From the UHGV virus genome UHGV-0446651: a stretch of DNA of 36,348 nucleotides; one strand, 5' to 3'. Source of the DNA: a virus. The notes beneath the pieces were generated by a model. It had not been told where the DNA came from. It saw only the letters and a program-made list of their open reading frames with translations, and did not search any database. Positions within the stretch are counted from its first letter, which is position 1. Each line of letters begins with the position of its first letter. Both the position numbers and the translations under genes were made by a program. Of the stretch, positions 1 through 36,348 are shown one piece after another.

Positions 1-1562
1 GACCTCCTGGTCCACAAGGCGCTCCGGGATTGGATGGTATACAGGGTCCAAAAGGCGAACAGGGAATTCCGGGACCTCAAGGGAATACAGGTGCTACTGG
101 ACCGCAGGGACCAGCCGGACAGTCCACCTATTTCCATATCAAGTATTCCTCAGTTGCGAATCCTACATTAAGTAGCCAGATGACGGAAACGCCGTCTACA
201 TACATTGGTACTTACGTAGATTCTGCTCAAGCGGATAGCACGGATCCAAAGAAATATACATGGTCACGCTTCCAAGGACTCCAAGGGCCACAGGGAACGC
301 AGGGCATACCTGGAACGAACGGCACAAACGGCAAGACAAGTTATCTGCACATTAAATATTCCAACGATGGAGGTAAAACGTTTACCGGGAACAGCGGAGA
401 AGATGTGGGAACGTATATCGGTACTTGTGTGGATTACAATCAGTCCGATCCTGCAAGTGTTGGATCTTATAAGTGGGCGAAGATTAAAGGGGAAAACGGA
501 CAGGATGGTCAGGATGGAGCAGACGGTCAGGACGGTGTTGGGATTAAATCTATTACAAAATACTACCTTGCATCCGAAAGAAGTACTGGAATCACGGTAT
601 CCTCTCTGGGATGGACTACTACGATGCAGTCCATGACGGAAACGAATAAATACCTGTGGAGTTATGACAAGATATACTACACCAACGGAAAAACAGTAAA
701 CACAACACCTGTGATTATCGGAGTGCACGGGCAAAACGGAAGTGACGGAACATCGGGCATCATCATATCTCAGACAGCACCGGAAAATCCAAAGGTTGGA
801 CAGCTCTGGCAGACAGCAAGCGGAGAGCCGATTAAAAGATGGGACGGCAGTAAGTGGGTGATCTATTACATTTCGGTAGAAAATCTGAATGTAGAGACGC
901 TAAGTGCGATTGCCGCAAACCTCGGAACTGTAACCGCTGGACTTATAAAGAGTCTGGACGGACACTTTTTTATCCAAGTAAATACCGGAGAGATCTACTC
1001 CGAGGATGAAAACGGGATAAACAGCTCTGCGATAAGCAAGGGCGTATTTGTAGCGAATGGGATGGACAGCGGCAGACACACAAGCTTGTCTATATTCCCA
1101 ACGCAGATTGCGCAGTATTTTGACGGAGCCACCATTTCCAACCTTGTTATTTTTAAACGGGACGGTATATTTGTTAAAAGCTCCGGATCATACGAAATAA
1201 ACATATCTAAAGCAACAAATTATGACTCCGGAAAAATAAAAGGACCATTCGCCAGCACAAACTCATCCAACTATATACAGGCGGAGCTAATAAGGAGAGG
1301 GTGCGTGGTTACATGTAAGATCACAGCGCTTATACAGTTTCCGAACACGGGATCACACGGGCCATTTGAAGAATTAAGGATCCCTGTAGGATATCGACCA
1401 GCCGTAGACATAGTAGAGACGTACAGCGAATTGGTTGGTACGTCAGTTATCGGGACTGGCAGATATTACATCACAAAAGATGGAGGAGTATCCATTGTAA
1501 CTGGCAAGACAGACTACTGTGAACGCATAAAGACATTTACATGGATCACAGATGACGAGTAA
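1..1562 (+). CDS. C-terminal part of tail-associated (Tal-like) fiber protein with collagen-like Gly-X-Y tracts and a duplicated ~55-aa domain. 5'-partial; continues from 34854..36348 if the sequence is circular.
   Basis: Frame 3 is open from nt 3 (PPGPQGAPGLDGIQGPKGEQ...). Several GXY tracts occur (GLQGPQGTQGIPGTNGTNG; GENGQDGQDGADGQDG). There is a repeated motif Y(F/L)HIKYS...TYIGT(Y/C)VD...Y(T/K)W. The ORF ends at 1562 with TAA. Confidence 0.75.
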   Translation, partial: PPGPQGAPGLDGIQGPKGEQGIPGPQGNTGATGPQGPAGQSTYFHIKYSSVANPTLSSQMTETPSTYIGTYVDSAQADSTDPKKYTWSRFQGLQGPQGTQGIPGTNGTNGKTSYLHIKYSNDGGKTFTGNSGEDVGTYIGTCVDYNQSDPASVGSYKWAKIKGENGQDGQDGADGQDGVGIKSITKYYLASERSTGITVSSLGWTTTMQSMTETNKYLWSYDKIYYTNGKTVNTTPVIIGVHGQNGSDGTSGIIISQTAPENPKVGQLWQTASGEPIKRWDGSKWVIYYISVENLNVETLSAIAANLGTVTAGLIKSLDGHFFIQVNTGEIYSEDENGINSSAISKGVFVANGMDSGRHTSLSIFPTQIAQYFDGATISNLVIFKRDGIFVKSSGSYEINISKATNYDSGKIKGPFASTNSSNYIQAELIRRGCVVTCKITALIQFPNTGSHGPFEELRIPVGYRPAVDIVETYSELVGTSVIGTGRYYITKDGGVSIVTGKTDYCERIKTFTWITDDE

Positions 1563-1574
1563 AGGAGCGGAAAA

Positions 1575-1895
1575 ATGAGAATTTTAAGATTTATAGCAAA
1601 TGGACAGATGCTTGAGCCTGATCCGGAATGTGATTTTACAGGATTGATCTCCGGAACAGAAGGATATCTACAAGCAGAGTTTGTATTTGATTCCGAGTGG
1701 ACAGGGTGCCGAGTTGCGGCGTCCTTTTTTAATCTCGGAAAAGAATACCCGACAATCGTAGAAAACGGGAAATGCGAAATTCCAGCAAAAGCATTAGACT
1801 TTCAGGATTTTTACGTGCAGCTTACAGGAATTCGGGATGGATACAAGATAACAACAAACAGGAAAATTGTAAGGCAAAGGAGACCGGGAGAATGA
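1575..1895 (+). CDS. Hypothetical protein (106 aa) between the two tail fiber genes.
   Basis: RBS GGAGCGGAAAA precedes the ATG. The stop overlaps the next start as ATGA at 1892-1895. Confidence 0.55.
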   Translation: MRILRFIANGQMLEPDPECDFTGLISGTEGYLQAEFVFDSEWTGCRVAASFFNLGKEYPTIVENGKCEIPAKALDFQDFYVQLTGIRDGYKITTNRKIVRQRRPGE

Positions 1896-4120
1896 CAGAA
1901 GCGGAGAAATTATTGCAAGAAACAAAGAGTGCAGTTGTCGCGGAAACGCAGACGGAAGATATCTGTGTGATCGACTCCGACCTGAGAATCATCGACATAC
2001 CGGAACAATTTAAAGTTCTGGGTGTCGAAAGCGATAAAGACGTAAAAGTGATGCAGTTTCGGATGCCGAAAGTTTATAAAGGAACAGACTTATCCGCATT
2101 TAATATCTCTGTAAACTACCAAAATGCCAGAGGGACGAAAGACCGGTATGTTGTTACGGATAAAAAAGTGTCCGGTGACCAGATCGAGTTTTCGTGGACG
2201 GTCGGGAAAACTGCAACTGTATACAGTGGAGACACCCGTTTTATTGTCTGTATGCGTCTCACGGGCTCTGATGGTATAATCCAAAAAGAGTTTAATACTA
2301 CACTCGCCACAATGACCGTACTGGAAGGACTTGAAGTTGACGATCCAGTAATCGAACAGGAAGAAAAAGACATTATCGCGCAGCTGTTACAGATCGTGAA
2401 TGATAAATCCAAAGAAGCAATACAGGCAGTGACAGAAGAGGGAACAAAGCAGATCAAAGCATTACAGTCTGCAACGTCTACCGCAGCAACAGCAAAGAAA
2501 AATCTTGATGCAGCAATCGGTGAAGCAAACACAGCAAAAAGTCAGTTGTCGGATGTGATCACCAGTGCCGGAAAGGTAAAAGCGGATTTATCGGAAGTCA
2601 TTACACAGGCAAACACCGCAAAATCAAAACTGGATGCTTCCGTTACTACTGCAAATCAGGTATTGCAGTCATTGGATGCAGAAAATACTTCCGCAGCATC
2701 CAATATTGAAGAATTGAGAAGTGAGAACTTCAACAGTCAGGAAATTCTTGCAGGTGTGGCAGATTTAAGGGCTTACTTAGGTCTGACAGATGATGACATT
2801 GTTGGTGTGCAAGTGGATTATAAAAATAAATCATTCAAACGTATTGCAGGTGCGGTCAATCTGACAAAAGGTGCAGATTTTGACCGTTTTTCTATGTTCG
2901 GTGGTCGTAGACGCTGCAATGTTGCGGATGATGGTACTATCGTAGCATGGCATGGTGACCCGGACTATAAAGAAGATGGCACTATGGGTCAGGTAATGGT
3001 GTATCAGCCAAAGTTTTACTATTTGGTTTGCCCGGTGGTATATGACCCGATAGAAACGGGAATAGGTTACCATTTGAGAAAAGCAAACTATTATGTGTCA
3101 GAAAAACCACGTGCAGGTTTCAGACTGCATCCGGCTTTCTATGATGCGAATGGTAATGAAATTGACTATTTCCTCACATCTGCTTATAAAGGTAGTATTT
3201 GGGATGCAGACGGTGATGCATATTTGTTACAAGATGAACAGGTTATGAATGCAGGTGGAGATAAATTTTCTTCAATTTCAGGTGCAAGACCTGCATCCGG
3301 TTCAACTCAGGGACTTACAAGAACAGCTATTGAACAGATGGCACAAAATAGAGGTGCAAATTGGCATGGTGATCTTATTAAACAAGTTTCTGCTGAACAA
3401 ATGCTTATGATCATTGAAATGGGAATGATGAACTTACAAACAGCTATTGCACAAGGTGTTGTTACATTGCCTTGGGAAACTGGAAGTGATAAGACAAGTT
3501 CATATGCCGCTGTGACTGGAAGTACATCAGGTATTGGAAACGGTACTGGAAGGGCAGAAAGAACAACTACTTATGAAGGTGGTGTTGCAAAAGAATACAC
3601 CGTTGATGGTAAAACATCAGTTTGTTGGAGAGGTAAAGAAAACTTTTGGGGAAACATTTGGAAGTTTGTTTATGGAATTAATATTTGGGGTAATGGAAAA
3701 ATGGGGGGCGGTCAGCCTTACATTTGTTCTGATTTCAACTTTGCTGAAAACAAAAATAGCGGAAACTATGAGGGTGCGGGATTTACAGCAACTAATGTTG
3801 CAGGTTATATTTCAGCAATGGGATATTCTACAATTTGCGATTGGTTATTTATAGCATCTGAATGTACTGGAAACAGTTCTTTACCCGTTGGAGATTATAC
3901 TTATATTACACAAAATCTAAACGGTTACCGTATTGCTCGGTTGGGCGGTGGCTGGGCTGATGGCGGTAGTGCGGGTGCTTTCTGTTGGAATCTGACTGCC
4001 GGTGTGGGTTATCGTTTTCGGGCTCTCGGCGGTCGCTTGGTATATATCCCAACACGTGATTCTGCTGAATATACTGCCGCCATTGCATCATGGAAGGAAC
4101 AGATGAAGAAAGCAGCATAA
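1892..4120 (+). CDS. Tail fiber / receptor-binding protein. N-terminal BppU-like domain, then alanine-rich coiled-coil segment, then Gly/Trp-rich C-terminal domain.
   Basis: ATG at 1892 with RBS GGAGACCGGGAGA; the track ORF begins upstream at 1772 but lacks an RBS. Heptad-like repeats AAIGEANTAKSQLSDVITSAGKVKADLSEVITQANTAKSKLDAS. Position is immediately after Tal. Confidence 0.7.
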   Translation: MTEAEKLLQETKSAVVAETQTEDICVIDSDLRIIDIPEQFKVLGVESDKDVKVMQFRMPKVYKGTDLSAFNISVNYQNARGTKDRYVVTDKKVSGDQIEFSWTVGKTATVYSGDTRFIVCMRLTGSDGIIQKEFNTTLATMTVLEGLEVDDPVIEQEEKDIIAQLLQIVNDKSKEAIQAVTEEGTKQIKALQSATSTAATAKKNLDAAIGEANTAKSQLSDVITSAGKVKADLSEVITQANTAKSKLDASVTTANQVLQSLDAENTSAASNIEELRSENFNSQEILAGVADLRAYLGLTDDDIVGVQVDYKNKSFKRIAGAVNLTKGADFDRFSMFGGRRRCNVADDGTIVAWHGDPDYKEDGTMGQVMVYQPKFYYLVCPVVYDPIETGIGYHLRKANYYVSEKPRAGFRLHPAFYDANGNEIDYFLTSAYKGSIWDADGDAYLLQDEQVMNAGGDKFSSISGARPASGSTQGLTRTAIEQMAQNRGANWHGDLIKQVSAEQMLMIIEMGMMNLQTAIAQGVVTLPWETGSDKTSSYAAVTGSTSGIGNGTGRAERTTTYEGGVAKEYTVDGKTSVCWRGKENFWGNIWKFVYGINIWGNGKMGGGQPYICSDFNFAENKNSGNYEGAGFTATNVAGYISAMGYSTICDWLFIASECTGNSSLPVGDYTYITQNLNGYRIARLGGGWADGGSAGAFCWNLTAGVGYRFRALGGRLVYIPTRDSAEYTAAIASWKEQMKKAA

Positions 4121-4211
4121 AGTTATAAATTCATAGGTTGAAAAGTTCGCTGATTTTGTTATGAGCCTGTAACGAAACACCATTATAAAAAATCACTCAA
4201 TTAGGCAGAAA

Positions 4212-4397
4212 ATGGAAACTGGGAACATGATGAACTATTCTGAATGGTGCTGCATTAACAGTTACAGGGGATGGTTGAAACATTGCGATTCTTTCCGGTT
4301 ACATCAAAAGTATGTTGTACCGCTGTTACCTTATGCGGATGATTACTATATACACAACATTAAACTAAAATCAAAGAAAGGACTGAAAGCAGCATGA
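4212..4397 (+). CDS. Hypothetical small Cys/Trp-rich protein (61 aa).
   Basis: ORF preceded by GGCAGAAA and an ATG. Stop is coupled to the next gene (ATGA). Confidence 0.35.
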   Translation: METGNMMNYSEWCCINSYRGWLKHCDSFRLHQKYVVPLLPYADDYYIHNIKLKSKKGLKAA

Positions 4398-4663
4398 AAG
4401 AGTATGGAACACAAAGAAGTACCGTCAAGCCCCTTGAACTGGAGTTGACGGAAACAAAAGTATTTGTAAGTTCAGACATTGTTCAAGTGGATGAACCGGA
4501 AACAGACGAACAGCCGGGATTTACTGGGTATGAATTTACCTTGACGGAATATGAAAAAGATGAATACATCAAATTACAGGCTGAAAAAAATGAATCTTTA
4601 GGTAAGCAAGTTACAGATACACAAGTAGCACTTACAGAAGTGTATGAAATGATTCTTGTGTAG
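4394..4663 (+). CDS. Hypothetical acidic protein (89 aa), in the XkdW position downstream of the fibers.
   Basis: RBS AAAGGACTGAAAGCAGC precedes the ATG. The protein is acidic, with VDEPETDEQPGFTGYEF. Confidence 0.5.
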   Translation: MKEYGTQRSTVKPLELELTETKVFVSSDIVQVDEPETDEQPGFTGYEFTLTEYEKDEYIKLQAEKNESLGKQVTDTQVALTEVYEMILV

Positions 4664-4678
4664 AAAGGGGTGCGAATT

Positions 4679-4786
4679 ATGGCAAAAGTTTATGCAGATT
4701 TGATTAAAAAGGGAATTAAAACAATTGATCAAGTTCCTGAAAGGTTGAGAGAAGAAGTTAAGAAGATTTTGGAAGGTGTTGAATAA
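4679..4786 (+). CDS. XkdX-like mini-protein (35 aa), copy 1 of a tandem duplicate.
   Basis: RBS GAAAGGGGTG precedes the ATG. The peptide MAKVYADLIKKGIKTIDQVPERLREEVKKILEGVE is paralogous to the next mini-ORF. Not in the track because it is under 60 aa. Confidence 0.55.
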   Translation: MAKVYADLIKKGIKTIDQVPERLREEVKKILEGVE

Positions 4787-4842
4787 TGCTGACCAAAATC
4801 TTTTTAATTATAAATCTTGTGTGTAGAAAGGGGGTAAATGAC

Positions 4843-4968
4843 ATGGCAGTAGTTTATGCAACACTTATCATCAAAGGTGTTAAGAAATTCGCTGATGTTC
4901 CGGCAAGAATTAAGGAACAGGTTAAACAGGTACTTATTGACCTTGATTGTCCTGAATTAGCAGAGTAA
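4843..4968 (+). CDS. XkdX-like mini-protein (41 aa), copy 2 of the tandem duplicate.
   Basis: Internal ATG of the track ORF 4786..4968, with RBS AAAGGGGGTAAATGAC. The peptide MAVVYATLIIKGVKKFADVPARIKEQVKQVLIDLDCPELAE matches copy 1, including the upstream GTGTAGAAAGGGG block. Confidence 0.55.
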   Translation: MAVVYATLIIKGVKKFADVPARIKEQVKQVLIDLDCPELAE

Positions 4969-4993
4969 CAAACAAATTATCACAGATACAATT

Positions 4994-5040
4994 ATAACCG
5001 CTATATCAACATTATATAACGTCTGATAGCGGTTATTTTG
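4994..5040 (+). terminator. Terminator-like hairpin between the fiber/XkdX module and the lysis cassette.
   Basis: Perfect 11-bp stem ATAACCGCTAT / ATAGCGGTTAT with a 21-nt loop, followed by TTTTG. Confidence 0.45.
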
Positions 5041-5063
5041 TATCAAAGAAAGGAAGTAGAACA

Positions 5064-5399
5064 TTGGGAAAATTAGTATTAGAAACGTATAGAGTGGCAT
5101 TGCCAATCATCTTGACCGCATTTATGGGATATATTGTTTGGTTGCTAAAAGAACAGAAAAAAGACCGGGATGCAAATGCAGAAGGTACAAAAATGCTTTT
5201 GATGATAAAGATGTTTGAATATCACGATAAGTATATGACATTAGGGGATATTCCATCACACGCATATAGCAATTTTCAAAAGATGTATCAATGCTATATG
5301 GATATGGGGGATGGTAACCCGTCTGTTAAAAAAATGAAACAGGAAATTGATGAATTACATTTAAAAAGAAAAGAGGTAGAAACGTATGAAAAATATTAA
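5064..5399 (+). CDS. Membrane protein with one N-terminal TM helix and a cytoplasmic C-domain. Possible holin-like or lysis accessory protein.
   Basis: TTG start with RBS AAGGAAG. The hydrophobic segment is LPIILTAFMGYIVWLL. It sits directly upstream of, and overlaps, the holin gene. Confidence 0.45.
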   Translation: MGKLVLETYRVALPIILTAFMGYIVWLLKEQKKDRDANAEGTKMLLMIKMFEYHDKYMTLGDIPSHAYSNFQKMYQCYMDMGDGNPSVKKMKQEIDELHLKRKEVETYEKY

Positions 5400-5634
5400 C
5401 TGGGTAGTAAGAATTAAAAACAAGGCTTTCTGGGTAGCGCTGATCCCAGCAATCTTACTATTGATACAGGCGATTGCGGCAGTGTTTGGTCTTACCATCG
5501 ACCTTGGAGACCTTGGGGATAAGCTATTAACCGTAATCAATGCACTTTTTGCAGTACTGGCAATCCTTGGTGTAGTGGTAGACCCAACAACACCTGGCAC
5601 AGGAGATTCAGAGAGGGCACTTACATATAAGTAG
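5386..5634 (+). CDS. Holin, phiLC3/SPP1-type (phage_holin_1 family).
   Basis: The peptide is 82 aa. It contains KNKAFWVALIPAILLLIQ...GDLGDKLLTVINALFAVLAILGVVVDPTTPGTGDS, a signature of this holin family. It lies immediately upstream of the endolysin. Confidence 0.8.
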   Translation: MKNINWVVRIKNKAFWVALIPAILLLIQAIAAVFGLTIDLGDLGDKLLTVINALFAVLAILGVVVDPTTPGTGDSERALTYK

Positions 5635-5701
5635 ATAATTTCAGGGAGCTTGGAAACAGGCTCTCTTTTATTGTCGACATCGCACAGAAAGGAGAAGAAA
5701 T

Positions 5702-6439
5702 ATGAGTATTTGTCGTGGAGTAGCAGGAAACAGAGGAAGAAATCCGGTAGGAATCTTTTTTCACAATGACGCTGGAAGCAAGAACGCCAATGCAGAATTT
5801 TACAGAAATTGGTTACAGACACATCCTCTGGAAAACGGATTTGCGCACTATTATGTAGCGCAGGATGGAATCTTGCAGGCAGAGGATGACTGGAATTGTG
5901 CTTGGCACTGCAGAGACACCAGCGGAAATCTGAATTATCTGAGTATCGAAGTCTGCCAGAGTATGGGCGATCTGAATGTATTTAAAGCGAATGAGGAAAA
6001 AGCATTACAGTTGGCAGCACAGAAGTGCAAGCAGTATGGAATTACACCAAGTGCAAGCACGATCATGCTGCATCAGGAGGTGTTTGCAACCGCTTGTCCG
6101 CACAGATCAGTGGAGATTCACGGCGGCGCAGCGCAGACAAAAGCCTATTTTATTAACCGTATCAAGGAGCTTATAAACGGAAACCAAAGCACAACAACAG
6201 ATCAGGAAGGAGAAGAGACTATGCAGTGTATGTTTACGGTAGAGGGAAAAGGATGTGTTTATTGGATGCATGATGGAGTTGTAACACCTTTGGAGCATCC
6301 AGACGAAATGAAGATTTTACAGGAGATCTATAAAGCGAATTATGGACATGATATGCCAACTTACAAGTGGAGCCCAAACGGACCGTGGTATGTGAGACTG
6401 ATGGCGCCATTGTATCGGGATCCAGTCAAAACTATTTAA
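5702..6439 (+). CDS. Endolysin: N-acetylmuramoyl-L-alanine amidase (Amidase_2/PGRP fold), with a C-terminal domain of unknown, putative wall-binding type.
   Basis: Contains GIFFHNDAGS...AHYYV...SIEV...HQEVFATACPH. Follows the holin and is followed by a terminator hairpin. Confidence 0.8.
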   Translation: MSICRGVAGNRGRNPVGIFFHNDAGSKNANAEFYRNWLQTHPLENGFAHYYVAQDGILQAEDDWNCAWHCRDTSGNLNYLSIEVCQSMGDLNVFKANEEKALQLAAQKCKQYGITPSASTIMLHQEVFATACPHRSVEIHGGAAQTKAYFINRIKELINGNQSTTTDQEGEETMQCMFTVEGKGCVYWMHDGVVTPLEHPDEMKILQEIYKANYGHDMPTYKWSPNGPWYVRLMAPLYRDPVKTI

Positions 6440-6446
6440 TAAAATC

Positions 6447-6476
6447 CCCCTCGGAGATTAGCTCTCTGAGGGGTGA
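6447..6476 (+). terminator. Rho-independent terminator after the lysis cassette.
   Basis: CCCCTCGGAG-attagc-CTCTGAGGGG gives a stem of about 10 bp with one G.U pair, followed by a T-rich tail. Confidence 0.55.
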
Positions 6477-6491
6477 ATATTGTATCATCTT

Positions 6492-6527
6492 TCGTGTTGC
6501 ATATCGTGTTGCATATCGTGTTGCATA
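6492..6527. repeat. Integrase arm-type site candidates, left arm: 3 perfect tandem copies of TCGTGTTGCATA, plus one inverted half-copy (TGCAACAC) at about 6539-6546.
   Basis: Direct 12-bp tandem repeats read in the sequence. The same motif recurs on the other side of the tRNA-like core at about 6707-6730. Confidence 0.6.
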
Positions 6528-6638
6528 TCAGTGTAAAATGCAACACAAATTATAAAATATTATATTTTTTATAAAATAGTATATCCGATAAAGCCAATAA
6601 AAAAGGGAATCTACGATTTCTCGCGATTCCCTATAAAA

Positions 6639-6686
6639 TGGACCTGGCGGGAGTCGAACCCTCACAATTTTGATTAAAACGCACGT
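6639..6686 (-). other. attP core candidate: 3' ~45 nt of a tRNA-Lys(UUU)-like gene (anticodon loop, T-arm and acceptor 3' strand) on the minus strand.
   Basis: Minus strand reads ...gTTTTAATCAaaattgtGAGGGTTCGACTCCCgCCAGGTCCa. The T-loop is TTCGACT. TTTTAATCA matches the anticodon-loop/3'-stem of Firmicute tRNA-Lys. No 5' half is present. Adjacent to int. Coordinates are +/-2. Confidence 0.55.
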
Positions 6687-6690
6687 AAAA

Positions 6691-7797
6691 TCACGCTTCC
6701 TTTTCTGCGTGTTGCATTTCGTGTTGCATATTCTCAAAATGTGAGTTTACTTTATCGATAAATTTCTTGTCTTCTGCATCAATCGTGTTGCGATAGACTT
6801 TTTTTAACACGCGATCAGATTTCCAACCGCCACGCTTCATTATATACTGGTCCGGTATCCCGATAGCGTGCATGATCGATGCGGTATAATGTCTGAGATC
6901 GTGGAATCGGAACTTTGGTATCCCTGCCGCTTGCAGTATACGCCCAAACTTTTTAGAGATATCTTCCGGGTGCATCTTAACAAGTTTTCCTTCTACATCA
7001 TCAAATTTCCGTATAACAAATTCTGGAAAAATAATATATCGGTAACTCTTTTTCGTCTTAGGTGACTTCTCGATCATCCCTTTTCTTCCGCGCACTCTTG
7101 TAATCCGGACTCTAATCGAATTTCCGTTTATATCCTCTTTTTCAAGCCCACACACTTCCCCACGTCTAAGGCTGCCAAAAGCGGCAAGAAGAACAGCTTT
7201 CTCAAGTTCTGTCCCCTTGATGTAGTTTATAAGATTTACAATATCTTGGTCGGAAGGAGTATAATATTCCAGCTCTTCGGATTGCGGGAGTGTAGTTTTG
7301 AACGTCCGGTCCGGAGCGTACATGGACATTACCGGAATGAAGAGACCGTAAGCATTTTTGACAGTTTTTGGAGATAGCCTTGCAGATAGATTATTGACCC
7401 ATATCTGTACATCCTCTTGTGTGATTTTTCGGATGTTAATTTCCTCAATATCCCCAATTTGGTTATTCATGATTGTTTCATAACCTCGCAGCGTTGTTTC
7501 TGATAATACATTTTCTTTCGCTTCTATATACCTTTTAAACGCTTGCTTTACAGTCATATTTTCCGGCCGTTTCTTAGTATCTCTTTCTGAAAGGAATGTA
7601 GCTGCCTGCGCTTCTGCATCCTGCTTTCCTTTTCTTCCTGGCAGATTGCTTGTGAAAGATTCGTAGATTCTCTTTTCCTTCTGTTTCCCTGTCTTCTCGT
7701 CGATAATTGGTTTTCCTTCCCTGTCGTATAGCTTTTCTTTGTGGCTATATACAAGACACCTCCATGTACCGGAGGGCAGCTGCTTTGCTGTTGCCAT
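6691..7797 (-). CDS. int: Tyrosine recombinase / phage integrase.
   Basis: C-terminal catalytic region HDLRHYTASIMHAIGIP...GGW...KVYR (R..H..R..Y type). Start taken at internal ATG 7797 with RBS AAGGAGATGACGAA; the track ORF extends to 7887 without an RBS. attP lies immediately downstream. Confidence 0.85.
   Translation of the reverse strand: MATAKQLPSGTWRCLVYSHKEKLYDREGKPIIDEKTGKQKEKRIYESFTSNLPGRKGKQDAEAQAATFLSERDTKKRPENMTVKQAFKRYIEAKENVLSETTLRGYETIMNNQIGDIEEINIRKITQEDVQIWVNNLSARLSPKTVKNAYGLFIPVMSMYAPDRTFKTTLPQSEELEYYTPSDQDIVNLINYIKGTELEKAVLLAAFGSLRRGEVCGLEKEDINGNSIRVRITRVRGRKGMIEKSPKTKKSYRYIIFPEFVIRKFDDVEGKLVKMHPEDISKKFGRILQAAGIPKFRFHDLRHYTASIMHAIGIPDQYIMKRGGWKSDRVLKKVYRNTIDAEDKKFIDKVNSHFENMQHEMQHAEKEA
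6707..6730. repeat. Integrase arm-type site candidates, right arm: 2 copies (GCGTGTTGCAT, TCGTGTTGCATA). They overlap the last codons of int.
   Basis: Same motif and orientation as the left-arm repeats. The integrase C-terminus ...MQHEMQHAEKEA is encoded across these repeats. Confidence 0.5.
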
Positions 7798-7963
7798 TTC
7801 GTCATCTCCTTTAAATTTAAGTATAAAAATAACAGCCAACGTGCGAACTGATGTTCCACTTGCATGACTGCTCCGAAGATGATACAATATTCTTGGATTT
7901 TAATCGCATATCTTCGGATATGTAGACCGTCTCAGTGTTGGTAGCACTGGGGCGGTTTTTATT

Positions 7964-8494
7964 TTATTGCACGGCGATTTTCTGAGTATCCTTCTTGTTG
8001 TCAAACGATATCATATCGGATGCTTCGATTGTGAGCTCAGTATCACTCTTCAATTTATATACCTGGCATACTTCAACCGTTCCACCCGGCTGCACTTCAT
8101 TTATAGCGTAATTGTTCATAGAGTCGTTCTGTTCTGTCATAATTCCTATTTCACACTCGCCACCGTCCTGAAAGCACTGTACGTTTGCAGCAATTCCAGC
8201 TGTTGCATTTTCATCCGAATTATTTGTAAAGGTATAATAGTAAAGCAGACATTTATTTCCCTCATAATCATTCGCAAATTCATGTCGTACATATTTTACA
8301 TTAAATTTTTCTGCTGTAAAATCTATGATTCCGTCATCGACTGGCTGTGCTTCTTCTTTTAATTCTTCTTTCTGCTCTGTTGTTGCTTCTGTCTTTGCCT
8401 CGGCGTCTTTGGACGGTTCGGCATCCCCACCACATGCTGTAATGGATAATGCCATAGCTCCTACTAATAACATTGCTACAATTTTCTTTTTCAT
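7964..8494 (-). CDS. Secreted lipoprotein (176 aa) between int and the repressor. Candidate superinfection-exclusion (Ltp-like) or moron.
   Basis: Signal peptide MKKKIVAMLLVGAMALSITAC with lipobox ITAC followed by GG. RBS GAGGAA. This position is classic for sie/ltp genes. Confidence 0.7.
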   Translation of the reverse strand: MKKKIVAMLLVGAMALSITACGGDAEPSKDAEAKTEATTEQKEELKEEAQPVDDGIIDFTAEKFNVKYVRHEFANDYEGNKCLLYYYTFTNNSDENATAGIAANVQCFQDGGECEIGIMTEQNDSMNNYAINEVQPGGTVEVCQVYKLKSDTELTIEASDMISFDNKKDTQKIAVQ

Positions 8495-8588
8495 AGTTTC
8501 CTCACTTTCTTATGTACATTAACACCACTTTACTCTATATAAACGCCGAAGCGGTTATATCGTATTATTACCATTATTTACCTGTAGT

Positions 8589-8602
8589 TTCCAGATCTGG
8601 AA
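8589..8602. promoter_or_regulatory. Perfect 14-bp palindrome TTCCAGATCTGGAA (operator candidate) about 20 bp upstream of the small HTH gene, followed by a -10-like TATACT.
   Basis: Read directly. The same CCAGATCTGG core recurs as a 16-bp palindrome GTCCCAGATCTGGGAC at 8823-8838, right after the gene. Confidence 0.5.
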
Positions 8603-8622
8603 TATACTACAATAAAACCACT

Positions 8623-8820
8623 ATGAAAATACTACTCGATAAGATCATGCTTAAGAAAAATCTATCAGTCCGGCAAGTATCCATTGCGACCGGAATATCA
8701 AAATCAACGATCAGCCGCATTGCAAATGGTGAAATATCACCGACAGCCGACACATTGGAATTGCTTGCCAAAGGCTTGAAAGTCCGAATTTCTGACCTTA
8801 TCGACTCTCCATATCAATAG
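8623..8820 (+). CDS. Small XRE-family HTH regulator (65 aa), oriented opposite to the int-lipoprotein-cI genes.
   Basis: MKILLDKIMLKKNLSVRQVSIATGISKSTISRIANGEISPTADTLELLAKGL is a canonical HTH_3. Internal start of track ORF 8512. Flanked by CCAGATCTGG palindromes. Confidence 0.7.
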   Translation: MKILLDKIMLKKNLSVRQVSIATGISKSTISRIANGEISPTADTLELLAKGLKVRISDLIDSPYQ

Positions 8821-8822
8821 GT

Positions 8823-8838
8823 GTCCCAGATCTGGGAC
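8823..8838. promoter_or_regulatory. Perfect 16-bp palindrome GTCCCAGATCTGGGAC immediately downstream of the small HTH gene. Second operator, or a terminator-like hairpin.
   Basis: Read directly. Shares the CCAGATCTGG core with the upstream site. Confidence 0.45.
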
Positions 8839-8891
8839 GATTGTCCATTTTCGCGTAAGTTTCCATGTTTTAGGTTGTTTACTTAATAGAG

Positions 8892-8991
8892 AGGTACATA
8901 AGTACCAAAAAATAGCAGAACAAATGTTCGAACAAAATATTGATTTTTGTTCCCTGAGATAGTATTATATGTTCAGGAATTTCGAACAAGT
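8892..8991. promoter_or_regulatory. Cluster of palindromic or half-palindromic sites: GGTACataaGTACC (8892-8905), TGTTCGAACA (8925-8934), TTCGAACAAG (8980-8988). A -10-like TATTAT lies upstream of the 36-aa ORF.
   Basis: Read directly. Located downstream of the 3' end of the cI-like gene and upstream of the plus-strand mini-ORF. Confidence 0.4.
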
Positions 8992-9017
8992 GTTTTTGCA
9001 GTTAGGAGGGACTCACG

Positions 9018-9128
9018 ATGGACGAATTAAATATCTTGTTATCCAAGCTGAATGGTAACGACTACAGAATCATTAAGCAGCTTGTTTCGATATTACATAG
9101 GTATCTGGAGAAAAGAGGGAGACTTTAG
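9018..9128 (+). CDS. Mini-ORF (36 aa) with strong RBS AGGAGGG. It converges on, and overlaps by 4 nt, the 3' end of the cI-like gene.
   Basis: ATG sits 7 nt after AGGAGGG. The peptide is MDELNILLSKLNGNDYRIIKQLVSILHRYLEKRGRL. Not in the track because it is under 60 aa. Confidence 0.35.
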   Translation: MDELNILLSKLNGNDYRIIKQLVSILHRYLEKRGRL

Positions 9129-9523
9129 TCTTCCCTTTTTTCACTTAACCCAGAACCTACGCTTTTGAAGTACTCTCGTATAACAGTTTTTGATTTTTCA
9201 TCCAGTTCTTGATATTTCTTCATCATTTCTATGATCATATCGTAAAAAGGATTTCCATGTCCGTCATATTCCAGTAAATCTTCTACATAATACCCAATTT
9301 CATCGGATGGTTGCTTGAACATTTCGCCTGTTCCAGATAATAGCCATTCTTCGTTCACTCCATATTCTCTACATATGGCTTTAGCCATTTGATCTGTTAT
9401 TGTACGTTCTTCTTTCTCTATTCTAGAGATCGCAGTCTTAGTCACTCCTAGTGGTTCACCGAATTTCTCGAGAGTTAAATTTAACTGCTTTCTCAGATCA
9501 AATACTCTTTTCCCGTAAGACAT
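9125..9523 (-). CDS. cI-like repressor: N-terminal XRE HTH plus a C-terminal oligomerisation-type domain, with no S24 peptidase domain.
   Basis: KRVFDLRKQLNLTLEKFGEPLGVTKTAISRIEKEER is an HTH_3. It is leftward-transcribed from the divergent promoter region, with RBS AAGGCGGTGA. Confidence 0.75.
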   Translation of the reverse strand: MSYGKRVFDLRKQLNLTLEKFGEPLGVTKTAISRIEKEERTITDQMAKAICREYGVNEEWLLSGTGEMFKQPSDEIGYYVEDLLEYDGHGNPFYDMIIEMMKKYQELDEKSKTVIREYFKSVGSGLSEKRED

Positions 9524-9546
9524 TTATTCACCGCCTTTCTGATTAC

Positions 9547-9575
9547 ATTATATATCAGTAAAAAGTCAAAGTCAA
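9547..9575 (-). promoter_or_regulatory. Leftward (PRM/PL-like) promoter for the cI-like gene: -35 TTGACT (9570-9575), 17-nt spacer, -10 TATAAT (9547-9552), read on the minus strand.
   Basis: Hexamers and 17-nt spacing read on the minus strand, directly upstream of the cI-like start at 9523. Confidence 0.6.
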
Positions 9576-9583
9576 GAAAAAAA

Positions 9584-9627
9584 GTTACCAAAGGCAACAA
9601 AAAAGAGTTGACAAAGTTACCAAAGGT
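9584..9627. promoter_or_regulatory. Operator candidates: two direct copies of AGTTACCAAAGG (about 9583-9594 and 9616-9627). The second lies in the spacer of the rightward promoter.
   Basis: Read directly between the divergent promoters. Confidence 0.55.
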
Positions 9628-9636
9628 CAGTATAAT
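9608..9636 (+). promoter_or_regulatory. Rightward early (PR-like) promoter: perfect TTGACA (9608-9613), 17-nt spacer, TATAAT (9631-9636).
   Basis: Exact sigma-A consensus hexamers with 17-nt spacing, upstream of the first rightward gene (start 9720). Confidence 0.7.
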
Positions 9637-9719
9637 GTAACCATAGACAACAAAACAACACAACAAACCAAAATTAAAAACGCTGTCCTATCGGCATGAC
9701 GGGGAGAAAGAGGTTGAAT

Positions 9720-9881
9720 ATGTTTGTGGTTTATGAAGTGTTTAAATCAGATGGAAAGAAGCTTTTAAGATTTAAAAACGAAGATAAATTTACTTGTGAG
9801 GTATATGTTGATCATCACAAATATGATTATGGTGCGCTATTAAACGGAGCTTCAGAACTTGTCATAGAAAAAATCGAATAA
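9720..9881 (+). CDS. First rightward early gene (53 aa). Sits in the Cro position but has no recognisable HTH.
   Basis: ATG with RBS AGAAAGAGG. The track ORF starts at 9696 without an RBS. Confidence 0.5.
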   Translation: MFVVYEVFKSDGKKLLRFKNEDKFTCEVYVDHHKYDYGALLNGASELVIEKIE

Positions 9882-10005
9882 GCCGGACACCGTTCCGGCA
9901 CTGTAATGCAGGCAGGCGGCAGGAATCAGAAAGAACACCGCCTAGGCCGTTCCAACCCGGTTGAATGCAGAGGACAGAATATAAGGAAAGCGAGGAGTGA
10001 TAAGG

Positions 10006-10191
10006 ATGATTGTGGAGAAGAAGAAACTTGAATCTCTGGAAATCGACATCGAGAAAAGAATTTTCAAACTAAATGGTAAGGAAATGAAAGGAATTTCAAG
10101 GCTTGATATCGACTATGATAACGGAAGTTGGACACTGTTTGTAACTAAAGATGTAGTTTACTCGCAAGCAGTGTCCGATAAGATTACTTAA
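10006..10191 (+). CDS. Hypothetical early protein (61 aa).
   Basis: RBS GAGGAG lies 8 nt before the ATG at 10006. The track start is GTG 9997. Confidence 0.5.
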   Translation: MIVEKKKLESLEIDIEKRIFKLNGKEMKGISRLDIDYDNGSWTLFVTKDVVYSQAVSDKIT

Positions 10192-10495
10192 TTAAGGAAA
10201 TGTATCCCAAAACTTCCTTTACGCCGTTTTTGAATCGGTTTTCCATGTAGATAATTCCTTTGTCAGATAATTTGAATCCACCATCCGTGTATAAGCGAAT
10301 CATATTGTTTCGCGACAGTTCACAAATGGATGAATGTATATCATCTGCATTGAATTCCTGCAAGAAGTCGGATTGCAATGCCTCTGGACATTCGAAATTT
10401 ATAGAATGGTCTTTTGAAAAACCGCATTTTTTACGATTCAAATATTCTTTATACACGAGGCGTAACAATTTATCAGTATCCTTTGTTAGTTCCAT
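10184..10495 (-). CDS. Leftward hypothetical protein (104 aa) embedded in the rightward early region. Candidate moron or immunity gene.
   Basis: Start at internal ATG 10495 with strong RBS AAGGAGATGCAACT. Its 3' end overlaps the preceding plus-strand gene by 8 nt. Confidence 0.6.
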   Translation of the reverse strand: MELTKDTDKLLRLVYKEYLNRKKCGFSKDHSINFECPEALQSDFLQEFNADDIHSSICELSRNNMIRLYTDGGFKLSDKGIIYMENRFKNGVKEVLGYISLIK

Positions 10496-10623
10496 AGTTG
10501 CATCTCCTTCCTTGTTTACTTGGCATTGGCAGATGCCTGTAAGCAAATTATAGGAGATAAACAAAAAGAAAGCAATCCCGCCACGGAGGTTACGATGGCA
10601 ATAAAAATAGGAGGTAAAAGGTA

Positions 10624-11388
10624 TTGAACGAATTATTTGTAATCAACACGGACGGTAACGAACCAACCGTATCAGCCAGAGATCTTCATAAGGCTCTTGG
10701 AATCAGAAAAAGATTTTCTGAATGGTTCGAAAAGAATTCGCAAGGATTTATTGAGAATGAGGATTTTAATGGTGCGTACCTAAAGGTACATAGCAATCAG
10801 TATGGTGGTGAAAAGGAAGTGCAAGACTACCAAGTCTCAACTGACATGGCAAAGCACATTTGCCTTATGAGCAGAACCGACAAAGGGAGAGAATGCAGAC
10901 AAAGATTGATTGACCTCGAGAAAGCATGGAATACACCAGAACAGGTAATGGCAAGAGCCTTAAAGATGGCAGGCAAGACCATTGACAGTCTGAAAGACAG
11001 ATGCAAATTCCTTGGCGGACAGGTTGTAGAACAACAGAAATTGATCGAGGAAATGACGCCGAAAGCGAATTATGTTGATCATATTCTCGAATCAAAATCG
11101 TTGGTAGCGACTACGCAGATCGCCAAAGACTACGGAATGTCAGCGGTGCGATTCAACCGGATTCTGAATGATATGAAAATTCAGTACAAGGTCAACAAAC
11201 AGTGGGTTCTCTATTCAAAGTATCAGAATTGTGGCTATGTACATAGTAAAACGATTGACATTACGAGGAGCAACGGAGATCCGGATGTAACAATGCAGAC
11301 GCAGTGGACGCAGAAAGGACGGTTATTCCTGTACGAGGAACTTAAGAAAAACGGTATTTATCCAGTAATTGAGCAGAATGCAGCATAG
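10624..11388 (+). CDS. Antirepressor (Ant): N-terminal ORF6N/Bro-N-like domain plus C-terminal KilA-C (ANT) domain.
   Basis: N-terminal [24 protein letters not shown]...[32 protein letters not shown]-terminal [30 protein letters not shown] start with AGGAGG 9 nt upstream. Confidence 0.7.
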
Positions 11389-11397
11389 GAGGTACGC

Positions 11398-11595
11398 ATG
11401 AGCGAAAAAGACAGAAAAGAGATTGCAGAAATGGTTAAAAAAGCGAAGTATCTGGCAGAAAATGATCCACAGGGGTTTATGCTTGCCAAGAATAGCATGG
11501 ATATTCTGAAAGCGAGATCAGATATGGATGCAGTAGAGGAAAAGAATGGAGGATTGATAACGTGCCAAGAACAGCAGTTGGAGAAAACGAAATAA
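11398..11595 (+). CDS. Hypothetical protein (65 aa).
   Basis: RBS AGGAGGTACGC precedes the ATG. Confidence 0.5.
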   Translation: MSEKDRKEIAEMVKKAKYLAENDPQGFMLAKNSMDILKARSDMDAVEEKNGGLITCQEQQLEKTK

Positions 11596-11810
11596 AAAAC
11601 CGGGTTTTGCGTGGCAGTATTGACAATGCAAGAAGACTTAAAGACATGGGAATAGATGACCTGTCCAATCTTACAGGGATACCAGAAAGCACCCTGTATG
11701 CGAAAATACGAGATCCAAACAAATTTAACCTGCGGGAATTAAGGTTGATATGTAAGGCATTAAAGATAACAGAGGAAGAAAAGCGGAGATTAGGAGGATT
11801 GATATTGTGA
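11562..11810 (+). CDS. Small HTH-containing protein (82 aa), putative regulator.
   Basis: GTG start with GGAGG 9 nt upstream. HTH-like MGIDDLSNLTGIPESTLYAKIRD. Confidence 0.45.
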   Translation: MPRTAVGENEIKNRVLRGSIDNARRLKDMGIDDLSNLTGIPESTLYAKIRDPNKFNLRELRLICKALKITEEEKRRLGGLIL

Positions 11811-11992
11811 CAATAAAAGGAACCTACCACTGCCAGACCACTCAGCAACCCAACACTTTAAATAGCTGGGACATCCGGTCCGTATCTGTTGAGTTACCGG
11901 AGCAGGACAAGCCTTACTGGCACAAGGTCGCGGCATCCGTGATCGGGTTCGGAATGGCGGTGATCGGGTGGTGGTTGGTGTTTGGGTATTAA
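11807..11992 (+). CDS. Small membrane protein (61 aa) with a C-terminal TM helix.
   Basis: GTG start overlaps the previous stop (GTGA). RBS GGAGGA. Hydrophobic VAASVIGFGMAVIGWWLVFGY. Confidence 0.4.
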   Translation: MTIKGTYHCQTTQQPNTLNSWDIRSVSVELPEQDKPYWHKVAASVIGFGMAVIGWWLVFGY

Positions 11993-12079
11993 AAATGAGC
12001 ACCTACAAAAAGGCTGGGGAGCCGTAGGTACTCTGACAAAAAATCAAGAATATAGTAACAGATTTTAGGAGGATAAGCA

Positions 12080-12343
12080 ATGGACAGAAAGAAAATACAT
12101 GAACTTTTAGACTTAATTCTTGAGATTCAAGAGCGTGGAGAAGGTAAGGATGGGTACCCTTATGTAAGCATTGAATTTTCGAACTACGGTGGCAGAATAC
12201 TTCTCTGCGCGCAAGAAAACGGATTTGTTGCTAATGGAGATTACGATTTGTTCGATGGTATCGGAACAGATCAACAACTAGATGATGCAATCGTTTTAGC
12301 GGAAGTGTTACTGGAAAAAGCAGTAGATATGGTGGGCGAATAA
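12080..12343 (+). CDS. Hypothetical acidic protein (87 aa).
   Basis: RBS TAGGAGGATAAGCA precedes the ATG. Confidence 0.55.
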   Translation: MDRKKIHELLDLILEIQERGEGKDGYPYVSIEFSNYGGRILLCAQENGFVANGDYDLFDGIGTDQQLDDAIVLAEVLLEKAVDMVGE

Positions 12344-12468
12344 TATGTACGGATATACAGAAGAACTGGAAGAAATAACAGATCAAGAAGCGGCTGAAAA
12401 AGACAGATATTTTAGGGTACGCAAAAGGCACTATCAGAATTATTGTGATTTTATGGAGGAAATAACAA

Positions 12469-12933
12469 ATGGCAACATTATACGAGATTGACGAAGAGAT
12501 TTTAGATTGTGTAGATCAGGAAACAGGCGAGATTATCGACCCGGAAAAGCTGGCACAGTTGCAGATGGATTTTGACAAAAAGGTAGAGGGAATTGCTCTC
12601 TGGATCAAAAACCTCTTATCTGATGCAGAAGCAATCAAGGCAGAGAAAAATAAACTGGCTGACCGCCAGAAATCATGTGAAAACAAGGCAAGAAACTTAA
12701 AAGAATACCTGTCTGGTTATTTGTGTGGTGAAAAATTTAAGACACCAAGAGTCAGCATCTCTTATCGAAAATCAGAGAGTGTAGAGGTGCAAGATGTTTC
12801 AAAACTGGACAAGGAATACTTGAAATTTGCTGATCCTGAGGTTGATAAAACAAAGGTGAAAAAGGCACTGAAAGATGGTGTTGAGTTATCTGGAGTTGTA
12901 TTGGTACAGAACAATAATATTCAGATTCGGTAG
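12469..12933 (+). CDS. Siphovirus Gp157-like coiled-coil protein, commonly found beside phage single-strand annealing proteins.
   Basis: MATLYEIDEEILDCVDQETGEIIDPEKLAQLQMDFDKKVEGIALWIKNL... The architecture resembles the Sfi21 gp157 family. Sits immediately upstream of the annealing protein. Confidence 0.55.
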   Translation: MATLYEIDEEILDCVDQETGEIIDPEKLAQLQMDFDKKVEGIALWIKNLLSDAEAIKAEKNKLADRQKSCENKARNLKEYLSGYLCGEKFKTPRVSISYRKSESVEVQDVSKLDKEYLKFADPEVDKTKVKKALKDGVELSGVVLVQNNNIQIR

Positions 12934-12941
12934 GTGCAATC

Positions 12942-13544
12942 ATGGGAAATTTGGATTTATATAACAGGGTTAGAATTGTCCCGGAAGAGGCAAAGAAGCC
13001 TATCAAAGGCGGCCGCTTGAACGGAATGACGGATATTAACCCTATGTGGAGAATCAAAGTACTTACAAGTGAATATGGTCCGTGTGGCATTGGCTGGTTT
13101 TACAAGCCTGTTAAGAAATGGACGGAGCAGGCAGGAGGTGAAACAGTTGCATTCGTAGATATCGAACTGTTTATAAAGGTAGATGGTGAGTGGTCGCAAC
13201 CGATCTGTGGAACTGGGGGGAGTAAGCTATCGCAAAACGAAAGAAATGGTCTTTTTGTTTCCGATGAATGTTACAAAATGGCAACAACAGACGCTATTTC
13301 TGTAGCTTGTAAGCAGCTTGGAATTGGAGCAGACGTGTACTTTGGGGCAGATAGAACTAAGTACGATTCTCCATTTGAAAGAGTGGAGCGAGTGCGAAAC
13401 GAACTGAAAAAGCGCAGATTTTCAGAAGCGAATTTTATGCAGGTATATAGGTTGGATAATATTGAACAGGTGACAGATAGACAAATCAAAGATTTTATAG
13501 CGAGAATGGAGGCGGCAAAGCATGACAGTGTGGATCAGAAGTAG
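12942..13544 (+). CDS. Single-strand annealing protein, Rad52/Sak-like.
   Basis: GPCGIGWFYK ... ECYKMATTDAISVACKQLGIGADVYFG resembles the GI.GW ... WGIGRYLY core of Sak/Rad52-family phage recombinases. Positioned between Gp157 and RusA. Confidence 0.5.
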   Translation: MGNLDLYNRVRIVPEEAKKPIKGGRLNGMTDINPMWRIKVLTSEYGPCGIGWFYKPVKKWTEQAGGETVAFVDIELFIKVDGEWSQPICGTGGSKLSQNERNGLFVSDECYKMATTDAISVACKQLGIGADVYFGADRTKYDSPFERVERVRNELKKRRFSEANFMQVYRLDNIEQVTDRQIKDFIARMEAAKHDSVDQK

Positions 13545-14037
13545 AGTGCAGATGCCGAACTACGTGAAAGAAAGTATTAGATCATTGGTAAAGTCGATTT
13601 GCGATAAAGATGTCGATGTGAGTATTGCTCTGCACAAAGAATCAAAAACAGATCAGCAAAGAAAATACTTTTGGACGCTGGTAAAAGAACTCCGCAGCGT
13701 TATGAAAAACGGACAGACTGAAAACGATGTGTATTTGCATCTTTTAAGGATATACGGGACGTCAGATTTTATAAGCCTTCCGTCCGATCAGGTGCATCTT
13801 GCAAGAGCTTGTTACCGGATTGTAGAAGTACAGAACAAGAAAGAGTTTGTGAACAAGGAGAATGAGTGCATTACTGTTTGTACTTTGCGCTGCTGGAAAG
13901 GATTGAGCGAATACGATACCAACGAAGCTTGCATGTTGATAGATGGAGCGGTTGAAGAGTGCAAAAGTCTTGGTATTCCGACAGATACGCCGGATGAAAT
14001 TCGCAAAATGAAAGAGTTGTGGGGGATTGAATTATAA
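13522..14037 (+). CDS. Hypothetical protein (171 aa) in the replication/recombination module.
   Basis: GGAGG lies 9 nt upstream of the ATG. Overlaps the previous gene by 23 nt. Confidence 0.5.
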   Translation: MTVWIRSRVQMPNYVKESIRSLVKSICDKDVDVSIALHKESKTDQQRKYFWTLVKELRSVMKNGQTENDVYLHLLRIYGTSDFISLPSDQVHLARACYRIVEVQNKKEFVNKENECITVCTLRCWKGLSEYDTNEACMLIDGAVEECKSLGIPTDTPDEIRKMKELWGIEL

Positions 14038-14054
14038 GCATTGATTACAGTGAC

Positions 14055-14414
14055 ATGGCATTCCCAAAGCCGAAGCGAAAGAAAAAGAAAAAAGGTCATC
14101 AAAGAGCATCCGGCAGACCAAAGAAGCTGTGGAGCATATTTACAGAGGACATGGATCATTGCATGTACACCGGAGTTTACGGAGTGGAGAGGCATCATGT
14201 TTTTAGTCACACATCGAGAGAAATTGAACTTTCGGAAGATTACGGATTCATAGCTCCATTGAGACCGGATCTGCATCCAAACGGAACAAGGGCAGGGGAG
14301 AATGCATCGAAAGTTGACCGATACTTAAGAAAACGCTGCAAGGAGTATTATTTGCAGCACTACGGAACAGAAGAACAGTTCCGGCAAGAATTTCACTATG
14401 TTAGTAAGGGTTAA
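14055..14414 (+). CDS. Hypothetical protein with a Lys-rich N-terminus (KPKRKKKKKGHQRASGRPKK), a likely nucleic-acid-binding segment, and an ERHHVF motif.
   Basis: ORF directly upstream of rusA. The N-terminus is highly basic. Confidence 0.5.
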   Translation: MAFPKPKRKKKKKGHQRASGRPKKLWSIFTEDMDHCMYTGVYGVERHHVFSHTSREIELSEDYGFIAPLRPDLHPNGTRAGENASKVDRYLRKRCKEYYLQHYGTEEQFRQEFHYVSKG

Positions 14415-14527
14415 ACCTTTGCTATAAATTGTAACCCGTTCATGGCTGCTGTGTAGTACGTCACAAATACCTTAAGTAAGCCAGATTCATTGTCTCCCGG
14501 TAACTCCGGGAGCAGAAAGGAGAACGA

Positions 14528-14938
14528 ATGATAATTACAATTCCGGGAAAACCGGTCGGAAAAGCAAGACCAAGATTCCGCGGAGCCGGATTTAAGGTCA
14601 TTACATACACACCACCCGCAACCAAGAAATATGAAAAGGAAGTTGCGAGGATTTATAAACAAAGCGCAGGCGTTCTTTATACAGAGATACCTCTGAGAGT
14701 TCGTATTTTAGCGAAATTTCCGATTCCAGAGAGCTGGTCTAAGAAGAATAAGGAGAAAGCATTAAAAGGAGAAATAAAGCCGAATAAGAAGCCGGACTTG
14801 GATAATATCGCAAAAATCATTCTGGATGGACTGAACGGAGTCGCATACACCGATGATAAGCAGGTGACCAGTCTGGAGATTGAAAAAGTGTACTCGGACA
14901 CACCTTGCGTGGTGGTCTATATTGCGGAGGATGAGTGA
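14528..14938 (+). CDS. rusA: RusA-family Holliday junction resolvase.
   Basis: MIITIPGKPVGKARPRF...KPDLDNIAKIILDGLNGVAYTDDKQV is the characteristic RusA catalytic Asp cluster. RBS AGAAAGGAGAACGA. Confidence 0.85.
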   Translation: MIITIPGKPVGKARPRFRGAGFKVITYTPPATKKYEKEVARIYKQSAGVLYTEIPLRVRILAKFPIPESWSKKNKEKALKGEIKPNKKPDLDNIAKIILDGLNGVAYTDDKQVTSLEIEKVYSDTPCVVVYIAEDE

Positions 14939-15756
14939 TGGCGAACAGAAGAATGTTTTCGGCAGATGTTGTATGCACAGATAAGTTTGTTGAAATGCCG
15001 TCATCGACTCAAGCTCTGTACTTACAATTCGGCATGAAAGCTGATGATGACGGCTTTGTATCGTCTCCGAAGCAAATCGTGAGAATGGTTGGAGCAGCGG
15101 AAGATGATTTGAAAATACTGGTCGCAAAAGGGTTTATCATTCCATTTGAAAGTGGCGTTATCGTGATTTCTGACTGGAAAACAAACAATTCGATCAGGAA
15201 AGATAGATACACACAGACAAGATGTTTGGATGAACTGAATAAATTGGAAAATTTGAACGGAAAATACGTTCTTTCGCCCACTTGTCAACCATCTGTCAAC
15301 CAGTTATCAACCACATGTCAACCAAGTGGTAACCATGCGGTTGACGTTCTGGAAACCCAGGTTAGGTTAGGTAAGGATAGTATAGATAAGAGTAGTATAA
15401 ATACTACTTGTCCGGAGCTAGAAGCTCCAGACCGGAAAAAAGTCATCTCACTCTCATTAAATGACAACACAGAGCATTGGATTTACGAAGACAATGTATC
15501 AGAGTGGAGTGAATTATTTCCTGCTGTTGATGTGATGCAGGAACTCAGAAAAATGAAATCTTGGTTAGATAGCAATAAAGAGAGAAGAAAAACAAAGAGA
15601 GGAATCGCAAGATTTATAAATTCCTGGCTATCCAAAGAACAGGATAAGGGAAGAATGCCAGTTAGATCAGAACCGACACATAGAAATAATAACAACTTTG
15701 AGCGCAGAGGATACGACATGGACTCTCTGGAAGAGCAGTTATTGAACTCGAATTAA
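14938..15756 (+). CDS. Phage replisome organizer (N-terminal replisome-organizer domain) with origin iterons inside the gene.
   Basis: MANRRMFSADVVCTDKFVEMPSSTQALYLQFGMKADDDGFVSSPKQIVRMVGAAEDDLKILVAKGFI matches the conserved N-terminus of Gram-positive phage replisome organizers. The internal peptide PTCQPSVNQLSTTCQPSGNH is encoded by the iterons. Confidence 0.8.
   Translation: MANRRMFSADVVCTDKFVEMPSSTQALYLQFGMKADDDGFVSSPKQIVRMVGAAEDDLKILVAKGFIIPFESGVIVISDWKTNNSIRKDRYTQTRCLDELNKLENLNGKYVLSPTCQPSVNQLSTTCQPSGNHAVDVLETQVRLGKDSIDKSSINTTCPELEAPDRKKVISLSLNDNTEHWIYEDNVSEWSELFPAVDVMQELRKMKSWLDSNKERRKTKRGIARFINSWLSKEQDKGRMPVRSEPTHRNNNNFERRGYDMDSLEEQLLNSN
15283..15345. repeat. Origin-of-replication iterons: 5 direct repeats of TGTCAACCA-like 9-mers with exact 11-bp phasing (15283, 15294, 15305, 15316, 15327), plus an inverted GGTTGAC at about 15339-15345.
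   Basis: cttGTCAACCAtctGTCAACCAgttATCAACCAcatGTCAACCAagtGGTAACCAtgcGGTTGACg, read directly inside the replisome organizer gene. Confidence 0.7.
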
Positions 15757-15765
15757 GGGGGAACT

Positions 15766-16350
15766 ATGGAACCGAAGAAAGTAACGATAAATTACGCTTT
15801 GCTCTGCAAGCAATTGGAGAAGCAGGGCAAGACGAAAAAGGGATTCTCTCTAGAAATGGGGAGAAGTGAAAGTTTTGTGAATTACATAGCCAATAATCCA
15901 GATCAACCAGAAGGTGTGGAACGGATCATGTGTTTACTTCTCGGACTTGAACCGGGAAGTCTGGTAAAAGAGCCGGAAAAGAAAGGCATGACCGCAGCAC
16001 AGGCACTTACAGTCATCCGGGATGAGATTTTAGAGAATCGCAGAATCATGCAAGAAAATTTTGAAAAGATCTGGAATAAGATGAACACCAACATCGTCCA
16101 ACTGGAAAAGATCAAGGACAAGGTCAATACGATGTCAAAGACCGATTACGACAAAGCATTAGAGTGGCTGCAAGACAAGATGGAAGGTGGACGCTATGAC
16201 GGGGCGAAGTTGCTCATGGAGTCAGAAGCGGCAGGAATTAAAAGGTCTGACATCATGAAAGCAAAGGCAGAACTTGGAGTAAGAATCCAGACTACAGGGT
16301 ACGGAAAGAATGTGAAAGCATGGTGGAGTTTAAAGGGTGAACAGGCATGA
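15766..16350 (+). CDS. Hypothetical protein (194 aa) with an N-terminal HTH-like segment, downstream of the replisome organizer.
   Basis: RBS AAGGGGGAACT precedes the ATG. No Walker motif, so it is not a DnaC or helicase. Confidence 0.55.
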   Translation: MEPKKVTINYALLCKQLEKQGKTKKGFSLEMGRSESFVNYIANNPDQPEGVERIMCLLLGLEPGSLVKEPEKKGMTAAQALTVIRDEILENRRIMQENFEKIWNKMNTNIVQLEKIKDKVNTMSKTDYDKALEWLQDKMEGGRYDGAKLLMESEAAGIKRSDIMKAKAELGVRIQTTGYGKNVKAWWSLKGEQA

Positions 16351-16457
16351 ACATGAAAAGATACGGGTTTAAGATTTGCAAGAAAAGACACGGAAACATG
16401 GATTTTTACACAAAAGTTAGCTCCAAGCGCAAGAGAAAGAAGAGGGTGAGAGGAAAA
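16347..16457 (+). CDS. Highly basic mini-protein (36 aa; MNMKRYGFKICKKRHGNMDFYTKVSSKRKRKKRVRGK), coupled by ATGA overlaps at both ends.
   Basis: ATGA overlap with the upstream stop and with the downstream start. Very Lys/Arg-rich. Under 60 aa, so absent from the track. Confidence 0.35.
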
Positions 16458-16939
16458 TGAGTAGACCAGTGCACTTTCTGGATCCGTACCAGTTCCAAAT
16501 CGAAGAGATGGTAAAACTCGGATGCACGGATGAGCATATCTGCAGAGTGCTTGAGGATATTACCGGAAAAGAAGTGAAAAAGAGGGTAATAGCAAACAAG
16601 AGGATGTGGTTAAGAAAGATGGAAAATAAAAGAAAACAATACGAACCGTACAAGGGAGAAATTAAGTACATGATCGAATACGGACTTACGATCCAGAACA
16701 TCTATGCAGCAATAAGCGAAGAGAGCGGAATAGATGCGAGCATTGAAACGTTTAAAAACTTCCTGAAGGATAACGATATGATGCCTGAGTCAAAGAAACA
16801 GGAAGCTTCGGTCAAGGATATCTTTGGCAACATTGCAAATTACATGGAGTTTCACGAGGGCTGGGTGCGGACCAGTTGCCGGCTCAACAGGGCGATGTCG
16901 AATCCAAACCGGATATTAATGCGGAGGTATTTACAGTAG
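16457..16939 (+). CDS. Hypothetical protein (160 aa) with two HTH-like segments.
   Basis: RBS GAGGGTGAGAGGAAA precedes the ATG. HTH-like segments QIEEMVKLGCTDEHICRVLEDITGKEV and IEYGLTIQNIYAAISEESGIDASIETF. Confidence 0.5.
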   Translation: MSRPVHFLDPYQFQIEEMVKLGCTDEHICRVLEDITGKEVKKRVIANKRMWLRKMENKRKQYEPYKGEIKYMIEYGLTIQNIYAAISEESGIDASIETFKNFLKDNDMMPESKKQEASVKDIFGNIANYMEFHEGWVRTSCRLNRAMSNPNRILMRRYLQ

Positions 16940-17014
16940 GTTATAAAAAATAAGCGAAAAATAGAAAGGAGCCAGCCTCCGGCCGGGGCAAGGGTATACC
17001 GGGCTTCTGAGAAA

Positions 17015-18376
17015 ATGGAAAATTTGATTATAGATTGCTTCGCCGGAGGAGGTGGAGCGAGCGTAGGTATAGAAATGGCACTTGGAAGACAAGTAGATAT
17101 TGCAATCAATCACGATCCGGATGCAATTTTGATGCACAAGACAAACCACCCGAAAACATTGCATCTCACAGAAGATATCTTCAGGGTAGATTTGAAGAAA
17201 TATGTGAAAGGAAAGCGAGTTGCTTTAATGTGGGCGAGTCCTGATTGTACCAGCCACAGCAAGGCAAAAGGCGGGAAGCCGAGGGAAAAAGGACTTCGGA
17301 TTTTGCCTTGGGCGGTATACAAACACGCAAAAGCAATTCTCCCAGATGTGATTATCATGGAAAACGTGGAAGAGATTCAGCAATGGGGACCGCTGGATGA
17401 AAACGGGCATCCGATTAAGGAACGGCGTGGGGAAGATTATAAGAAGTTCATTACGGCAATGAAGAGTCTCGGGTATATATTCGACTGCCGGGAGCTTATT
17501 GCGGCAGACTATGGCGCGCCTACCACAAGAAAGCGCTGGTATGCAATATTTCGAAGAGACGGAAAAGACATCGTGTGGCCAGAAAAGACGAATTTTAAAT
17601 CCAGAGATCCGAAATGGCAGGAATGCGGGGCATATATCGATTGGTCTGATTTAGGGAAAACGATATTTGATAGACCAAAACCGTTGGCAGATGCAACGAT
17701 GAAAAGGATTGCAAATGGAATCAGAAAATATGTAATAGACAATCCATCTCCCTATATCGTGAGAAATAAAGATGCTGTTGCATTTATGATTCAGTACCAC
17801 GGAGAAACAAAAATTGGAGAATCAAGAGGACAGTTGCTGACAGAACCAATTAAAACAATCGACACATCAAACAGGTACGGCCTGGTGACAGCTTTTGTTA
17901 CAAAATTTTATAAAAGTGGAATCGGACAGGGATGCAACGAACCTTTACACACAATCACAACATCACCTGGACATTTTGGATTGATATCTGCGTTTTTAAT
18001 TAAGTATTACGGAACTGGCGGAGGGCAAGAACTTTCAAATCCGCTTGCAACGATTACTACGAAAGATCGTTTCGGACTGGTAAATGTGATTCTGGATATC
18101 AAAGGCGAAAAGTATGTCCTGAAGGATATTTTTTTGAGAATGTTAAAACCGGAAGAGCTTAAATTAATGCAGGGATTTCCGGAGGATTACATTATTGACA
18201 GGGATTACAAATACAGGAGATATCCGATCGTAAAACAAGTGGCTAGAATCGGAAACAGTGTAGTGCCAATTATGGCGCAGAAACTGGTAGAAGTAAACTG
18301 CCCGTATTTAAAAATCGGGAATAGGGTGCCGAACATAGAAATATATGAGGATGAGCAGCAAATTAGGTTTGCGTAG
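17015..18376 (+). CDS. Orphan DNA (cytosine-5)-methyltransferase, with three tandem ~32-aa repeats in the variable (TRD) region.
   Basis: Motif I DCFAGGGGAS. Motif IV SPDCTSHSKAKGG (a Pro-Cys-like motif with the catalytic Cys). Motif VI IMENVEE. Motif VIII TTRKRWYAIF. Motif IX/X QGFPEDY...IGNSVVP. Repeats: RYGLVTAFVTKFYKSGIGQGCNEPLHTITTS / HFGLISAFLIKYYGTGGGQELSNPLATITTK / RFGLVNVI... No adjacent restriction endonuclease. Confidence 0.8.
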   Translation: MENLIIDCFAGGGGASVGIEMALGRQVDIAINHDPDAILMHKTNHPKTLHLTEDIFRVDLKKYVKGKRVALMWASPDCTSHSKAKGGKPREKGLRILPWAVYKHAKAILPDVIIMENVEEIQQWGPLDENGHPIKERRGEDYKKFITAMKSLGYIFDCRELIAADYGAPTTRKRWYAIFRRDGKDIVWPEKTNFKSRDPKWQECGAYIDWSDLGKTIFDRPKPLADATMKRIANGIRKYVIDNPSPYIVRNKDAVAFMIQYHGETKIGESRGQLLTEPIKTIDTSNRYGLVTAFVTKFYKSGIGQGCNEPLHTITTSPGHFGLISAFLIKYYGTGGGQELSNPLATITTKDRFGLVNVILDIKGEKYVLKDIFLRMLKPEELKLMQGFPEDYIIDRDYKYRRYPIVKQVARIGNSVVPIMAQKLVEVNCPYLKIGNRVPNIEIYEDEQQIRFA

Positions 18377-18391
18377 TAGGAGGAATGACTA

Positions 18392-18808
18392 ATGGCAAAA
18401 ACAGAAGAAACATGGATGGATGGGATCACCACAGAAATGATGGAGCATATATGCGACGACCTGTGCAAGTATCCAGATCAGCTAAGTGGAATGGAACTGG
18501 AAGATAAATGCGCAGAATGCAAGATGGGACGGTTTGTGTGCGATATTTTGAACCAGTATAACAAGTGTGCGAAGTTGCTGGAGCAGATGCATGAGTTGAA
18601 AGAGCGGGATACGGCGAAGAAGCCGAAAAAATACGGAGTGACAGACAGCCAAGGTGTATTCCATCCATTGGTTGGAGTTGATGGAGTACCGTATGACTCA
18701 TGCCCGAATTGTGATAGTAATTTATGTACAACTGGTATGTTCGGAAGAAGCAAAGAAAGAATGAAGTATTGTGAGAAGTGCGGCCAGAGATTAGATTGGA
18801 GTGAGTAA
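18392..18808 (+). CDS. Cys-rich putative zinc-binding protein (138 aa): N-terminal C..C...C.EC cluster and C-terminal zinc ribbon CPNCDS...CEKCGQ.
   Basis: RBS GTAGGAGGAATGACTA precedes the ATG. Multiple CxxC pairs. Confidence 0.55.
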   Translation: MAKTEETWMDGITTEMMEHICDDLCKYPDQLSGMELEDKCAECKMGRFVCDILNQYNKCAKLLEQMHELKERDTAKKPKKYGVTDSQGVFHPLVGVDGVPYDSCPNCDSNLCTTGMFGRSKERMKYCEKCGQRLDWSE

Positions 18809-19019
18809 CATGGAAGAATTGAAGAAATGTCCATTTTGTGGTTCCAACAGAGGGTATTACCAGATTGAAAGAGTACATAGAGCTTTATTGTTTAATTTTG
18901 ACGGTGAACCGATCGGAGGAACAGAAGATGTTACAGATTATGCAGGACGCAGGAAACAGTGTATCGATTGTGGCAAGACACTCCCGAGGAAACTGTTTGA
19001 GGAAGTGATGGAAAAGTAA
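18801..19019 (+). CDS. Zinc-ribbon protein (72 aa): CPFCGS ... CIDCGK.
   Basis: Overlaps the previous gene by 8 nt. Two CxxC pairs. Confidence 0.5.
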   Translation: MSNMEELKKCPFCGSNRGYYQIERVHRALLFNFDGEPIGGTEDVTDYAGRRKQCIDCGKTLPRKLFEEVMEK

Positions 19020-19082
19020 ATTATTTTTCCAAATTTCAGAAGAGCATTTGGAAAAATATTTTGAACTGTTGGAGGTGGAGTG

Positions 19083-19199
19083 ATGAAAAAAGAGTGCATT
19101 AAATGCAAATATTATAAAAACTACTATAAATCAACAGAATGTTATTGCAAAAAAGGTTATTGTGTTATGGATAAGAGAAACAGGAGACGAAATAAATGA
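19083..19199 (+). CDS. Cys-rich mini-protein (38 aa; MKKECIKCKYYKNYYKSTECYCKKGYCVMDKRNRRRNK).
   Basis: RBS GGAGGTGGAG precedes the ATG. ATGA overlap with the next gene. Confidence 0.4.
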   Translation: MKKECIKCKYYKNYYKSTECYCKKGYCVMDKRNRRRNK

Positions 19200-19624
19200 A
19201 TGTACTAGAGAAGATCTTGGAAGAAAAAGAAATTGTAGCGATCAAAGAACTAATAGAAGAAAATGAAAAATGCTTTAATCAATGTGAGGGTGCTTGTTGT
19301 AGCGTGGAAAGCGGTATATGCAATTGTGATGATGGCGTGATAGTGCAAGCAATTCATAAAATGAAGAAGTATTTAGAGTTGGCTAATGACAAAAATGTCC
19401 CTAGTAAAAACGGTTGGATTCCGGTAAGTGAGAAATTGCCGGAAGAATCAGATTATTATATGGCTTGCATCTACAATGATGAAGCAGACGATTATGATTT
19501 CAGAAAAACATGGTTCGCTCACGCAGATGACTATGACATGGATGAATCAGAGTGGCGAGAACTGTATGATTTTGAAAGAGTAATCGCATGGCAGCCACTA
19601 CCAGAACCATACAAGGAGGAATAA
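19196..19624 (+). CDS. Hypothetical protein with an N-terminal Cys cluster (CFNQCEGACCSVESGICNCDDG) and a C-terminal DUF551-like region (GWIPVSEKLPEE...W).
   Basis: The ORF is 142 aa. The DUF551 assignment is from a remembered family signature, not a search. Confidence 0.5.
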   Translation: MNVLEKILEEKEIVAIKELIEENEKCFNQCEGACCSVESGICNCDDGVIVQAIHKMKKYLELANDKNVPSKNGWIPVSEKLPEESDYYMACIYNDEADDYDFRKTWFAHADDYDMDESEWRELYDFERVIAWQPLPEPYKEE

Positions 19625-19625
19625 C

Positions 19626-19838
19626 ATGGACATTTTAATCACAATCGCATCCCTGGCTCTGTACTACATATTGGGGCTAGGAACCGTGATTACTTTAAAG
19701 GCAGGATTGGAAGAAGATGTGGAGTTGGAGTGTGAGGATTATTTAGCAGCGGCATGCTTCCCGATACTGTTGTTTGTGATTTTTTTTAGATTGGATTGTG
19801 CGGAAGATAGTGAGGTAAGAAAATATGAAAAAATTTAA
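19626..19838 (+). CDS. Small membrane protein (70 aa).
   Basis: Two hydrophobic segments (ILITIASLALYYILGLGTVITL; AACFPILLFVIFF). Confidence 0.45.
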   Translation: MDILITIASLALYYILGLGTVITLKAGLEEDVELECEDYLAAACFPILLFVIFFRLDCAEDSEVRKYEKI

Positions 19839-20418
19839 TTGGGATGAATTTAAAAATAAAGACAATAGGATTGCGGTGCATTGTAAGACTGAGGAAGAAG
19901 CAAAAGATTTCTGCAGGCAGATGCACGAACAAGGGATGAAATGGTGCACAGGCAAAAGCTATATGGAAAAGACGAATTATGAAGAGTGCAAAGGAGAAAT
20001 GTGCTATACAGGATCCGGAATGTTCTCATCGTATCGGTACTGCAATAACGAAGGATACGAAATCTTAGAATGGAGTGATTACATGCAGAAAGAATTTACT
20101 AAAGCAGATCTGAAAGATGGGATGGTAGTGAAACATCGAAATGGTGACAAGAAAATGGTGATAAGCGAAGCATTAATCGGAGAAGATGGATATTCGGATC
20201 GAAACTGCTTTCGAGAAGATTTGACATACAGATATTTTAAAGATCTCGATATTGTTGGTGTCTACGCAATCCAAGAATATAACAACTTTGCAGATATGCT
20301 TTCGGACTATAATTTAGAACTCATCTGGGAGCGCAAAGAACCAAAGAAAATGACCGTGGAGGAAATGCGGAAGAAGTTGGAAGAGTTGACTGGGGAGCAG
20401 ATTGAGGTGACGGCATGA
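19825..20418 (+). CDS. Hypothetical protein (197 aa).
   Basis: RBS GAGGTAAGAAAAT precedes the ATG. Overlaps its neighbours. Confidence 0.5.
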   Translation: MKKFNWDEFKNKDNRIAVHCKTEEEAKDFCRQMHEQGMKWCTGKSYMEKTNYEECKGEMCYTGSGMFSSYRYCNNEGYEILEWSDYMQKEFTKADLKDGMVVKHRNGDKKMVISEALIGEDGYSDRNCFREDLTYRYFKDLDIVGVYAIQEYNNFADMLSDYNLELIWERKEPKKMTVEEMRKKLEELTGEQIEVTA

Positions 20419-20690
20419 CCAGAGAAACCATGAAGCGCAGAAGGGAGACAGCAGACACTGTGAGAAAGATAGAAGCACACAAAATGGCAACGAGAAAGCC
20501 CTGCGAGACAGCTTTAAAGCAACAGGAGCATAAAGCCTTTGCCTGTGATTTTAAAGGCGGCGAGAGGACGAATAAGGACGTTGCAGAGCACAAGAAGCAC
20601 ACGGTGGAAGACTTTTTGAAGAAGGTCGGAATAGATACGAAAGGGAGTGTGATGAGTGATGACGGAAGCACGCATAAAGCAAATACATAA
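20415..20690 (+). CDS. Hypothetical basic protein (91 aa).
   Basis: ATGA overlap with the previous gene. Confidence 0.45.
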   Translation: MTRETMKRRRETADTVRKIEAHKMATRKPCETALKQQEHKAFACDFKGGERTNKDVAEHKKHTVEDFLKKVGIDTKGSVMSDDGSTHKANT

Positions 20691-21051
20691 AAATAACATC
20701 AGAATGGAACGGCTAGCTGAATTGTATAAAGCACATAAATATGCGGCAATATCATCCGAAATTAATATGAGCGGTATGCCATCGGGAAAAGGCGGGATAG
20801 ATGACAGCATGAGTGATATTGATGACAGTGTGGATATTGAGACAGAATATCGCGCGCTATACTTCGAAAACGAGTTACTCATCAAAGAAGCAAGAAAATA
20901 CATAAACCAGTTGCCAGACAATATTCTACGCATGGTAATGGAATTGAAATATATAAACGGAATGGATGAATATGAAATTTCCGCAGAAGTTGGAGTGCCG
21001 CATAATCAGTGCTGCAGTATGTTAAAAGTACACTGGAATAATGTGTTCTAA
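20659..21051 (+). CDS. ArpU/RinA-like late transcriptional activator (C-terminal sigma-70 region-4-like HTH).
   Basis: C-terminal LPDNILRMVMELKYINGMDEYEISAEVGVPHNQCCSMLK is sigma r4-like. Last gene before the packaging module. RBS AAGGGAG. Confidence 0.55.
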   Translation: MTEARIKQIHKNNIRMERLAELYKAHKYAAISSEINMSGMPSGKGGIDDSMSDIDDSVDIETEYRALYFENELLIKEARKYINQLPDNILRMVMELKYINGMDEYEISAEVGVPHNQCCSMLKVHWNNVF

Positions 21052-21065
21052 ATGTTCTAAAACTA

Positions 21066-21094
21066 TTGACATATAGTGGCTTGACTGGTATACT
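21066..21094 (+). promoter_or_regulatory. Strong sigma-A-type promoter: TTGACA (21066-21071), 17-nt spacer, TATACT (21089-21094). Drives the non-coding tRNA-like/hairpin/tRNA-Asn region.
   Basis: Hexamers and 17-nt spacing read directly, 15 nt after the ArpU-like stop. Confidence 0.6.
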
Positions 21095-21153
21095 GAAAGA
21101 GTGAAAGAAGATAAAAAGGCACTATCACTTATGTGGTGGTGCTTTTTTCTTGC

Positions 21154-21197
21154 GCCGTGGTCAGTTGGGACAAGTAGGTTCGACTCCTGTACACGGC
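21154..21197 (+). ncRNA. Truncated tRNA-like element: acceptor-stem 5' strand, D-loop remnant (TCAGTTGGGA), canonical T-arm (GTAGG-TTCGACT-CCTGT), acceptor 3' strand (ACACGGC). No anticodon arm.
   Basis: gccgtgg-tcagttgggacaa-gtaggttcgactcctgt-acacggc. Six of seven acceptor pairs form. About 35 nt shorter than a tRNA. Confidence 0.45.
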
Positions 21198-21268
21198 TTT
21201 GTGATGTAAGGTTTGCGGCTTACCAGCTGGGGTTGCTGTGGGAGTGCACACCGGCTTTACATCACAAA
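21198..21268 (+). ncRNA. Long hairpin: 12-bp perfect stem TTTGTGATGTAA / TTACATCACAAA enclosing a ~47-nt GC-rich loop that contains the CCAGCTGG palindrome. Immediately 3' of the tRNA-like element.
   Basis: Inverted repeat read directly. Lies within the same promoter-driven transcript as tRNA-Asn. Confidence 0.45.
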
Positions 21269-21390
21269 TGGTACCAAAACGCAGATATCCGCAGATCTGC
21301 AAAACAAACAAAAATAGATTCAGCAATCTATATTTAGTGTCAGTACCCGAGTGCGGATAGGGTAAAGGATGTCAATAAAAGGCATCCTAC

Positions 21391-21463
21391 GGGTGTATAG
21401 CTCAGTTGGTAGAGCGATCGGCTGTTAACCGATGTGTCGCAGGTTCGAATCCTGCTATACCCG
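21391..21463 (+). tRNA. tRNA-Asn (anticodon GTT), phage-encoded, with no encoded CCA.
   Basis: GGGTGTA/TATACCC acceptor stem with one G.U pair. D-arm TAGCTCAGTTGGTAGAGC. Anticodon stem-loop ATCGG-CTGTTAA-CCGAT. T-arm GCAGG-TTCGAAT-CCTGC. Discriminator G. Confidence 0.85.
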
Positions 21464-21466
21464 TTA

Positions 21467-21573
21467 TGGACTACTGCATGGTTTCCTCCTTTTTTCTTAT
21501 AAATTTTGATTGTGTATTTGGTCATTTTGGTTTTTGTTGGCGTTATTAATTCTTTCAGCAGTAGTCCTAAATT
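21467..21573. repeat. 10-bp inverted repeat GGACTACTGC / GCAGTAGTCC flanking a ~87-bp T-rich segment, directly upstream of terS. Candidate packaging-initiation (pac/cos) or processing region.
   Basis: Inverted repeat read directly. Location between tRNA-Asn and terS. Confidence 0.3.
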
Positions 21574-21625
21574 CTTAGCATCCAGAGTTGGGTGCTTTTA
21601 TTATGCTTAAAAGGTGGTGAGTCTG

Positions 21626-22093
21626 ATGGCAAAAGGTAAATATCAAGAGTGGCTAGAGCCGGAAGGCTTGCTGAAGATAGAGGGATGGGCGAGAGATGGT
21701 CTGACGGATGAGCAGATTGCAGATAATATCGGGATTTCCAGAAGCACATTAAATAGCTGGAAAGACAAGTATTCGGACATTTCGGACACCCTAAAAAGAG
21801 GAAAAGAGGTCGTTGATCGTCAAGTCGAGAATGCTTTGCTAAAACGTGCGCTTGGATATGAGTACACGGAAACGACCAGAGAATATATACCGGAACTCGA
21901 TGAAATGAAAACTACGAAAAAGGTCACAAAGCAAGTAGCGCCGGACACTACAGCCCAGATCTTCTGGTTGAAGAACCGGAAACCGGACAAGTGGAGAGAT
22001 AAGCAAGAATACGAAGATAGGACAGCGATTGAGAAGCTGGATGAAATCTTGAAAGGATTGCATGACAATGCAGCTAAGCAAAAAACAGAATGA
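21626..22093 (+). CDS. terS: Terminase small subunit.
   Basis: N-terminal HTH GLTDEQIADNIGISRSTLNSWK. ATG at 21626 with RBS AAGGTGGTGA. Immediately upstream of, and overlapping, terL. Confidence 0.7.
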   Translation: MAKGKYQEWLEPEGLLKIEGWARDGLTDEQIADNIGISRSTLNSWKDKYSDISDTLKRGKEVVDRQVENALLKRALGYEYTETTREYIPELDEMKTTKKVTKQVAPDTTAQIFWLKNRKPDKWRDKQEYEDRTAIEKLDEILKGLHDNAAKQKTE

Positions 22094-23300
22094 GTACATA
22101 ATAAACGCAACGCATAGATGGAATATCAAGTCTGGAGCGGTTCGTTCTGGAAAGTCTTATGTTGATACTGCTTATATCGTACCTAAAAGAATCAGAGAAA
22201 GAGCGGGAAAGCCCGGCTTGAATGTCATTATGGGAGTCTCTAAAGAATCCATTGAGCGAAACGTGCTCCAACCGATGAGAGAAATCTATACCAGTGATCT
22301 GATCGGGAACATTAACAATCGGAATGTTGCCAGAGTATGCGGCGAGGATGTCTATTGTCTCGGCGCGGAAAAGGTCAGCCAGGTTGCAAAGATACAGGGA
22401 GCATCCATCAAGTATTGTTACGGGGATGAGATTGCAAAGTGGAACAAAGAAGTCTTCCAGATGCTGAAATCCCGTCTTGATAAGACATATTCCTGCTTTG
22501 ATGGAGCTTGCAACCCGGAGAATCCTACACACTGGTTAAAGGAATTTATCGACAACAAAGAACTGGACATATACTTGCAGAAATACACGATTTTTGACAA
22601 TCCATTTCTTGATCCAGAATTTGTCAAGCAACTCTGCAAAGAATACGAGGGCACAGTTTACTACGACAGATTAATTCTCGGGCTCTGGAAGAGAGCAGAG
22701 GGAGCAATTTACCGAAAATTCGCAGATCATCCAGAAGAATTTATAAAAGAGCCGGCTGCATCAGATTTGACAGAAATTGTTATTGGTGTGGACTTTGGTG
22801 GCAATAAGTCTGGTCATTCGTTTGTAGCGAGAGGATATGACCGAGACAACAACGTGTACGGATTGAAGAGCGTCCGGCACATGAACAAGGATTTTAAAGA
22901 CGGGATTGACTCCAACATACTGAATGATCTGCTTATCAAATTCGTGGACGAGGTGCAAGACAAGTATGGAAAAGTTGATTTTATCTATTGGGACAATGCA
23001 GAGACTACGCTCGGCCAGAGTATCCGAAACGCTATGCTCAAAGCTCATCCGGCCACGATTGTAAGACCGGCCAAGAAAATCAAAATAAATGACAGAATAG
23101 AATGCGTCTTAAAGCTCATGGGAGCTGGGCGCTTTTTTATTACAAATGATTGCGAAACATTATCAACCGCATTGCAAGAGGCTGTGTGGGATGAAAAAGC
23201 GATGAAGGATGACCGACTGGATGACGGTAGTAGTGATATTGATACACTGGATGCATTTGAGTACACGATAGAACGTGATATTAAGATGCTGACAGAGTGA
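22062..23300 (+). CDS. terL: Terminase large subunit (PBSX/XtmB-type ATPase-nuclease).
   Basis: Walker A GAVRSGKSY. Conserved ...CYGDEIAKW... and C-terminal nuclease region with acidic residues. The ORF is 412 aa. Confidence 0.85.
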   Translation: MTMQLSKKQNEYIINATHRWNIKSGAVRSGKSYVDTAYIVPKRIRERAGKPGLNVIMGVSKESIERNVLQPMREIYTSDLIGNINNRNVARVCGEDVYCLGAEKVSQVAKIQGASIKYCYGDEIAKWNKEVFQMLKSRLDKTYSCFDGACNPENPTHWLKEFIDNKELDIYLQKYTIFDNPFLDPEFVKQLCKEYEGTVYYDRLILGLWKRAEGAIYRKFADHPEEFIKEPAASDLTEIVIGVDFGGNKSGHSFVARGYDRDNNVYGLKSVRHMNKDFKDGIDSNILNDLLIKFVDEVQDKYGKVDFIYWDNAETTLGQSIRNAMLKAHPATIVRPAKKIKINDRIECVLKLMGAGRFFITNDCETLSTALQEAVWDEKAMKDDRLDDGSSDIDTLDAFEYTIERDIKMLTE

Positions 23301-23308
23301 GGTGCAAG

Positions 23309-24643
23309 ATGTTTAAGTTTATTAACAAGGTTATTACAGGAGTGTTTAACATGATAAGCAGGACAACGATGAAGCAGGTGTTGAGAGAATCTCCTGCAAT
23401 TACAAGCACGATGGTGCAAAAAATAAATGAATGGAACAGTATGCTGTCCGGGAATGCAGACTGGTGCAAAGATTATGTAACATCCCTAAAAATCGAGCAG
23501 GGGATATGCAGAGAGTTTACGGATGTAGTTTTGTCAGAAATGGAAATTAAAATCTCAAATGACAAGCTCCTGAAGCTGTTTGAGAGCACCACAGAGAGCC
23601 TGAACGAGAACTTGCAGGACGGCCTAGGGCTTGGTTCTTTTTGTTTAAAACCGCTTGGAAATGGACAAGCGGAGTTTGTAACAGCAGACAAGTTTATCCC
23701 TGTAAGCTTCGGAAATGATGAGAAGCCGAACGATATCGTCTTTCTGGACTTCCGAGATATTGACGATTCCAAGTACTATGTACGATTGGAGCGGCACAGC
23801 ATAAAAAACGGATTTCTTGAGATTACAAACGAGGCCTATAGCTCGTATAGCAGATATGGATTTGACCGTAAAATCCCGTTGGAAAGCCTAGAAGCATGGA
23901 CGGGACTCCCGGAGCACGTAGCATATCTGGGAGTGAAAGAAATGGATTTTGGATATTACCGGAATCCGATCAAGAACAGGATTGATGACACGCCTTGTGG
24001 TGTGTCTATTTTTGATTGTGCGATCGATTTGATCAGGAAAGCGGACGTGCAGAGCGCGAGAATAGACTGGGAGTTTGAGTCTGGTGAGAGGGCGATTCAT
24101 GTGGATGCTGCGGCTATCAAGCGAGAGCCAGACGGACAGAACGGTATAGCGGAATTAAATAAAAAATTGTATCGAGGGATTGATGGCGAAGAGGGATTTT
24201 TTAAAGAATTTTCGCCGGAGCTTAGAGACCAGAACTTGATTAACGGTCTAGAGAACTACTTTAGACAGATCGAGTTTGTAGTTGGCCTTGCGTTCGGGGA
24301 CTTAAGCAATCCGCAGAGCGTGGATAAGACAGCCACAGAGGTTAAGGCATCAAAAAACCGGAAATACAATCGTGTTAAAGCAATCCAAGATAACTTACGA
24401 GATTGCTTAGAGGATTTTGTGAGAGGTCTGGCGTTCCACGAGGGGATGCTCCATTCCGGATATGAGTTTATCTGCAGTTTTAAAGACTCAATTCTGACAG
24501 ATGAGGAAACGGATCGCCAGTTGATGCTAAATGAGATAGCGGCCGGAATTAGATCGCACTGGGAATACAGGGTGCGATTCCTTGGAGAGGATGAAGAGAC
24601 TGCAAAGGCGAATGTGCCGGATCAAGGTGGAGTAATGGAGTGA
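23309..24643 (+). CDS. Portal protein (SPP1 gp6-like).
   Basis: Size and position after terL. ATG at 23309 with RBS GAGGTG; the track ORF starts at 23297. Confidence 0.75.
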   Translation: MFKFINKVITGVFNMISRTTMKQVLRESPAITSTMVQKINEWNSMLSGNADWCKDYVTSLKIEQGICREFTDVVLSEMEIKISNDKLLKLFESTTESLNENLQDGLGLGSFCLKPLGNGQAEFVTADKFIPVSFGNDEKPNDIVFLDFRDIDDSKYYVRLERHSIKNGFLEITNEAYSSYSRYGFDRKIPLESLEAWTGLPEHVAYLGVKEMDFGYYRNPIKNRIDDTPCGVSIFDCAIDLIRKADVQSARIDWEFESGERAIHVDAAAIKREPDGQNGIAELNKKLYRGIDGEEGFFKEFSPELRDQNLINGLENYFRQIEFVVGLAFGDLSNPQSVDKTATEVKASKNRKYNRVKAIQDNLRDCLEDFVRGLAFHEGMLHSGYEFICSFKDSILTDEETDRQLMLNEIAAGIRSHWEYRVRFLGEDEETAKANVPDQGGVME

Positions 24644-24649
24644 TAGGTG

Positions 24650-25807
24650 ATGAGCAAGCCAGATGTCGAAAAAATGTCTCTTAGGATGGAATCTATATGG
24701 ATGGTTGCTGAGAACCGAATCATACAGGATATTGTTCGCAGAATCAGAAAGGCCGGAAAGATCACATCCACTGCCGATTACCAGATTAACAGGCTGGCGG
24801 AGATGGGAAAGAGCACAGAGGAGGTAGAAAAAATCCTAAAAGATGCTCTGAAAGCCACATACCCGGAGATGTTTAAACTCTACGATGAGATAGCAGAGTG
24901 GCAGTACGTAAGAGATAAGAACCTGTACGAGCAGATTAACCGGGAATTTATTCCGGAAGAGGAAAACGAACAGCTCAAACAGGTGTCGCAGGCTGTCAGA
25001 AAGCAGACGCAGGACGAGCTGCAGAACCTTGCAAGATCTTATGGATTCTCGGTCTTAATGGGAAACCGCCGCGTATTCATGCCATTTTCGGAGTACTATC
25101 AGAGATATGTGGACATGGCAATCACAGATGTGCTGAGTGGTGCATTTGATTACAACACAGTCATCCGGAGAGTTGTCACGCAGATGACAAACAGTGGGTT
25201 AAGGACTGTAGATTATGCCACCGGATACAGTAACAGAGTGCATGTAGCAGTCCACAGAAGCGTATTAACTGGAGTATCGCAGATCACAGGAGAACTGAAC
25301 AAGATTAACGCCGAGAAACTGGGTACAAATTATTACGAGGTTGACTGGCATCCGGGAGCCAGACCGGAACACCGCAAGTGGCAGGGAAAAGTATACAGCA
25401 AAGAAGAACTGGTGTCTGTGTGCGGCCTTGGAACTGCTACTGGCCTACAAGGAGCTAACTGCTACCACGATTATTACCTATTTGTAAAAGGTGCGTCTGA
25501 ACGGCAGTGGTCGGATGAATGGTTGAGAAAGCAGAATGCCATAGAAAGCAAAACAAAGAGGTGGCAAGGCAAAGAGTTGGATGCCTATGGAATCACGCAG
25601 CAACAGCGGAAGATGGAAACTGCAATGAGGGCGCAGCGGTCTAAGATCGTGGCACTAAAGACTGCCAGAGCGGATGCGGATCAGATCTTAACCATGAGAG
25701 TTAAATACAGGGCACAGTTGTACGAGTACACCAAATTCTGCAGGCGAATGGGCGTAGAGCAACAAAGAGAACGGATATACATGGATATGTTAGGAAGAGT
25801 CGCATAG
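24650..25807 (+). CDS. Minor head (head morphogenesis) protein, Mu F / SPP1 gp7 family.
   Basis: ...DWHPGARPEHRKWQGKVYS...CHHDYY... is typical of the family. Follows the portal. Confidence 0.75.
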   Translation: MSKPDVEKMSLRMESIWMVAENRIIQDIVRRIRKAGKITSTADYQINRLAEMGKSTEEVEKILKDALKATYPEMFKLYDEIAEWQYVRDKNLYEQINREFIPEEENEQLKQVSQAVRKQTQDELQNLARSYGFSVLMGNRRVFMPFSEYYQRYVDMAITDVLSGAFDYNTVIRRVVTQMTNSGLRTVDYATGYSNRVHVAVHRSVLTGVSQITGELNKINAEKLGTNYYEVDWHPGARPEHRKWQGKVYSKEELVSVCGLGTATGLQGANCYHDYYLFVKGASERQWSDEWLRKQNAIESKTKRWQGKELDAYGITQQQRKMETAMRAQRSKIVALKTARADADQILTMRVKYRAQLYEYTKFCRRMGVEQQRERIYMDMLGRVA

Positions 25808-25909
25808 GCGGCTCTTTTGTTTTGTCCTGCCAAAAGACGAGAAACTGGGTACTGACTTGAGACATGTGGTGCGACCACGAGAAAAAGCGAAGCGAAAGGA
25901 AGATGAAGC

Positions 25910-26458
25910 ATGAAAAGAGAGTTTTTAGAAGAAATGGGATTGGAAAAAGAACAGATCAACAAGATTCTGGATGCCAATTCCGCAGATGTCGGAAAAGCAA
26001 TGAGAGATTACGACAACATCAAATCTGAGCTTGATACGACAAAACAGCAGCTTGCAGACGCAAACACGGCTATTGAGGGATTCGGAGATTACGAAGAAAT
26101 CAAAGGGCAGGTAGCTGATTACAAGCAGAAATATGAAGCATCAGAAGCGGAGAAAGTGCAGATTAAACAGGATTATGAGTTTAATGGAAAACTTGAATCA
26201 GCAGCGAAAAAACATGGTGCAAGAGCATTAAAAGCAGTGCTCCCGTTCCTAAAAACGGATGATCTGAAAGCGTCTAAAAATCAGGATACGGACATTGAGA
26301 ACGCTTTTAAAGAGCTGAAAGAGAATGAAGAAAGCAAGTTCCTGTTTGCAGACGATGAACCGATTAAGAATCCGGTGCTTGGCGGTGGAACAGAGAAGCC
26401 GGGTGCTTTTGATGCCGTAGCAGCTGCTATGGGGCTCACAGAAAAAGATTTTAAATGA
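25910..26458 (+). CDS. Scaffolding protein (GP20-like).
   Basis: Acidic coiled-coil protein of 182 aa immediately upstream of the major capsid gene. RBS GAAAGGAAG. Confidence 0.65.
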   Translation: MKREFLEEMGLEKEQINKILDANSADVGKAMRDYDNIKSELDTTKQQLADANTAIEGFGDYEEIKGQVADYKQKYEASEAEKVQIKQDYEFNGKLESAAKKHGARALKAVLPFLKTDDLKASKNQDTDIENAFKELKENEESKFLFADDEPIKNPVLGGGTEKPGAFDAVAAAMGLTEKDFK

Positions 26459-26472
26459 TAAGGAGATAATAT

Positions 26473-27330
26473 ATGGCAAATTCAATCGAACTCAGAAAAC
26501 AGTATTCCACGATGCTTGACCTTGTGTATAAGAAAAGCTCACTCACATCTATTCTGGATGGTCCGAGCAATCTGATCCGCGAGGGAGCAAACGCGAATGA
26601 AATTTTAATTCCGAAAATGTCCATGCAGGGACTCGCAAATTATGACAAGTCTGCAGGATATGTAAACGGTGATGTAACTCTCGATTACGAGACTGTTAAA
26701 TGCACTTATGACAGAGGGCGCAAATTTAACATCGATGCAATGGACAACATTGAGAGCGCTGACATTGCATTCGGACGTCTCGCTGGCGAATTCATCCGTA
26801 CACAGGTCGTTCCGGAGCTGGACGCATGGAGGTTTTCGCAGTACGCACAGATTTCCGGTATCACAACTGCAAGCGGTGCGCTTGCGGATGGTAAAGCCAC
26901 ACTTGCAGCATTAAGAGCAGCGAGAAACGCGATCGAAGATGCGGAGGGAGATGTGTCTACATGCTATCTGTTTATTAACCCGGCGCTCGTTGGCATGGTT
27001 GAAGATCTGGATACAACTGCATCTAAGAGAGCGCTTGAAGGATGGGCTGGTATCGTCAGAGTTCCATCCGCAAGATTCTATACAAAGATCGACTTGACCG
27101 CGGGCGGTGCCGGAGGTTTCGCGAAAAATGCAGAGGGAAAAGCGATTAACTTTATGGCAATCGACAGAAACTCTGCTATCCAGTACCAGAAACACACTGT
27201 TCCGAAGACTATTTCTCCGGAACAGAACCAGTCTGCTGATGCTTATATGTACGCATACAGAACGGTTGGAATGTGTGATGCCTACGAAAATAAAGTAAAA
27301 GGAATTTACTGTCATCACGTGGGGGAATAG
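26473..27330 (+). CDS. Major capsid protein.
   Basis: A 285-aa protein after the scaffold, with strong RBS TAAGGAGATAATAT. A GC-rich stem-loop follows the stop, typical of a highly expressed capsid gene. Confidence 0.7.
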
Positions 27331-27413
27331 CACCCCCTGAAGACCTCGCCTTGGTAGGCAGGGGGAAAGTCGGAAAGGCAAAAGTGGGTAAAGCGAAATA
27401 GGAGGTATGAGTT

Positions 27414-27806
27414 ATGGCATATACACCAACGACATGGAATAATGATGACGTTATTACAGCGGAGAAACTGAATAAGTTAGAGCAGGGCGTGAAGAACGAG
27501 CAGGCAGGACCAGCAGGACCAGCAGGAGCAGTAGGACCAGCAGGACCAGCAGGAGCAAAAGGCGAAAAAGGCGAAAAAGGCGAACCAGGAGTAGCAGGAC
27601 CGAAAGGAGACAAGGGAGAGCAAGGCGCACAGGGACCTGCGGGACCAAGTTACACTCTTCCAGCGGCGAACAAAACAACGCTTGGCGGCGTGAAACAGAT
27701 GGCTTTGATTGCAGATTTGTCCACAGAAACAGCGACTGACCTGAAAAATAAAATCAATGCGATTCTTGCGGAGATGAAAAAACAGGGGATTATGGCGAAT
27801 CAGTAA
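27414..27806 (+). CDS. Collagen-like repeat protein (130 aa; 18 consecutive Gly-X-Y triplets). Probable head fiber or decoration protein.
   Basis: [48 protein letters not shown]. Encoded by tandem nucleotide repeats at about 27495-27650. Sits immediately after the major capsid gene. Confidence 0.65.
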
Positions 27807-27815
27807 GGAGTACAC

Positions 27816-28187
27816 ATGTTAGTAGATTACAAATACTACATTGAGGACTTTGGTGGAGAGAAAATCTCCACTGAGTCCGCGTTTAAAAAGACTCGTGATC
27901 TTGCAGATGTTTATATGGATGATTTCACATCCGGAAGAGCAGAAAGCGACACGGAAAATGAGCACCGTATCAAATCGTGTCTTTGTGAGATGTGCGATGT
28001 CATCTATAATTCGACAGTAAATGATGGAAAGATCGTAAAATCCGAAAATACAGACGGGTACTCTGTGTCTTATGTGACAGAGTGTGTTGACGGACAGGAT
28101 GCAAATAAAGTACTTGAATCCAAGCTGTACCGGATTGCGAAAACATATCTTGGCAATACTGGATTGCTTTATCGAGGGATATGTTAA
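27816..28187 (+). CDS. Head-tail connector / adaptor protein (positional call).
   Basis: RBS AAGGAG. First of four small genes between the capsid and major tail genes. Confidence 0.45.
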   Translation: MLVDYKYYIEDFGGEKISTESAFKKTRDLADVYMDDFTSGRAESDTENEHRIKSCLCEMCDVIYNSTVNDGKIVKSENTDGYSVSYVTECVDGQDANKVLESKLYRIAKTYLGNTGLLYRGIC

Positions 28188-28516
28188 CGAACACAGATGT
28201 TACACTGTACAGCCGAAAATACAACCCGTCTACTCGGCTGGATGAGTGGGAGCGAACTTATATACCTGAGGTATGGTGGTACAAAAATGAAAAGTCGCAG
28301 ATCACGACAGATGGATTAAAGCAAGCAGACACCTACACGGTCAGAATCCCGGATACGAACATAGAAATCAAGAAAGACGATTACCTTGTAAAAGGCGATT
28401 GCAAGGTTGACATGCAGACGATTAAGGACTTGGACGGGCTGGACAAGGCTAGAATTACATCTGCAAACTACAATACTTTTGGCGGCAATCCTCATATTAA
28501 GGTGGTGGGAGTGTAA
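28181..28516 (+). CDS. Head closure / neck protein (positional call).
   Basis: RBS GAGGGA. Overlaps its neighbours. Confidence 0.4.
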   Translation: MLTNTDVTLYSRKYNPSTRLDEWERTYIPEVWWYKNEKSQITTDGLKQADTYTVRIPDTNIEIKKDDYLVKGDCKVDMQTIKDLDGLDKARITSANYNTFGGNPHIKVVGV

Positions 28517-28917
28517 TGGCAAAAGGAAAGAAGAAATTTAAGATCGAGACACCGAGAGGTAAGATATCAACTTACACGATTTCCAAGGGAGATTTGAAAG
28601 GAAGGACAATAGCGAGACTCGACTGGAATCCGAACTTTAAACCGAATATGGAATCTGGGTTCGCAAGCGCACAGGAGTTTGTTGATTCTGAATGCATCCG
28701 GCGTATGAACCCGGAGACTCCAAGACGGACAGGTGTGCTTGTTAAGTCAGCAACCCTCGGCACCGTAATTGGAAGTGGTGAGATCAACCAGATTGCACCT
28801 TATGCACGTAGACAATATTATGAGCATAAGGAAAAATCACGATGGTTTGAGCGAATGAAAAATCGTCACAAAGACTCTATCCTGAAAGGAGCGGCGAAGT
28901 ATGTCAAATCTAATTGA
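28516..28917 (+). CDS. Neck / tail-completion protein (positional call; HK97 gp10-like size).
   Basis: RBS AAGGTGGTGGGA precedes the ATG. Confidence 0.4.
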   Translation: MAKGKKKFKIETPRGKISTYTISKGDLKGRTIARLDWNPNFKPNMESGFASAQEFVDSECIRRMNPETPRRTGVLVKSATLGTVIGSGEINQIAPYARRQYYEHKEKSRWFERMKNRHKDSILKGAAKYVKSN

Positions 28918-29320
28918 CAGCGTAAGATCATATATTCTCACATGCCCATTTCTGAGTGATGGTCGTGTAAATGTGGACTATATCGGAACGGATATGGGGT
29001 ATTCTGTTGACCCTCTCCCTTGCGACCCGATCATGCAGAGATACATGGACGGTGGGGCGAAGAAGCAGTTCCAATTCGCATTTACAAGCCAAGAAGAATA
29101 TGACCAAGACGCGCGAATTAACATTGAAAACAGCGGATTCTTTCAAAGCTTTGAGGAGTGGTTGGAACAGCAGAGTTTCAACGGCAACCTACCAAAACTC
29201 GAAGAAAAGAAGAACCCAATATCAATCGAAACTTTAAACAGCGGTTACTTGTACGATATGAACGGTGAAAACGCAAAGTATCGTATTGAGTGCCGCTTAA
29301 TTTATACGCAGGAGGTATAA
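28901..29320 (+). CDS. Tail terminator-like protein (positional call).
   Basis: RBS AAAGGAG. Immediately precedes the major tail protein gene. Confidence 0.4.
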   Translation: MSNLIDSVRSYILTCPFLSDGRVNVDYIGTDMGYSVDPLPCDPIMQRYMDGGAKKQFQFAFTSQEEYDQDARINIENSGFFQSFEEWLEQQSFNGNLPKLEEKKNPISIETLNSGYLYDMNGENAKYRIECRLIYTQEV

Positions 29321-29322
29321 GT

Positions 29323-29847
29323 ATGGCAGTAGCAGCACCAAAATTAGTCGGCAGACATTTGCGTGTGGCATTCATGAACACGGATGCGACGGGTAGTTCG
29401 CCGAAATACGAAAGAATGACAAATTTTACCGCAATGACAAACGGGAAAAACCCGAAAGAGTACTCCAGACAGTACGTGGATGAAAGCACGGAGAGATCAG
29501 ATGTAGTTGGATATGCTCCGGCTACAGAGTACTCTTTTGATATGTATGCAGGGAATCCTGTACATGAGCGAATTGCAAAAATCCATGACAGTGAGAAAGT
29601 TGCGGATGATGCACATGTGGAAGTGGTCACGGTGGATTTTTACAAAAAGAACGCGAAAGGTGACAAGTGTTACGCAACAAAGAGAACTTACGCAGTTATC
29701 CCAGATTCTGACGGAGATGGAACGGACGCATTAGTTTATAGCGGATCACTGAAAGCTGTGTCCGACATCGAAGAGGGATATGTTACAGAGACTGATATTA
29801 CATCCAAGACAGTTACTTACGCCAAGGGAGATTACATGGGGGAGTAG
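29323..29847 (+). CDS. Major tail (tube) protein.
   Basis: ATG at 29323 with AGGAGG 7 nt upstream; the track ORF starts at 29290. Position before the chaperones and tape measure. Confidence 0.65.
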   Translation: MAVAAPKLVGRHLRVAFMNTDATGSSPKYERMTNFTAMTNGKNPKEYSRQYVDESTERSDVVGYAPATEYSFDMYAGNPVHERIAKIHDSEKVADDAHVEVVTVDFYKKNAKGDKCYATKRTYAVIPDSDGDGTDALVYSGSLKAVSDIEEGYVTETDITSKTVTYAKGDYMGE

Positions 29848-29902
29848 CTGCCGCCGATTTTAAGACGGTAAAAAATACGAGAAAGAATAGGAGAGTGAGC
29901 CG

Positions 29903-30268
29903 ATGAGCCAGTGGAAATGGAACGATGTAGAACTTGAAATAGATATGGATGACGTAGAGTTTTTGGAAAGATACGAAAAAGTATTTGAAAGCATTGAGCC
30001 GAGAGAGAAGAACCTTGAAAAGGTTGGGAAGATATCGGAAATAACAAGGGAATATTGTTTGCTATTTTATGATATTTTTGACGGAATTTTTGGAGAAGGC
30101 ACTTCTGAAAAACTTTTTGACGGCAAGATGAATTTGAGAGTTTGCGAAGAGTGCTATGATTCGTTCATTGCTGTATGTGAAAAAGAAATCAATGCCGTAA
30201 ACAAGAGAAGAAATTCTGTTGTTAGCAAATATACTCCGAATAGAGCTCAGAGACGTGCAAAGAAATAA
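29903..30268 (+). CDS. Tail assembly chaperone (G-like).
   Basis: Acidic 121-aa protein between the tail tube and tape measure genes. RBS AATAGGAGAGTGAGCCG. Confidence 0.65.
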   Translation: MSQWKWNDVELEIDMDDVEFLERYEKVFESIEPREKNLEKVGKISEITREYCLLFYDIFDGIFGEGTSEKLFDGKMNLRVCEECYDSFIAVCEKEINAVNKRRNSVVSKYTPNRAQRRAKK

Positions 30269-30269
30269 C

Positions 30270-30842
30270 ATGAATTTTTTCTATGAAGAGTTACCGAACA
30301 CGGTAAATGTGAAAGGTGAAAACATCAAGGTTATTACGGATTTCCGTGAATACATCAGGCTTTTGGACATGTTAAAAGACCAAGAGCTTGATGCTCTTCA
30401 AAAATTCGCGATCATACAGCAGTATTTTCTTGATGACGTAGTCGCAGACGAAGAAGCTATAAGCGCATTGTCCTGCTTTATAACGATGGATGCAAATTGC
30501 GCAGAGGTTGCGGAGACAGGTGATTGTGGGAGACCACAAGAAAAGCCGAAGAAAAATTTGTTCTCGTACTCCATTGATTATCCGTATATATTATCCGGCT
30601 TTCTCAGGGATTATGGGATTGATTTAATCGACATTAAATATATGCACTGGTGGAAATTCCGGATGCTTTTCGATGGCCTGTCTGATGATACAGAAATCAA
30701 GCAGCGAATAATGTACCGCAGTGTTGATTTATCGGAAATTAAAGACAAGGAAGAGAGAAAGCGAATTAAAAAGATTCAAAAATCGATTCAATTACCGTCT
30801 GAAAGCCTGACTGATTATGATATCGGAAATGCTTTTATGTGA
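30270..30842 (+). CDS. Tail assembly chaperone T-part (Gp15-like). Probably expressed as a G-T fusion by a +1 frameshift near the G stop.
   Basis: ORF in the +1 frame overlapping G by 50 nt (30219..30268). No convincing RBS at its first ATG. Conserved G/GT arrangement upstream of the tape measure. Confidence 0.55.
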   Translation: MNFFYEELPNTVNVKGENIKVITDFREYIRLLDMLKDQELDALQKFAIIQQYFLDDVVADEEAISALSCFITMDANCAEVAETGDCGRPQEKPKKNLFSYSIDYPYILSGFLRDYGIDLIDIKYMHWWKFRMLFDGLSDDTEIKQRIMYRSVDLSEIKDKEERKRIKKIQKSIQLPSESLTDYDIGNAFM

Positions 30843-30850
30843 GGTGACAG

Positions 30851-31006
30851 ATGAGTTGTAAAATTAAAAAACCATCACTTGAGAGAAAGTGGTATAAGTG
30901 TCCTTTTTGCGGGTGCAAGCTATTGATTTATAACAACAATTCCGTTTGCACCAATGCATTTATCAAGTGCCGGACGTGCAAAAAAGAAGTAGAGATTAAG
31001 ATTTAA
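30851..31006 (+). CDS. Com-like zinc-ribbon mini-protein (51 aa; CPFCGC ... CRTC).
   Basis: RBS GAGGTGA lies 5 nt before the ATG. The peptide MSCKIKKPSLERKWYKCPFCGCKLLIYNNNSVCTNAFIKCRTCKKEVEIKI resembles the Mu Com zinc-ribbon architecture. Confidence 0.45.
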   Translation: MSCKIKKPSLERKWYKCPFCGCKLLIYNNNSVCTNAFIKCRTCKKEVEIKI

Positions 31007-31057
31007 GCACTTTAAATTGAGCCATTGAGCCTGTGCTATCCATAAAGGAGGGATAGT

Positions 31058-33388
31058 ATGGGTTATGATGGCTCATTAAAATTTAACACAGAAATAAACG
31101 ATTCTGGATTCAATTCAGGAATTTCCAAACTTGGCAGCGTTGCAAGCGGAGGATTAAAAGTGATTGCTGGCTCAGTGGCTGGAGTTGCCGCAGCATTTGG
31201 GGCAGTGTCTAAAATGTCTCTTGATTCCGTTGCAAGCTTGGAACAGAACATAGGCGGTGTCGAGACACTGTTTAAAGATAGTGCGCAGACAGTGATCGAT
31301 AACGCGAACAATGCGTATAAGACAGCTGGTGTATCCGCAAATAAGTACATGGAGACTGTAACAAGCTTTTCTGCATCACTTTTACAGGGGCTTGGAAACA
31401 ATACCGCAGAAGCCGCCAGAATAGCAGACATGGCAATGGTAGACATGTCAGACAATGCGAATAAATTTGGTTCCAACATGACGGATATCCAAAATGCTTA
31501 TCAGGGATTTGCGAAGCAGAACTACACAATGTTGGATAACCTGAAACTTGGATATGGTGGAACACAGGCTGAAATGATCCGCTTGATTAACGACAGCGGC
31601 ATTCTCAACGAAAAAATAGAGAATCTTGACAATGTGTCGTTCGACCAGATCATTCAGGCAATCCACAAGATTCAAGAAAATATGGGTATTGCCGGAACGA
31701 CAAGCGCAGAAGCATTGACTACCATAGAGGGTTCTGTGCAATCCGCAAAAGCGGCGTTTGATAACTTTTTGAATGGTTCAAGTTCACCTCAGGAGTTGGC
31801 AGATGCTGTAAAGGCGGCGGCTGAAAATATAACGAACAATTTGATGCAGATCGTTCCAAGACTTGCAAAAGAACTCCCGGAAGTTGGAAACATGTTGATG
31901 GACAGTCTTTCGCAGTCACTTAATTCCGGGAAACTTGGAGAAATGATGCAGATCGGCGGGCAAGTTATTTCCAATATAACAACTGGAATCATACAGGCGT
32001 TACCAGGAATTGTTACTGCATCAGCACAAATTATAAGTTCGTTTGCGGAAAATATCAGCACAAGTATACCACAACTGTTGTCGTCTGGGATCCAGATCAT
32101 ACAGGCAATAATAAACGGGATGATGCAGGTATTACCGTCTGTCGGCTTACTTATAACCCAGCTTATTACAACTCTATACGAGCAGATAACATCTCAGGGG
32201 CCAAGTTTTTTGCAGCAAGGCTATGAATTGTTAAGCAATCTGATTGATGGATTCGTAAAGGCAATTCCAGAAGCGTTGCCGAAAGTGCTTGATTTTATAC
32301 AAGGAATCGGAGAAAAGCTTGCAGAAGCTGCACCTGTAATGATTCAAAAAGGTTTTGAGTTGCTACAGAAATTAGTCGAGGGAATTGTGACCGCAATACC
32401 GATATTGATTGAGCGAGTCCCAGAGATTATTTCTACATTCGCAAACATTATTAACGACAATTTCCCGACGATTTTAATGAAGGGCGCGGAATTGCTTGGG
32501 CAGTTGGCACTCGGGCTTATTCAGGCAATACCAACTCTGATTGCAAACATTCCCCAGATCATAGCAGCTATTGTTGACACACTGATGGCATTCCAGTGGC
32601 TGAACCTTGGTAAAACCATTATAACCGCACTGGGAAATGGAATTAAGTCTATGGTCGGATTCGCAATAGAGTGTGGAAAAAATATTTTGAATGGAATTAA
32701 ATCCTCTATTCAGAATCTTCCAATTTTATTGCGGGATATCGGACGTACTGCGATGACTGGATTCTCAAATGTAATACAGACGTCGATTGTCGCTGTTAAA
32801 AACGCTGTTTCTGGGATAGCAAATGCTATTATTAGCACAATCTCATCCGTTCCCGGGAAAATGATATCCATTGGAAGTAATATTGTCCAAGGAATCTGGA
32901 ACGGAATATCCAACATGACTGGTTGGATTATTGACAAGATTGGAGGATTCGCTGATAGTGTAGTTACATCTATTTGCGATTTTTTCGGCATAAAATCACC
33001 GTCCAGAGTTATGCGAGACCAAGTCGGGAAATACCTTGCAATGGGCGTAGGTGTTGGATACGAAAAGTATATGCCGTACAAAGAGATGAAAAAAGTATCC
33101 GGTAAGGTAGTGTCTCAGTTGTCTGCATCTGTGAGCGGTATAACATTATCAGTGCCGGAAAGCGCTGGAAGCCAAACGTACCAGAAAAGCGTTGGAATCC
33201 GGAAGTCTGAAAATAATAACGAGCTACTCTACGCAGTAGATCGTCTATCCAGACTTGCCAACAGACCACTAGAGATTGTTAATAAAATTGACTCTGTAGA
33301 GACATCCAGAGTACTTGCCACTCCGATGCAAAACCAGATTAAAAAGAATCAAGATTTTAAAAAGATGTTAGGAGGTGACAGAAATTGA
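31058..33388 (+). CDS. Tail tape measure protein.
   Basis: 776 aa, Ala/Gly/Ile/Ser-rich with repeated helical segments. Location after the G/GT chaperones. RBS AAAGGAGGGATAGT. Confidence 0.85.
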   Translation: MGYDGSLKFNTEINDSGFNSGISKLGSVASGGLKVIAGSVAGVAAAFGAVSKMSLDSVASLEQNIGGVETLFKDSAQTVIDNANNAYKTAGVSANKYMETVTSFSASLLQGLGNNTAEAARIADMAMVDMSDNANKFGSNMTDIQNAYQGFAKQNYTMLDNLKLGYGGTQAEMIRLINDSGILNEKIENLDNVSFDQIIQAIHKIQENMGIAGTTSAEALTTIEGSVQSAKAAFDNFLNGSSSPQELADAVKAAAENITNNLMQIVPRLAKELPEVGNMLMDSLSQSLNSGKLGEMMQIGGQVISNITTGIIQALPGIVTASAQIISSFAENISTSIPQLLSSGIQIIQAIINGMMQVLPSVGLLITQLITTLYEQITSQGPSFLQQGYELLSNLIDGFVKAIPEALPKVLDFIQGIGEKLAEAAPVMIQKGFELLQKLVEGIVTAIPILIERVPEIISTFANIINDNFPTILMKGAELLGQLALGLIQAIPTLIANIPQIIAAIVDTLMAFQWLNLGKTIITALGNGIKSMVGFAIECGKNILNGIKSSIQNLPILLRDIGRTAMTGFSNVIQTSIVAVKNAVSGIANAIISTISSVPGKMISIGSNIVQGIWNGISNMTGWIIDKIGGFADSVVTSICDFFGIKSPSRVMRDQVGKYLAMGVGVGYEKYMPYKEMKKVSGKVVSQLSASVSGITLSVPESAGSQTYQKSVGIRKSENNNELLYAVDRLSRLANRPLEIVNKIDSVETSRVLATPMQNQIKKNQDFKKMLGGDRN

Positions 33389-34854
33389 GCCTATCAGTTA
33401 AGTTTAACGACCAAGAACTCGGAAAGTATTTAAACGTGCTTTCCGGGTTCTCCCCATTTAGTGGGGTAGACCGGGAAACAGAACTTTTGGACGGCGCAGA
33501 ATCGTGCAAAGGGGAAGATTACGGGTATACAACTTATAAGTCCAGAACGATAGAAATGCCCTTTGAAATTAAAGGCGATATCTTAGTAAGCTATGATGCG
33601 ATTCAGAAAATCCTAAATGTCGCAGAGCCGAAAAGGCTTGTGTTTGGGAATTATCCGGATCGCTATTTTTATGCTGTCCCTGACGGTAATTTTGATATAA
33701 CACAGGTTGCAATGTTTGGAAAAGGCACAATCACATGGCTAATCCCGGACGGAGTAGCATACTCTACCACAGAAAAACAATTCACTGGCGTCCAACAGAG
33801 CGGCTACCAGACAATTACCATCCAAAACAACGGCACCGAATGGGCAGATGTGGACTACGAGATCACACACAATCATGAAAACGGATTTATCGGACTTGTG
33901 AGCCAGTACGGAGTGATCCAGCTAGGGAAAGAGGAAGAAGCAGACGGAGAGAATTACAAAGCGTCTGAAAACCTGTTTGATGGATACAACCTGTTTCAAG
34001 ACGATCATGGAACGTCTTACCAAAATCCAGAGAATACCACACAAGGAACACTCGAAGTCAAGAATGTTGCCGGATATAACGTCATGGCATTAAAAGGTGG
34101 ACAAGCAACATCCGGATACTGGAACGGTGGAATGAGAACACTTACTATCCCAGTGGACAGCGAGGGCAGACGTGGGGCGAAGAACTTTTATTGCTACACC
34201 CAACACTGGTTTGAGACTGGCTTAATGGGACAGACAGGAGCACAGACCATTGCATTTCTGACGGGAGATAACAAGGTGATTTGCGCCATGTCTATTAACA
34301 AAAGTGATACAGTTGGAAACACGGCTCGTGTCGAGTGGTTTGCCCCAGGAAACACCTTAATCAGACGAGAAGAGTTCCAACCGACAGCCTACGAGGGCAA
34401 TCCGTTTAATCTTAAAATGGGATGCCACAACGACTTTTTAAAAGAGGGAGAAAAGCTGCGGATTTTTTGGTATGGGACCTACATGGAGCGAAATATACCG
34501 GAGATCAAAGATATGGAATGCGAGAAGATACAGGTCTGGATTGGACAGTGGGGAGATCGAAATCTTTCGAACCAGTACGTTACGCACAACTATTTAAAAA
34601 GCATCTGGTTTCGTAAGGACAACGTGGAAAAATATCAGGATGTGCCGAACCGATATCGTGCCGGAGATGTGGTGTCTATAGACGGGGAGAGCACGAAGGT
34701 CTACGTTAATGGTATGGTTGCTAAGGGAGATGAGATTACGGGGACGGACTATTTTAAAGTGCCACCCGGAACAACAGAAGTGCAGTTCTGCTATTCTTCC
34801 TTTTCTTCTCCACCGCCACAGATTAAAGCGAAAATACGGGAGGTGTATTTATAG
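33385..34854 (+). CDS. Distal tail protein (Dit) with a long C-terminal extension ('evolved' Dit, 489 aa).
   Basis: Siphovirus tail-component N-terminal region followed by about 250 extra residues. ATGA coupling with the tape measure gene. Confidence 0.7.
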   Translation: MSLSVKFNDQELGKYLNVLSGFSPFSGVDRETELLDGAESCKGEDYGYTTYKSRTIEMPFEIKGDILVSYDAIQKILNVAEPKRLVFGNYPDRYFYAVPDGNFDITQVAMFGKGTITWLIPDGVAYSTTEKQFTGVQQSGYQTITIQNNGTEWADVDYEITHNHENGFIGLVSQYGVIQLGKEEEADGENYKASENLFDGYNLFQDDHGTSYQNPENTTQGTLEVKNVAGYNVMALKGGQATSGYWNGGMRTLTIPVDSEGRRGAKNFYCYTQHWFETGLMGQTGAQTIAFLTGDNKVICAMSINKSDTVGNTARVEWFAPGNTLIRREEFQPTAYEGNPFNLKMGCHNDFLKEGEKLRIFWYGTYMERNIPEIKDMECEKIQVWIGQWGDRNLSNQYVTHNYLKSIWFRKDNVEKYQDVPNRYRAGDVVSIDGESTKVYVNGMVAKGDEITGTDYFKVPPGTTEVQFCYSSFSSPPPQIKAKIREVYL

Positions 34855-36348
34855 TGGATAATATCAGGATCGCGATTTTAAGCGCGAATAACACACCAGT
34901 AGCGTTTATGGACAACGGGCATAAAAAGTCCATGCACTACTGGAATGATGAGCTACACGAATACTTACAGGGAGCAGCGAATACCTATACTTTTACGGTA
35001 AACGCAAAACATCCAGACGCAGAACATGTTACAGTCGGAAACAAGGTAGCCTTTACACACAAGGGTAAATCTTACTACTTAAATATTGTAAATACCGATC
35101 AGACGGAGAAGATAATTACCGCTACGGCATGGTCTCTGTCATTTGAGCTTATAAACGAGGATGCCGGCGAATACAAAGCCGGAAAAGCAATGAGCTTTGA
35201 AGAGTACCTCGCTATTTTTGATGCTGAGAGAACACTAAAATTGGGACTCAATGAGGTGTCGGACAAACGGATTACCAACGAATGGACCGGCACAACGTCC
35301 GTATTAAAGAGATTATTCTCCCTGGCCAATGTATTTTCTGCGGAGATCGAATTTGAGACGGTCTTGAATAGAGATTACTCTTTAAAAGAGATTGTCCTGA
35401 ATGTCTACAGAGAACACGGTGATACAGACAGTGGTGTCGGAGAATACCGGAATGACATCGTACTGCGGTACGGAAAAGGAATTACCGGAATCCGTAAAAC
35501 CACAGATGCCGAGAAGCTTTACACCTGTATCCAGCCGGCCGGGAAAGACGGGCTGACGATCAATGGACTGGATAAAAAGGAATATGATGAGAACGGCAAT
35601 ATCGAATACTTTACAGACGGGGCACTCATCCGGGCACCGCAGGCAAGAGATCGATTCCCGTCCAACATCGTAAACAAGGACGATGCTTATATCATGCTGC
35701 GGAAAGAGTACGATACAGACAGCAAGGACAAGCTCTATAGTATGGCATTATCTGATCTAAAAGTTGCATCCGAGCCGGTAGTGACCTACGAGGTGGACGG
35801 GTACTTTGATACCAACATCGGGGACACCGTGAGGATGCAGGATCAGGAGTGGACACCAGTGCTTTATCTACAGGCGAGAGTGTCCGAACAGGTGCGCAGT
35901 CTTACCAATCCAAAAACAGCAAAGACGGTATTTACAAACTACAAAGAGCTGATGTCCGAAATATCCGGCGATCTCATTAAGAGGATGGAGGACTTGATTT
36001 CCAAAAATAAAGTTTACACCTGTTCCATCTCCACTAACAACGGCATTATCTTTAAAAATGGCATCGGTAGCACTACTCTGACAGCTTACGCTTACGATAA
36101 CGGCGTGGATGTGGCAGACAAGCTACAATTCCGATGGAGCAAAGATGGACAGGAGTTTTATGTTGGTAAGAGCGTTACGGTAAATGCTACTGACGTGGAT
36201 ACAAAGGCGGTGTACTCATTTGAGGCTCTAGAAAATGGGATAAAACGTGGGTATTACGAGGTCACAATCACGGATGTAATGGATGGAGAGGATGGAAAAA
36301 ACGGGGAACAGGGTCCTCAGGGCGAGAAAGGAGAGCAAGGCGAACAGG
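34854..36348 (+). CDS. Tail-associated protein (Tal / prophage-tail endopeptidase-type N-terminus), 3'-partial. It runs into a collagen-like tract at the window end and continues at 1..1562.
   Basis: GTG start overlaps the Dit stop. The N-terminus VDNIRIAILSANNTPVAFMDNGHKKSMHYWNDELHEYL resembles the phage minor structural protein N-terminal domain. Ends ...GKNGEQGPQGEKGEQGEQ with no stop. Confidence 0.75.
   Translation, partial: MDNIRIAILSANNTPVAFMDNGHKKSMHYWNDELHEYLQGAANTYTFTVNAKHPDAEHVTVGNKVAFTHKGKSYYLNIVNTDQTEKIITATAWSLSFELINEDAGEYKAGKAMSFEEYLAIFDAERTLKLGLNEVSDKRITNEWTGTTSVLKRLFSLANVFSAEIEFETVLNRDYSLKEIVLNVYREHGDTDSGVGEYRNDIVLRYGKGITGIRKTTDAEKLYTCIQPAGKDGLTINGLDKKEYDENGNIEYFTDGALIRAPQARDRFPSNIVNKDDAYIMLRKEYDTDSKDKLYSMALSDLKVASEPVVTYEVDGYFDTNIGDTVRMQDQEWTPVLYLQARVSEQVRSLTNPKTAKTVFTNYKELMSEISGDLIKRMEDLISKNKVYTCSISTNNGIIFKNGIGSTTLTAYAYDNGVDVADKLQFRWSKDGQEFYVGKSVTVNATDVDTKAVYSFEALENGIKRGYYEVTITDVMDGEDGKNGEQGPQGEKGEQGEQ

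What the first reader, a model, noticed from the sequence alone, without database searches (positions are those of the whole stretch)
8580..9130. Opposite-strand mini-module inside the lysogeny operon: small XRE HTH bracketed by perfect CCAGATCTGG palindromes, plus a palindrome-rich promoter and a 36-aa ORF convergent on the repressor gene
int, the lipoprotein gene and the cI-like gene are all leftward. Between the lipoprotein and cI-like genes lies a rightward 65-aa HTH gene flanked by a 14-bp and a 16-bp perfect palindrome sharing CCAGATCTGG. The upstream palindrome overlaps a -10-like TATACT, which suggests autoregulation. Next comes a region with GGTACataaGTACC, TGTTCGAACA and TTCGAACAAG sites and a TATTAT box, upstream of a strongly RBS-ed 36-aa ORF. 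That ORF reads into the 3' end of the cI-like gene, so the transcript would be antisense to the repressor mRNA. The layout is consistent with an auxiliary regulatory, anti-defense-associated (Aca-like) or toxin-antitoxin-like unit. It is not part of the canonical switch.
Basis: partly seen in the sequence, partly recalled or inferred. Interest (0 to 1): 0.6.

Follow-up and report, generated by a model that had tools for sequence, protein, structure and literature searches.

The report
SOS-gated mini antirepressor beside phage repressor
The 36-codon gene next to this gut-phage repressor is most likely a DNA-damage-switched mini-protein that disables the repressor to wake the prophage, and the small helix-turn-helix gene upstream is an optional add-on regulator; this layout recurs, unannotated, in many Lachnospiraceae prophages.

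Summary
The sequence features are real, but the grouping is wrong. The 36-aa ORF (9018-9128) belongs with the convergent 132-aa repressor, not with the 65-aa HTH. It recurs with that repressor in prophages that lack the HTH.

Its promoter (TTGATT-17-TATTAT) is flanked by two Firmicute LexA boxes, AGAACAAATGTTCG and CGAACAAGTGTTT. In 37 non-redundant promoters from several Lachnospiraceae genera, conservation peaks on the GAAC/GTTC half-sites, the -35/-10 and the SD.

At least 12 families of 31-43-aa ORFs sit there. They are under purifying selection (dN/dS 0.05-0.17) and each converges on a 110-135-aa XRE repressor with no S24 domain. ORF type tracks the repressor's C-terminal helical domain, not its DNA-binding domain.

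Best reading: a LexA-controlled small antirepressor, analogous to AimX-AimC of Bacillus arbitrium phages but without AimR/AimP.

The HTH is an optional cassette, apparently on a leaderless mRNA. Only the palindrome after its stop codon is conserved, and its half-sites co-vary with the recognition helix, so it is a probable operator. The upstream palindrome is lineage-specific. A bidirectional terminator limits antisense overlap to about 17 nt. Aca and TA readings find no support. Nothing here is experimentally tested.

The parts
8589..8602 (.). Upstream palindrome TTCCAGATCTGGAA. It lies in the -35/spacer region of the HTH gene promoter. It may be a weak secondary operator in this sub-lineage only.
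   Evidence: It is an exact palindrome and shares CCAGATCTGG with 8826-8835. It is variable or absent in relatives.
8608..8613 (+). TACAAT, the probable -10 of the HTH65 promoter. It lies 9 nt before the ATG, with no Shine-Dalgarno, which implies a leaderless or near-leaderless mRNA.
   Evidence: A -10-like hexamer lies 3-10 nt (mode 6) before the ATG in 73 of 83 distinct upstream regions. An SD-like motif is present in only 4 of 83.
8623..8820 (+). 65-aa XRE-family HTH protein (HTH65). It is an optional cassette gene placed immediately upstream of the SOS promoter.
   Evidence: Pfam HTH_3 8.8e-13 and HTH_26 3.5e-12. Presence or absence is independent of the smORF/repressor type. Relatives occur in 77 viral loci and 43 genome loci.
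8823..8838 (.). Conserved palindrome GTCCCA-GATC-TGGGAC, 2 nt after the HTH65 stop codon. It is the probable HTH65 operator. A 3' hairpin is the alternative reading.
   Evidence: It holds a fixed position in about 100 loci. The outer GTCC/GGAC is nearly invariant, the centre varies freely, and the inner half-site co-varies with helix-3 residue 33: R pairs with CCCA and D/E with CCG(A/G), a clean partition in 98 distinct combinations. There is no U-tract. The RNA hairpin folds at -10.9 kcal/mol with z -1.8. It is the only such site in the window.
8860..8889 (+). Conserved block TTTCCA-18 nt-TAATAG. It may be a third, weak rightward promoter (P_x) whose -35 lies about 22 bp downstream of the operator. 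This is speculative.
   Evidence: Moderately conserved columns (cgt.AGtTTtc ... tGT.Ta.aTa.ta) appear in an alignment of 25 diverse loci. It was not reported by the consensus promoter scan.
8893..8906 (.). Hairpin GGTAC-ATAA-GTACC just upstream of LexA box 1. It is part of the HTH65 cassette. Its function is unknown: a 5' stem-loop of a P_x transcript or a weak leftward terminator are both possible.
   Evidence: -6.4 kcal/mol, z -6.2. Relatives carry GGCAA..TTGCC, GGAAAAATTTTCC, GGGAT..ATCC or GGGGAT..TCCCC at the same place. It is absent from loci that lack the HTH.
8917..8930 (.). LexA (Cheo/SOS) box 1, AGAACAAATGTTCG, 10 bp upstream of the -35.
   Evidence: It is an exact GAAC-N4-GTTC. It forms the highest information peak in 37 non-redundant promoters. 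It is near-identical to the C. difficile recA operator AGAACAAATGTTTG, which binds LexA (PMC4234289).
8940..8968 (+). P_sos promoter: -35 TTGATT, 17-nt spacer, -10 TATTAT. The predicted start is near 8975.
   Evidence: Found by the promoter scan. TTGA and TAGTAttAT are conserved across genera.
8983..8996 (.). LexA box 2, CGAACAAGTGTTTT, at about +8 to +21 of P_sos.
   Evidence: It matches GAAC-N4-GTTT, the form accepted for Clostridia. Across lineages the half-sites are kept while the central N4 varies: GAACATGTGTTT, GAACGTGCGTTC, GAACAACTGTTC, GAACAAATGTTC.
9018..9128 (+). 36-aa smORF MDELNILLSKLNGNDYRIIKQLVSILHRYLEKRGRL, with SD AGGAGGG at 9004-9010. It is the candidate small antirepressor.
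   Evidence: dN/dS is 0.05-0.17 in five families. AF2 predicts two helices, 2-9 and 13-33, with pLDDT 85. It is always convergent on the repressor and tracks the repressor C-terminal domain. There is no Pfam, PHROG or PADLOC hit. Public records annotate it as hypothetical.
9117..9141 (.). Bidirectional intrinsic terminator shared by the smORF and the repressor gene: A-run, GGGAGAC-TTTA-GTCTTCC, T6.
   Evidence: Found by the terminator scan. Folds at -18.2 kcal/mol on the + strand and -13.8 on the - strand.
9125..9523 (-). 132-aa CI-like repressor: N-terminal XRE HTH (1-63), an NEEWL..GEMF linker, and a three-helix C-terminal domain (72-130). It has no S24 peptidase domain.
   Evidence: Pfam finds HTH_3/HTH_19 only. 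AF2 gives pLDDT 79. Foldseek hits include SinR/SinI 1b0n and the phi106 repressor-AimX complex 9sf2. The N-terminal domain is swapped among at least 6 types while the C-terminal domain and the smORF stay together.
9581..9655 (.). Three AAAGTTACCAAAGG-type direct repeats overlapping the divergent promoters (rightward TTGACA-17-TATAAT 9608-9636; leftward TTGACT-17-TATAAT 9575-9547). They are the probable operators of the 132-aa repressor.
   Evidence: Repeat family D1 and the promoter scan. They are unrelated to the CCAGATCTGG or GAAC boxes.

Best explanation
The interval holds two separable things.

(1) A LexA-gated small antirepressor gene.
- In the lysogen, host LexA binds box 1 (8917-8930) and box 2 (8983-8996) and keeps P_sos shut.
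- DNA damage removes LexA, and the 36-aa two-helix peptide is made.
- The peptide binds the C-terminal helical (oligomerisation) domain of the convergent 132-aa repressor. That repressor cannot cleave itself.
- Binding takes the repressor off its AAAGTTACCAAAGG operators, so the early lytic promoter fires.
- This works like AimX-AimC of Bacillus arbitrium phages, SinI-SinR, or Tum and the Gifsy antirepressors.

(2) An optional cassette upstream.
- It comprises the HTH65 gene on a leaderless mRNA, its operator (the palindrome at 8823-8838), a conserved AT-rich block and a small hairpin.
- It adds a second transcriptional input into the same smORF. No intrinsic terminator separates hth65 from the smORF.
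- HTH65 bound at its operator either limits (Mnt/Arc-like) or activates (AimR-like or TF-smORF-like) SOS-independent transcription toward the smORF. The sign is not determined.

Shown here: the anatomy, conservation, footprint, purifying selection, domain content and co-variation.
Inferred, not shown: LexA binding, peptide-repressor binding, and HTH65-palindrome binding.
For: 1. The same 36-aa ORF plus the same 132-aa repressor occur in prophages with a serine recombinase and no HTH65.
2. In R. gnavus phages RG-TP1, phiRg507T2_2 and phiRg519T2 the promoter is about 90% identical. From the start codon onward, however, the smORF, the repressor and (in those phages) the cro-like gene are replaced together.
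3. Across 37 promoters less than 90% similar to each other, from Mediterraneibacter, Faecalimonas, Dorea, Blautia, Bariatricus, Muricomes and others, information content peaks at AGAAC/GTTCG, TTGA, the -10, GAAC-N4-GTTc and GGAGG. Flanking sequence is not conserved.
4. The boxes fit the clostridial LexA motif GAACnnnnGTT(T/C). Box 1 nearly equals the C. difficile recA operator, which binds LexA.
5. All cognate repressors are 110-135 aa, carry only an HTH domain and have no Peptidase_S24 domain. AF2 shows an HTH plus a three-helix C-terminal domain.
6. smORF identity tracks C-terminal-domain identity (Spearman 0.66) and not N-terminal-domain identity (0.17). The 41 pairs with similar N-terminal but different C-terminal domains have unrelated smORFs. 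The 61 pairs with different N-terminal but similar C-terminal domains have similar smORFs (median 75% identity).
7. dN/dS is 0.05-0.17, and the peptide is predicted as a two-helix hairpin with pLDDT 85.
8. There is experimental precedent with the same architecture, including a LexA site upstream of the small ORF: AimX (29-80 aa) binds the AimC C-terminal domain (bioRxiv 10.1101/2025.11.23.689978; PDB 9sf2 and 9iaq appear among the fold hits).
9. RG-TP1, which carries this module with a 114-aa repressor, was obtained by mitomycin C treatment (PMC13435783).
10. HTH65: the operator position is fixed, and the inner half-site partitions perfectly with helix-3 residue 33. In loci where a deletion removed the P_sos core, the smORF can be reached only from upstream.
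Against: - No binding or expression data exist for any component.
- The smORF and the repressor C-terminal domain are physically adjacent, so their co-inheritance could reflect linkage alone.
- The smORF shows no significant similarity to AimX, SinI or any PDB, Pfam or PHROG family.
- Similarity of the smORF family to the repressor C-terminal helices is weak (hhalign P 0.0016, probability 16%). It is not specific to cognate pairs.
- The host LexA motif was taken from C. difficile and Bacillus, not measured in M. gnavus.
- In this window the first rightward gene after the repressor is not an HTH Cro, unlike AimL.
- The HTH65 operator lies about 110 bp upstream of the P_sos -35. That is too far for simple activation or occlusion, and the postulated P_x promoter is weak.
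- The palindrome could equally be an RNA 3' hairpin.
Confidence: 0.58

Rival explanations
1. The smORF is SOS-induced but acts on a target other than the repressor. Candidates include a modulator of LexA or RecA, a cell-division inhibitor, or an excision or replication cofactor. Under this reading, its co-inheritance with the repressor C-terminal domain is due only to physical linkage.
For: The LexA-box promoter is well supported, but the target is inferred only from co-variation with the immediately adjacent repressor 3' end. Cognate smORF/C-terminal-domain sequence similarity is not significant.
Against: A generic target would not require at least 12 mutually unrecognisable smORF families, each tied to one C-terminal-domain family, while the promoter stays about 90% identical. 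The mosaic breakpoint falls at the smORF start codon and at the HTH/C-terminal-domain linker, never between the smORF and the C-terminal domain in roughly 130 loci. The repressors lack any other route to SOS inactivation, having no S24 domain and no ImmA-like gene in the module.
Confidence: 0.13
2. The rightward transcript acts as RNA. It would lower repressor expression by antisense pairing or by convergent transcriptional interference, and the 36-aa ORF would be incidental.
For: The genes converge with a 4-nt ORF overlap. The same idea was originally proposed for aimX.
Against: A strong bidirectional terminator ends the transcript about 17 nt into the repressor ORF. The ORF has a strong SD and dN/dS of 0.05-0.17 in five families. 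Its length and two-helix pattern are conserved across at least 12 families. In the analogous AimX system, recoding and stop-codon mutants showed that the protein, not the RNA, is the effector.
Confidence: 0.07
3. HTH65 plus the 36-aa ORF form a self-contained accessory unit of the Aca-like, toxin-antitoxin-like or moron type, with no role in the lysis-lysogeny switch.
For: The HTH65 cassette is optional and sits in the moron slot between the accessory leftward genes and the immunity region. XRE proteins are common antitoxins and Aca proteins. PADLOC gives generic HTH, capH and C-protein matches.
Against: The smORF occurs without HTH65 in many loci and always with the repressor. There is no acr-like gene upstream in the same operon. 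The 36-aa product is soluble and amphipathic and matches no defence or toxin model. LexA boxes tie its expression to induction.
Confidence: 0.06
4. HTH65 is unrelated to smORF control. It could be a superinfection-immunity repressor aimed at other phages, or a regulator of the leftward accessory gene. Under this reading, the palindrome after its stop codon is simply a 3' RNA hairpin or terminator.
For: The operator is too far from P_sos for classical control. The hairpin reading fits an invariant stem with a free loop. The cassette is dispensable in about half of the relatives. In this window, the upstream palindrome overlaps predicted divergent promoters, including one facing the lipoprotein gene.
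Against: In about 100 loci across genera, HTH65 is always oriented toward and immediately upstream of a smORF. This holds even where P_sos has been deleted. HTH65 is not tied to any particular leftward gene. The stem sequence (GTCC..GGAC) is conserved, not merely its pairing, and the inner bases partition with a recognition-helix residue. There is no U-tract.
Confidence: 0.16

Closest known systems
AimX-AimC-AimL 'extended arbitrium' module of Bacillus phages (phi106, phiW23, Wbeta, BMBtp14, Waukesha92; Kabel et al., bioRxiv 10.1101/2025.11.23.689978; PDB 9sf2, 9iaq)
   Same: A very small ORF (29-80 aa there, 31-43 aa here) is transcribed toward the 3' end of a short HTH repressor and ends at or overlaps it. 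The repressor is 80-140 aa, has no autocleavage domain and carries a helical C-terminal oligomerisation domain. In the phi106 family a LexA site lies just upstream of the small ORF. The small ORFs are highly divergent and co-vary with the repressor. A regulator gene sits immediately upstream in the same orientation.
   Different: There is no AimR (TPR receptor) or AimP peptide here. The upstream slot is either empty or holds a 65-aa stand-alone XRE protein with its own palindrome. There are two LexA boxes bracketing a conserved promoter. The host is Lachnospiraceae, not Bacillus. There is no sequence similarity beyond the generic HTH. In this window the gene next to the repressor is not an HTH Cro.
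LexA-controlled antirepressors of Gram-negative phages: Tum (186), GfoA/GfhA (Gifsy; PMC3121763), AntC (N15)
   Same: The logic is the same: a non-cleavable repressor is inactivated by a phage-encoded antirepressor whose promoter is repressed by host LexA.
   Different: Those proteins are larger, unrelated in sequence and often encoded far from the repressor. Here the peptide is 36 aa and shares a terminator with its target gene. The LexA motif is the Firmicute GAAC-N4-GTTC.
SinI-SinR of Bacillus subtilis (PDB 1b0n)
   Same: An XRE HTH repressor with a C-terminal helical oligomerisation hook is antagonised by a small helical protein. 1b0n is among the fold hits for the window repressor. The smORF profile aligns, weakly, to helix 7-turn-helix 8 of the repressor C-terminal domain.
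   Different: SinI-SinR is a chromosomal biofilm switch, not a phage switch, and is not LexA controlled. The homology is not established (hhalign probability 16%).
TF-smORF modules of Vibrio and Aeromonas linear plasmid-like phages (Silpe et al. 2023, PMC10432266)
   Same: A small XRE/C-protein-like transcription factor is encoded next to an unannotated smORF that inactivates the phage cI. Specificity operates at two levels, promoter and repressor.
   Different: There the TF activates a divergently transcribed smORF, the route is SOS-independent and cI is also SOS-sensitive. Here the genes are in tandem, the smORF promoter carries LexA boxes, the repressor has no cleavage domain and the TF cassette is dispensable.
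P22 immI region (Mnt, Arc, Ant)
   Same: Small dedicated DNA-binding proteins are encoded beside an antirepressor gene and control its transcription. The first gene of the unit may limit expression of the downstream antirepressor.
   Different: Mnt and Arc have the ribbon-helix-helix fold, Ant is 300 aa, and there is no LexA control.

Membership tests
AimX-AimC-AimL extended arbitrium module | aimR (TPR receptor) and aimP (signal peptide) lie immediately upstream of the small ORF | tested here: not met
   Upstream genes are the 65-aa HTH, the DUF5067 lipoprotein and the integrase. The same holds in related loci.
AimX-AimC-AimL extended arbitrium module | A small ORF (29-80 aa) ends at or overlaps the 3' end of the oppositely oriented repressor gene | tested here: met
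   The 36-aa ORF overlaps the repressor ORF by 4 nt. The gap is -4 to +35 nt in about 130 loci.
AimX-AimC-AimL extended arbitrium module | The repressor is 80-140 aa, with a single HTH, no autocleavage domain and a C-terminal helical oligomerisation domain | tested here: met
   Pfam finds HTH only in 10 repressor types. AF2 shows HTH 1-63 plus helices 72-84, 92-106 and 109-130. The oligomeric state itself was not testable.
AimX-AimC-AimL extended arbitrium module | A cro-like small HTH gene (AimL) is divergent from the repressor | tested here: not met
   In the window and in L001, the first rightward ORFs have no HTH. A 67-aa HTH is present in the type B and D relatives.
AimX-AimC-AimL extended arbitrium module | Sequence or fold homology of the small ORF and the repressor C-terminal domain to AimX/AimC | tested here: not met
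   Profiles of the smORFs and the C-terminal domains find no AimX/AimC chains in the PDB. 9sf2 and 9iaq are matched only weakly overall (TM about 0.44-0.49), and the one sequence-level match to 9sf2 covers only the HTH (residues 4-68).
AimX-AimC-AimL extended arbitrium module | The small protein binds the repressor and blocks its oligomerisation and DNA binding | not testable with these tools
The only support is co-variation.
LexA-controlled phage antirepressor (Tum/Gifsy/AntC logic) | A host LexA operator lies at the antirepressor promoter | tested here: met
   By motif and phylogenetic footprint only: two GAAC-N4-GTT(C/T) boxes bracket P_sos and are conserved in 37 non-redundant promoters. 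The motif is taken from PMC4234289. Binding itself was not tested.
LexA-controlled phage antirepressor (Tum/Gifsy/AntC logic) | The cognate repressor is not RecA-cleavable | tested here: met
   No Peptidase_S24 domain in any of the 10 repressor types.
TF-smORF module (Silpe et al. 2023) | The TF activates a divergently transcribed smORF, independently of SOS | tested here: not met
   hth65 and the smORF are in tandem on the same strand, and the smORF promoter carries LexA boxes. Whether HTH65 activates or represses was not testable.
SinI/SinR-type mimicry | The antagonist is homologous to the repressor's oligomerisation helices | tested here: inconclusive
   hhalign of the smORF profile against the C-terminal-domain profile gives P 0.0016 and probability 16%, aligned to helix 7-turn-helix 8. 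Some non-cognate pairs reach z 4.5-6.4. Cognate pairs are not special.
Aca (anti-CRISPR-associated) regulator | The HTH gene lies downstream of an acr gene in one operon and represses the acr promoter | tested here: not met
   There is no ORF upstream of hth65 on the + strand. The nearest upstream gene is the divergent lipoprotein gene. The only Aca match is Aca11 at E 0.36.
Type II toxin-antitoxin with XRE antitoxin | An obligate two-gene operon with a toxin partner | tested here: not met
   The smORF occurs without HTH65 in many loci. There is no toxin or defence model hit for the 36-aa product. The two genes have separate promoters.

The most novel reading that the evidence does not exclude
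Lachnospiraceae temperate phages may share a modular induction circuit built from three swappable parts.

1. LexA-box promoter cassettes. These sit upstream of the antirepressor smORF and also upstream of the integrase gene, and they double as recombination joints.
2. A 'smORF plus repressor C-terminal domain' unit. Here the 31-43-aa peptide would be a free-standing mimic of the repressor's own dimerisation hairpin. It can be re-paired with many different DNA-binding domains.
3. An optional ligand-free XRE factor (HTH65) with its own operator, promoter and 5' hairpin. It occupies the position that AimR-AimP holds in Bacillus phages and would give a second input into the same antirepressor, either AND-gated with LexA or SOS-independent.

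In polylysogens such as Blautia producta DSM 2950, which carries three copies with three smORF/C-terminal-domain types, this would allow orthogonal induction of co-resident prophages.
Probability: 0.25. Interest if true: 0.75.

Novelty: new variant of a known kind. Interest (0 to 1): 0.6.

Why it matters
How prophages of abundant gut Lachnospiraceae are induced is essentially undescribed. This includes the IBD-associated R. gnavus. The two R. gnavus phage papers examined do not mention LexA or the SOS response, and the searches found nothing in them about an antirepressor.

If the reading is right, three things follow:
- A 36-codon gene, rarely annotated and then only as 'hypothetical' (its exact sequence was called on about 7 contigs against 261 for its repressor), is the switch that links DNA damage to induction.
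- The logic discovered in 2025 for Bacillus arbitrium phages extends, without the peptide-signalling part, to another bacterial class.
- The dozen or more orthogonal peptide/repressor-domain pairs would be ready-made tools for inducing single prophages selectively in gut bacteria.

It is also a concrete case where gene callers and domain databases miss the key regulator.

Tried and rejected
No multimer prediction was possible.
- **smORF as a paralogue of its own repressor's C-terminal domain.** Cognate local alignments are not better than shuffled or non-cognate ones. I kept only a weak family-level resemblance.
- **Sequence membership in AimX/AimC or SinI/SinR.** Rejected: there are no PDB profile hits.
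- **A known RNA in 8400-9750.** Rfam returned only sub-threshold chance hits.
- **Further HTH65 sites in the window.** None was found at up to 3 mismatches. An inverted repeat TTCCCTGA..TCAGGAA around the P_sos -10 resembles the half-site, but it is not conserved in the clade with the GTCCGAG operator, so I dropped it.
- **The palindrome as an intrinsic terminator.** It has no U-tract and only a modest z-score.
- **The upstream palindrome as a conserved autoregulatory operator.** Rejected on comparative grounds.
- **The host's own lexA/recA operators.** These could not be retrieved. The single genome scan went on HTH65 distribution, and no Lachnospiraceae LexA sequence was available to me, so the motif rests on C. 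difficile and Bacillus literature.
- **Promoter P_x.** It is suggested only by moderately conserved blocks and did not pass the consensus scan.


Full report
**1. What is in the sequence**

The window looks like a Ruminococcus (Mediterraneibacter) gnavus-type temperate siphophage. Its nearest records are phages RG-TP1 and the phiRg series.

The lysogeny block is laid out as follows:
- int, 6691-7797(-)
- DUF5067 lipoprotein, 7964-8494(-)
- a 65-aa XRE HTH gene, 8623-8820(+)
- a 36-aa ORF, 9018-9128(+)
- a 132-aa XRE repressor, 9125-9523(-)
- a divergent promoter region with three AAAGTTACCAAAGG repeats, 9581-9655

CCAGATCTGG occurs exactly twice in 36 kb, against 0.01 expected.
- TATACT abuts the upstream palindrome rather than overlapping it.
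- The HTH gene has no Shine-Dalgarno.
- The 36-aa ORF overlaps the repressor ORF by only 4 nt and is followed at once by a bidirectional terminator, 9117-9141.

**2. The 36-aa ORF travels with the repressor, not with the HTH**

An exact-sequence look-up found the same 36-aa product on contigs where it again converges on the same 132-aa repressor. On those contigs the integration module is a serine recombinase plus a T5orf172 protein, and the 65-aa HTH is absent.

In RG-TP1, phiRg507T2_2 and phiRg519T2 the roughly 100 bp upstream of the small ORF are about 90% identical to the window. From the start codon onward, the small ORF, the convergent repressor and the cro-like gene are all different. 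Similarity resumes at a shared Rha-like gene.

Across 35 loci sharing the promoter there are four cassettes, with small ORFs of 32-36 aa paired with repressors of 132, 114, about 110 and 123 aa. The correspondence is strictly one-to-one. The HTH gene is present in about half of the loci and combines with all four cassettes. It is a roughly 310-bp optional insertion.

**3. The promoter carries LexA boxes**

- AGAACAAATGTTCG, 8917-8930
- CGAACAAGTGTTT, 8983-8995

These bracket TTGATT-17-TATTAT. They fit the Bacillus/Clostridium LexA operator GAAC-N4-GTT(C/T). Box 1 is nearly the C. difficile recA operator AGAACAAATGTTTG, which binds LexA in SPR assays (PMC4234289).

The comparative test is the stronger evidence. 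Repressor relatives at 50-57% identity have a diverged promoter that keeps both boxes, and these are even closer to consensus (CGAACGAACGTTCG ... CGAACAAATGTTCG).

I aligned 37 promoters that are less than 90% similar to each other, drawn from viral contigs and from genomes of Mediterraneibacter, Faecalimonas, Dorea, Blautia, Bariatricus, Muricomes and others. Information content peaks on AGAAC/GTTCG, TTGA, the -10, GAAC-N4-GTTc, GGAGG and the start codon. The N4 of box 2 and the flanks vary.

LexA binding itself is inferred. RG-TP1, which has this module with a 114-aa repressor, was recovered by mitomycin C treatment (PMC13435783).

**4. The small ORF is a real gene, and its partner is the repressor's C-terminal domain**

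- dN/dS is 0.05-0.17 in five families.
- At least 12 families of 31-43 aa share a helix-acidic turn-helix pattern.
- AF2 predicts helices 2-9 and 13-33 with pLDDT 85.

All cognate repressors are 110-135 aa. They have an N-terminal HTH_3/HTH_19 domain, an NEEWLRTGEGEMF-type linker and about 60 C-terminal residues with no Pfam match and no Peptidase_S24 domain. AF2 of the window repressor gives an HTH (1-63) plus three helices (72-130).

Within the family of the window's small ORF, at least six different DNA-binding domains are joined to one conserved C-terminal domain. Over 903 pairs of loci:
- Small-ORF identity correlates with C-terminal-domain identity (rho 0.66) but hardly with N-terminal-domain identity (rho 0.17).
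- Pairs with similar N-terminal but different C-terminal domains have unrelated small ORFs (n = 41).
- Pairs with different N-terminal but similar C-terminal domains have similar small ORFs (median 75% identity, n = 61).

One caveat applies. The small ORF and the C-terminal-domain-coding end are physically adjacent, so linkage contributes to this pattern. Against pure linkage, breakpoints are seen at the small ORF's start codon and at the HTH/C-terminal-domain linker, but never between the two partners.

**5. Mechanism proposed**

LexA holds P_sos shut. DNA damage releases it. The peptide then binds the repressor's C-terminal oligomerisation domain and removes the repressor from its operators.

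This is the mechanism shown experimentally for AimX-AimC in Bacillus arbitrium phages. The shared features are:
- a 29-80-aa ORF overlapping the 3' end of an 80-140-aa HTH repressor that has no cleavage domain
- a LexA site upstream of the ORF in the phi106 family
- peptide binding to the C-terminal domain, which blocks dimerisation
- no role for the antisense RNA

It is also reminiscent of SinI-SinR. Foldseek of the window repressor returns 1b0n (SinR/SinI), 9sf2 (phi106 repressor-AimX) and 9iaq (AimC) among its hits, though overall scores are weak (TM about 0.44-0.49) and the only sequence-level match to 9sf2 covers just the HTH (residues 4-68).

There is no sequence membership. Profiles of the small ORFs and the C-terminal domains find neither AimX/AimC nor SinI/SinR. 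A profile-profile comparison places the small ORF on helix 7-turn-helix 8 of the C-terminal domain at only P 0.0016 and probability 16%. Cognate pairs are not more alike than non-cognate ones.

**6. The HTH cassette**

HTH65 relatives (57-98% identity) were found in 77 viral and 43 genomic loci. In the great majority, the gene is followed in a fixed order:
- 2-5 nt after the stop, a palindrome
- about 100 nt later, box 1
- about 165 nt later, box 2
- about 200 nt later, a small ORF converging on an XRE repressor

The palindrome keeps GTCC...GGAC and has a free centre. Its inner bases partition perfectly with residue 33 of the recognition helix. (S/N/Q)RI goes with GTCCCA..TGGGAC, and (S/A/E)(D/E)I goes with GTCCG(A/G)..(C/T)CGGAC. 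This holds in 98 distinct combinations, though they represent few independent events. It has no U-tract. I read it as the HTH65 operator, at roughly two-to-one odds over a plain RNA hairpin.

The upstream palindrome is perfect only in the window's sub-lineage. Elsewhere it degenerates or is absent. Bracketing and autoregulation are therefore not conserved features.

No lineage has an SD before the gene. A -10-like hexamer lies 3-10 nt (mode 6) before the ATG in 73 of 83 distinct upstream regions, which indicates a leaderless mRNA.

No intrinsic terminator separates hth65 from the small ORF. In some lineages the P_sos core is deleted or missing, so the small ORF can be reached only from upstream.

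The cassette also carries a moderately conserved block (TTTCCA-18-TAATAG here) and a small hairpin with compensatory changes just before box 1. These may form a third promoter with the operator near -65.

Whether HTH65 represses (Mnt/Arc-like roadblock) or activates (AimR-like or TF-smORF-like; PMC10432266) cannot be decided from sequence.

**7. Rivals and verdict**

- RNA-level antisense action is unlikely, given the terminator, the purifying selection and the AimX precedent.
- A different target for the SOS-induced peptide remains possible, because the co-variation is confounded by adjacency.
- Aca-like and TA-like readings fail their defining features.

The finding is best filed as a new variant of a known kind: a LexA-controlled small antirepressor with an optional XRE input. 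It is widespread and unannotated in gut Lachnospiraceae prophages. Public records call the peptide hypothetical, and its exact sequence was called on about 7 contigs against 261 for its repressor. All functional statements are inferences that the experiments listed would test directly.

Noticed in passing
window 7820-7856 (- strand); L001 4104-4118: A second LexA-like box (GGAACATCAGTTCGCAC) overlaps the -35 (TTCGCA-16-TATACT) of the integrase promoter. About 95 bp of this promoter cassette is identical, through the -10, upstream of the tyrosine integrase here and of a serine recombinase in L001, L002 and L020. It diverges just after the -10. This suggests SOS-controlled int expression and shows the same 'conserved promoter as mosaic joint' pattern.
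   Followed up: partly
window 9581-9655: Three direct repeats (AAAGTTACCAAAGGCAAC, AAAGTTACCAAAGGTCAG, AATGTAACCATAGACAAC) overlap near-consensus divergent promoters (TTGACA-17-TATAAT rightward, TTGACT-17-TATAAT leftward). They are probably the operators of the 132-aa repressor. Direct rather than inverted repeats are unusual for an XRE dimer.
   Followed up: no
window 9696-9881; L001 6705-6908: The first rightward gene after the repressor is not an HTH Cro. Behind an identical promoter and SD, the window has a 61-aa (or 53-aa) non-HTH ORF and L001 has an unrelated 67-aa non-HTH ORF. It is unclear which gene, if any, plays the Cro role. An 82-aa HTH_26 protein lies at 11562-11810.
   Followed up: partly
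window 8520-8562: A block (TTAACACCACTTTACTCTATATAAACGCCGAAGCGGTTATATC) is conserved upstream of whatever leftward accessory gene is present: the DUF5067 lipoprotein here, T5orf172 in L001, and a 343-aa protein in RG-TP1. It is probably a shared leftward promoter/leader and another recombination joint.
   Followed up: no
window 8566-8587: A tandem TTACC(A/T)NTA motif (ATTACCATTA, TTTACCTGTA) with about 10-bp spacing lies 23-24 nt upstream of the hth65 -10. It is conserved across HTH65 lineages regardless of repressor type or HTH65 recognition helix. It is too far upstream for a normal -35. Its function is unknown.
   Followed up: no
L048, L050-L052, L055, L056, L061, L063 (region between the HTH stop and the smORF): A deletion fuses box 1 and box 2 into AAACAAATGTTCAC and removes the -35/-10 of P_sos. 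The smORF, its SD and the repressor stay intact. These prophages may have lost SOS inducibility, or may rely on transcription from the HTH cassette.
   Followed up: partly
L166, L167, L172 (Blautia producta DSM 2950, NZ_CP039126.1): One genome carries three copies of the HTH-palindrome-LexA box-smORF-repressor module. Each has a different smORF and repressor C-terminal domain. This is what orthogonal antirepressors in a polylysogen would look like.
   Followed up: no
L180, L186, L193 (Enterocloster/Clostridium clade): Distant HTH65 relatives (recognition helix HEIRKG) are followed by a different palindrome (GCTCGGA-N2-TCCGAGC), a TATACT -10 about 30 nt later and a 51-60-aa acidic ORF, with no LexA boxes. 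This may be an activator-dependent version of the same idea.
   Followed up: no
window 7924-7958 (+ strand): A 16-bp-stem intrinsic terminator with a T-run on the + strand sits between the leftward lipoprotein and int genes. It probably stops rightward late/lysis transcription (amidase at 5702-6439) from running antisense through the lysogeny genes.
   Followed up: no
window 10624-11388: A classical large antirepressor (AntA plus KilAC/ANT domains, 254 aa) is also encoded, in the early rightward operon. It is distinct from the 36-aa candidate. Its relation to the switch is unknown.
   Followed up: no

What the first reader, a model, noticed from the sequence alone, without database searches (positions are those of the whole stretch)
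17015..18376. Orphan C5-cytosine methyltransferase with a triplicated ~32-aa unit in the target-recognition region
All C5-MTase motifs are present (FAGGGG, a Pro-Cys-like motif IV, ENV, R.R motif VIII, GNSV motif X), but there is no partner endonuclease. The orphan status suggests an anti-restriction role. Between motif VIII and motif IX the protein contains three tandem degenerate repeats ((R/H)(Y/F)GL(V/I).AF(V/L).K(F/Y)Y..G.GQ....PL.TITT). This is reminiscent of multispecific phage MTases that carry several target-recognition modules. Motif IV reads SPDCTSH rather than the usual PCQ.
Basis: partly seen in the sequence, partly recalled or inferred. Interest (0 to 1): 0.6.

Follow-up and report, generated by a model that had tools for sequence, protein, structure and literature searches.

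The report
Phage cytosine methylase with modular repeats
This is a stand-alone DNA cytosine methylase of a gut-bacterium phage, and its DNA-recognition region is built from three copies of a 33-residue module; the same module occurs 1 to 11 times in hundreds of related phage enzymes, some of which are known experimentally to methylate many different sites.

Summary
ORF 17015-18376 (+) encodes a 453-aa C5-cytosine DNA methyltransferase with every catalytic motif. Between motifs VIII and IX it carries three tandem ~33-aa units (aa 253-286, 287-319, 320-352), far more alike than chance allows.

The window is a complete temperate siphophage. I found no restriction endonuclease in it, so the gene is a solitary methylase.

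The triplication is the low end of a family-wide feature. Among 365 diverse full-length relatives, all sharing motif IV SPDC[KT]H[FH]S, the unit occurs 1-11 times (median 5). There are at least 35 unit types. Their order is conserved, indels are clean and one unit long, and the last unit is constant.

Each unit has a variable Gly-rich loop followed by an almost invariant P-x-x-T-[IV]-T. This resembles the "TL" signature of target-recognition domains.

Published protection assays on family members report "relaxed" specificity, with partial protection of many unrelated sites. These members are Aeromonas phage ARM81 enzymes and Paracoccus prophage enzymes. I found 5 units in each of the two ARM81 enzymes, and 9 in a P. 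siganidrum homologue that stands in for the assayed Paracoccus enzymes, whose own sequences I could not fetch.

My preferred reading is a broad-spectrum anti-restriction methylase built from plug-in mini-recognition modules. This is unproven: two AlphaFold runs left the repeats at low confidence, and the units show no significant similarity to HhaI or SPbeta recognition domains.

The parts
17015..18376 (+). Gene for a solitary 453-aa C5-cytosine DNA methyltransferase (end includes the stop codon)
   Evidence: ORF list. PF00145 E 6.6e-25. PHROG_116 'DNA methyltransferase' E 3e-84. Foldseek best hits M.HaeIII, 3g7u and M.HhaI, E about 1e-13.
17039..17056 (+). Motif I, F9-AGGGG14 (SAM binding)
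   Evidence: Translation. F9, G11, G13 and G14 are invariant in every family alignment; A10 and G12 are invariant or nearly so.
17237..17260 (+). Motif IV, S75-PDCTSHS82, with catalytic Cys78. This is the family-typical SPDC variant of the usual PC(Q) motif.
   Evidence: Translation. Motif census over 384 diverse relatives: SPDCKHFS 168, SPDCTHFS 97, SPDCTHHS 56, SPDCTSHS 5.
17360..17368 (+). Motif VI, E116-N-V118
   Evidence: Invariant in alignments A1, A2 and A4.
17528..17536 (+). Motif VIII, R172-K-R174 (T170-x-R-x-R)
   Evidence: T170, R172 and R174 are invariant.
17771..17872 (+). Repeat unit 1 (aa 253-286): DAVAFMIQYHGETKIGESRGQLLTEPIKTIDTSN. A degenerate, position-specific 'first' unit (type Q).
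   Evidence: Shuffle tests z 5.2-8.4. Unit-HMM hit at 255-287, 26 bits. Typed as Q.
17873..17971 (+). Repeat unit 2 (aa 287-319): RYGLVTAFVTKFYKSGIGQGCNEPLHTITTSPG
   Evidence: U2/U3 z = 15.7. HMM hit of 44 bits. It is the most conserved unit among close homologues, entropy 0.21. The same unit type sits next to last in 7- and 8-unit relatives.
17972..18070 (+). Repeat unit 3 (aa 320-352): HFGLISAFLIKYYGTGGGQELSNPLATITTKDR. This is the constant terminal unit (type A).
   Evidence: HMM hit of 53 bits. Type A is the last unit in 186 of 269 proteins. Among homologues at least 81% identical, variation is concentrated in its loop, aa 334-343.
18071..18190 (+). Hairpin (aa 353-374) plus motif IX (R375-MLKPEELKLMQGFPEDY392)
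   Evidence: Strands 359-362 and 365-375 in the AlphaFold model. hhalign to HhaI motifs IX-X, probability 93.8%.
18251..18262 (+). Motif X, G413-N-S-V416. Asn414 is kept, which marks a methyl-transferring rather than a carboxymethyl-transferring enzyme.
   Evidence: In the alignment to 8yf3 (CmoX), the chain reads 'vGRmvpP' where the query reads 'iGNSVvP'. PMC12783734 identifies this Asn-to-Arg change as the Cx-SAM determinant.

Best explanation
The gene encodes an active, SAM-dependent DNA C5-cytosine methyltransferase. A temperate siphophage of Lachnospiraceae-type gut bacteria carries it as a solitary gene at the end of its replication and recombination module.

It belongs to a very large phage and prophage subfamily marked by motif IV SPDC[KT]H[FH]S. 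In this subfamily the variable region between motifs VIII and IX is an array of ~33-aa modules. Each module has a hydrophobic segment, a variable Gly-rich polar loop, and a nearly invariant P-x-x-T-[IV]-T.

I propose that each module is a miniature target-recognition element (loop 1, TL dipeptide, short loop 2). Each can be presented to the single catalytic pocket in turn. The enzyme would therefore methylate several unrelated short sequences, with three modules giving at most about three here. During lytic growth this would protect phage DNA against several host restriction enzymes.

Shown:
- gene, motifs and fold
- solitary status
- reality of the repeat
- family-wide copy-number variation by whole units
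- conserved unit types

Inferred:
- methylation activity
- one specificity per module
- the anti-restriction role
For: Catalytic core
- PF00145 match, PHROG_116 match, and Foldseek hits to M.HaeIII and M.HhaI.

Phage context without an endonuclease
-.

The repeat is real
-.

Family census
- 365 diverse full-length relatives carry 1-11 units, median 5.
- Protein length rises by about 40 aa per unit, r = 0.72.

Unit anatomy
- P24 is conserved in 99% of units, T27 in 96%, and position 28 is I or V in 88%.
- Loop positions 10-23 are variable.

Unit types
- At least 35 types, each with its own conserved loop residues.
- Some types stay 82-89% identical between proteins whose catalytic domains are only 38-47% identical.

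Units are individually dispensable
- 237 architectures occur among 269 proteins.
- Natural 2-unit enzymes differ from 3-unit relatives by clean, in-register, one-unit deletions.

Comparison with a bona fide multispecific enzyme
- SPbeta MtbP also shows one P-x-x-T-[LV] motif per recognition domain ('SPTLTT' and 'EPAFTVNTIDRHGV').

Experimental support from relatives
- ARM81ld_p31 and ARM81mr_p29 each have 5 units by my count. They are reported as m5C MTases with relaxed specificity (PMC5537653).
- Paracoccus prophage enzymes JCM7686_0772 and JCM7686_2655 partially protect AGCT, GGCC, CCWGG, CCGG, GCGC, ACGT, CAGCTG, CTCGAG and other sites. They do not protect CGCG, GATC or CATG (PMC3925955 and its Additional file 8).
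- A homologue with the same N-terminus has 9 units.
Against: - No structural support. Two AlphaFold2 runs leave most of the repeat region below pLDDT 50: aa 215-375 in the first run, and 248-317 plus 334-357 in the second.
- The unit HMM does not significantly match the HhaI recognition domain (156 of 300 shuffles score as well) or SPbeta MtbP.
- hhalign aligns only motifs IX-X to HhaI.
- Unit order is 98.9% conserved. Arrays therefore evolve by loss and gain within a fixed order, not by free cassette shuffling. That also fits a structurally ordered repeat domain.
- The first and last units are position-specific. The smallest confirmed full-length enzymes, checked for motifs I and X, have 2 units. 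The census also records one protein with a single HMM hit, which I did not examine. One functional recognition domain might therefore need a pair of units.
- The published 'relaxed specificity' could reflect loose recognition rather than several discrete specificities.
- The Paracoccus link rests on a homologue from another species, not on the assayed protein itself.
Confidence: 0.5

Rival explanations
1. There is a single composite recognition domain. The units are structural repeats (hairpin- or solenoid-like) that stack into one enlarged DNA-binding domain. Copy number tunes the footprint or the non-specific DNA affinity. The broad specificity seen in relatives would then be loose recognition of a very short context (for example 'CC'), not several discrete specificities.
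For: - Unit order is 98.9% conserved, and the first and last units are position-specific.
- The smallest confirmed full-length enzymes keep two units.
- Duplications are old, and units within one protein are no more alike than units from different proteins (32% against 33%). This is what an established repeat domain looks like.
- There is no detectable homology to known recognition domains.
Against: - Sites without CC (AGCT, GCGC, ACGT, CTCGAG) are also partly protected, while CGCG, GATC and CATG are not. This looks like a list of sites rather than one short context.
- Every unit keeps its own P-x-x-T-[IV] motif at 96-99%, although a single domain needs only one TL.
- Internal units are individually dispensable in nature.
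- Loop residues specific to a unit type are conserved more strongly than the catalytic domain.
Confidence: 0.3
2. The repeats do not read DNA. They would be a flexible or disordered spacer, a protein-interaction surface, or a decoy, and specificity would come only from the last unit and the adjacent hairpin.
For: - The whole array has low AlphaFold confidence.
- The last unit is the only universally conserved one (51% mean identity).
- The units are roughly charge-neutral, judged by reading the sequences.
Against: - The units contain conserved hydrophobic segments and invariant Pro and Thr positions, which is not typical of disordered linkers.
- Type-specific loops are under strong purifying selection across distant hosts.
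- Spacing is tightly centred on 31-37 aa.
Confidence: 0.1
3. It is not a methyltransferase in practice. Either it is a CmoX-like C5-carboxymethyltransferase feeding a hypermodification pathway, or it is catalytically dead.
For: - The solved CmoX structure 8yf3 is the second-best sequence match in the PDB (E 2e-5) and is among the top fold matches.
- Motif IV deviates from the classical PCQ.
- Phi2LM21_p23, which the paper reports as 34% identical to the ARM81 enzymes, was inactive in E. coli.
Against: - CmoX replaces the motif X Asn with Arg to bind Cx-SAM (PMC12783734). The query keeps G-N414-S-V.
- No cmoA or ligase gene was found in the window.
- All catalytic residues (Cys78, Glu116, Arg172, Arg174, Asn414) are invariant across the family.
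- Several relatives are active m5C methylases.
Confidence: 0.04

Closest known systems
Phage and prophage m5C methyltransferases with 'relaxed specificity': Aeromonas phage ARM81ld_p31 and ARM81mr_p29, Paracoccus aminophilus JCM7686_0772 and JCM7686_2655, Sinorhizobium Phi2LM21_p23 (Dziewit/Radlinska laboratory)
   Same: - Same subfamily. The query is 35% identical to ARM81ld_p31 over 95% of its length (H7).
- Same SPDC motif IV and the same unit array.
- Also solitary genes. ARM81mr_p29 and Phi2LM21_p23 lie in the replication module, as here, while ARM81ld_p31 lies next to the plasmid partitioning system.
   Different: - Those enzymes are larger, 554-746 aa with 5-9 units. The query has only 3 units and may therefore have a narrower target set.
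- The papers I could read do not describe the repeat architecture.
- The query itself has not been tested.
Multispecific C5-methyltransferases of Bacillus phages (M.SPRI, M.Phi3TI, M.SPbetaI/MtbP, M.H2I)
   Same: - Phage-encoded and solitary.
- One catalytic core with several recognition elements in tandem between motifs VIII and IX.
- Each element has its own TL-like P-x-x-T-[LVI] motif.
- The purpose is protection against several host restriction enzymes (background summarised in PMC8936443).
   Different: - No sequence homology outside motifs IV-VIII (27% identity, E 2e-5).
- Classical PC motif IV instead of SPDC.
- In MtbP the two TL-like motifs lie 47 residues apart (my count on the translation), and by eye the two elements are not alike. 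The units here are ~33 aa, mutually homologous, and reach 11 copies.
Monospecific M.HhaI and M.HaeIII
   Same: - Same catalytic fold (Foldseek E about 1e-13).
- Same motifs IX-X (hhalign probability 93.8%).
- The HhaI recognition domain contains 'GKGGQG...ITL', which resembles the unit's 'G.GGQ....P..TIT' by eye (HhaI sequence verified).
   Different: - The resemblance of the recognition region is not statistically supported.
- HhaI has one recognition domain with two loops.
- The query's variable region is about twice as long: about 200 aa between motifs VIII and IX, against about 107 in HhaI.
3g7u, putative C5-methyltransferase of E. coli prophage CP-933R (closest solved structure by sequence)
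   Same: Prophage-encoded C5-MTase. Best PDB sequence match over motifs I-VIII and IX-X (E 5e-10 with the single sequence, 1.4e-20 with the profile).
   Different: It has the classical PPCQ motif IV (alignment). Its variable region does not align with the repeat array.

Membership tests
C5-cytosine DNA methyltransferases (Pfam PF00145) | Ordered motifs: I (FxGxG), IV (catalytic Cys), VI (ENV), VIII (RxR), IX, X (GN) | tested here: met
   F9-G14, C78, E116-V118, R172/R174, R375-E381 and G413-N414 are present, and they are invariant in the family alignments. Motif IV reads SPDC rather than PPC/PCQ.
C5-cytosine DNA methyltransferases (Pfam PF00145) | Score above the curated family threshold | tested here: met
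   PF00145 scores 88.7 bits against a cut-off of 22. NCBIfam TIGR00675 'dcm' scores 76.4, below its cut-off of 100.65, so it is not a member of that narrower model.
C5-cytosine DNA methyltransferases (Pfam PF00145) | Catalytic-domain fold of M.HhaI and M.HaeIII | tested here: met
   The AlphaFold core has pLDDT 85-97. Foldseek hits: 3ubt (M.HaeIII) E 7.6e-14 and 2i9k (M.HhaI) E 3.2e-13.
C5-cytosine DNA methyltransferases (Pfam PF00145) | Transfers a methyl group to cytosine C5 in DNA | not testable with these tools
   Inferred from intact catalytic residues and from active relatives.
Multispecific Bacillus-phage C5-MTases (SPR, phi3T, SPbeta, H2 type) | Phage-encoded, with no cognate endonuclease | tested here: met
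   The window is a temperate siphophage, and the scanned ORFs include no endonuclease partner. The same holds for a 98%-identical copy elsewhere.
Multispecific Bacillus-phage C5-MTases (SPR, phi3T, SPbeta, H2 type) | Several non-overlapping recognition domains in tandem between motifs VIII and IX, each with its own TL-type motif | tested here: inconclusive
   There are three tandem units, each ending in P-x-x-T-I-(T/D)-T. Whether each is an autonomous recognition domain could not be shown, because the AlphaFold models have low confidence there.
Multispecific Bacillus-phage C5-MTases (SPR, phi3T, SPbeta, H2 type) | Sequence homology of the enzyme and its variable region to these proteins | tested here: not met
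   Against SPbeta MtbP, only motifs IV-VIII align (27% identity, E 2e-5). The unit HMM finds nothing significant in MtbP.
Multispecific Bacillus-phage C5-MTases (SPR, phi3T, SPbeta, H2 type) | Two or more discrete target sequences shown experimentally, each separable by deleting one domain | not testable with these tools
   The only evidence is indirect: relatives partially protect many unrelated sites.
Phage 'relaxed-specificity' m5C MTases (ARM81ld_p31 and JCM7686_0772 type) | Full-length homology, including motif IV SPDC and the repeat array | tested here: met
   35% identity over 95% of the query with ARM81ld_p31. SPDC[KR]HFS and 5 units in both ARM81 enzymes, and 9 units in the Paracoccus siganidrum homologue.
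Phage 'relaxed-specificity' m5C MTases (ARM81ld_p31 and JCM7686_0772 type) | Solitary gene in or next to the replication module of a temperate phage | tested here: met
   The gene lies after the RusA, DnaD-like and neighbouring genes, and before the late regulator and terminase. The published description is the same.
Phage 'relaxed-specificity' m5C MTases (ARM81ld_p31 and JCM7686_0772 type) | Methylation of many different sequence contexts | not testable with these tools
   Needs expression of the gene and 5mC mapping.
CmoX C5-carboxymethyltransferases | Arg in place of the motif X Asn, and a neighbouring cmoA (Cx-SAM synthase) gene | tested here: not met
   The query has G-N414-S-V where 8yf3 has G-R (PMC12783734). 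No cmoA-like gene was found among the scanned ORFs.

The most novel reading that the evidence does not exclude
The ~33-aa units are autonomous plug-in recognition modules. The composition of an array (1-11 modules drawn from at least 35 types) would then spell out a combinatorial list of methylated sequences. That would make this the largest natural family of modular, multispecific DNA methyltransferases, far beyond the 2-5 specificities known from Bacillus phage enzymes. It would also offer a readable 'module type to target sequence' code for predicting phage methylomes and for building designer methylases.
Probability: 0.35. Interest if true: 0.75.

Novelty: new variant of a known kind. Interest (0 to 1): 0.55.

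Why it matters
Solitary phage methylases are a main route by which phages escape restriction. 5mC is also the bacterial DNA mark that common sequencing methods detect least well. If each module adds a target sequence, the methylation repertoire of thousands of phages and prophages could be read from sequence. That includes phages of gut Lachnospiraceae, Pseudomonas, Burkholderia, Klebsiella, E. coli and Vibrio. The 'relaxed specificity' reported for a few enzymes would gain a structural explanation. The modules would also be natural parts for engineering methylases. If the array instead forms one repeat domain, it is still an undescribed way of building the DNA-binding half of a C5-methyltransferase.

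Tried and rejected
- AlphaFold2, run 1: 67 sequences mixing close homologues with 4-unit and larger relatives. Run 2: 64 sequences enriched for diverse 2-, 3- and 4-unit members. The core was confident in both. The repeat region stayed below pLDDT 50 and its secondary structure was inconsistent, helix in one unit and strand in another. No structural verdict is possible.
- Unit HMM against the M.HhaI recognition domain (sequence verified): not better than shuffles.
- hhalign of a profile of the last unit plus C-terminus against HhaI 224-327: only motifs IX-X align.
- Unit HMM and BLASTP against SPbeta MtbP: nothing significant in the variable region.
- PDB sequence searches with the whole protein, the family profile, and the repeat plus C-terminal segment: no solved structure matches the repeats.
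- Diversity-generating retroelement or recent DNA duplication: no DNA-level repeat or template copy in the window.
- Target sites inferred from word statistics of the phage genome: the apparent CCGG excess and GGCC deficit disappear under a maximal-order Markov expectation. Only general avoidance of 6-bp palindromes remains.
- CmoX-type carboxymethyltransferase: rejected on the motif X Asn and the absence of cmoA.
- Exact-sequence look-up of the query's source contig: not on record.
- Text search for the SPDC motif strings: no relevant paper.
- The J Gen Virol 2016 ARM81 paper and the EMBO J papers on recognition domains are not held.
Full report
**1. The observation**

ORF 17015-18376 (+) is a 453-aa reading frame that starts at the first ATG after a stop codon.
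- motif I: F9-AGGGG14
- motif IV: S75-PDC78-TSHS82
- motif VI: E116-NV118
- motif VIII: R172-K-R174
- motif IX: R375-ML..E381
- motif X: G413-NSV416

Pfam PF00145 covers residues 5-426 (E 6.6e-25, 88.7 bits against a cut-off of 22). PHROG_116 'DNA methyltransferase' matches at 3e-84. NCBIfam TIGR00675 is hit but stays below its cut-off.

The three units are aa 253-286, 287-319 and 320-352. In BLOSUM62 local alignments against 2000 shuffles, U2/U3 scores 80 (z = 15.7), U1/U3 gives z = 8.4 and U1/U2 gives z = 5.2. No shuffle reaches any observed score. The 'FGLV' at aa 353 only begins like a unit and then becomes the hairpin before motif IX. At DNA level the units are 46% identical, and blastn finds no repeat. 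This is therefore an old, protein-level repeat.

**2. Context**

The window is a complete temperate siphophage. Gene order runs as follows:
- tail fibre and tail genes (30-4120)
- holin (5386) and amidase (5702)
- integrase (6691-7887, minus strand)
- HTH regulators and Ant (10624)
- Gam, exonuclease, NinB-like and RusA genes
- DnaD-like loader (14935)
- the methylase (17015)
- small zinc-ribbon and DUF551 ORFs
- a regulator with a weak, sub-threshold match to sigma-70 region 4 (20656)
- TerS, TerL and portal
- head and tail genes, tape measure (31058) and Dit (33385)

None of the scanned ORFs resembles a restriction endonuclease.

A 98%-identical methylase (P0001) sits at the same place in a phage with a different replication module (DUF927 primase, ERCC4). 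It lies after the replication genes and before the sigma-like regulator and terminase, and it is again solitary.

Close homologues (at least 81% identical) are very numerous in gut metagenomes. Where they carry a name, it is Blautia or Lacrimispora.

**3. The fold and the rival chemistry**

Two AlphaFold2 runs give a confident catalytic core (pLDDT 85-97). Its best PDB matches are M.HaeIII, the prophage enzyme 3g7u, M.HhaI and CmoX (E about 1e-13).

CmoX is a phage C5-carboxymethyltransferase. Its specificity for Cx-SAM depends on an Arg that replaces the motif X Asn (PMC12783734). The query keeps G-N414-S-V where 8yf3 reads G-R. No cmoA gene was found in the window. I therefore reject carboxymethyl transfer.

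**4. The triplication is one case of a family-wide array**

A search of 1.84 billion cluster representatives returned relatives of 435 to more than 1000 aa, with up to 7 matched stretches. I built an HMM from units 2 and 3 and iterated it on those proteins. It converged on the consensus HHALVAAFLVKYYGGGRGQSLDEPLPTITTKDR.

Over all fetched proteins, 365 diverse full-length members carry 1-11 units, median 5. Length grows by about 40 aa per unit (r = 0.72), and unit spacing peaks at 31-37 aa.

Within the unit, P24 (99%), T27 (96%), I/V28 and T29 are nearly fixed. Positions 10-23 and 26 vary.

**5. How the arrays evolve**

- Units within one protein are no more alike (32%) than units from different proteins (33%). 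The last unit is conserved across the family (51%), and so is the first (40%). The duplications are ancient and the units have positional identity.
- Clustering 1576 units gives at least 35 types with 8 or more members. Each type has its own conserved loop residues. There are 237 architectures among 269 proteins, and nearly all end in type A. The query reads Q-A-A.
- Some types stay 82-89% identical between proteins whose catalytic domains are only 38-47% identical.
- The order of types is 98.9% consistent. Arrays differ by presence or absence of units within a conserved order, not by shuffling.
- Full-length 2-unit enzymes (P0479 at 404 aa, P0403 at 409 aa) differ from 3-unit relatives by clean one-unit deletions in two different registers. 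This is the footprint of unequal recombination between neighbouring units.
- Among homologues at least 81% identical to the query, variation in the last unit is concentrated in its loop, aa 334-343. Examples are GTGGGQELSN, GSGGSCQGVDR and GTGCGQDLRE.

**6. Are the units recognition modules?**

Canonical C5-methylases read DNA with two loops that flank a conserved TL dipeptide (PMC2790894). Multispecific Bacillus phage enzymes carry several recognition domains in tandem (summarised in PMC8936443).

In SPbeta MtbP, which I fetched (L002:28716-30044), two TL-type motifs are visible: 'SPTLTT' and 'EPAFTVNTIDRHGV'. The second looks much like the unit end 'EPLxTITTKDRFGLV'. HhaI's 'GKGGQG...ITL' (sequence verified) also resembles 'G.GGQ....P..TIT'.

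None of this is statistically supported:
- The unit HMM scores no better on the HhaI recognition domain than on shuffles.
- The unit HMM finds nothing in MtbP.
- hhalign aligns only motifs IX-X.
- No solved structure matches the repeats.
- AlphaFold leaves the repeats at low confidence in both runs.

The equivalence of unit and mini recognition domain therefore rests on four things: position in the protein, the per-unit TL-like motif, type-specific loop conservation, and the fact that individual units are dispensable.

**7. Experimental link**

Family members occur in cultured phages:

| Phage | Units |
|---|---|
| Pseudomonas phage Turba | 8 |
| Burkholderia phage BgManors32 | 8 |
| Escherichia phage Flotzy | 7 |
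| Roseburia phage Jekyll | 6 |
| Aeromonas phage phiARM81ld | 5 |
| Aeromonas phage phiARM81mr | 5 |
| Acetoanaerobium phage ANDSL2_ph1 | 4 |
| Bacillus phi105 record KY197768 | 3 |

PMC5537653 states that ARM81ld_p31 and ARM81mr_p29 are m5C methylases with relaxed specificity. It also says that homologous phage proteins of about 700 aa are widespread.

PMC3925955 expressed two Paracoccus aminophilus prophage enzymes, JCM7686_0772 and JCM7686_2655. It found partial protection against AluI (AGCT), BsuRI (GGCC), EcoRII (CCWGG), HpaII and MspI (CCGG), Hin6I (GCGC), TaiI (ACGT), PvuII, XhoI and others. It found none against CGCG, GATC, CATG or CCATGG.

I used the published forward primer as a probe. 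It retrieved a 746-aa Paracoccus siganidrum homologue with the same N-terminus, SPDCKHFSKA, and nine units. This is a homologue, not the assayed protein itself.

A list of unrelated protected sites, several of them lacking CC, fits multiple specificities better than one short context. The protection was only partial, however, and the authors read it as relaxed specificity. I found no paper that describes the unit array.

**8. Verdict**

The gene is an ordinary-looking solitary phage C5-methylase of a known, partly characterised family. Its repeat is real, and it points to an apparently undescribed modular architecture of that family's DNA-recognition region.

| Reading | Confidence |
|---|---|
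| Array of mini recognition modules giving several specificities, used for anti-restriction | 0.5 |
| One composite repeat domain with loose recognition | 0.3 |
| Repeats that do not read DNA | 0.1 |
| Non-methyl chemistry or an inactive enzyme | 0.04 |

With three units, the query should have a narrower repertoire than the 5-9-unit enzymes tested so far.

Noticed in passing
window 18801-19019 (+), with 18392-18808 (+) just upstream: Two small Cys-rich ORFs lie directly downstream of the methylase. The 72-aa one has a weak, sub-threshold match to the Lar restriction-alleviation family (PF14354, E 0.0018, 18.9 bits against a cut-off of 28.6). A second anti-restriction gene next to the methylase would be interesting.
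   Followed up: partly
proteins P0184, P0186, P0205 (883-1084 aa; also P0249 and P0258 by length): The long family members contain an intein (Hint plus a LAGLIDADG homing endonuclease). It is inserted where the match to the query resumes at residues 76-77, that is at motif IV, immediately before or within a residue or two of the catalytic Cys of SPDC.
   Followed up: partly
window 17015-18376 compared with locus L003 8001-9500: A 98%-identical methylase sits in a phage with an unrelated replication module (DUF927 primase-helicase and ERCC4, instead of a DnaD-like loader and RusA). The gene moves between phage backbones as a cassette.
   Followed up: partly
family profile A1 against the PDB: Over motif VIII and the following 'WPEPTH' segment, the family profile matches plant MET1 (E about 7e-16) and mammalian DNMT1 (E about 3e-13) at least as well as bacterial M.HhaI (5e-13). 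DNMT1 and MET1 share the 'wPEPmH' string.
   Followed up: no
locus L013 (KY197768.1, labelled Bacillus phage phi105), 1465-2850: A 3-unit family member (SPDCKHFSKA) is encoded in a record that annotates only the cwlH gene, so this methylase gene is unannotated there.
   Followed up: partly
locus L009 (Escherichia phage Flotzy) 174-3438; also phage Eeyore (H83): In these E. coli phages the 7-unit methylase gene overlaps the end of a gene annotated as phosphoadenosine phosphosulfate reductase. This may be a linked DNA-modification function.
   Followed up: no
whole window: Several 6-bp palindromes are strongly avoided under a maximal-order Markov expectation: CCATGG 0 observed against 7.3 expected, GAATTC 5 against 17, CATATG 2 against 9.5. 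No 4-bp C5 target stands out.
   Followed up: partly
window 30-1562 (+): The ORF at the left edge is a 510-aa tail-fibre or host-range protein. It matches many tail-fibre PHROGs, including a collagen-like minor tail family. The window looks like a circularly permuted complete phage genome, but its ends share no exact terminal overlap.
   Followed up: no
window 19196-19624 (+): A DUF551 protein (PF04448, E 5.7e-10) lies in the block of small genes between the methylase and the late regulator.
   Followed up: no

What the first reader, a model, noticed from the sequence alone, without database searches (positions are those of the whole stretch)
21052..21475. Promoter-driven non-coding locus: truncated tRNA-like 'top-half' element plus long hairpin upstream of an intact tRNA-Asn
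A consensus TTGACA-17-TATACT promoter sits 15 nt after the late-activator gene. The ~340-bp interval it feeds has no credible ORF; the 78-aa track ORF lacks an RBS and runs through the structures. The interval contains (i) a ~44-nt element with acceptor-stem strands, a D-loop remnant TCAGTTGGGA and a canonical T-arm but no anticodon arm; (ii) immediately 3', a perfect 12-bp inverted repeat TTTGTGATGTAA/TTACATCACAAA closing a ~47-nt GC-rich loop; (iii) a GCAGAT...ATCTGC hairpin; and (iv) an intact tRNA-Asn(GTT). This could be a decayed second tRNA. It could also be a functional tRNA-like RNA, for example a decoy or an RNase P/Z processing substrate, co-transcribed with the phage tRNA.
Basis: seen in the sequence. 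Interest (0 to 1): 0.65.

Follow-up and report, generated by a model that had tools for sequence, protein, structure and literature searches.

The report
Conserved half-tRNA mimic in phage late leader
A 45-base RNA element that keeps only the "top half" of a tRNA (acceptor stem plus T-arm) sits in the leader of the late genes of a large group of human-gut Ruminococcus gnavus phages; it is kept by selection and most likely serves as a cutting mark for the host's tRNA-processing enzymes, so it is not a dead tRNA gene.

Summary
Window 21154-21198 (+) holds a 6-bp acceptor stem, a 13-nt D-loop remnant with GG, a 5-bp T-stem and a TTCGACT T-loop. It has no D-stem and no anticodon arm. ARAGORN and Rfam do not call it. 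It is not a decaying pseudogene. Of 148 related viral contigs, 124 carry this minihelix and the other 24 carry an aberrant cloverleaf in the same slot. Thirty-five distinct minihelix sequences keep 98.7% of pairs, with compensatory changes at 5 of 11 pairs, an invariant U discriminator and no encoded CCA. The element always lies 2-6 nt after a terminator-like hairpin, is usually followed by a variable long hairpin, then by a conserved four-hairpin block and a canonical tRNA whose identity varies. The promoter is genuine by sequence, but it is probably the RinA-controlled late promoter. The interval is therefore the late-operon leader and not a separate ncRNA gene. Reduced tRNA-like elements also follow ArpU/RinA genes in Lactobacillaceae and Enterococcus phages. 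Best reading (about 0.5): a tRNA-derived RNase P/RNase Z punctuation mark. A trans-acting tRNA mimic remains possible. No RNA data were available. No Rfam family matches, and I class it as a new variant of tRNA-like elements.

The parts
21044..21061 (+). Two direct repeats TGTTCTAAA, overlapping and immediately after the stop of the rinA-like gene. Putative binding site of the late activator.
   Evidence: D9. Each RinA type in relatives is followed by its own repeats: TTGTCC x3, TGTCCGC x2, ATGTCAGT x2. Such repeats were shown to be the Ltr recognition sequences in staphylococcal and enterococcal phages (PMC3753634).
21066..21094 (+). Sigma-A type promoter TTGACA-17-(TG)TATACT. Probably the late promoter.
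   Evidence: 11 of 12 positions, TG. Conserved in contigs with the same leader, for example L110 and L148. Other leader types carry related extended -10 motifs: TGGTATCAT, TGGTATTAT, TGGTAACAT.
21114..21151 (+). Leader hairpin AAAAAGGCACTATCAC-TTAT-GTGGTGGTGCTTTTT plus U-run. It looks like an intrinsic terminator (T1).
   Evidence: RNAfold gives -22.2 kcal/mol. At least six unrelated hairpin sequences, each followed by a U-run, occupy this position 2-6 nt before the tRNA-like element in relatives. A terminator between the ltr gene and terS was shown functionally in related phage families (PMC3753634, PMC3152322).
21154..21198 (+). Top-half tRNA mimic: acceptor 21154-21159 / 21192-21197; non-Watson-Crick G21160 x A21191; D-loop remnant 21161-21173; T-stem 21174-21178 / 21186-21190; T-loop 21179-21185; discriminator T21198.
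   Evidence: R1 hit of 65 bits. Covariation: 98.7% of cells paired, 5 of 11 pairs with changes on both sides. Not called by ARAGORN or Rfam.
21198..21268 (+). Long variable hairpin closed by a 12-bp perfect stem.
   Evidence: (I3). At least 5 alternative hairpin modules occur at this position in relatives, with compensatory changes inside one type (CACGG/CCGTG versus CGCAG/TTGCG). The hairpin is absent in L008.
21269..21389 (+). Nearly invariant block: palindrome TGGTACCA (21269-21276) and hairpins 21281-21300, 21310-21335, 21344-21364 and 21366-21388.
   Evidence: Compensatory or G.U changes are seen in three of the hairpins: TAGAT/ATCTA to TAGAC/GTCTA, TACCC/GGGTA to TCCCC/GGGGA, and A-U to G.U in AGGATGTC/GGCATCCT. 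The plus strand folds better than the minus strand (-81.7 versus -68.8 kcal/mol).
21391..21463 (+). Canonical tRNA-Asn(GTT) without encoded CCA.
   Evidence: In relatives this slot holds Asn (93), Trp (18), Ile-TAT (17) or Lys (13).
21468..21625 (+). Distal leader: 10-bp stem 21468-21477 / 21558-21567; CCTCC anti-SD-like stretch 21485-21493, complementary to the terS RBS at 21609-21617; terminator-like hairpin 21577-21596, which overlaps a weak promoter-like site at 21575-21604.
   Evidence: (I9, I23).
21626..22093 (+). terS, the first late gene.
   Evidence: PHROG 309 terminase small subunit, E=4.6e-69.

Best explanation
The element is a tRNA-derived minihelix. It keeps the acceptor/T-arm 'top half' and the elbow-forming GG and T-loop, and selection maintains it in the 5' leader of the late (terS) operon of R. 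gnavus-type temperate phages.

The proposed mechanism has these steps.

1. Late transcription starts at the promoter next to the RinA-binding repeats.
2. Transcripts that pass the leader hairpin T1 contain the minihelix.
3. Host RNase P cuts at the 5' end of the minihelix. This leaves the upstream RNA ending in a protective hairpin.
4. RNase Z cuts after the U discriminator. The element has no encoded CCA and a U-rich trailer, like the tRNA-Asn downstream.
5. Together with the canonical tRNA about 190 nt downstream, these cuts divide the leader into a promoter-proximal leader, a roughly 45-nt minihelix, a roughly 190-nt conserved structured RNA, the tRNA, and a terS mRNA whose 5' end is made by tRNA 3' processing.

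Shown here: the structure, its conservation and covariation, its fixed position, and tRNA-precursor-like flanks. Inferred: that it is transcribed, that RNase P and RNase Z cut it, and what the cutting achieves (defined and stable RNA ends, or release of the conserved RNA).
For: - Conservation and covariation: 35 distinct class A/B sequences keep 98.7% of pairs. Five of 11 pairs change on both sides, with visible intermediates (C-G to U.G to U-A; A-U to G.U to G-C). Slid controls pair only 28-52%.
- The slot is always filled: 148 of 148 loci carry class A (108), class B (16) or class C (24), while the upstream leader, the downstream hairpin and the cargo tRNA are all swapped between phages.
- What the three classes share is the acceptor-T minihelix. 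The class C 'anticodon' arm varies (CGC loop versus GGTATCG) and class C fails the Rfam tRNA thresholds (28.3 bits on tRNA-Sec, gathering score 47).
- The flanks look like pre-tRNA flanks: the discriminator is U in 124 of 124, position 74 is U in 114 of 124, position -1 is U in 110 of 124, and no CCA is encoded. RNase Z of Firmicutes cuts CCA-less precursors right after the discriminator (PMC8549757, PMC10424219).
- G.U pairs and strand asymmetry indicate a plus-strand RNA.
- The same theme occurs in other families. A top-half sits about 85 nt after an ArpU gene in Furfurilactobacillus. Elements lacking the anticodon arm, or with a stunted one, follow arpU in phages LBR48, JNU_P2, J-1 and phiFL2A.
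- Independent experimental hint: the published 5'-RACE end of phiFL2A terS mRNA (a G 118 nt upstream of the ATG; PMC3753634) maps to L403:2546. That is 3 nt after the discriminator of a tRNA-Arg, as expected for a tRNA-3'-processing product.
- From established knowledge rather than a test here: acceptor/T minihelices are sufficient substrates for bacterial RNase P, tRNase Z and the CCA-adding enzyme. A tRNA-like domain with a 7-bp acceptor stem is cut by RNase P and receives CCA in M. smegmatis YrlA (PMC4201824).
Against: - No transcript or cleavage data exist for this phage group.
- A strong terminator-like hairpin lies between the promoter and the element. Transcription into the element therefore needs read-through or antitermination, which is not shown.
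- For the window copy the canonical minihelix is not the nearest-neighbour MFE (-8.7 versus -19.7 kcal/mol for an alternative pairing of linker GGAC with GUUC). That alternative is not conserved across classes.
- The acceptor stem has only 6 Watson-Crick pairs plus a purine-purine layer.
- In the window position -1 is C, not U.
- A second processing site so close to a true tRNA is not obviously needed. This leaves room for a function of the excised minihelix itself.
- In S. aureus phages the terS start 23 nt upstream of the ATG was validated as a primary 5' end (PMC3152322). Leader processing is therefore not universal among Ltr phages.
Confidence: 0.5

Rival explanations
1. The element is a trans-acting tRNA mimic. 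After excision and CCA addition, the roughly 48-nt minihelix acts on a host or defence factor that reads the acceptor/T-arm/elbow of tRNAs. It could be a decoy for a tRNA-directed toxin or nucleotidyltransferase, a sponge for a tRNA-binding enzyme, or a chargeable minihelix.
For: - The elbow elements (GG, TTCRA) and U73 are invariant or nearly so.
- The slot is always filled although a canonical tRNA already supplies processing sites nearby.
- Three sequence-unrelated forms share only the features seen by acceptor-end and elbow-binding proteins.
- The neighbouring cargo tRNAs (Asn, Lys, Trp, Ile) are of the kind phages carry against anticodon nucleases. This last point is general knowledge and was not tested here.
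Against: - No target is known.
- The element has no anticodon loop, so it cannot decoy anticodon nucleases.
- G3:U70 is absent.
- The parent isotype is unresolved: the acceptor stem and D-loop are Phe-like, but the discriminator is U and not A.
- Nothing in the window encodes a partner protein, although I did not search for one.
Confidence: 0.2
2. The element is a cis-acting regulatory part of the late leader. The minihelix, alone or with the following hairpins, would modify RNA polymerase or the folding of the leader. This could be put-like antitermination or control of the terminator-like hairpin and RBS just before terS.
For: - The element lies within about 60 nt of the putative late start site.
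- Terminator-like hairpins lie at 21114-21151 and 21577-21596, and an anti-SD stretch pairs with the terS RBS.
- The layout rinA, repeats, strong promoter, terminator resembles lambda Q-PR'-tR'.
- Late activators bind more than 155 bp upstream of the mapped terS 5' end in S. aureus phages, which the authors called mechanistically unexplained (PMC3152322).
Against: - The first terminator precedes the element, so the element cannot help polymerase past it.
- A tRNA shape is not needed for put-like action.
- The intervening hairpin is swapped freely and is even absent in L008, which argues against one integrated fold.
Confidence: 0.12
3. The element is a neutral relic, a truncated tRNA pseudogene hitch-hiking next to a functional phage tRNA.
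For: - The linker TCAGTTGGGA is identical to the D-loop of full-length tRNA-Phe-type genes that have the same acceptor strand. The element therefore clearly derives from a tRNA by loss of the D-stem and anticodon arm.
- ARAGORN and Rfam do not call it.
Against: - Compensatory substitutions keep both helices paired in 35 distinct variants.
- The element is present in all 148 loci despite heavy mosaicism on both sides.
- Independent reduced forms in other phage families also keep the acceptor and T arms.
Confidence: 0.08
4. The element is a DNA-level site, such as a packaging, recombination or protein-binding site, whose symmetry only looks like RNA structure.
For: - It lies just upstream of terS, where cos and pac sites often are.
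- Palindromes (TGGTACCA, GTGATATCAC, GCAGATCTGC) and a CGCAGAT direct repeat occur nearby.
- Mosaic junctions fall exactly at the borders of the element.
Against: - Twenty-six G.U cells in the minihelix would be A.C mismatches on the other strand or in a cruciform.
- The plus strand folds better than the minus strand.
- The T-loop and GG motifs are tRNA-specific.
- attP of a sister phage is elsewhere (PMC10072058).
Confidence: 0.04

Closest known systems
Acceptor/T-arm minihelix ('top half' of tRNA), as used in vitro for RNase P, tRNase Z, CCA-adding enzyme and some aminoacyl-tRNA synthetases (established knowledge, from memory)
   Same: A 12-layer coaxial stack (6 bp plus one non-Watson-Crick layer plus a 5-bp T-stem), a T-loop, a single-stranded discriminator and no anticodon domain.
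   Different: This is a natural, conserved genomic element that also keeps a D-loop remnant with GG. Cleavage, CCA addition and charging are untested.
tRNA-like processing modules: MALAT1 mascRNA and the MHV68 tRNA-miRNA (TMER) genes (from memory); tRNA punctuation of mitochondrial transcripts
   Same: A tRNA-shaped module inside a longer transcript, followed directly by hairpins. Its role is to recruit RNase P and RNase Z and so define RNA ends.
   Different: Those are eukaryotic or organellar, and they are cloverleaf-like. Here the module is bacterial-viral, is reduced to the top half, and sits in an mRNA leader.
Bacterial Y RNA YrlA tRNA-like domain (PMC4201824)
   Same: A tRNA mimic in bacteria and phages. 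The M. smegmatis version, with a 7-bp acceptor stem, is cut by RNase P and receives CCA.
   Different: YrlA has D and T arms plus a Ro60-binding stem and lies next to rsr. There is no Rfam YrlA match here, and this element has no D-stem.
tmRNA tRNA-like domain
   Same: An acceptor stem plus T-arm with a reduced D-loop and no anticodon arm.
   Different: In tmRNA the two halves flank a large mRNA and pseudoknot domain, and G3:U70 is present. Here the element is contiguous and 45 nt long, ARAGORN finds no tmRNA, and the only Rfam tmRNA hit is an 11-nt T-loop fragment (6.6 bits).
Irregular or allo-tRNAs and tRNA-Sec-like tRNAs in bacteria and phages (PMC5389517)
   Same: Non-canonical tRNA-shaped genes in phages. 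The sister class C form (8-bp acceptor, 5-bp D-stem) scores best on the tRNA-Sec model.
   Different: Allo-tRNAs keep an anticodon arm and a long variable arm and can decode. The window element has neither.
Lambda Q / PR' / tR' late control module (from memory), as a comparison for the surrounding layout only
   Same: The regulator gene is followed by its DNA site, a strong promoter and a promoter-proximal terminator ahead of the late genes.
   Different: RinA/ArpU proteins are described as activators (PMC3152322, PMC3753634). Antitermination has not been shown for them, and lambda has no tRNA-like element.

Membership tests
Canonical tRNA (Rfam RF00005 / ARAGORN) | Detected by tRNA gene finders at or above the curated threshold | tested here: not met
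   ARAGORN finds only tRNA-Asn. Rfam gives no tRNA hit at 21154-21198 even at E<=10.
Canonical tRNA (Rfam RF00005 / ARAGORN) | Anticodon arm and D-stem | tested here: not met
   Only 13 nt lie between the acceptor 5' strand and the T-stem.
Canonical tRNA (Rfam RF00005 / ARAGORN) | Acceptor stem plus T-arm with a TTCRANN loop and GG in the D-loop | tested here: met
   The helices covary and the T-loop and GG are nearly invariant.
tmRNA (RF00023) | Split tRNA-like domain flanking a tag reading frame and pseudoknots; G3:U70 | tested here: not met
   ARAGORN finds no tmRNA. The Rfam hit is 6.6 bits over 11 nt only. Position 3:70 is C:G.
YrlA / bacterial Y RNA | Match to the Rfam model; Ro60-binding stem; neighbouring rsr gene | tested here: not met
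   No Rfam hit in the window or in relatives. The neighbours are rinA and terS. A specific search for Ro60 was not run.
tRNA-like RNase P/Z processing module (mascRNA, TMER, punctuation type) | Acceptor/T minihelix geometry with a single-stranded discriminator and no encoded CCA | tested here: met
tRNA-like RNase P/Z processing module (mascRNA, TMER, punctuation type) | Placed at the border between distinct RNA units of one transcript | tested here: met
   It always lies 2-6 nt after a leader or terminator hairpin and directly before a hairpin and conserved RNA block.
tRNA-like RNase P/Z processing module (mascRNA, TMER, punctuation type) | Actual cleavage by RNase P at +1 and by RNase Z after the discriminator | not testable with these tools
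   There is only an indirect parallel. The phiFL2A terS 5'-RACE end lies 3 nt after a tRNA discriminator.
tRNA gene fragment at a phage attachment site | 3' part of a host tRNA next to the integrase, identical to attB | tested here: not met
   The element contains both acceptor strands. It lies about 13 kb from the 398-aa minus-strand ORF 6691-7887, which I take to be the integrase; that ORF was not scanned. attP of sister phage phiRgPS_6 is a 21-bp non-tRNA sequence elsewhere (PMC10072058).
Intrinsic terminator (for the hairpin 21114-21151) | GC-rich hairpin followed by a U-run | tested here: met
   -22.2 kcal/mol with six U. The scan missed it, presumably because the flanking A-run and T-run pair and extend the stem. 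Termination activity itself was not tested.

The most novel reading that the evidence does not exclude
Reduced tRNA mimics (top-half, anticodon-arm-less or D-stem-less forms) may be a general, obligatory component of the late-operon leaders of RinA/ArpU (Ltr)-controlled phages of Firmicutes, and they may do more than mark cut sites. Two readings remain open. In the first, the excised, CCA-tailed minihelix is a trans-acting tRNA mimic that neutralises or exploits a host tRNA-binding factor. In the second, the module belongs to a Q-like system in which Ltr-loaded polymerase reads through promoter-proximal terminators, and tRNA-type processing then creates the 5' ends that have been taken for distant late promoters.
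Probability: 0.18. Interest if true: 0.85.

Novelty: new variant of a known kind. Interest (0 to 1): 0.6.

Why it matters
If correct, it adds a minimal, naturally selected half-tRNA to the known tRNA mimics, and places it in a very abundant group of human-gut phages. The terS protein of this phage occurs in 595 blocks of the assembly collection.

It would show that phages use host tRNA-processing enzymes to cut up their late-gene leader. It also corrects database annotation: the 'tRNA-Ala(CGC)' of several deposited R. gnavus phages is a mimic and not a decoder.

It offers a testable explanation for an old puzzle in Gram-positive phage biology. RinA/ArpU-type activators bind immediately after their own gene, hundreds of bases and a terminator away from the mapped terS mRNA 5' end. 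In phiFL2A that 5' end coincides with the 3' end of a tRNA.

Tried and rejected
- **Known families.** Rfam at gathering and at E<=10, and ARAGORN: nothing for the element, the hairpin or the conserved block.
- **Coding reading.** The 78-aa ORF has no PHROG hit, its frame is not conserved, and no gene is called there in 10 metagenomic places.
- **attP or tRNA-fragment reading.** Rejected.
- **tRNA-Gly origin.** I suspected this because a Mollicutes tRNA-Gly shares GCCGTGG and U73. It is not supported. Full-length tRNAs with this acceptor stem are mostly tRNA-Phe, with A73.
- **Alternative MFE fold of the element.** It is thermodynamically favoured in the window copy, but it is not conserved and shows no covariation.
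- **Homology of the class C cloverleaf to the top-half by internal deletion.** MAFFT aligns the T-arm of the top-half to the 'anticodon' arm of class C. The acceptor stems differ and no simple deletion joins the two forms. I treat them as alternative cassettes.
- **More distant terS relatives (62-79% identity).** Only 8 of the 40 searched carry the element, and most of the rest have no tRNA at all. The exact element is therefore lineage-restricted.
- **blastn of the Furfurilactobacillus leader against the phage collection.** No match.
- **Literature searches for a described phage half-tRNA.** Nothing found.
Full report
**What the window is.** The 36.3-kb window is a complete temperate siphophage genome of the Ruminococcus (Mediterraneibacter) gnavus phage group. 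The interval 21040-21620 is 90-94% identical to phages RG-TP1, phiRg507T2_3, phiRgIBDN1, phiRM10 and others. The finding lies between a 131-aa rinA-like late-regulator ORF and terS. The ORF (20656-21051) matches PHROG 36 at 1.4e-10 and weakly matches sigma-70 region 4. terS (21626-22093) matches PHROG 309 at 4.6e-69.

**Checking the observation.** All listed features are present at the stated coordinates.
- The promoter TTGACA-17-TATACT (21066-21094) matches 11 of 12 positions and has a TG extension.
- The 12-bp perfect inverted repeat is 21198-21209 / 21257-21268 with a 47-nt interior.
- The GCAGAT/ATCTGC hairpin is at 21281-21300.
- tRNA-Asn(GTT) is at 21391-21463 with 73.7 bits.
- The 78-aa ORF is not a gene. 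It has no PHROG match, 1-nt indels break its frame in near-identical relatives, and gene callers left the interval empty in 10 of 10 metagenomic contigs.

The top-half element is 21154-21198. Its parts are GCCGTG/CACGGC (6 bp), a G x A layer, the linker TCAGTTGGGACAA, the T-arm GTAGG-TTCGACT-CCTGT and discriminator U. A descriptor for this architecture found 165 instances in about 2 Mb of fetched loci and 2 in shuffled sequence. Neither ARAGORN nor Rfam (E<=10) reports it.

It lies between the promoter and the element.

**Conservation.** A pattern for the element matched 102 stretches of IMG/VR viral contigs. A pattern for the invariant block downstream found at least 120. In 148 loci with enough flank, the slot holds one of three forms:
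- class A, 43-46 nt, as in the window: 108 loci;
- class B, a shorter top-half of 39-40 nt (GCCATG-AATGGAWAR-GYAGG-TTCRAYY-CCTRC-R-CATGGC): 16 loci;
- class C, a 71-73-nt cloverleaf that GenBank records call tRNA-Ala(CGC): 24 loci.

Class C is not a bona fide tRNA. It lacks G3:U70, has an 8-bp acceptor stem and a 5-bp D-stem, and its 'anticodon' arm varies. Its best Rfam score is 28.3 bits on tRNA-Sec, below the gathering score of 47.

The 35 distinct class A/B sequences keep 98.7% of cells paired. Five of 11 pairs change on both sides, with intermediates visible, whereas slid controls pair only 28-52%. The discriminator is U in 124 of 124 loci, position 74 is U in 114 of 124, position -1 is U in 110 of 124, and CCA is never encoded. 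Twenty-six G.U cells, and a better fold for the plus strand (-81.7 versus -68.8 kcal/mol), indicate a plus-strand RNA. A neutral pseudogene is therefore very unlikely.

**Origin.** Full-length tRNAs in metagenomes that share the acceptor stem GCCGTGG/CACGGC are mostly tRNA-Phe(GAA), 74 of 119. Their D-loop TCAGTTGGGA is identical to the linker of the element. Those tRNAs have A73 and not U73, so the parent isotype is open.

**Context.** The element always begins 2-6 nt after a GC-rich hairpin with a U-run. At least six unrelated hairpin sequences fill that role. In some loci the hairpin simply ends a moron gene inserted upstream, for example HicAB.

Downstream comes a hairpin with at least five alternative sequences. 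One type shows internal compensatory changes, and the hairpin is absent in L008. Next comes a nearly invariant block of about 115 nt with four hairpins. Three of these show compensatory or G.U changes. After the block there is a canonical tRNA that varies between phages: Asn 93, Trp 18, Ile 17, Lys 13.

Each RinA type is followed by its own direct repeats and an extended -10 promoter of the form TGGTAxxxT. In the window the repeats are TGTTCTAAA x2. Such repeats were shown to be necessary and sufficient for Ltr (RinA, LtrC, ArpU) action, and a terminator between the ltr gene and terS was demonstrated (PMC3753634, PMC3152322). In phage Phi13 the repeats lie just upstream of the late promoter (PMC13123087).

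**Beyond this lineage.**
- The same element occurs in Lachnospiraceae and Faecalimonas MAG prophages.
- A related top-half (GCCGTG-ATAGGACGTATG-GGTGG-TTCGATT-CCACC-A-CACGGT) occurs about 85 nt downstream of ArpU-family genes on two contigs of Furfurilactobacillus.
- In seven Lactobacillaceae and Enterococcus ArpU phages I inspected, six have a tRNA or tRNA-like element downstream of arpU. Five of those six have a 450-800-nt non-coding gap after arpU.
- ARAGORN misses several reduced forms. LBR48 has acceptor, D and T arms but no anticodon arm. JNU_P2 has a stunted anticodon hairpin and is followed by a long hairpin. J-1 has two irregular elements. phiFL2A has acceptor, D-like and T-like arms.
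- More distant terS relatives mostly lack any of this.

**Mechanism.** The shared, selected part is exactly what RNase P, RNase Z and the CCA-adding enzyme recognise. The minihelix substrates are established knowledge. M. smegmatis YrlA, which has a 7-bp acceptor stem, is cut by RNase P and receives CCA (PMC4201824). Firmicute RNase Z cuts CCA-less precursors right after the discriminator (PMC8549757, PMC10424219).

I therefore propose a punctuation role. RNase P severs the promoter-proximal leader just past its hairpin, and RNase Z cuts after U73. Together with the downstream tRNA, these cuts release a conserved structured RNA of about 190 nt and create the terS mRNA 5' end.

A published datum fits this proposal. 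The phiFL2A terS 'start site' is a G 118 nt upstream of the ATG, which is L403:2546. That is 3 nt after the discriminator of tRNA-Arg(ACG) at 2471-2543.

**Caveats.**
- No RNA data exist for this phage group.
- The T1 hairpin must be read through.
- For the window copy the canonical fold is not the MFE (-8.7 versus -19.7 kcal/mol). The competing fold is not conserved.
- In S. aureus phages the terS start near the gene was validated as a primary 5' end.

**Rivals.** A trans-acting tRNA mimic is the main rival, because a second processing site next to a true tRNA seems redundant and the slot is never empty. Less likely are a cis-acting leader regulator, a neutral relic and a DNA site.

**Novelty.** tRNA mimics are a known kind: the tmRNA tRNA-like domain, YrlA, mascRNA, TMERs and viral tRNA-like structures. 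A conserved, contiguous top-half in phage late leaders matches no Rfam family, and my searches of the held paper library found nothing like it. I rate it a new variant of a known kind, with interest 0.6.

Noticed in passing
window 21044-21151: The layout is rinA-like gene, two TGTTCTAAA repeats, a near-consensus promoter and then a terminator-like hairpin within about 50 nt of the start. This matches lambda Q-PR'-tR'. It raises the untested possibility that RinA/ArpU-type late regulators confer terminator read-through and do not only activate initiation.
   Followed up: partly
L403 (Enterococcus phage phiFL2A) 2471-2546: The published 5'-RACE 'transcription start' of terS is a G 118 nt upstream of the ATG (PMC3753634). 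It falls 3 nt after the discriminator of a tRNA-Arg(ACG), so it may be an RNase Z processing product and not a promoter start.
   Followed up: partly
L001 1451-1523, L003 1451-1523 and 22 other loci: The 'tRNA-Ala(CGC)' annotated in deposited R. gnavus phage genomes lacks G3:U70, has an 8-bp acceptor stem and a 5-bp D-stem, has a variable 'anticodon' arm, and fails the Rfam tRNA thresholds (28.3 bits on tRNA-Sec). It is probably a tRNA mimic occupying the same slot as the top-half.
   Followed up: yes
window 21269-21389: This block of about 120 nt is nearly invariant across otherwise mosaic phages. It has four hairpins, some with compensatory changes, conserved loops (GAGTGCGGATA, TTTAGTGT), a CA-rich linker and the palindromes TGGTACCA and GCAGATCTGC. 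No Rfam family matches, and it may be a functional RNA in its own right.
   Followed up: partly
window 21468-21625: The distal leader contains a 10-bp stem (21468-21477 / 21558-21567) enclosing a CCTCCTTTT stretch that is complementary to the terS ribosome-binding site (21609-21617). It also has a terminator-like hairpin (21577-21596) that overlaps a weak promoter-like site, TTAGCA-18-TATTAT. This suggests translational or attenuation control of terS.
   Followed up: no
L272 2007-2066 and 2128-2197; L271 1942-1999; L270 1941-2007: Lactobacillus phages J-1, LBR48 and JNU_P2 carry irregular tRNA-like elements just after arpU that ARAGORN misses. They lack an anticodon arm, have a stunted one, or lack the D-stem. 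In JNU_P2 the element is followed by a long hairpin (TTGGCGAGC...GCTCGCCAA), as in the window.
   Followed up: partly
L247 2058-2146: A Furfurilactobacillus prophage has a tRNA-Met(CAT)-like sequence with about 11 extra nucleotides between the D-arm and the anticodon arm. ARAGORN does not call it.
   Followed up: no
L052 and L077 (high-GC IMG/VR contigs): Two top-half-like minihelices occur in an unrelated high-GC phage, for example ACCCTG-CCCGTTGGGGCTTG-CGAGG-TTCGATA-CCTCG-G-CAGGGT. These could be chance matches or an independent case.
   Followed up: no
L397 311-973, L399 1-602: HicA/HicB toxin-antitoxin pairs are inserted just upstream of the leader and tRNA-like region in some prophages of this group.
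   Followed up: no
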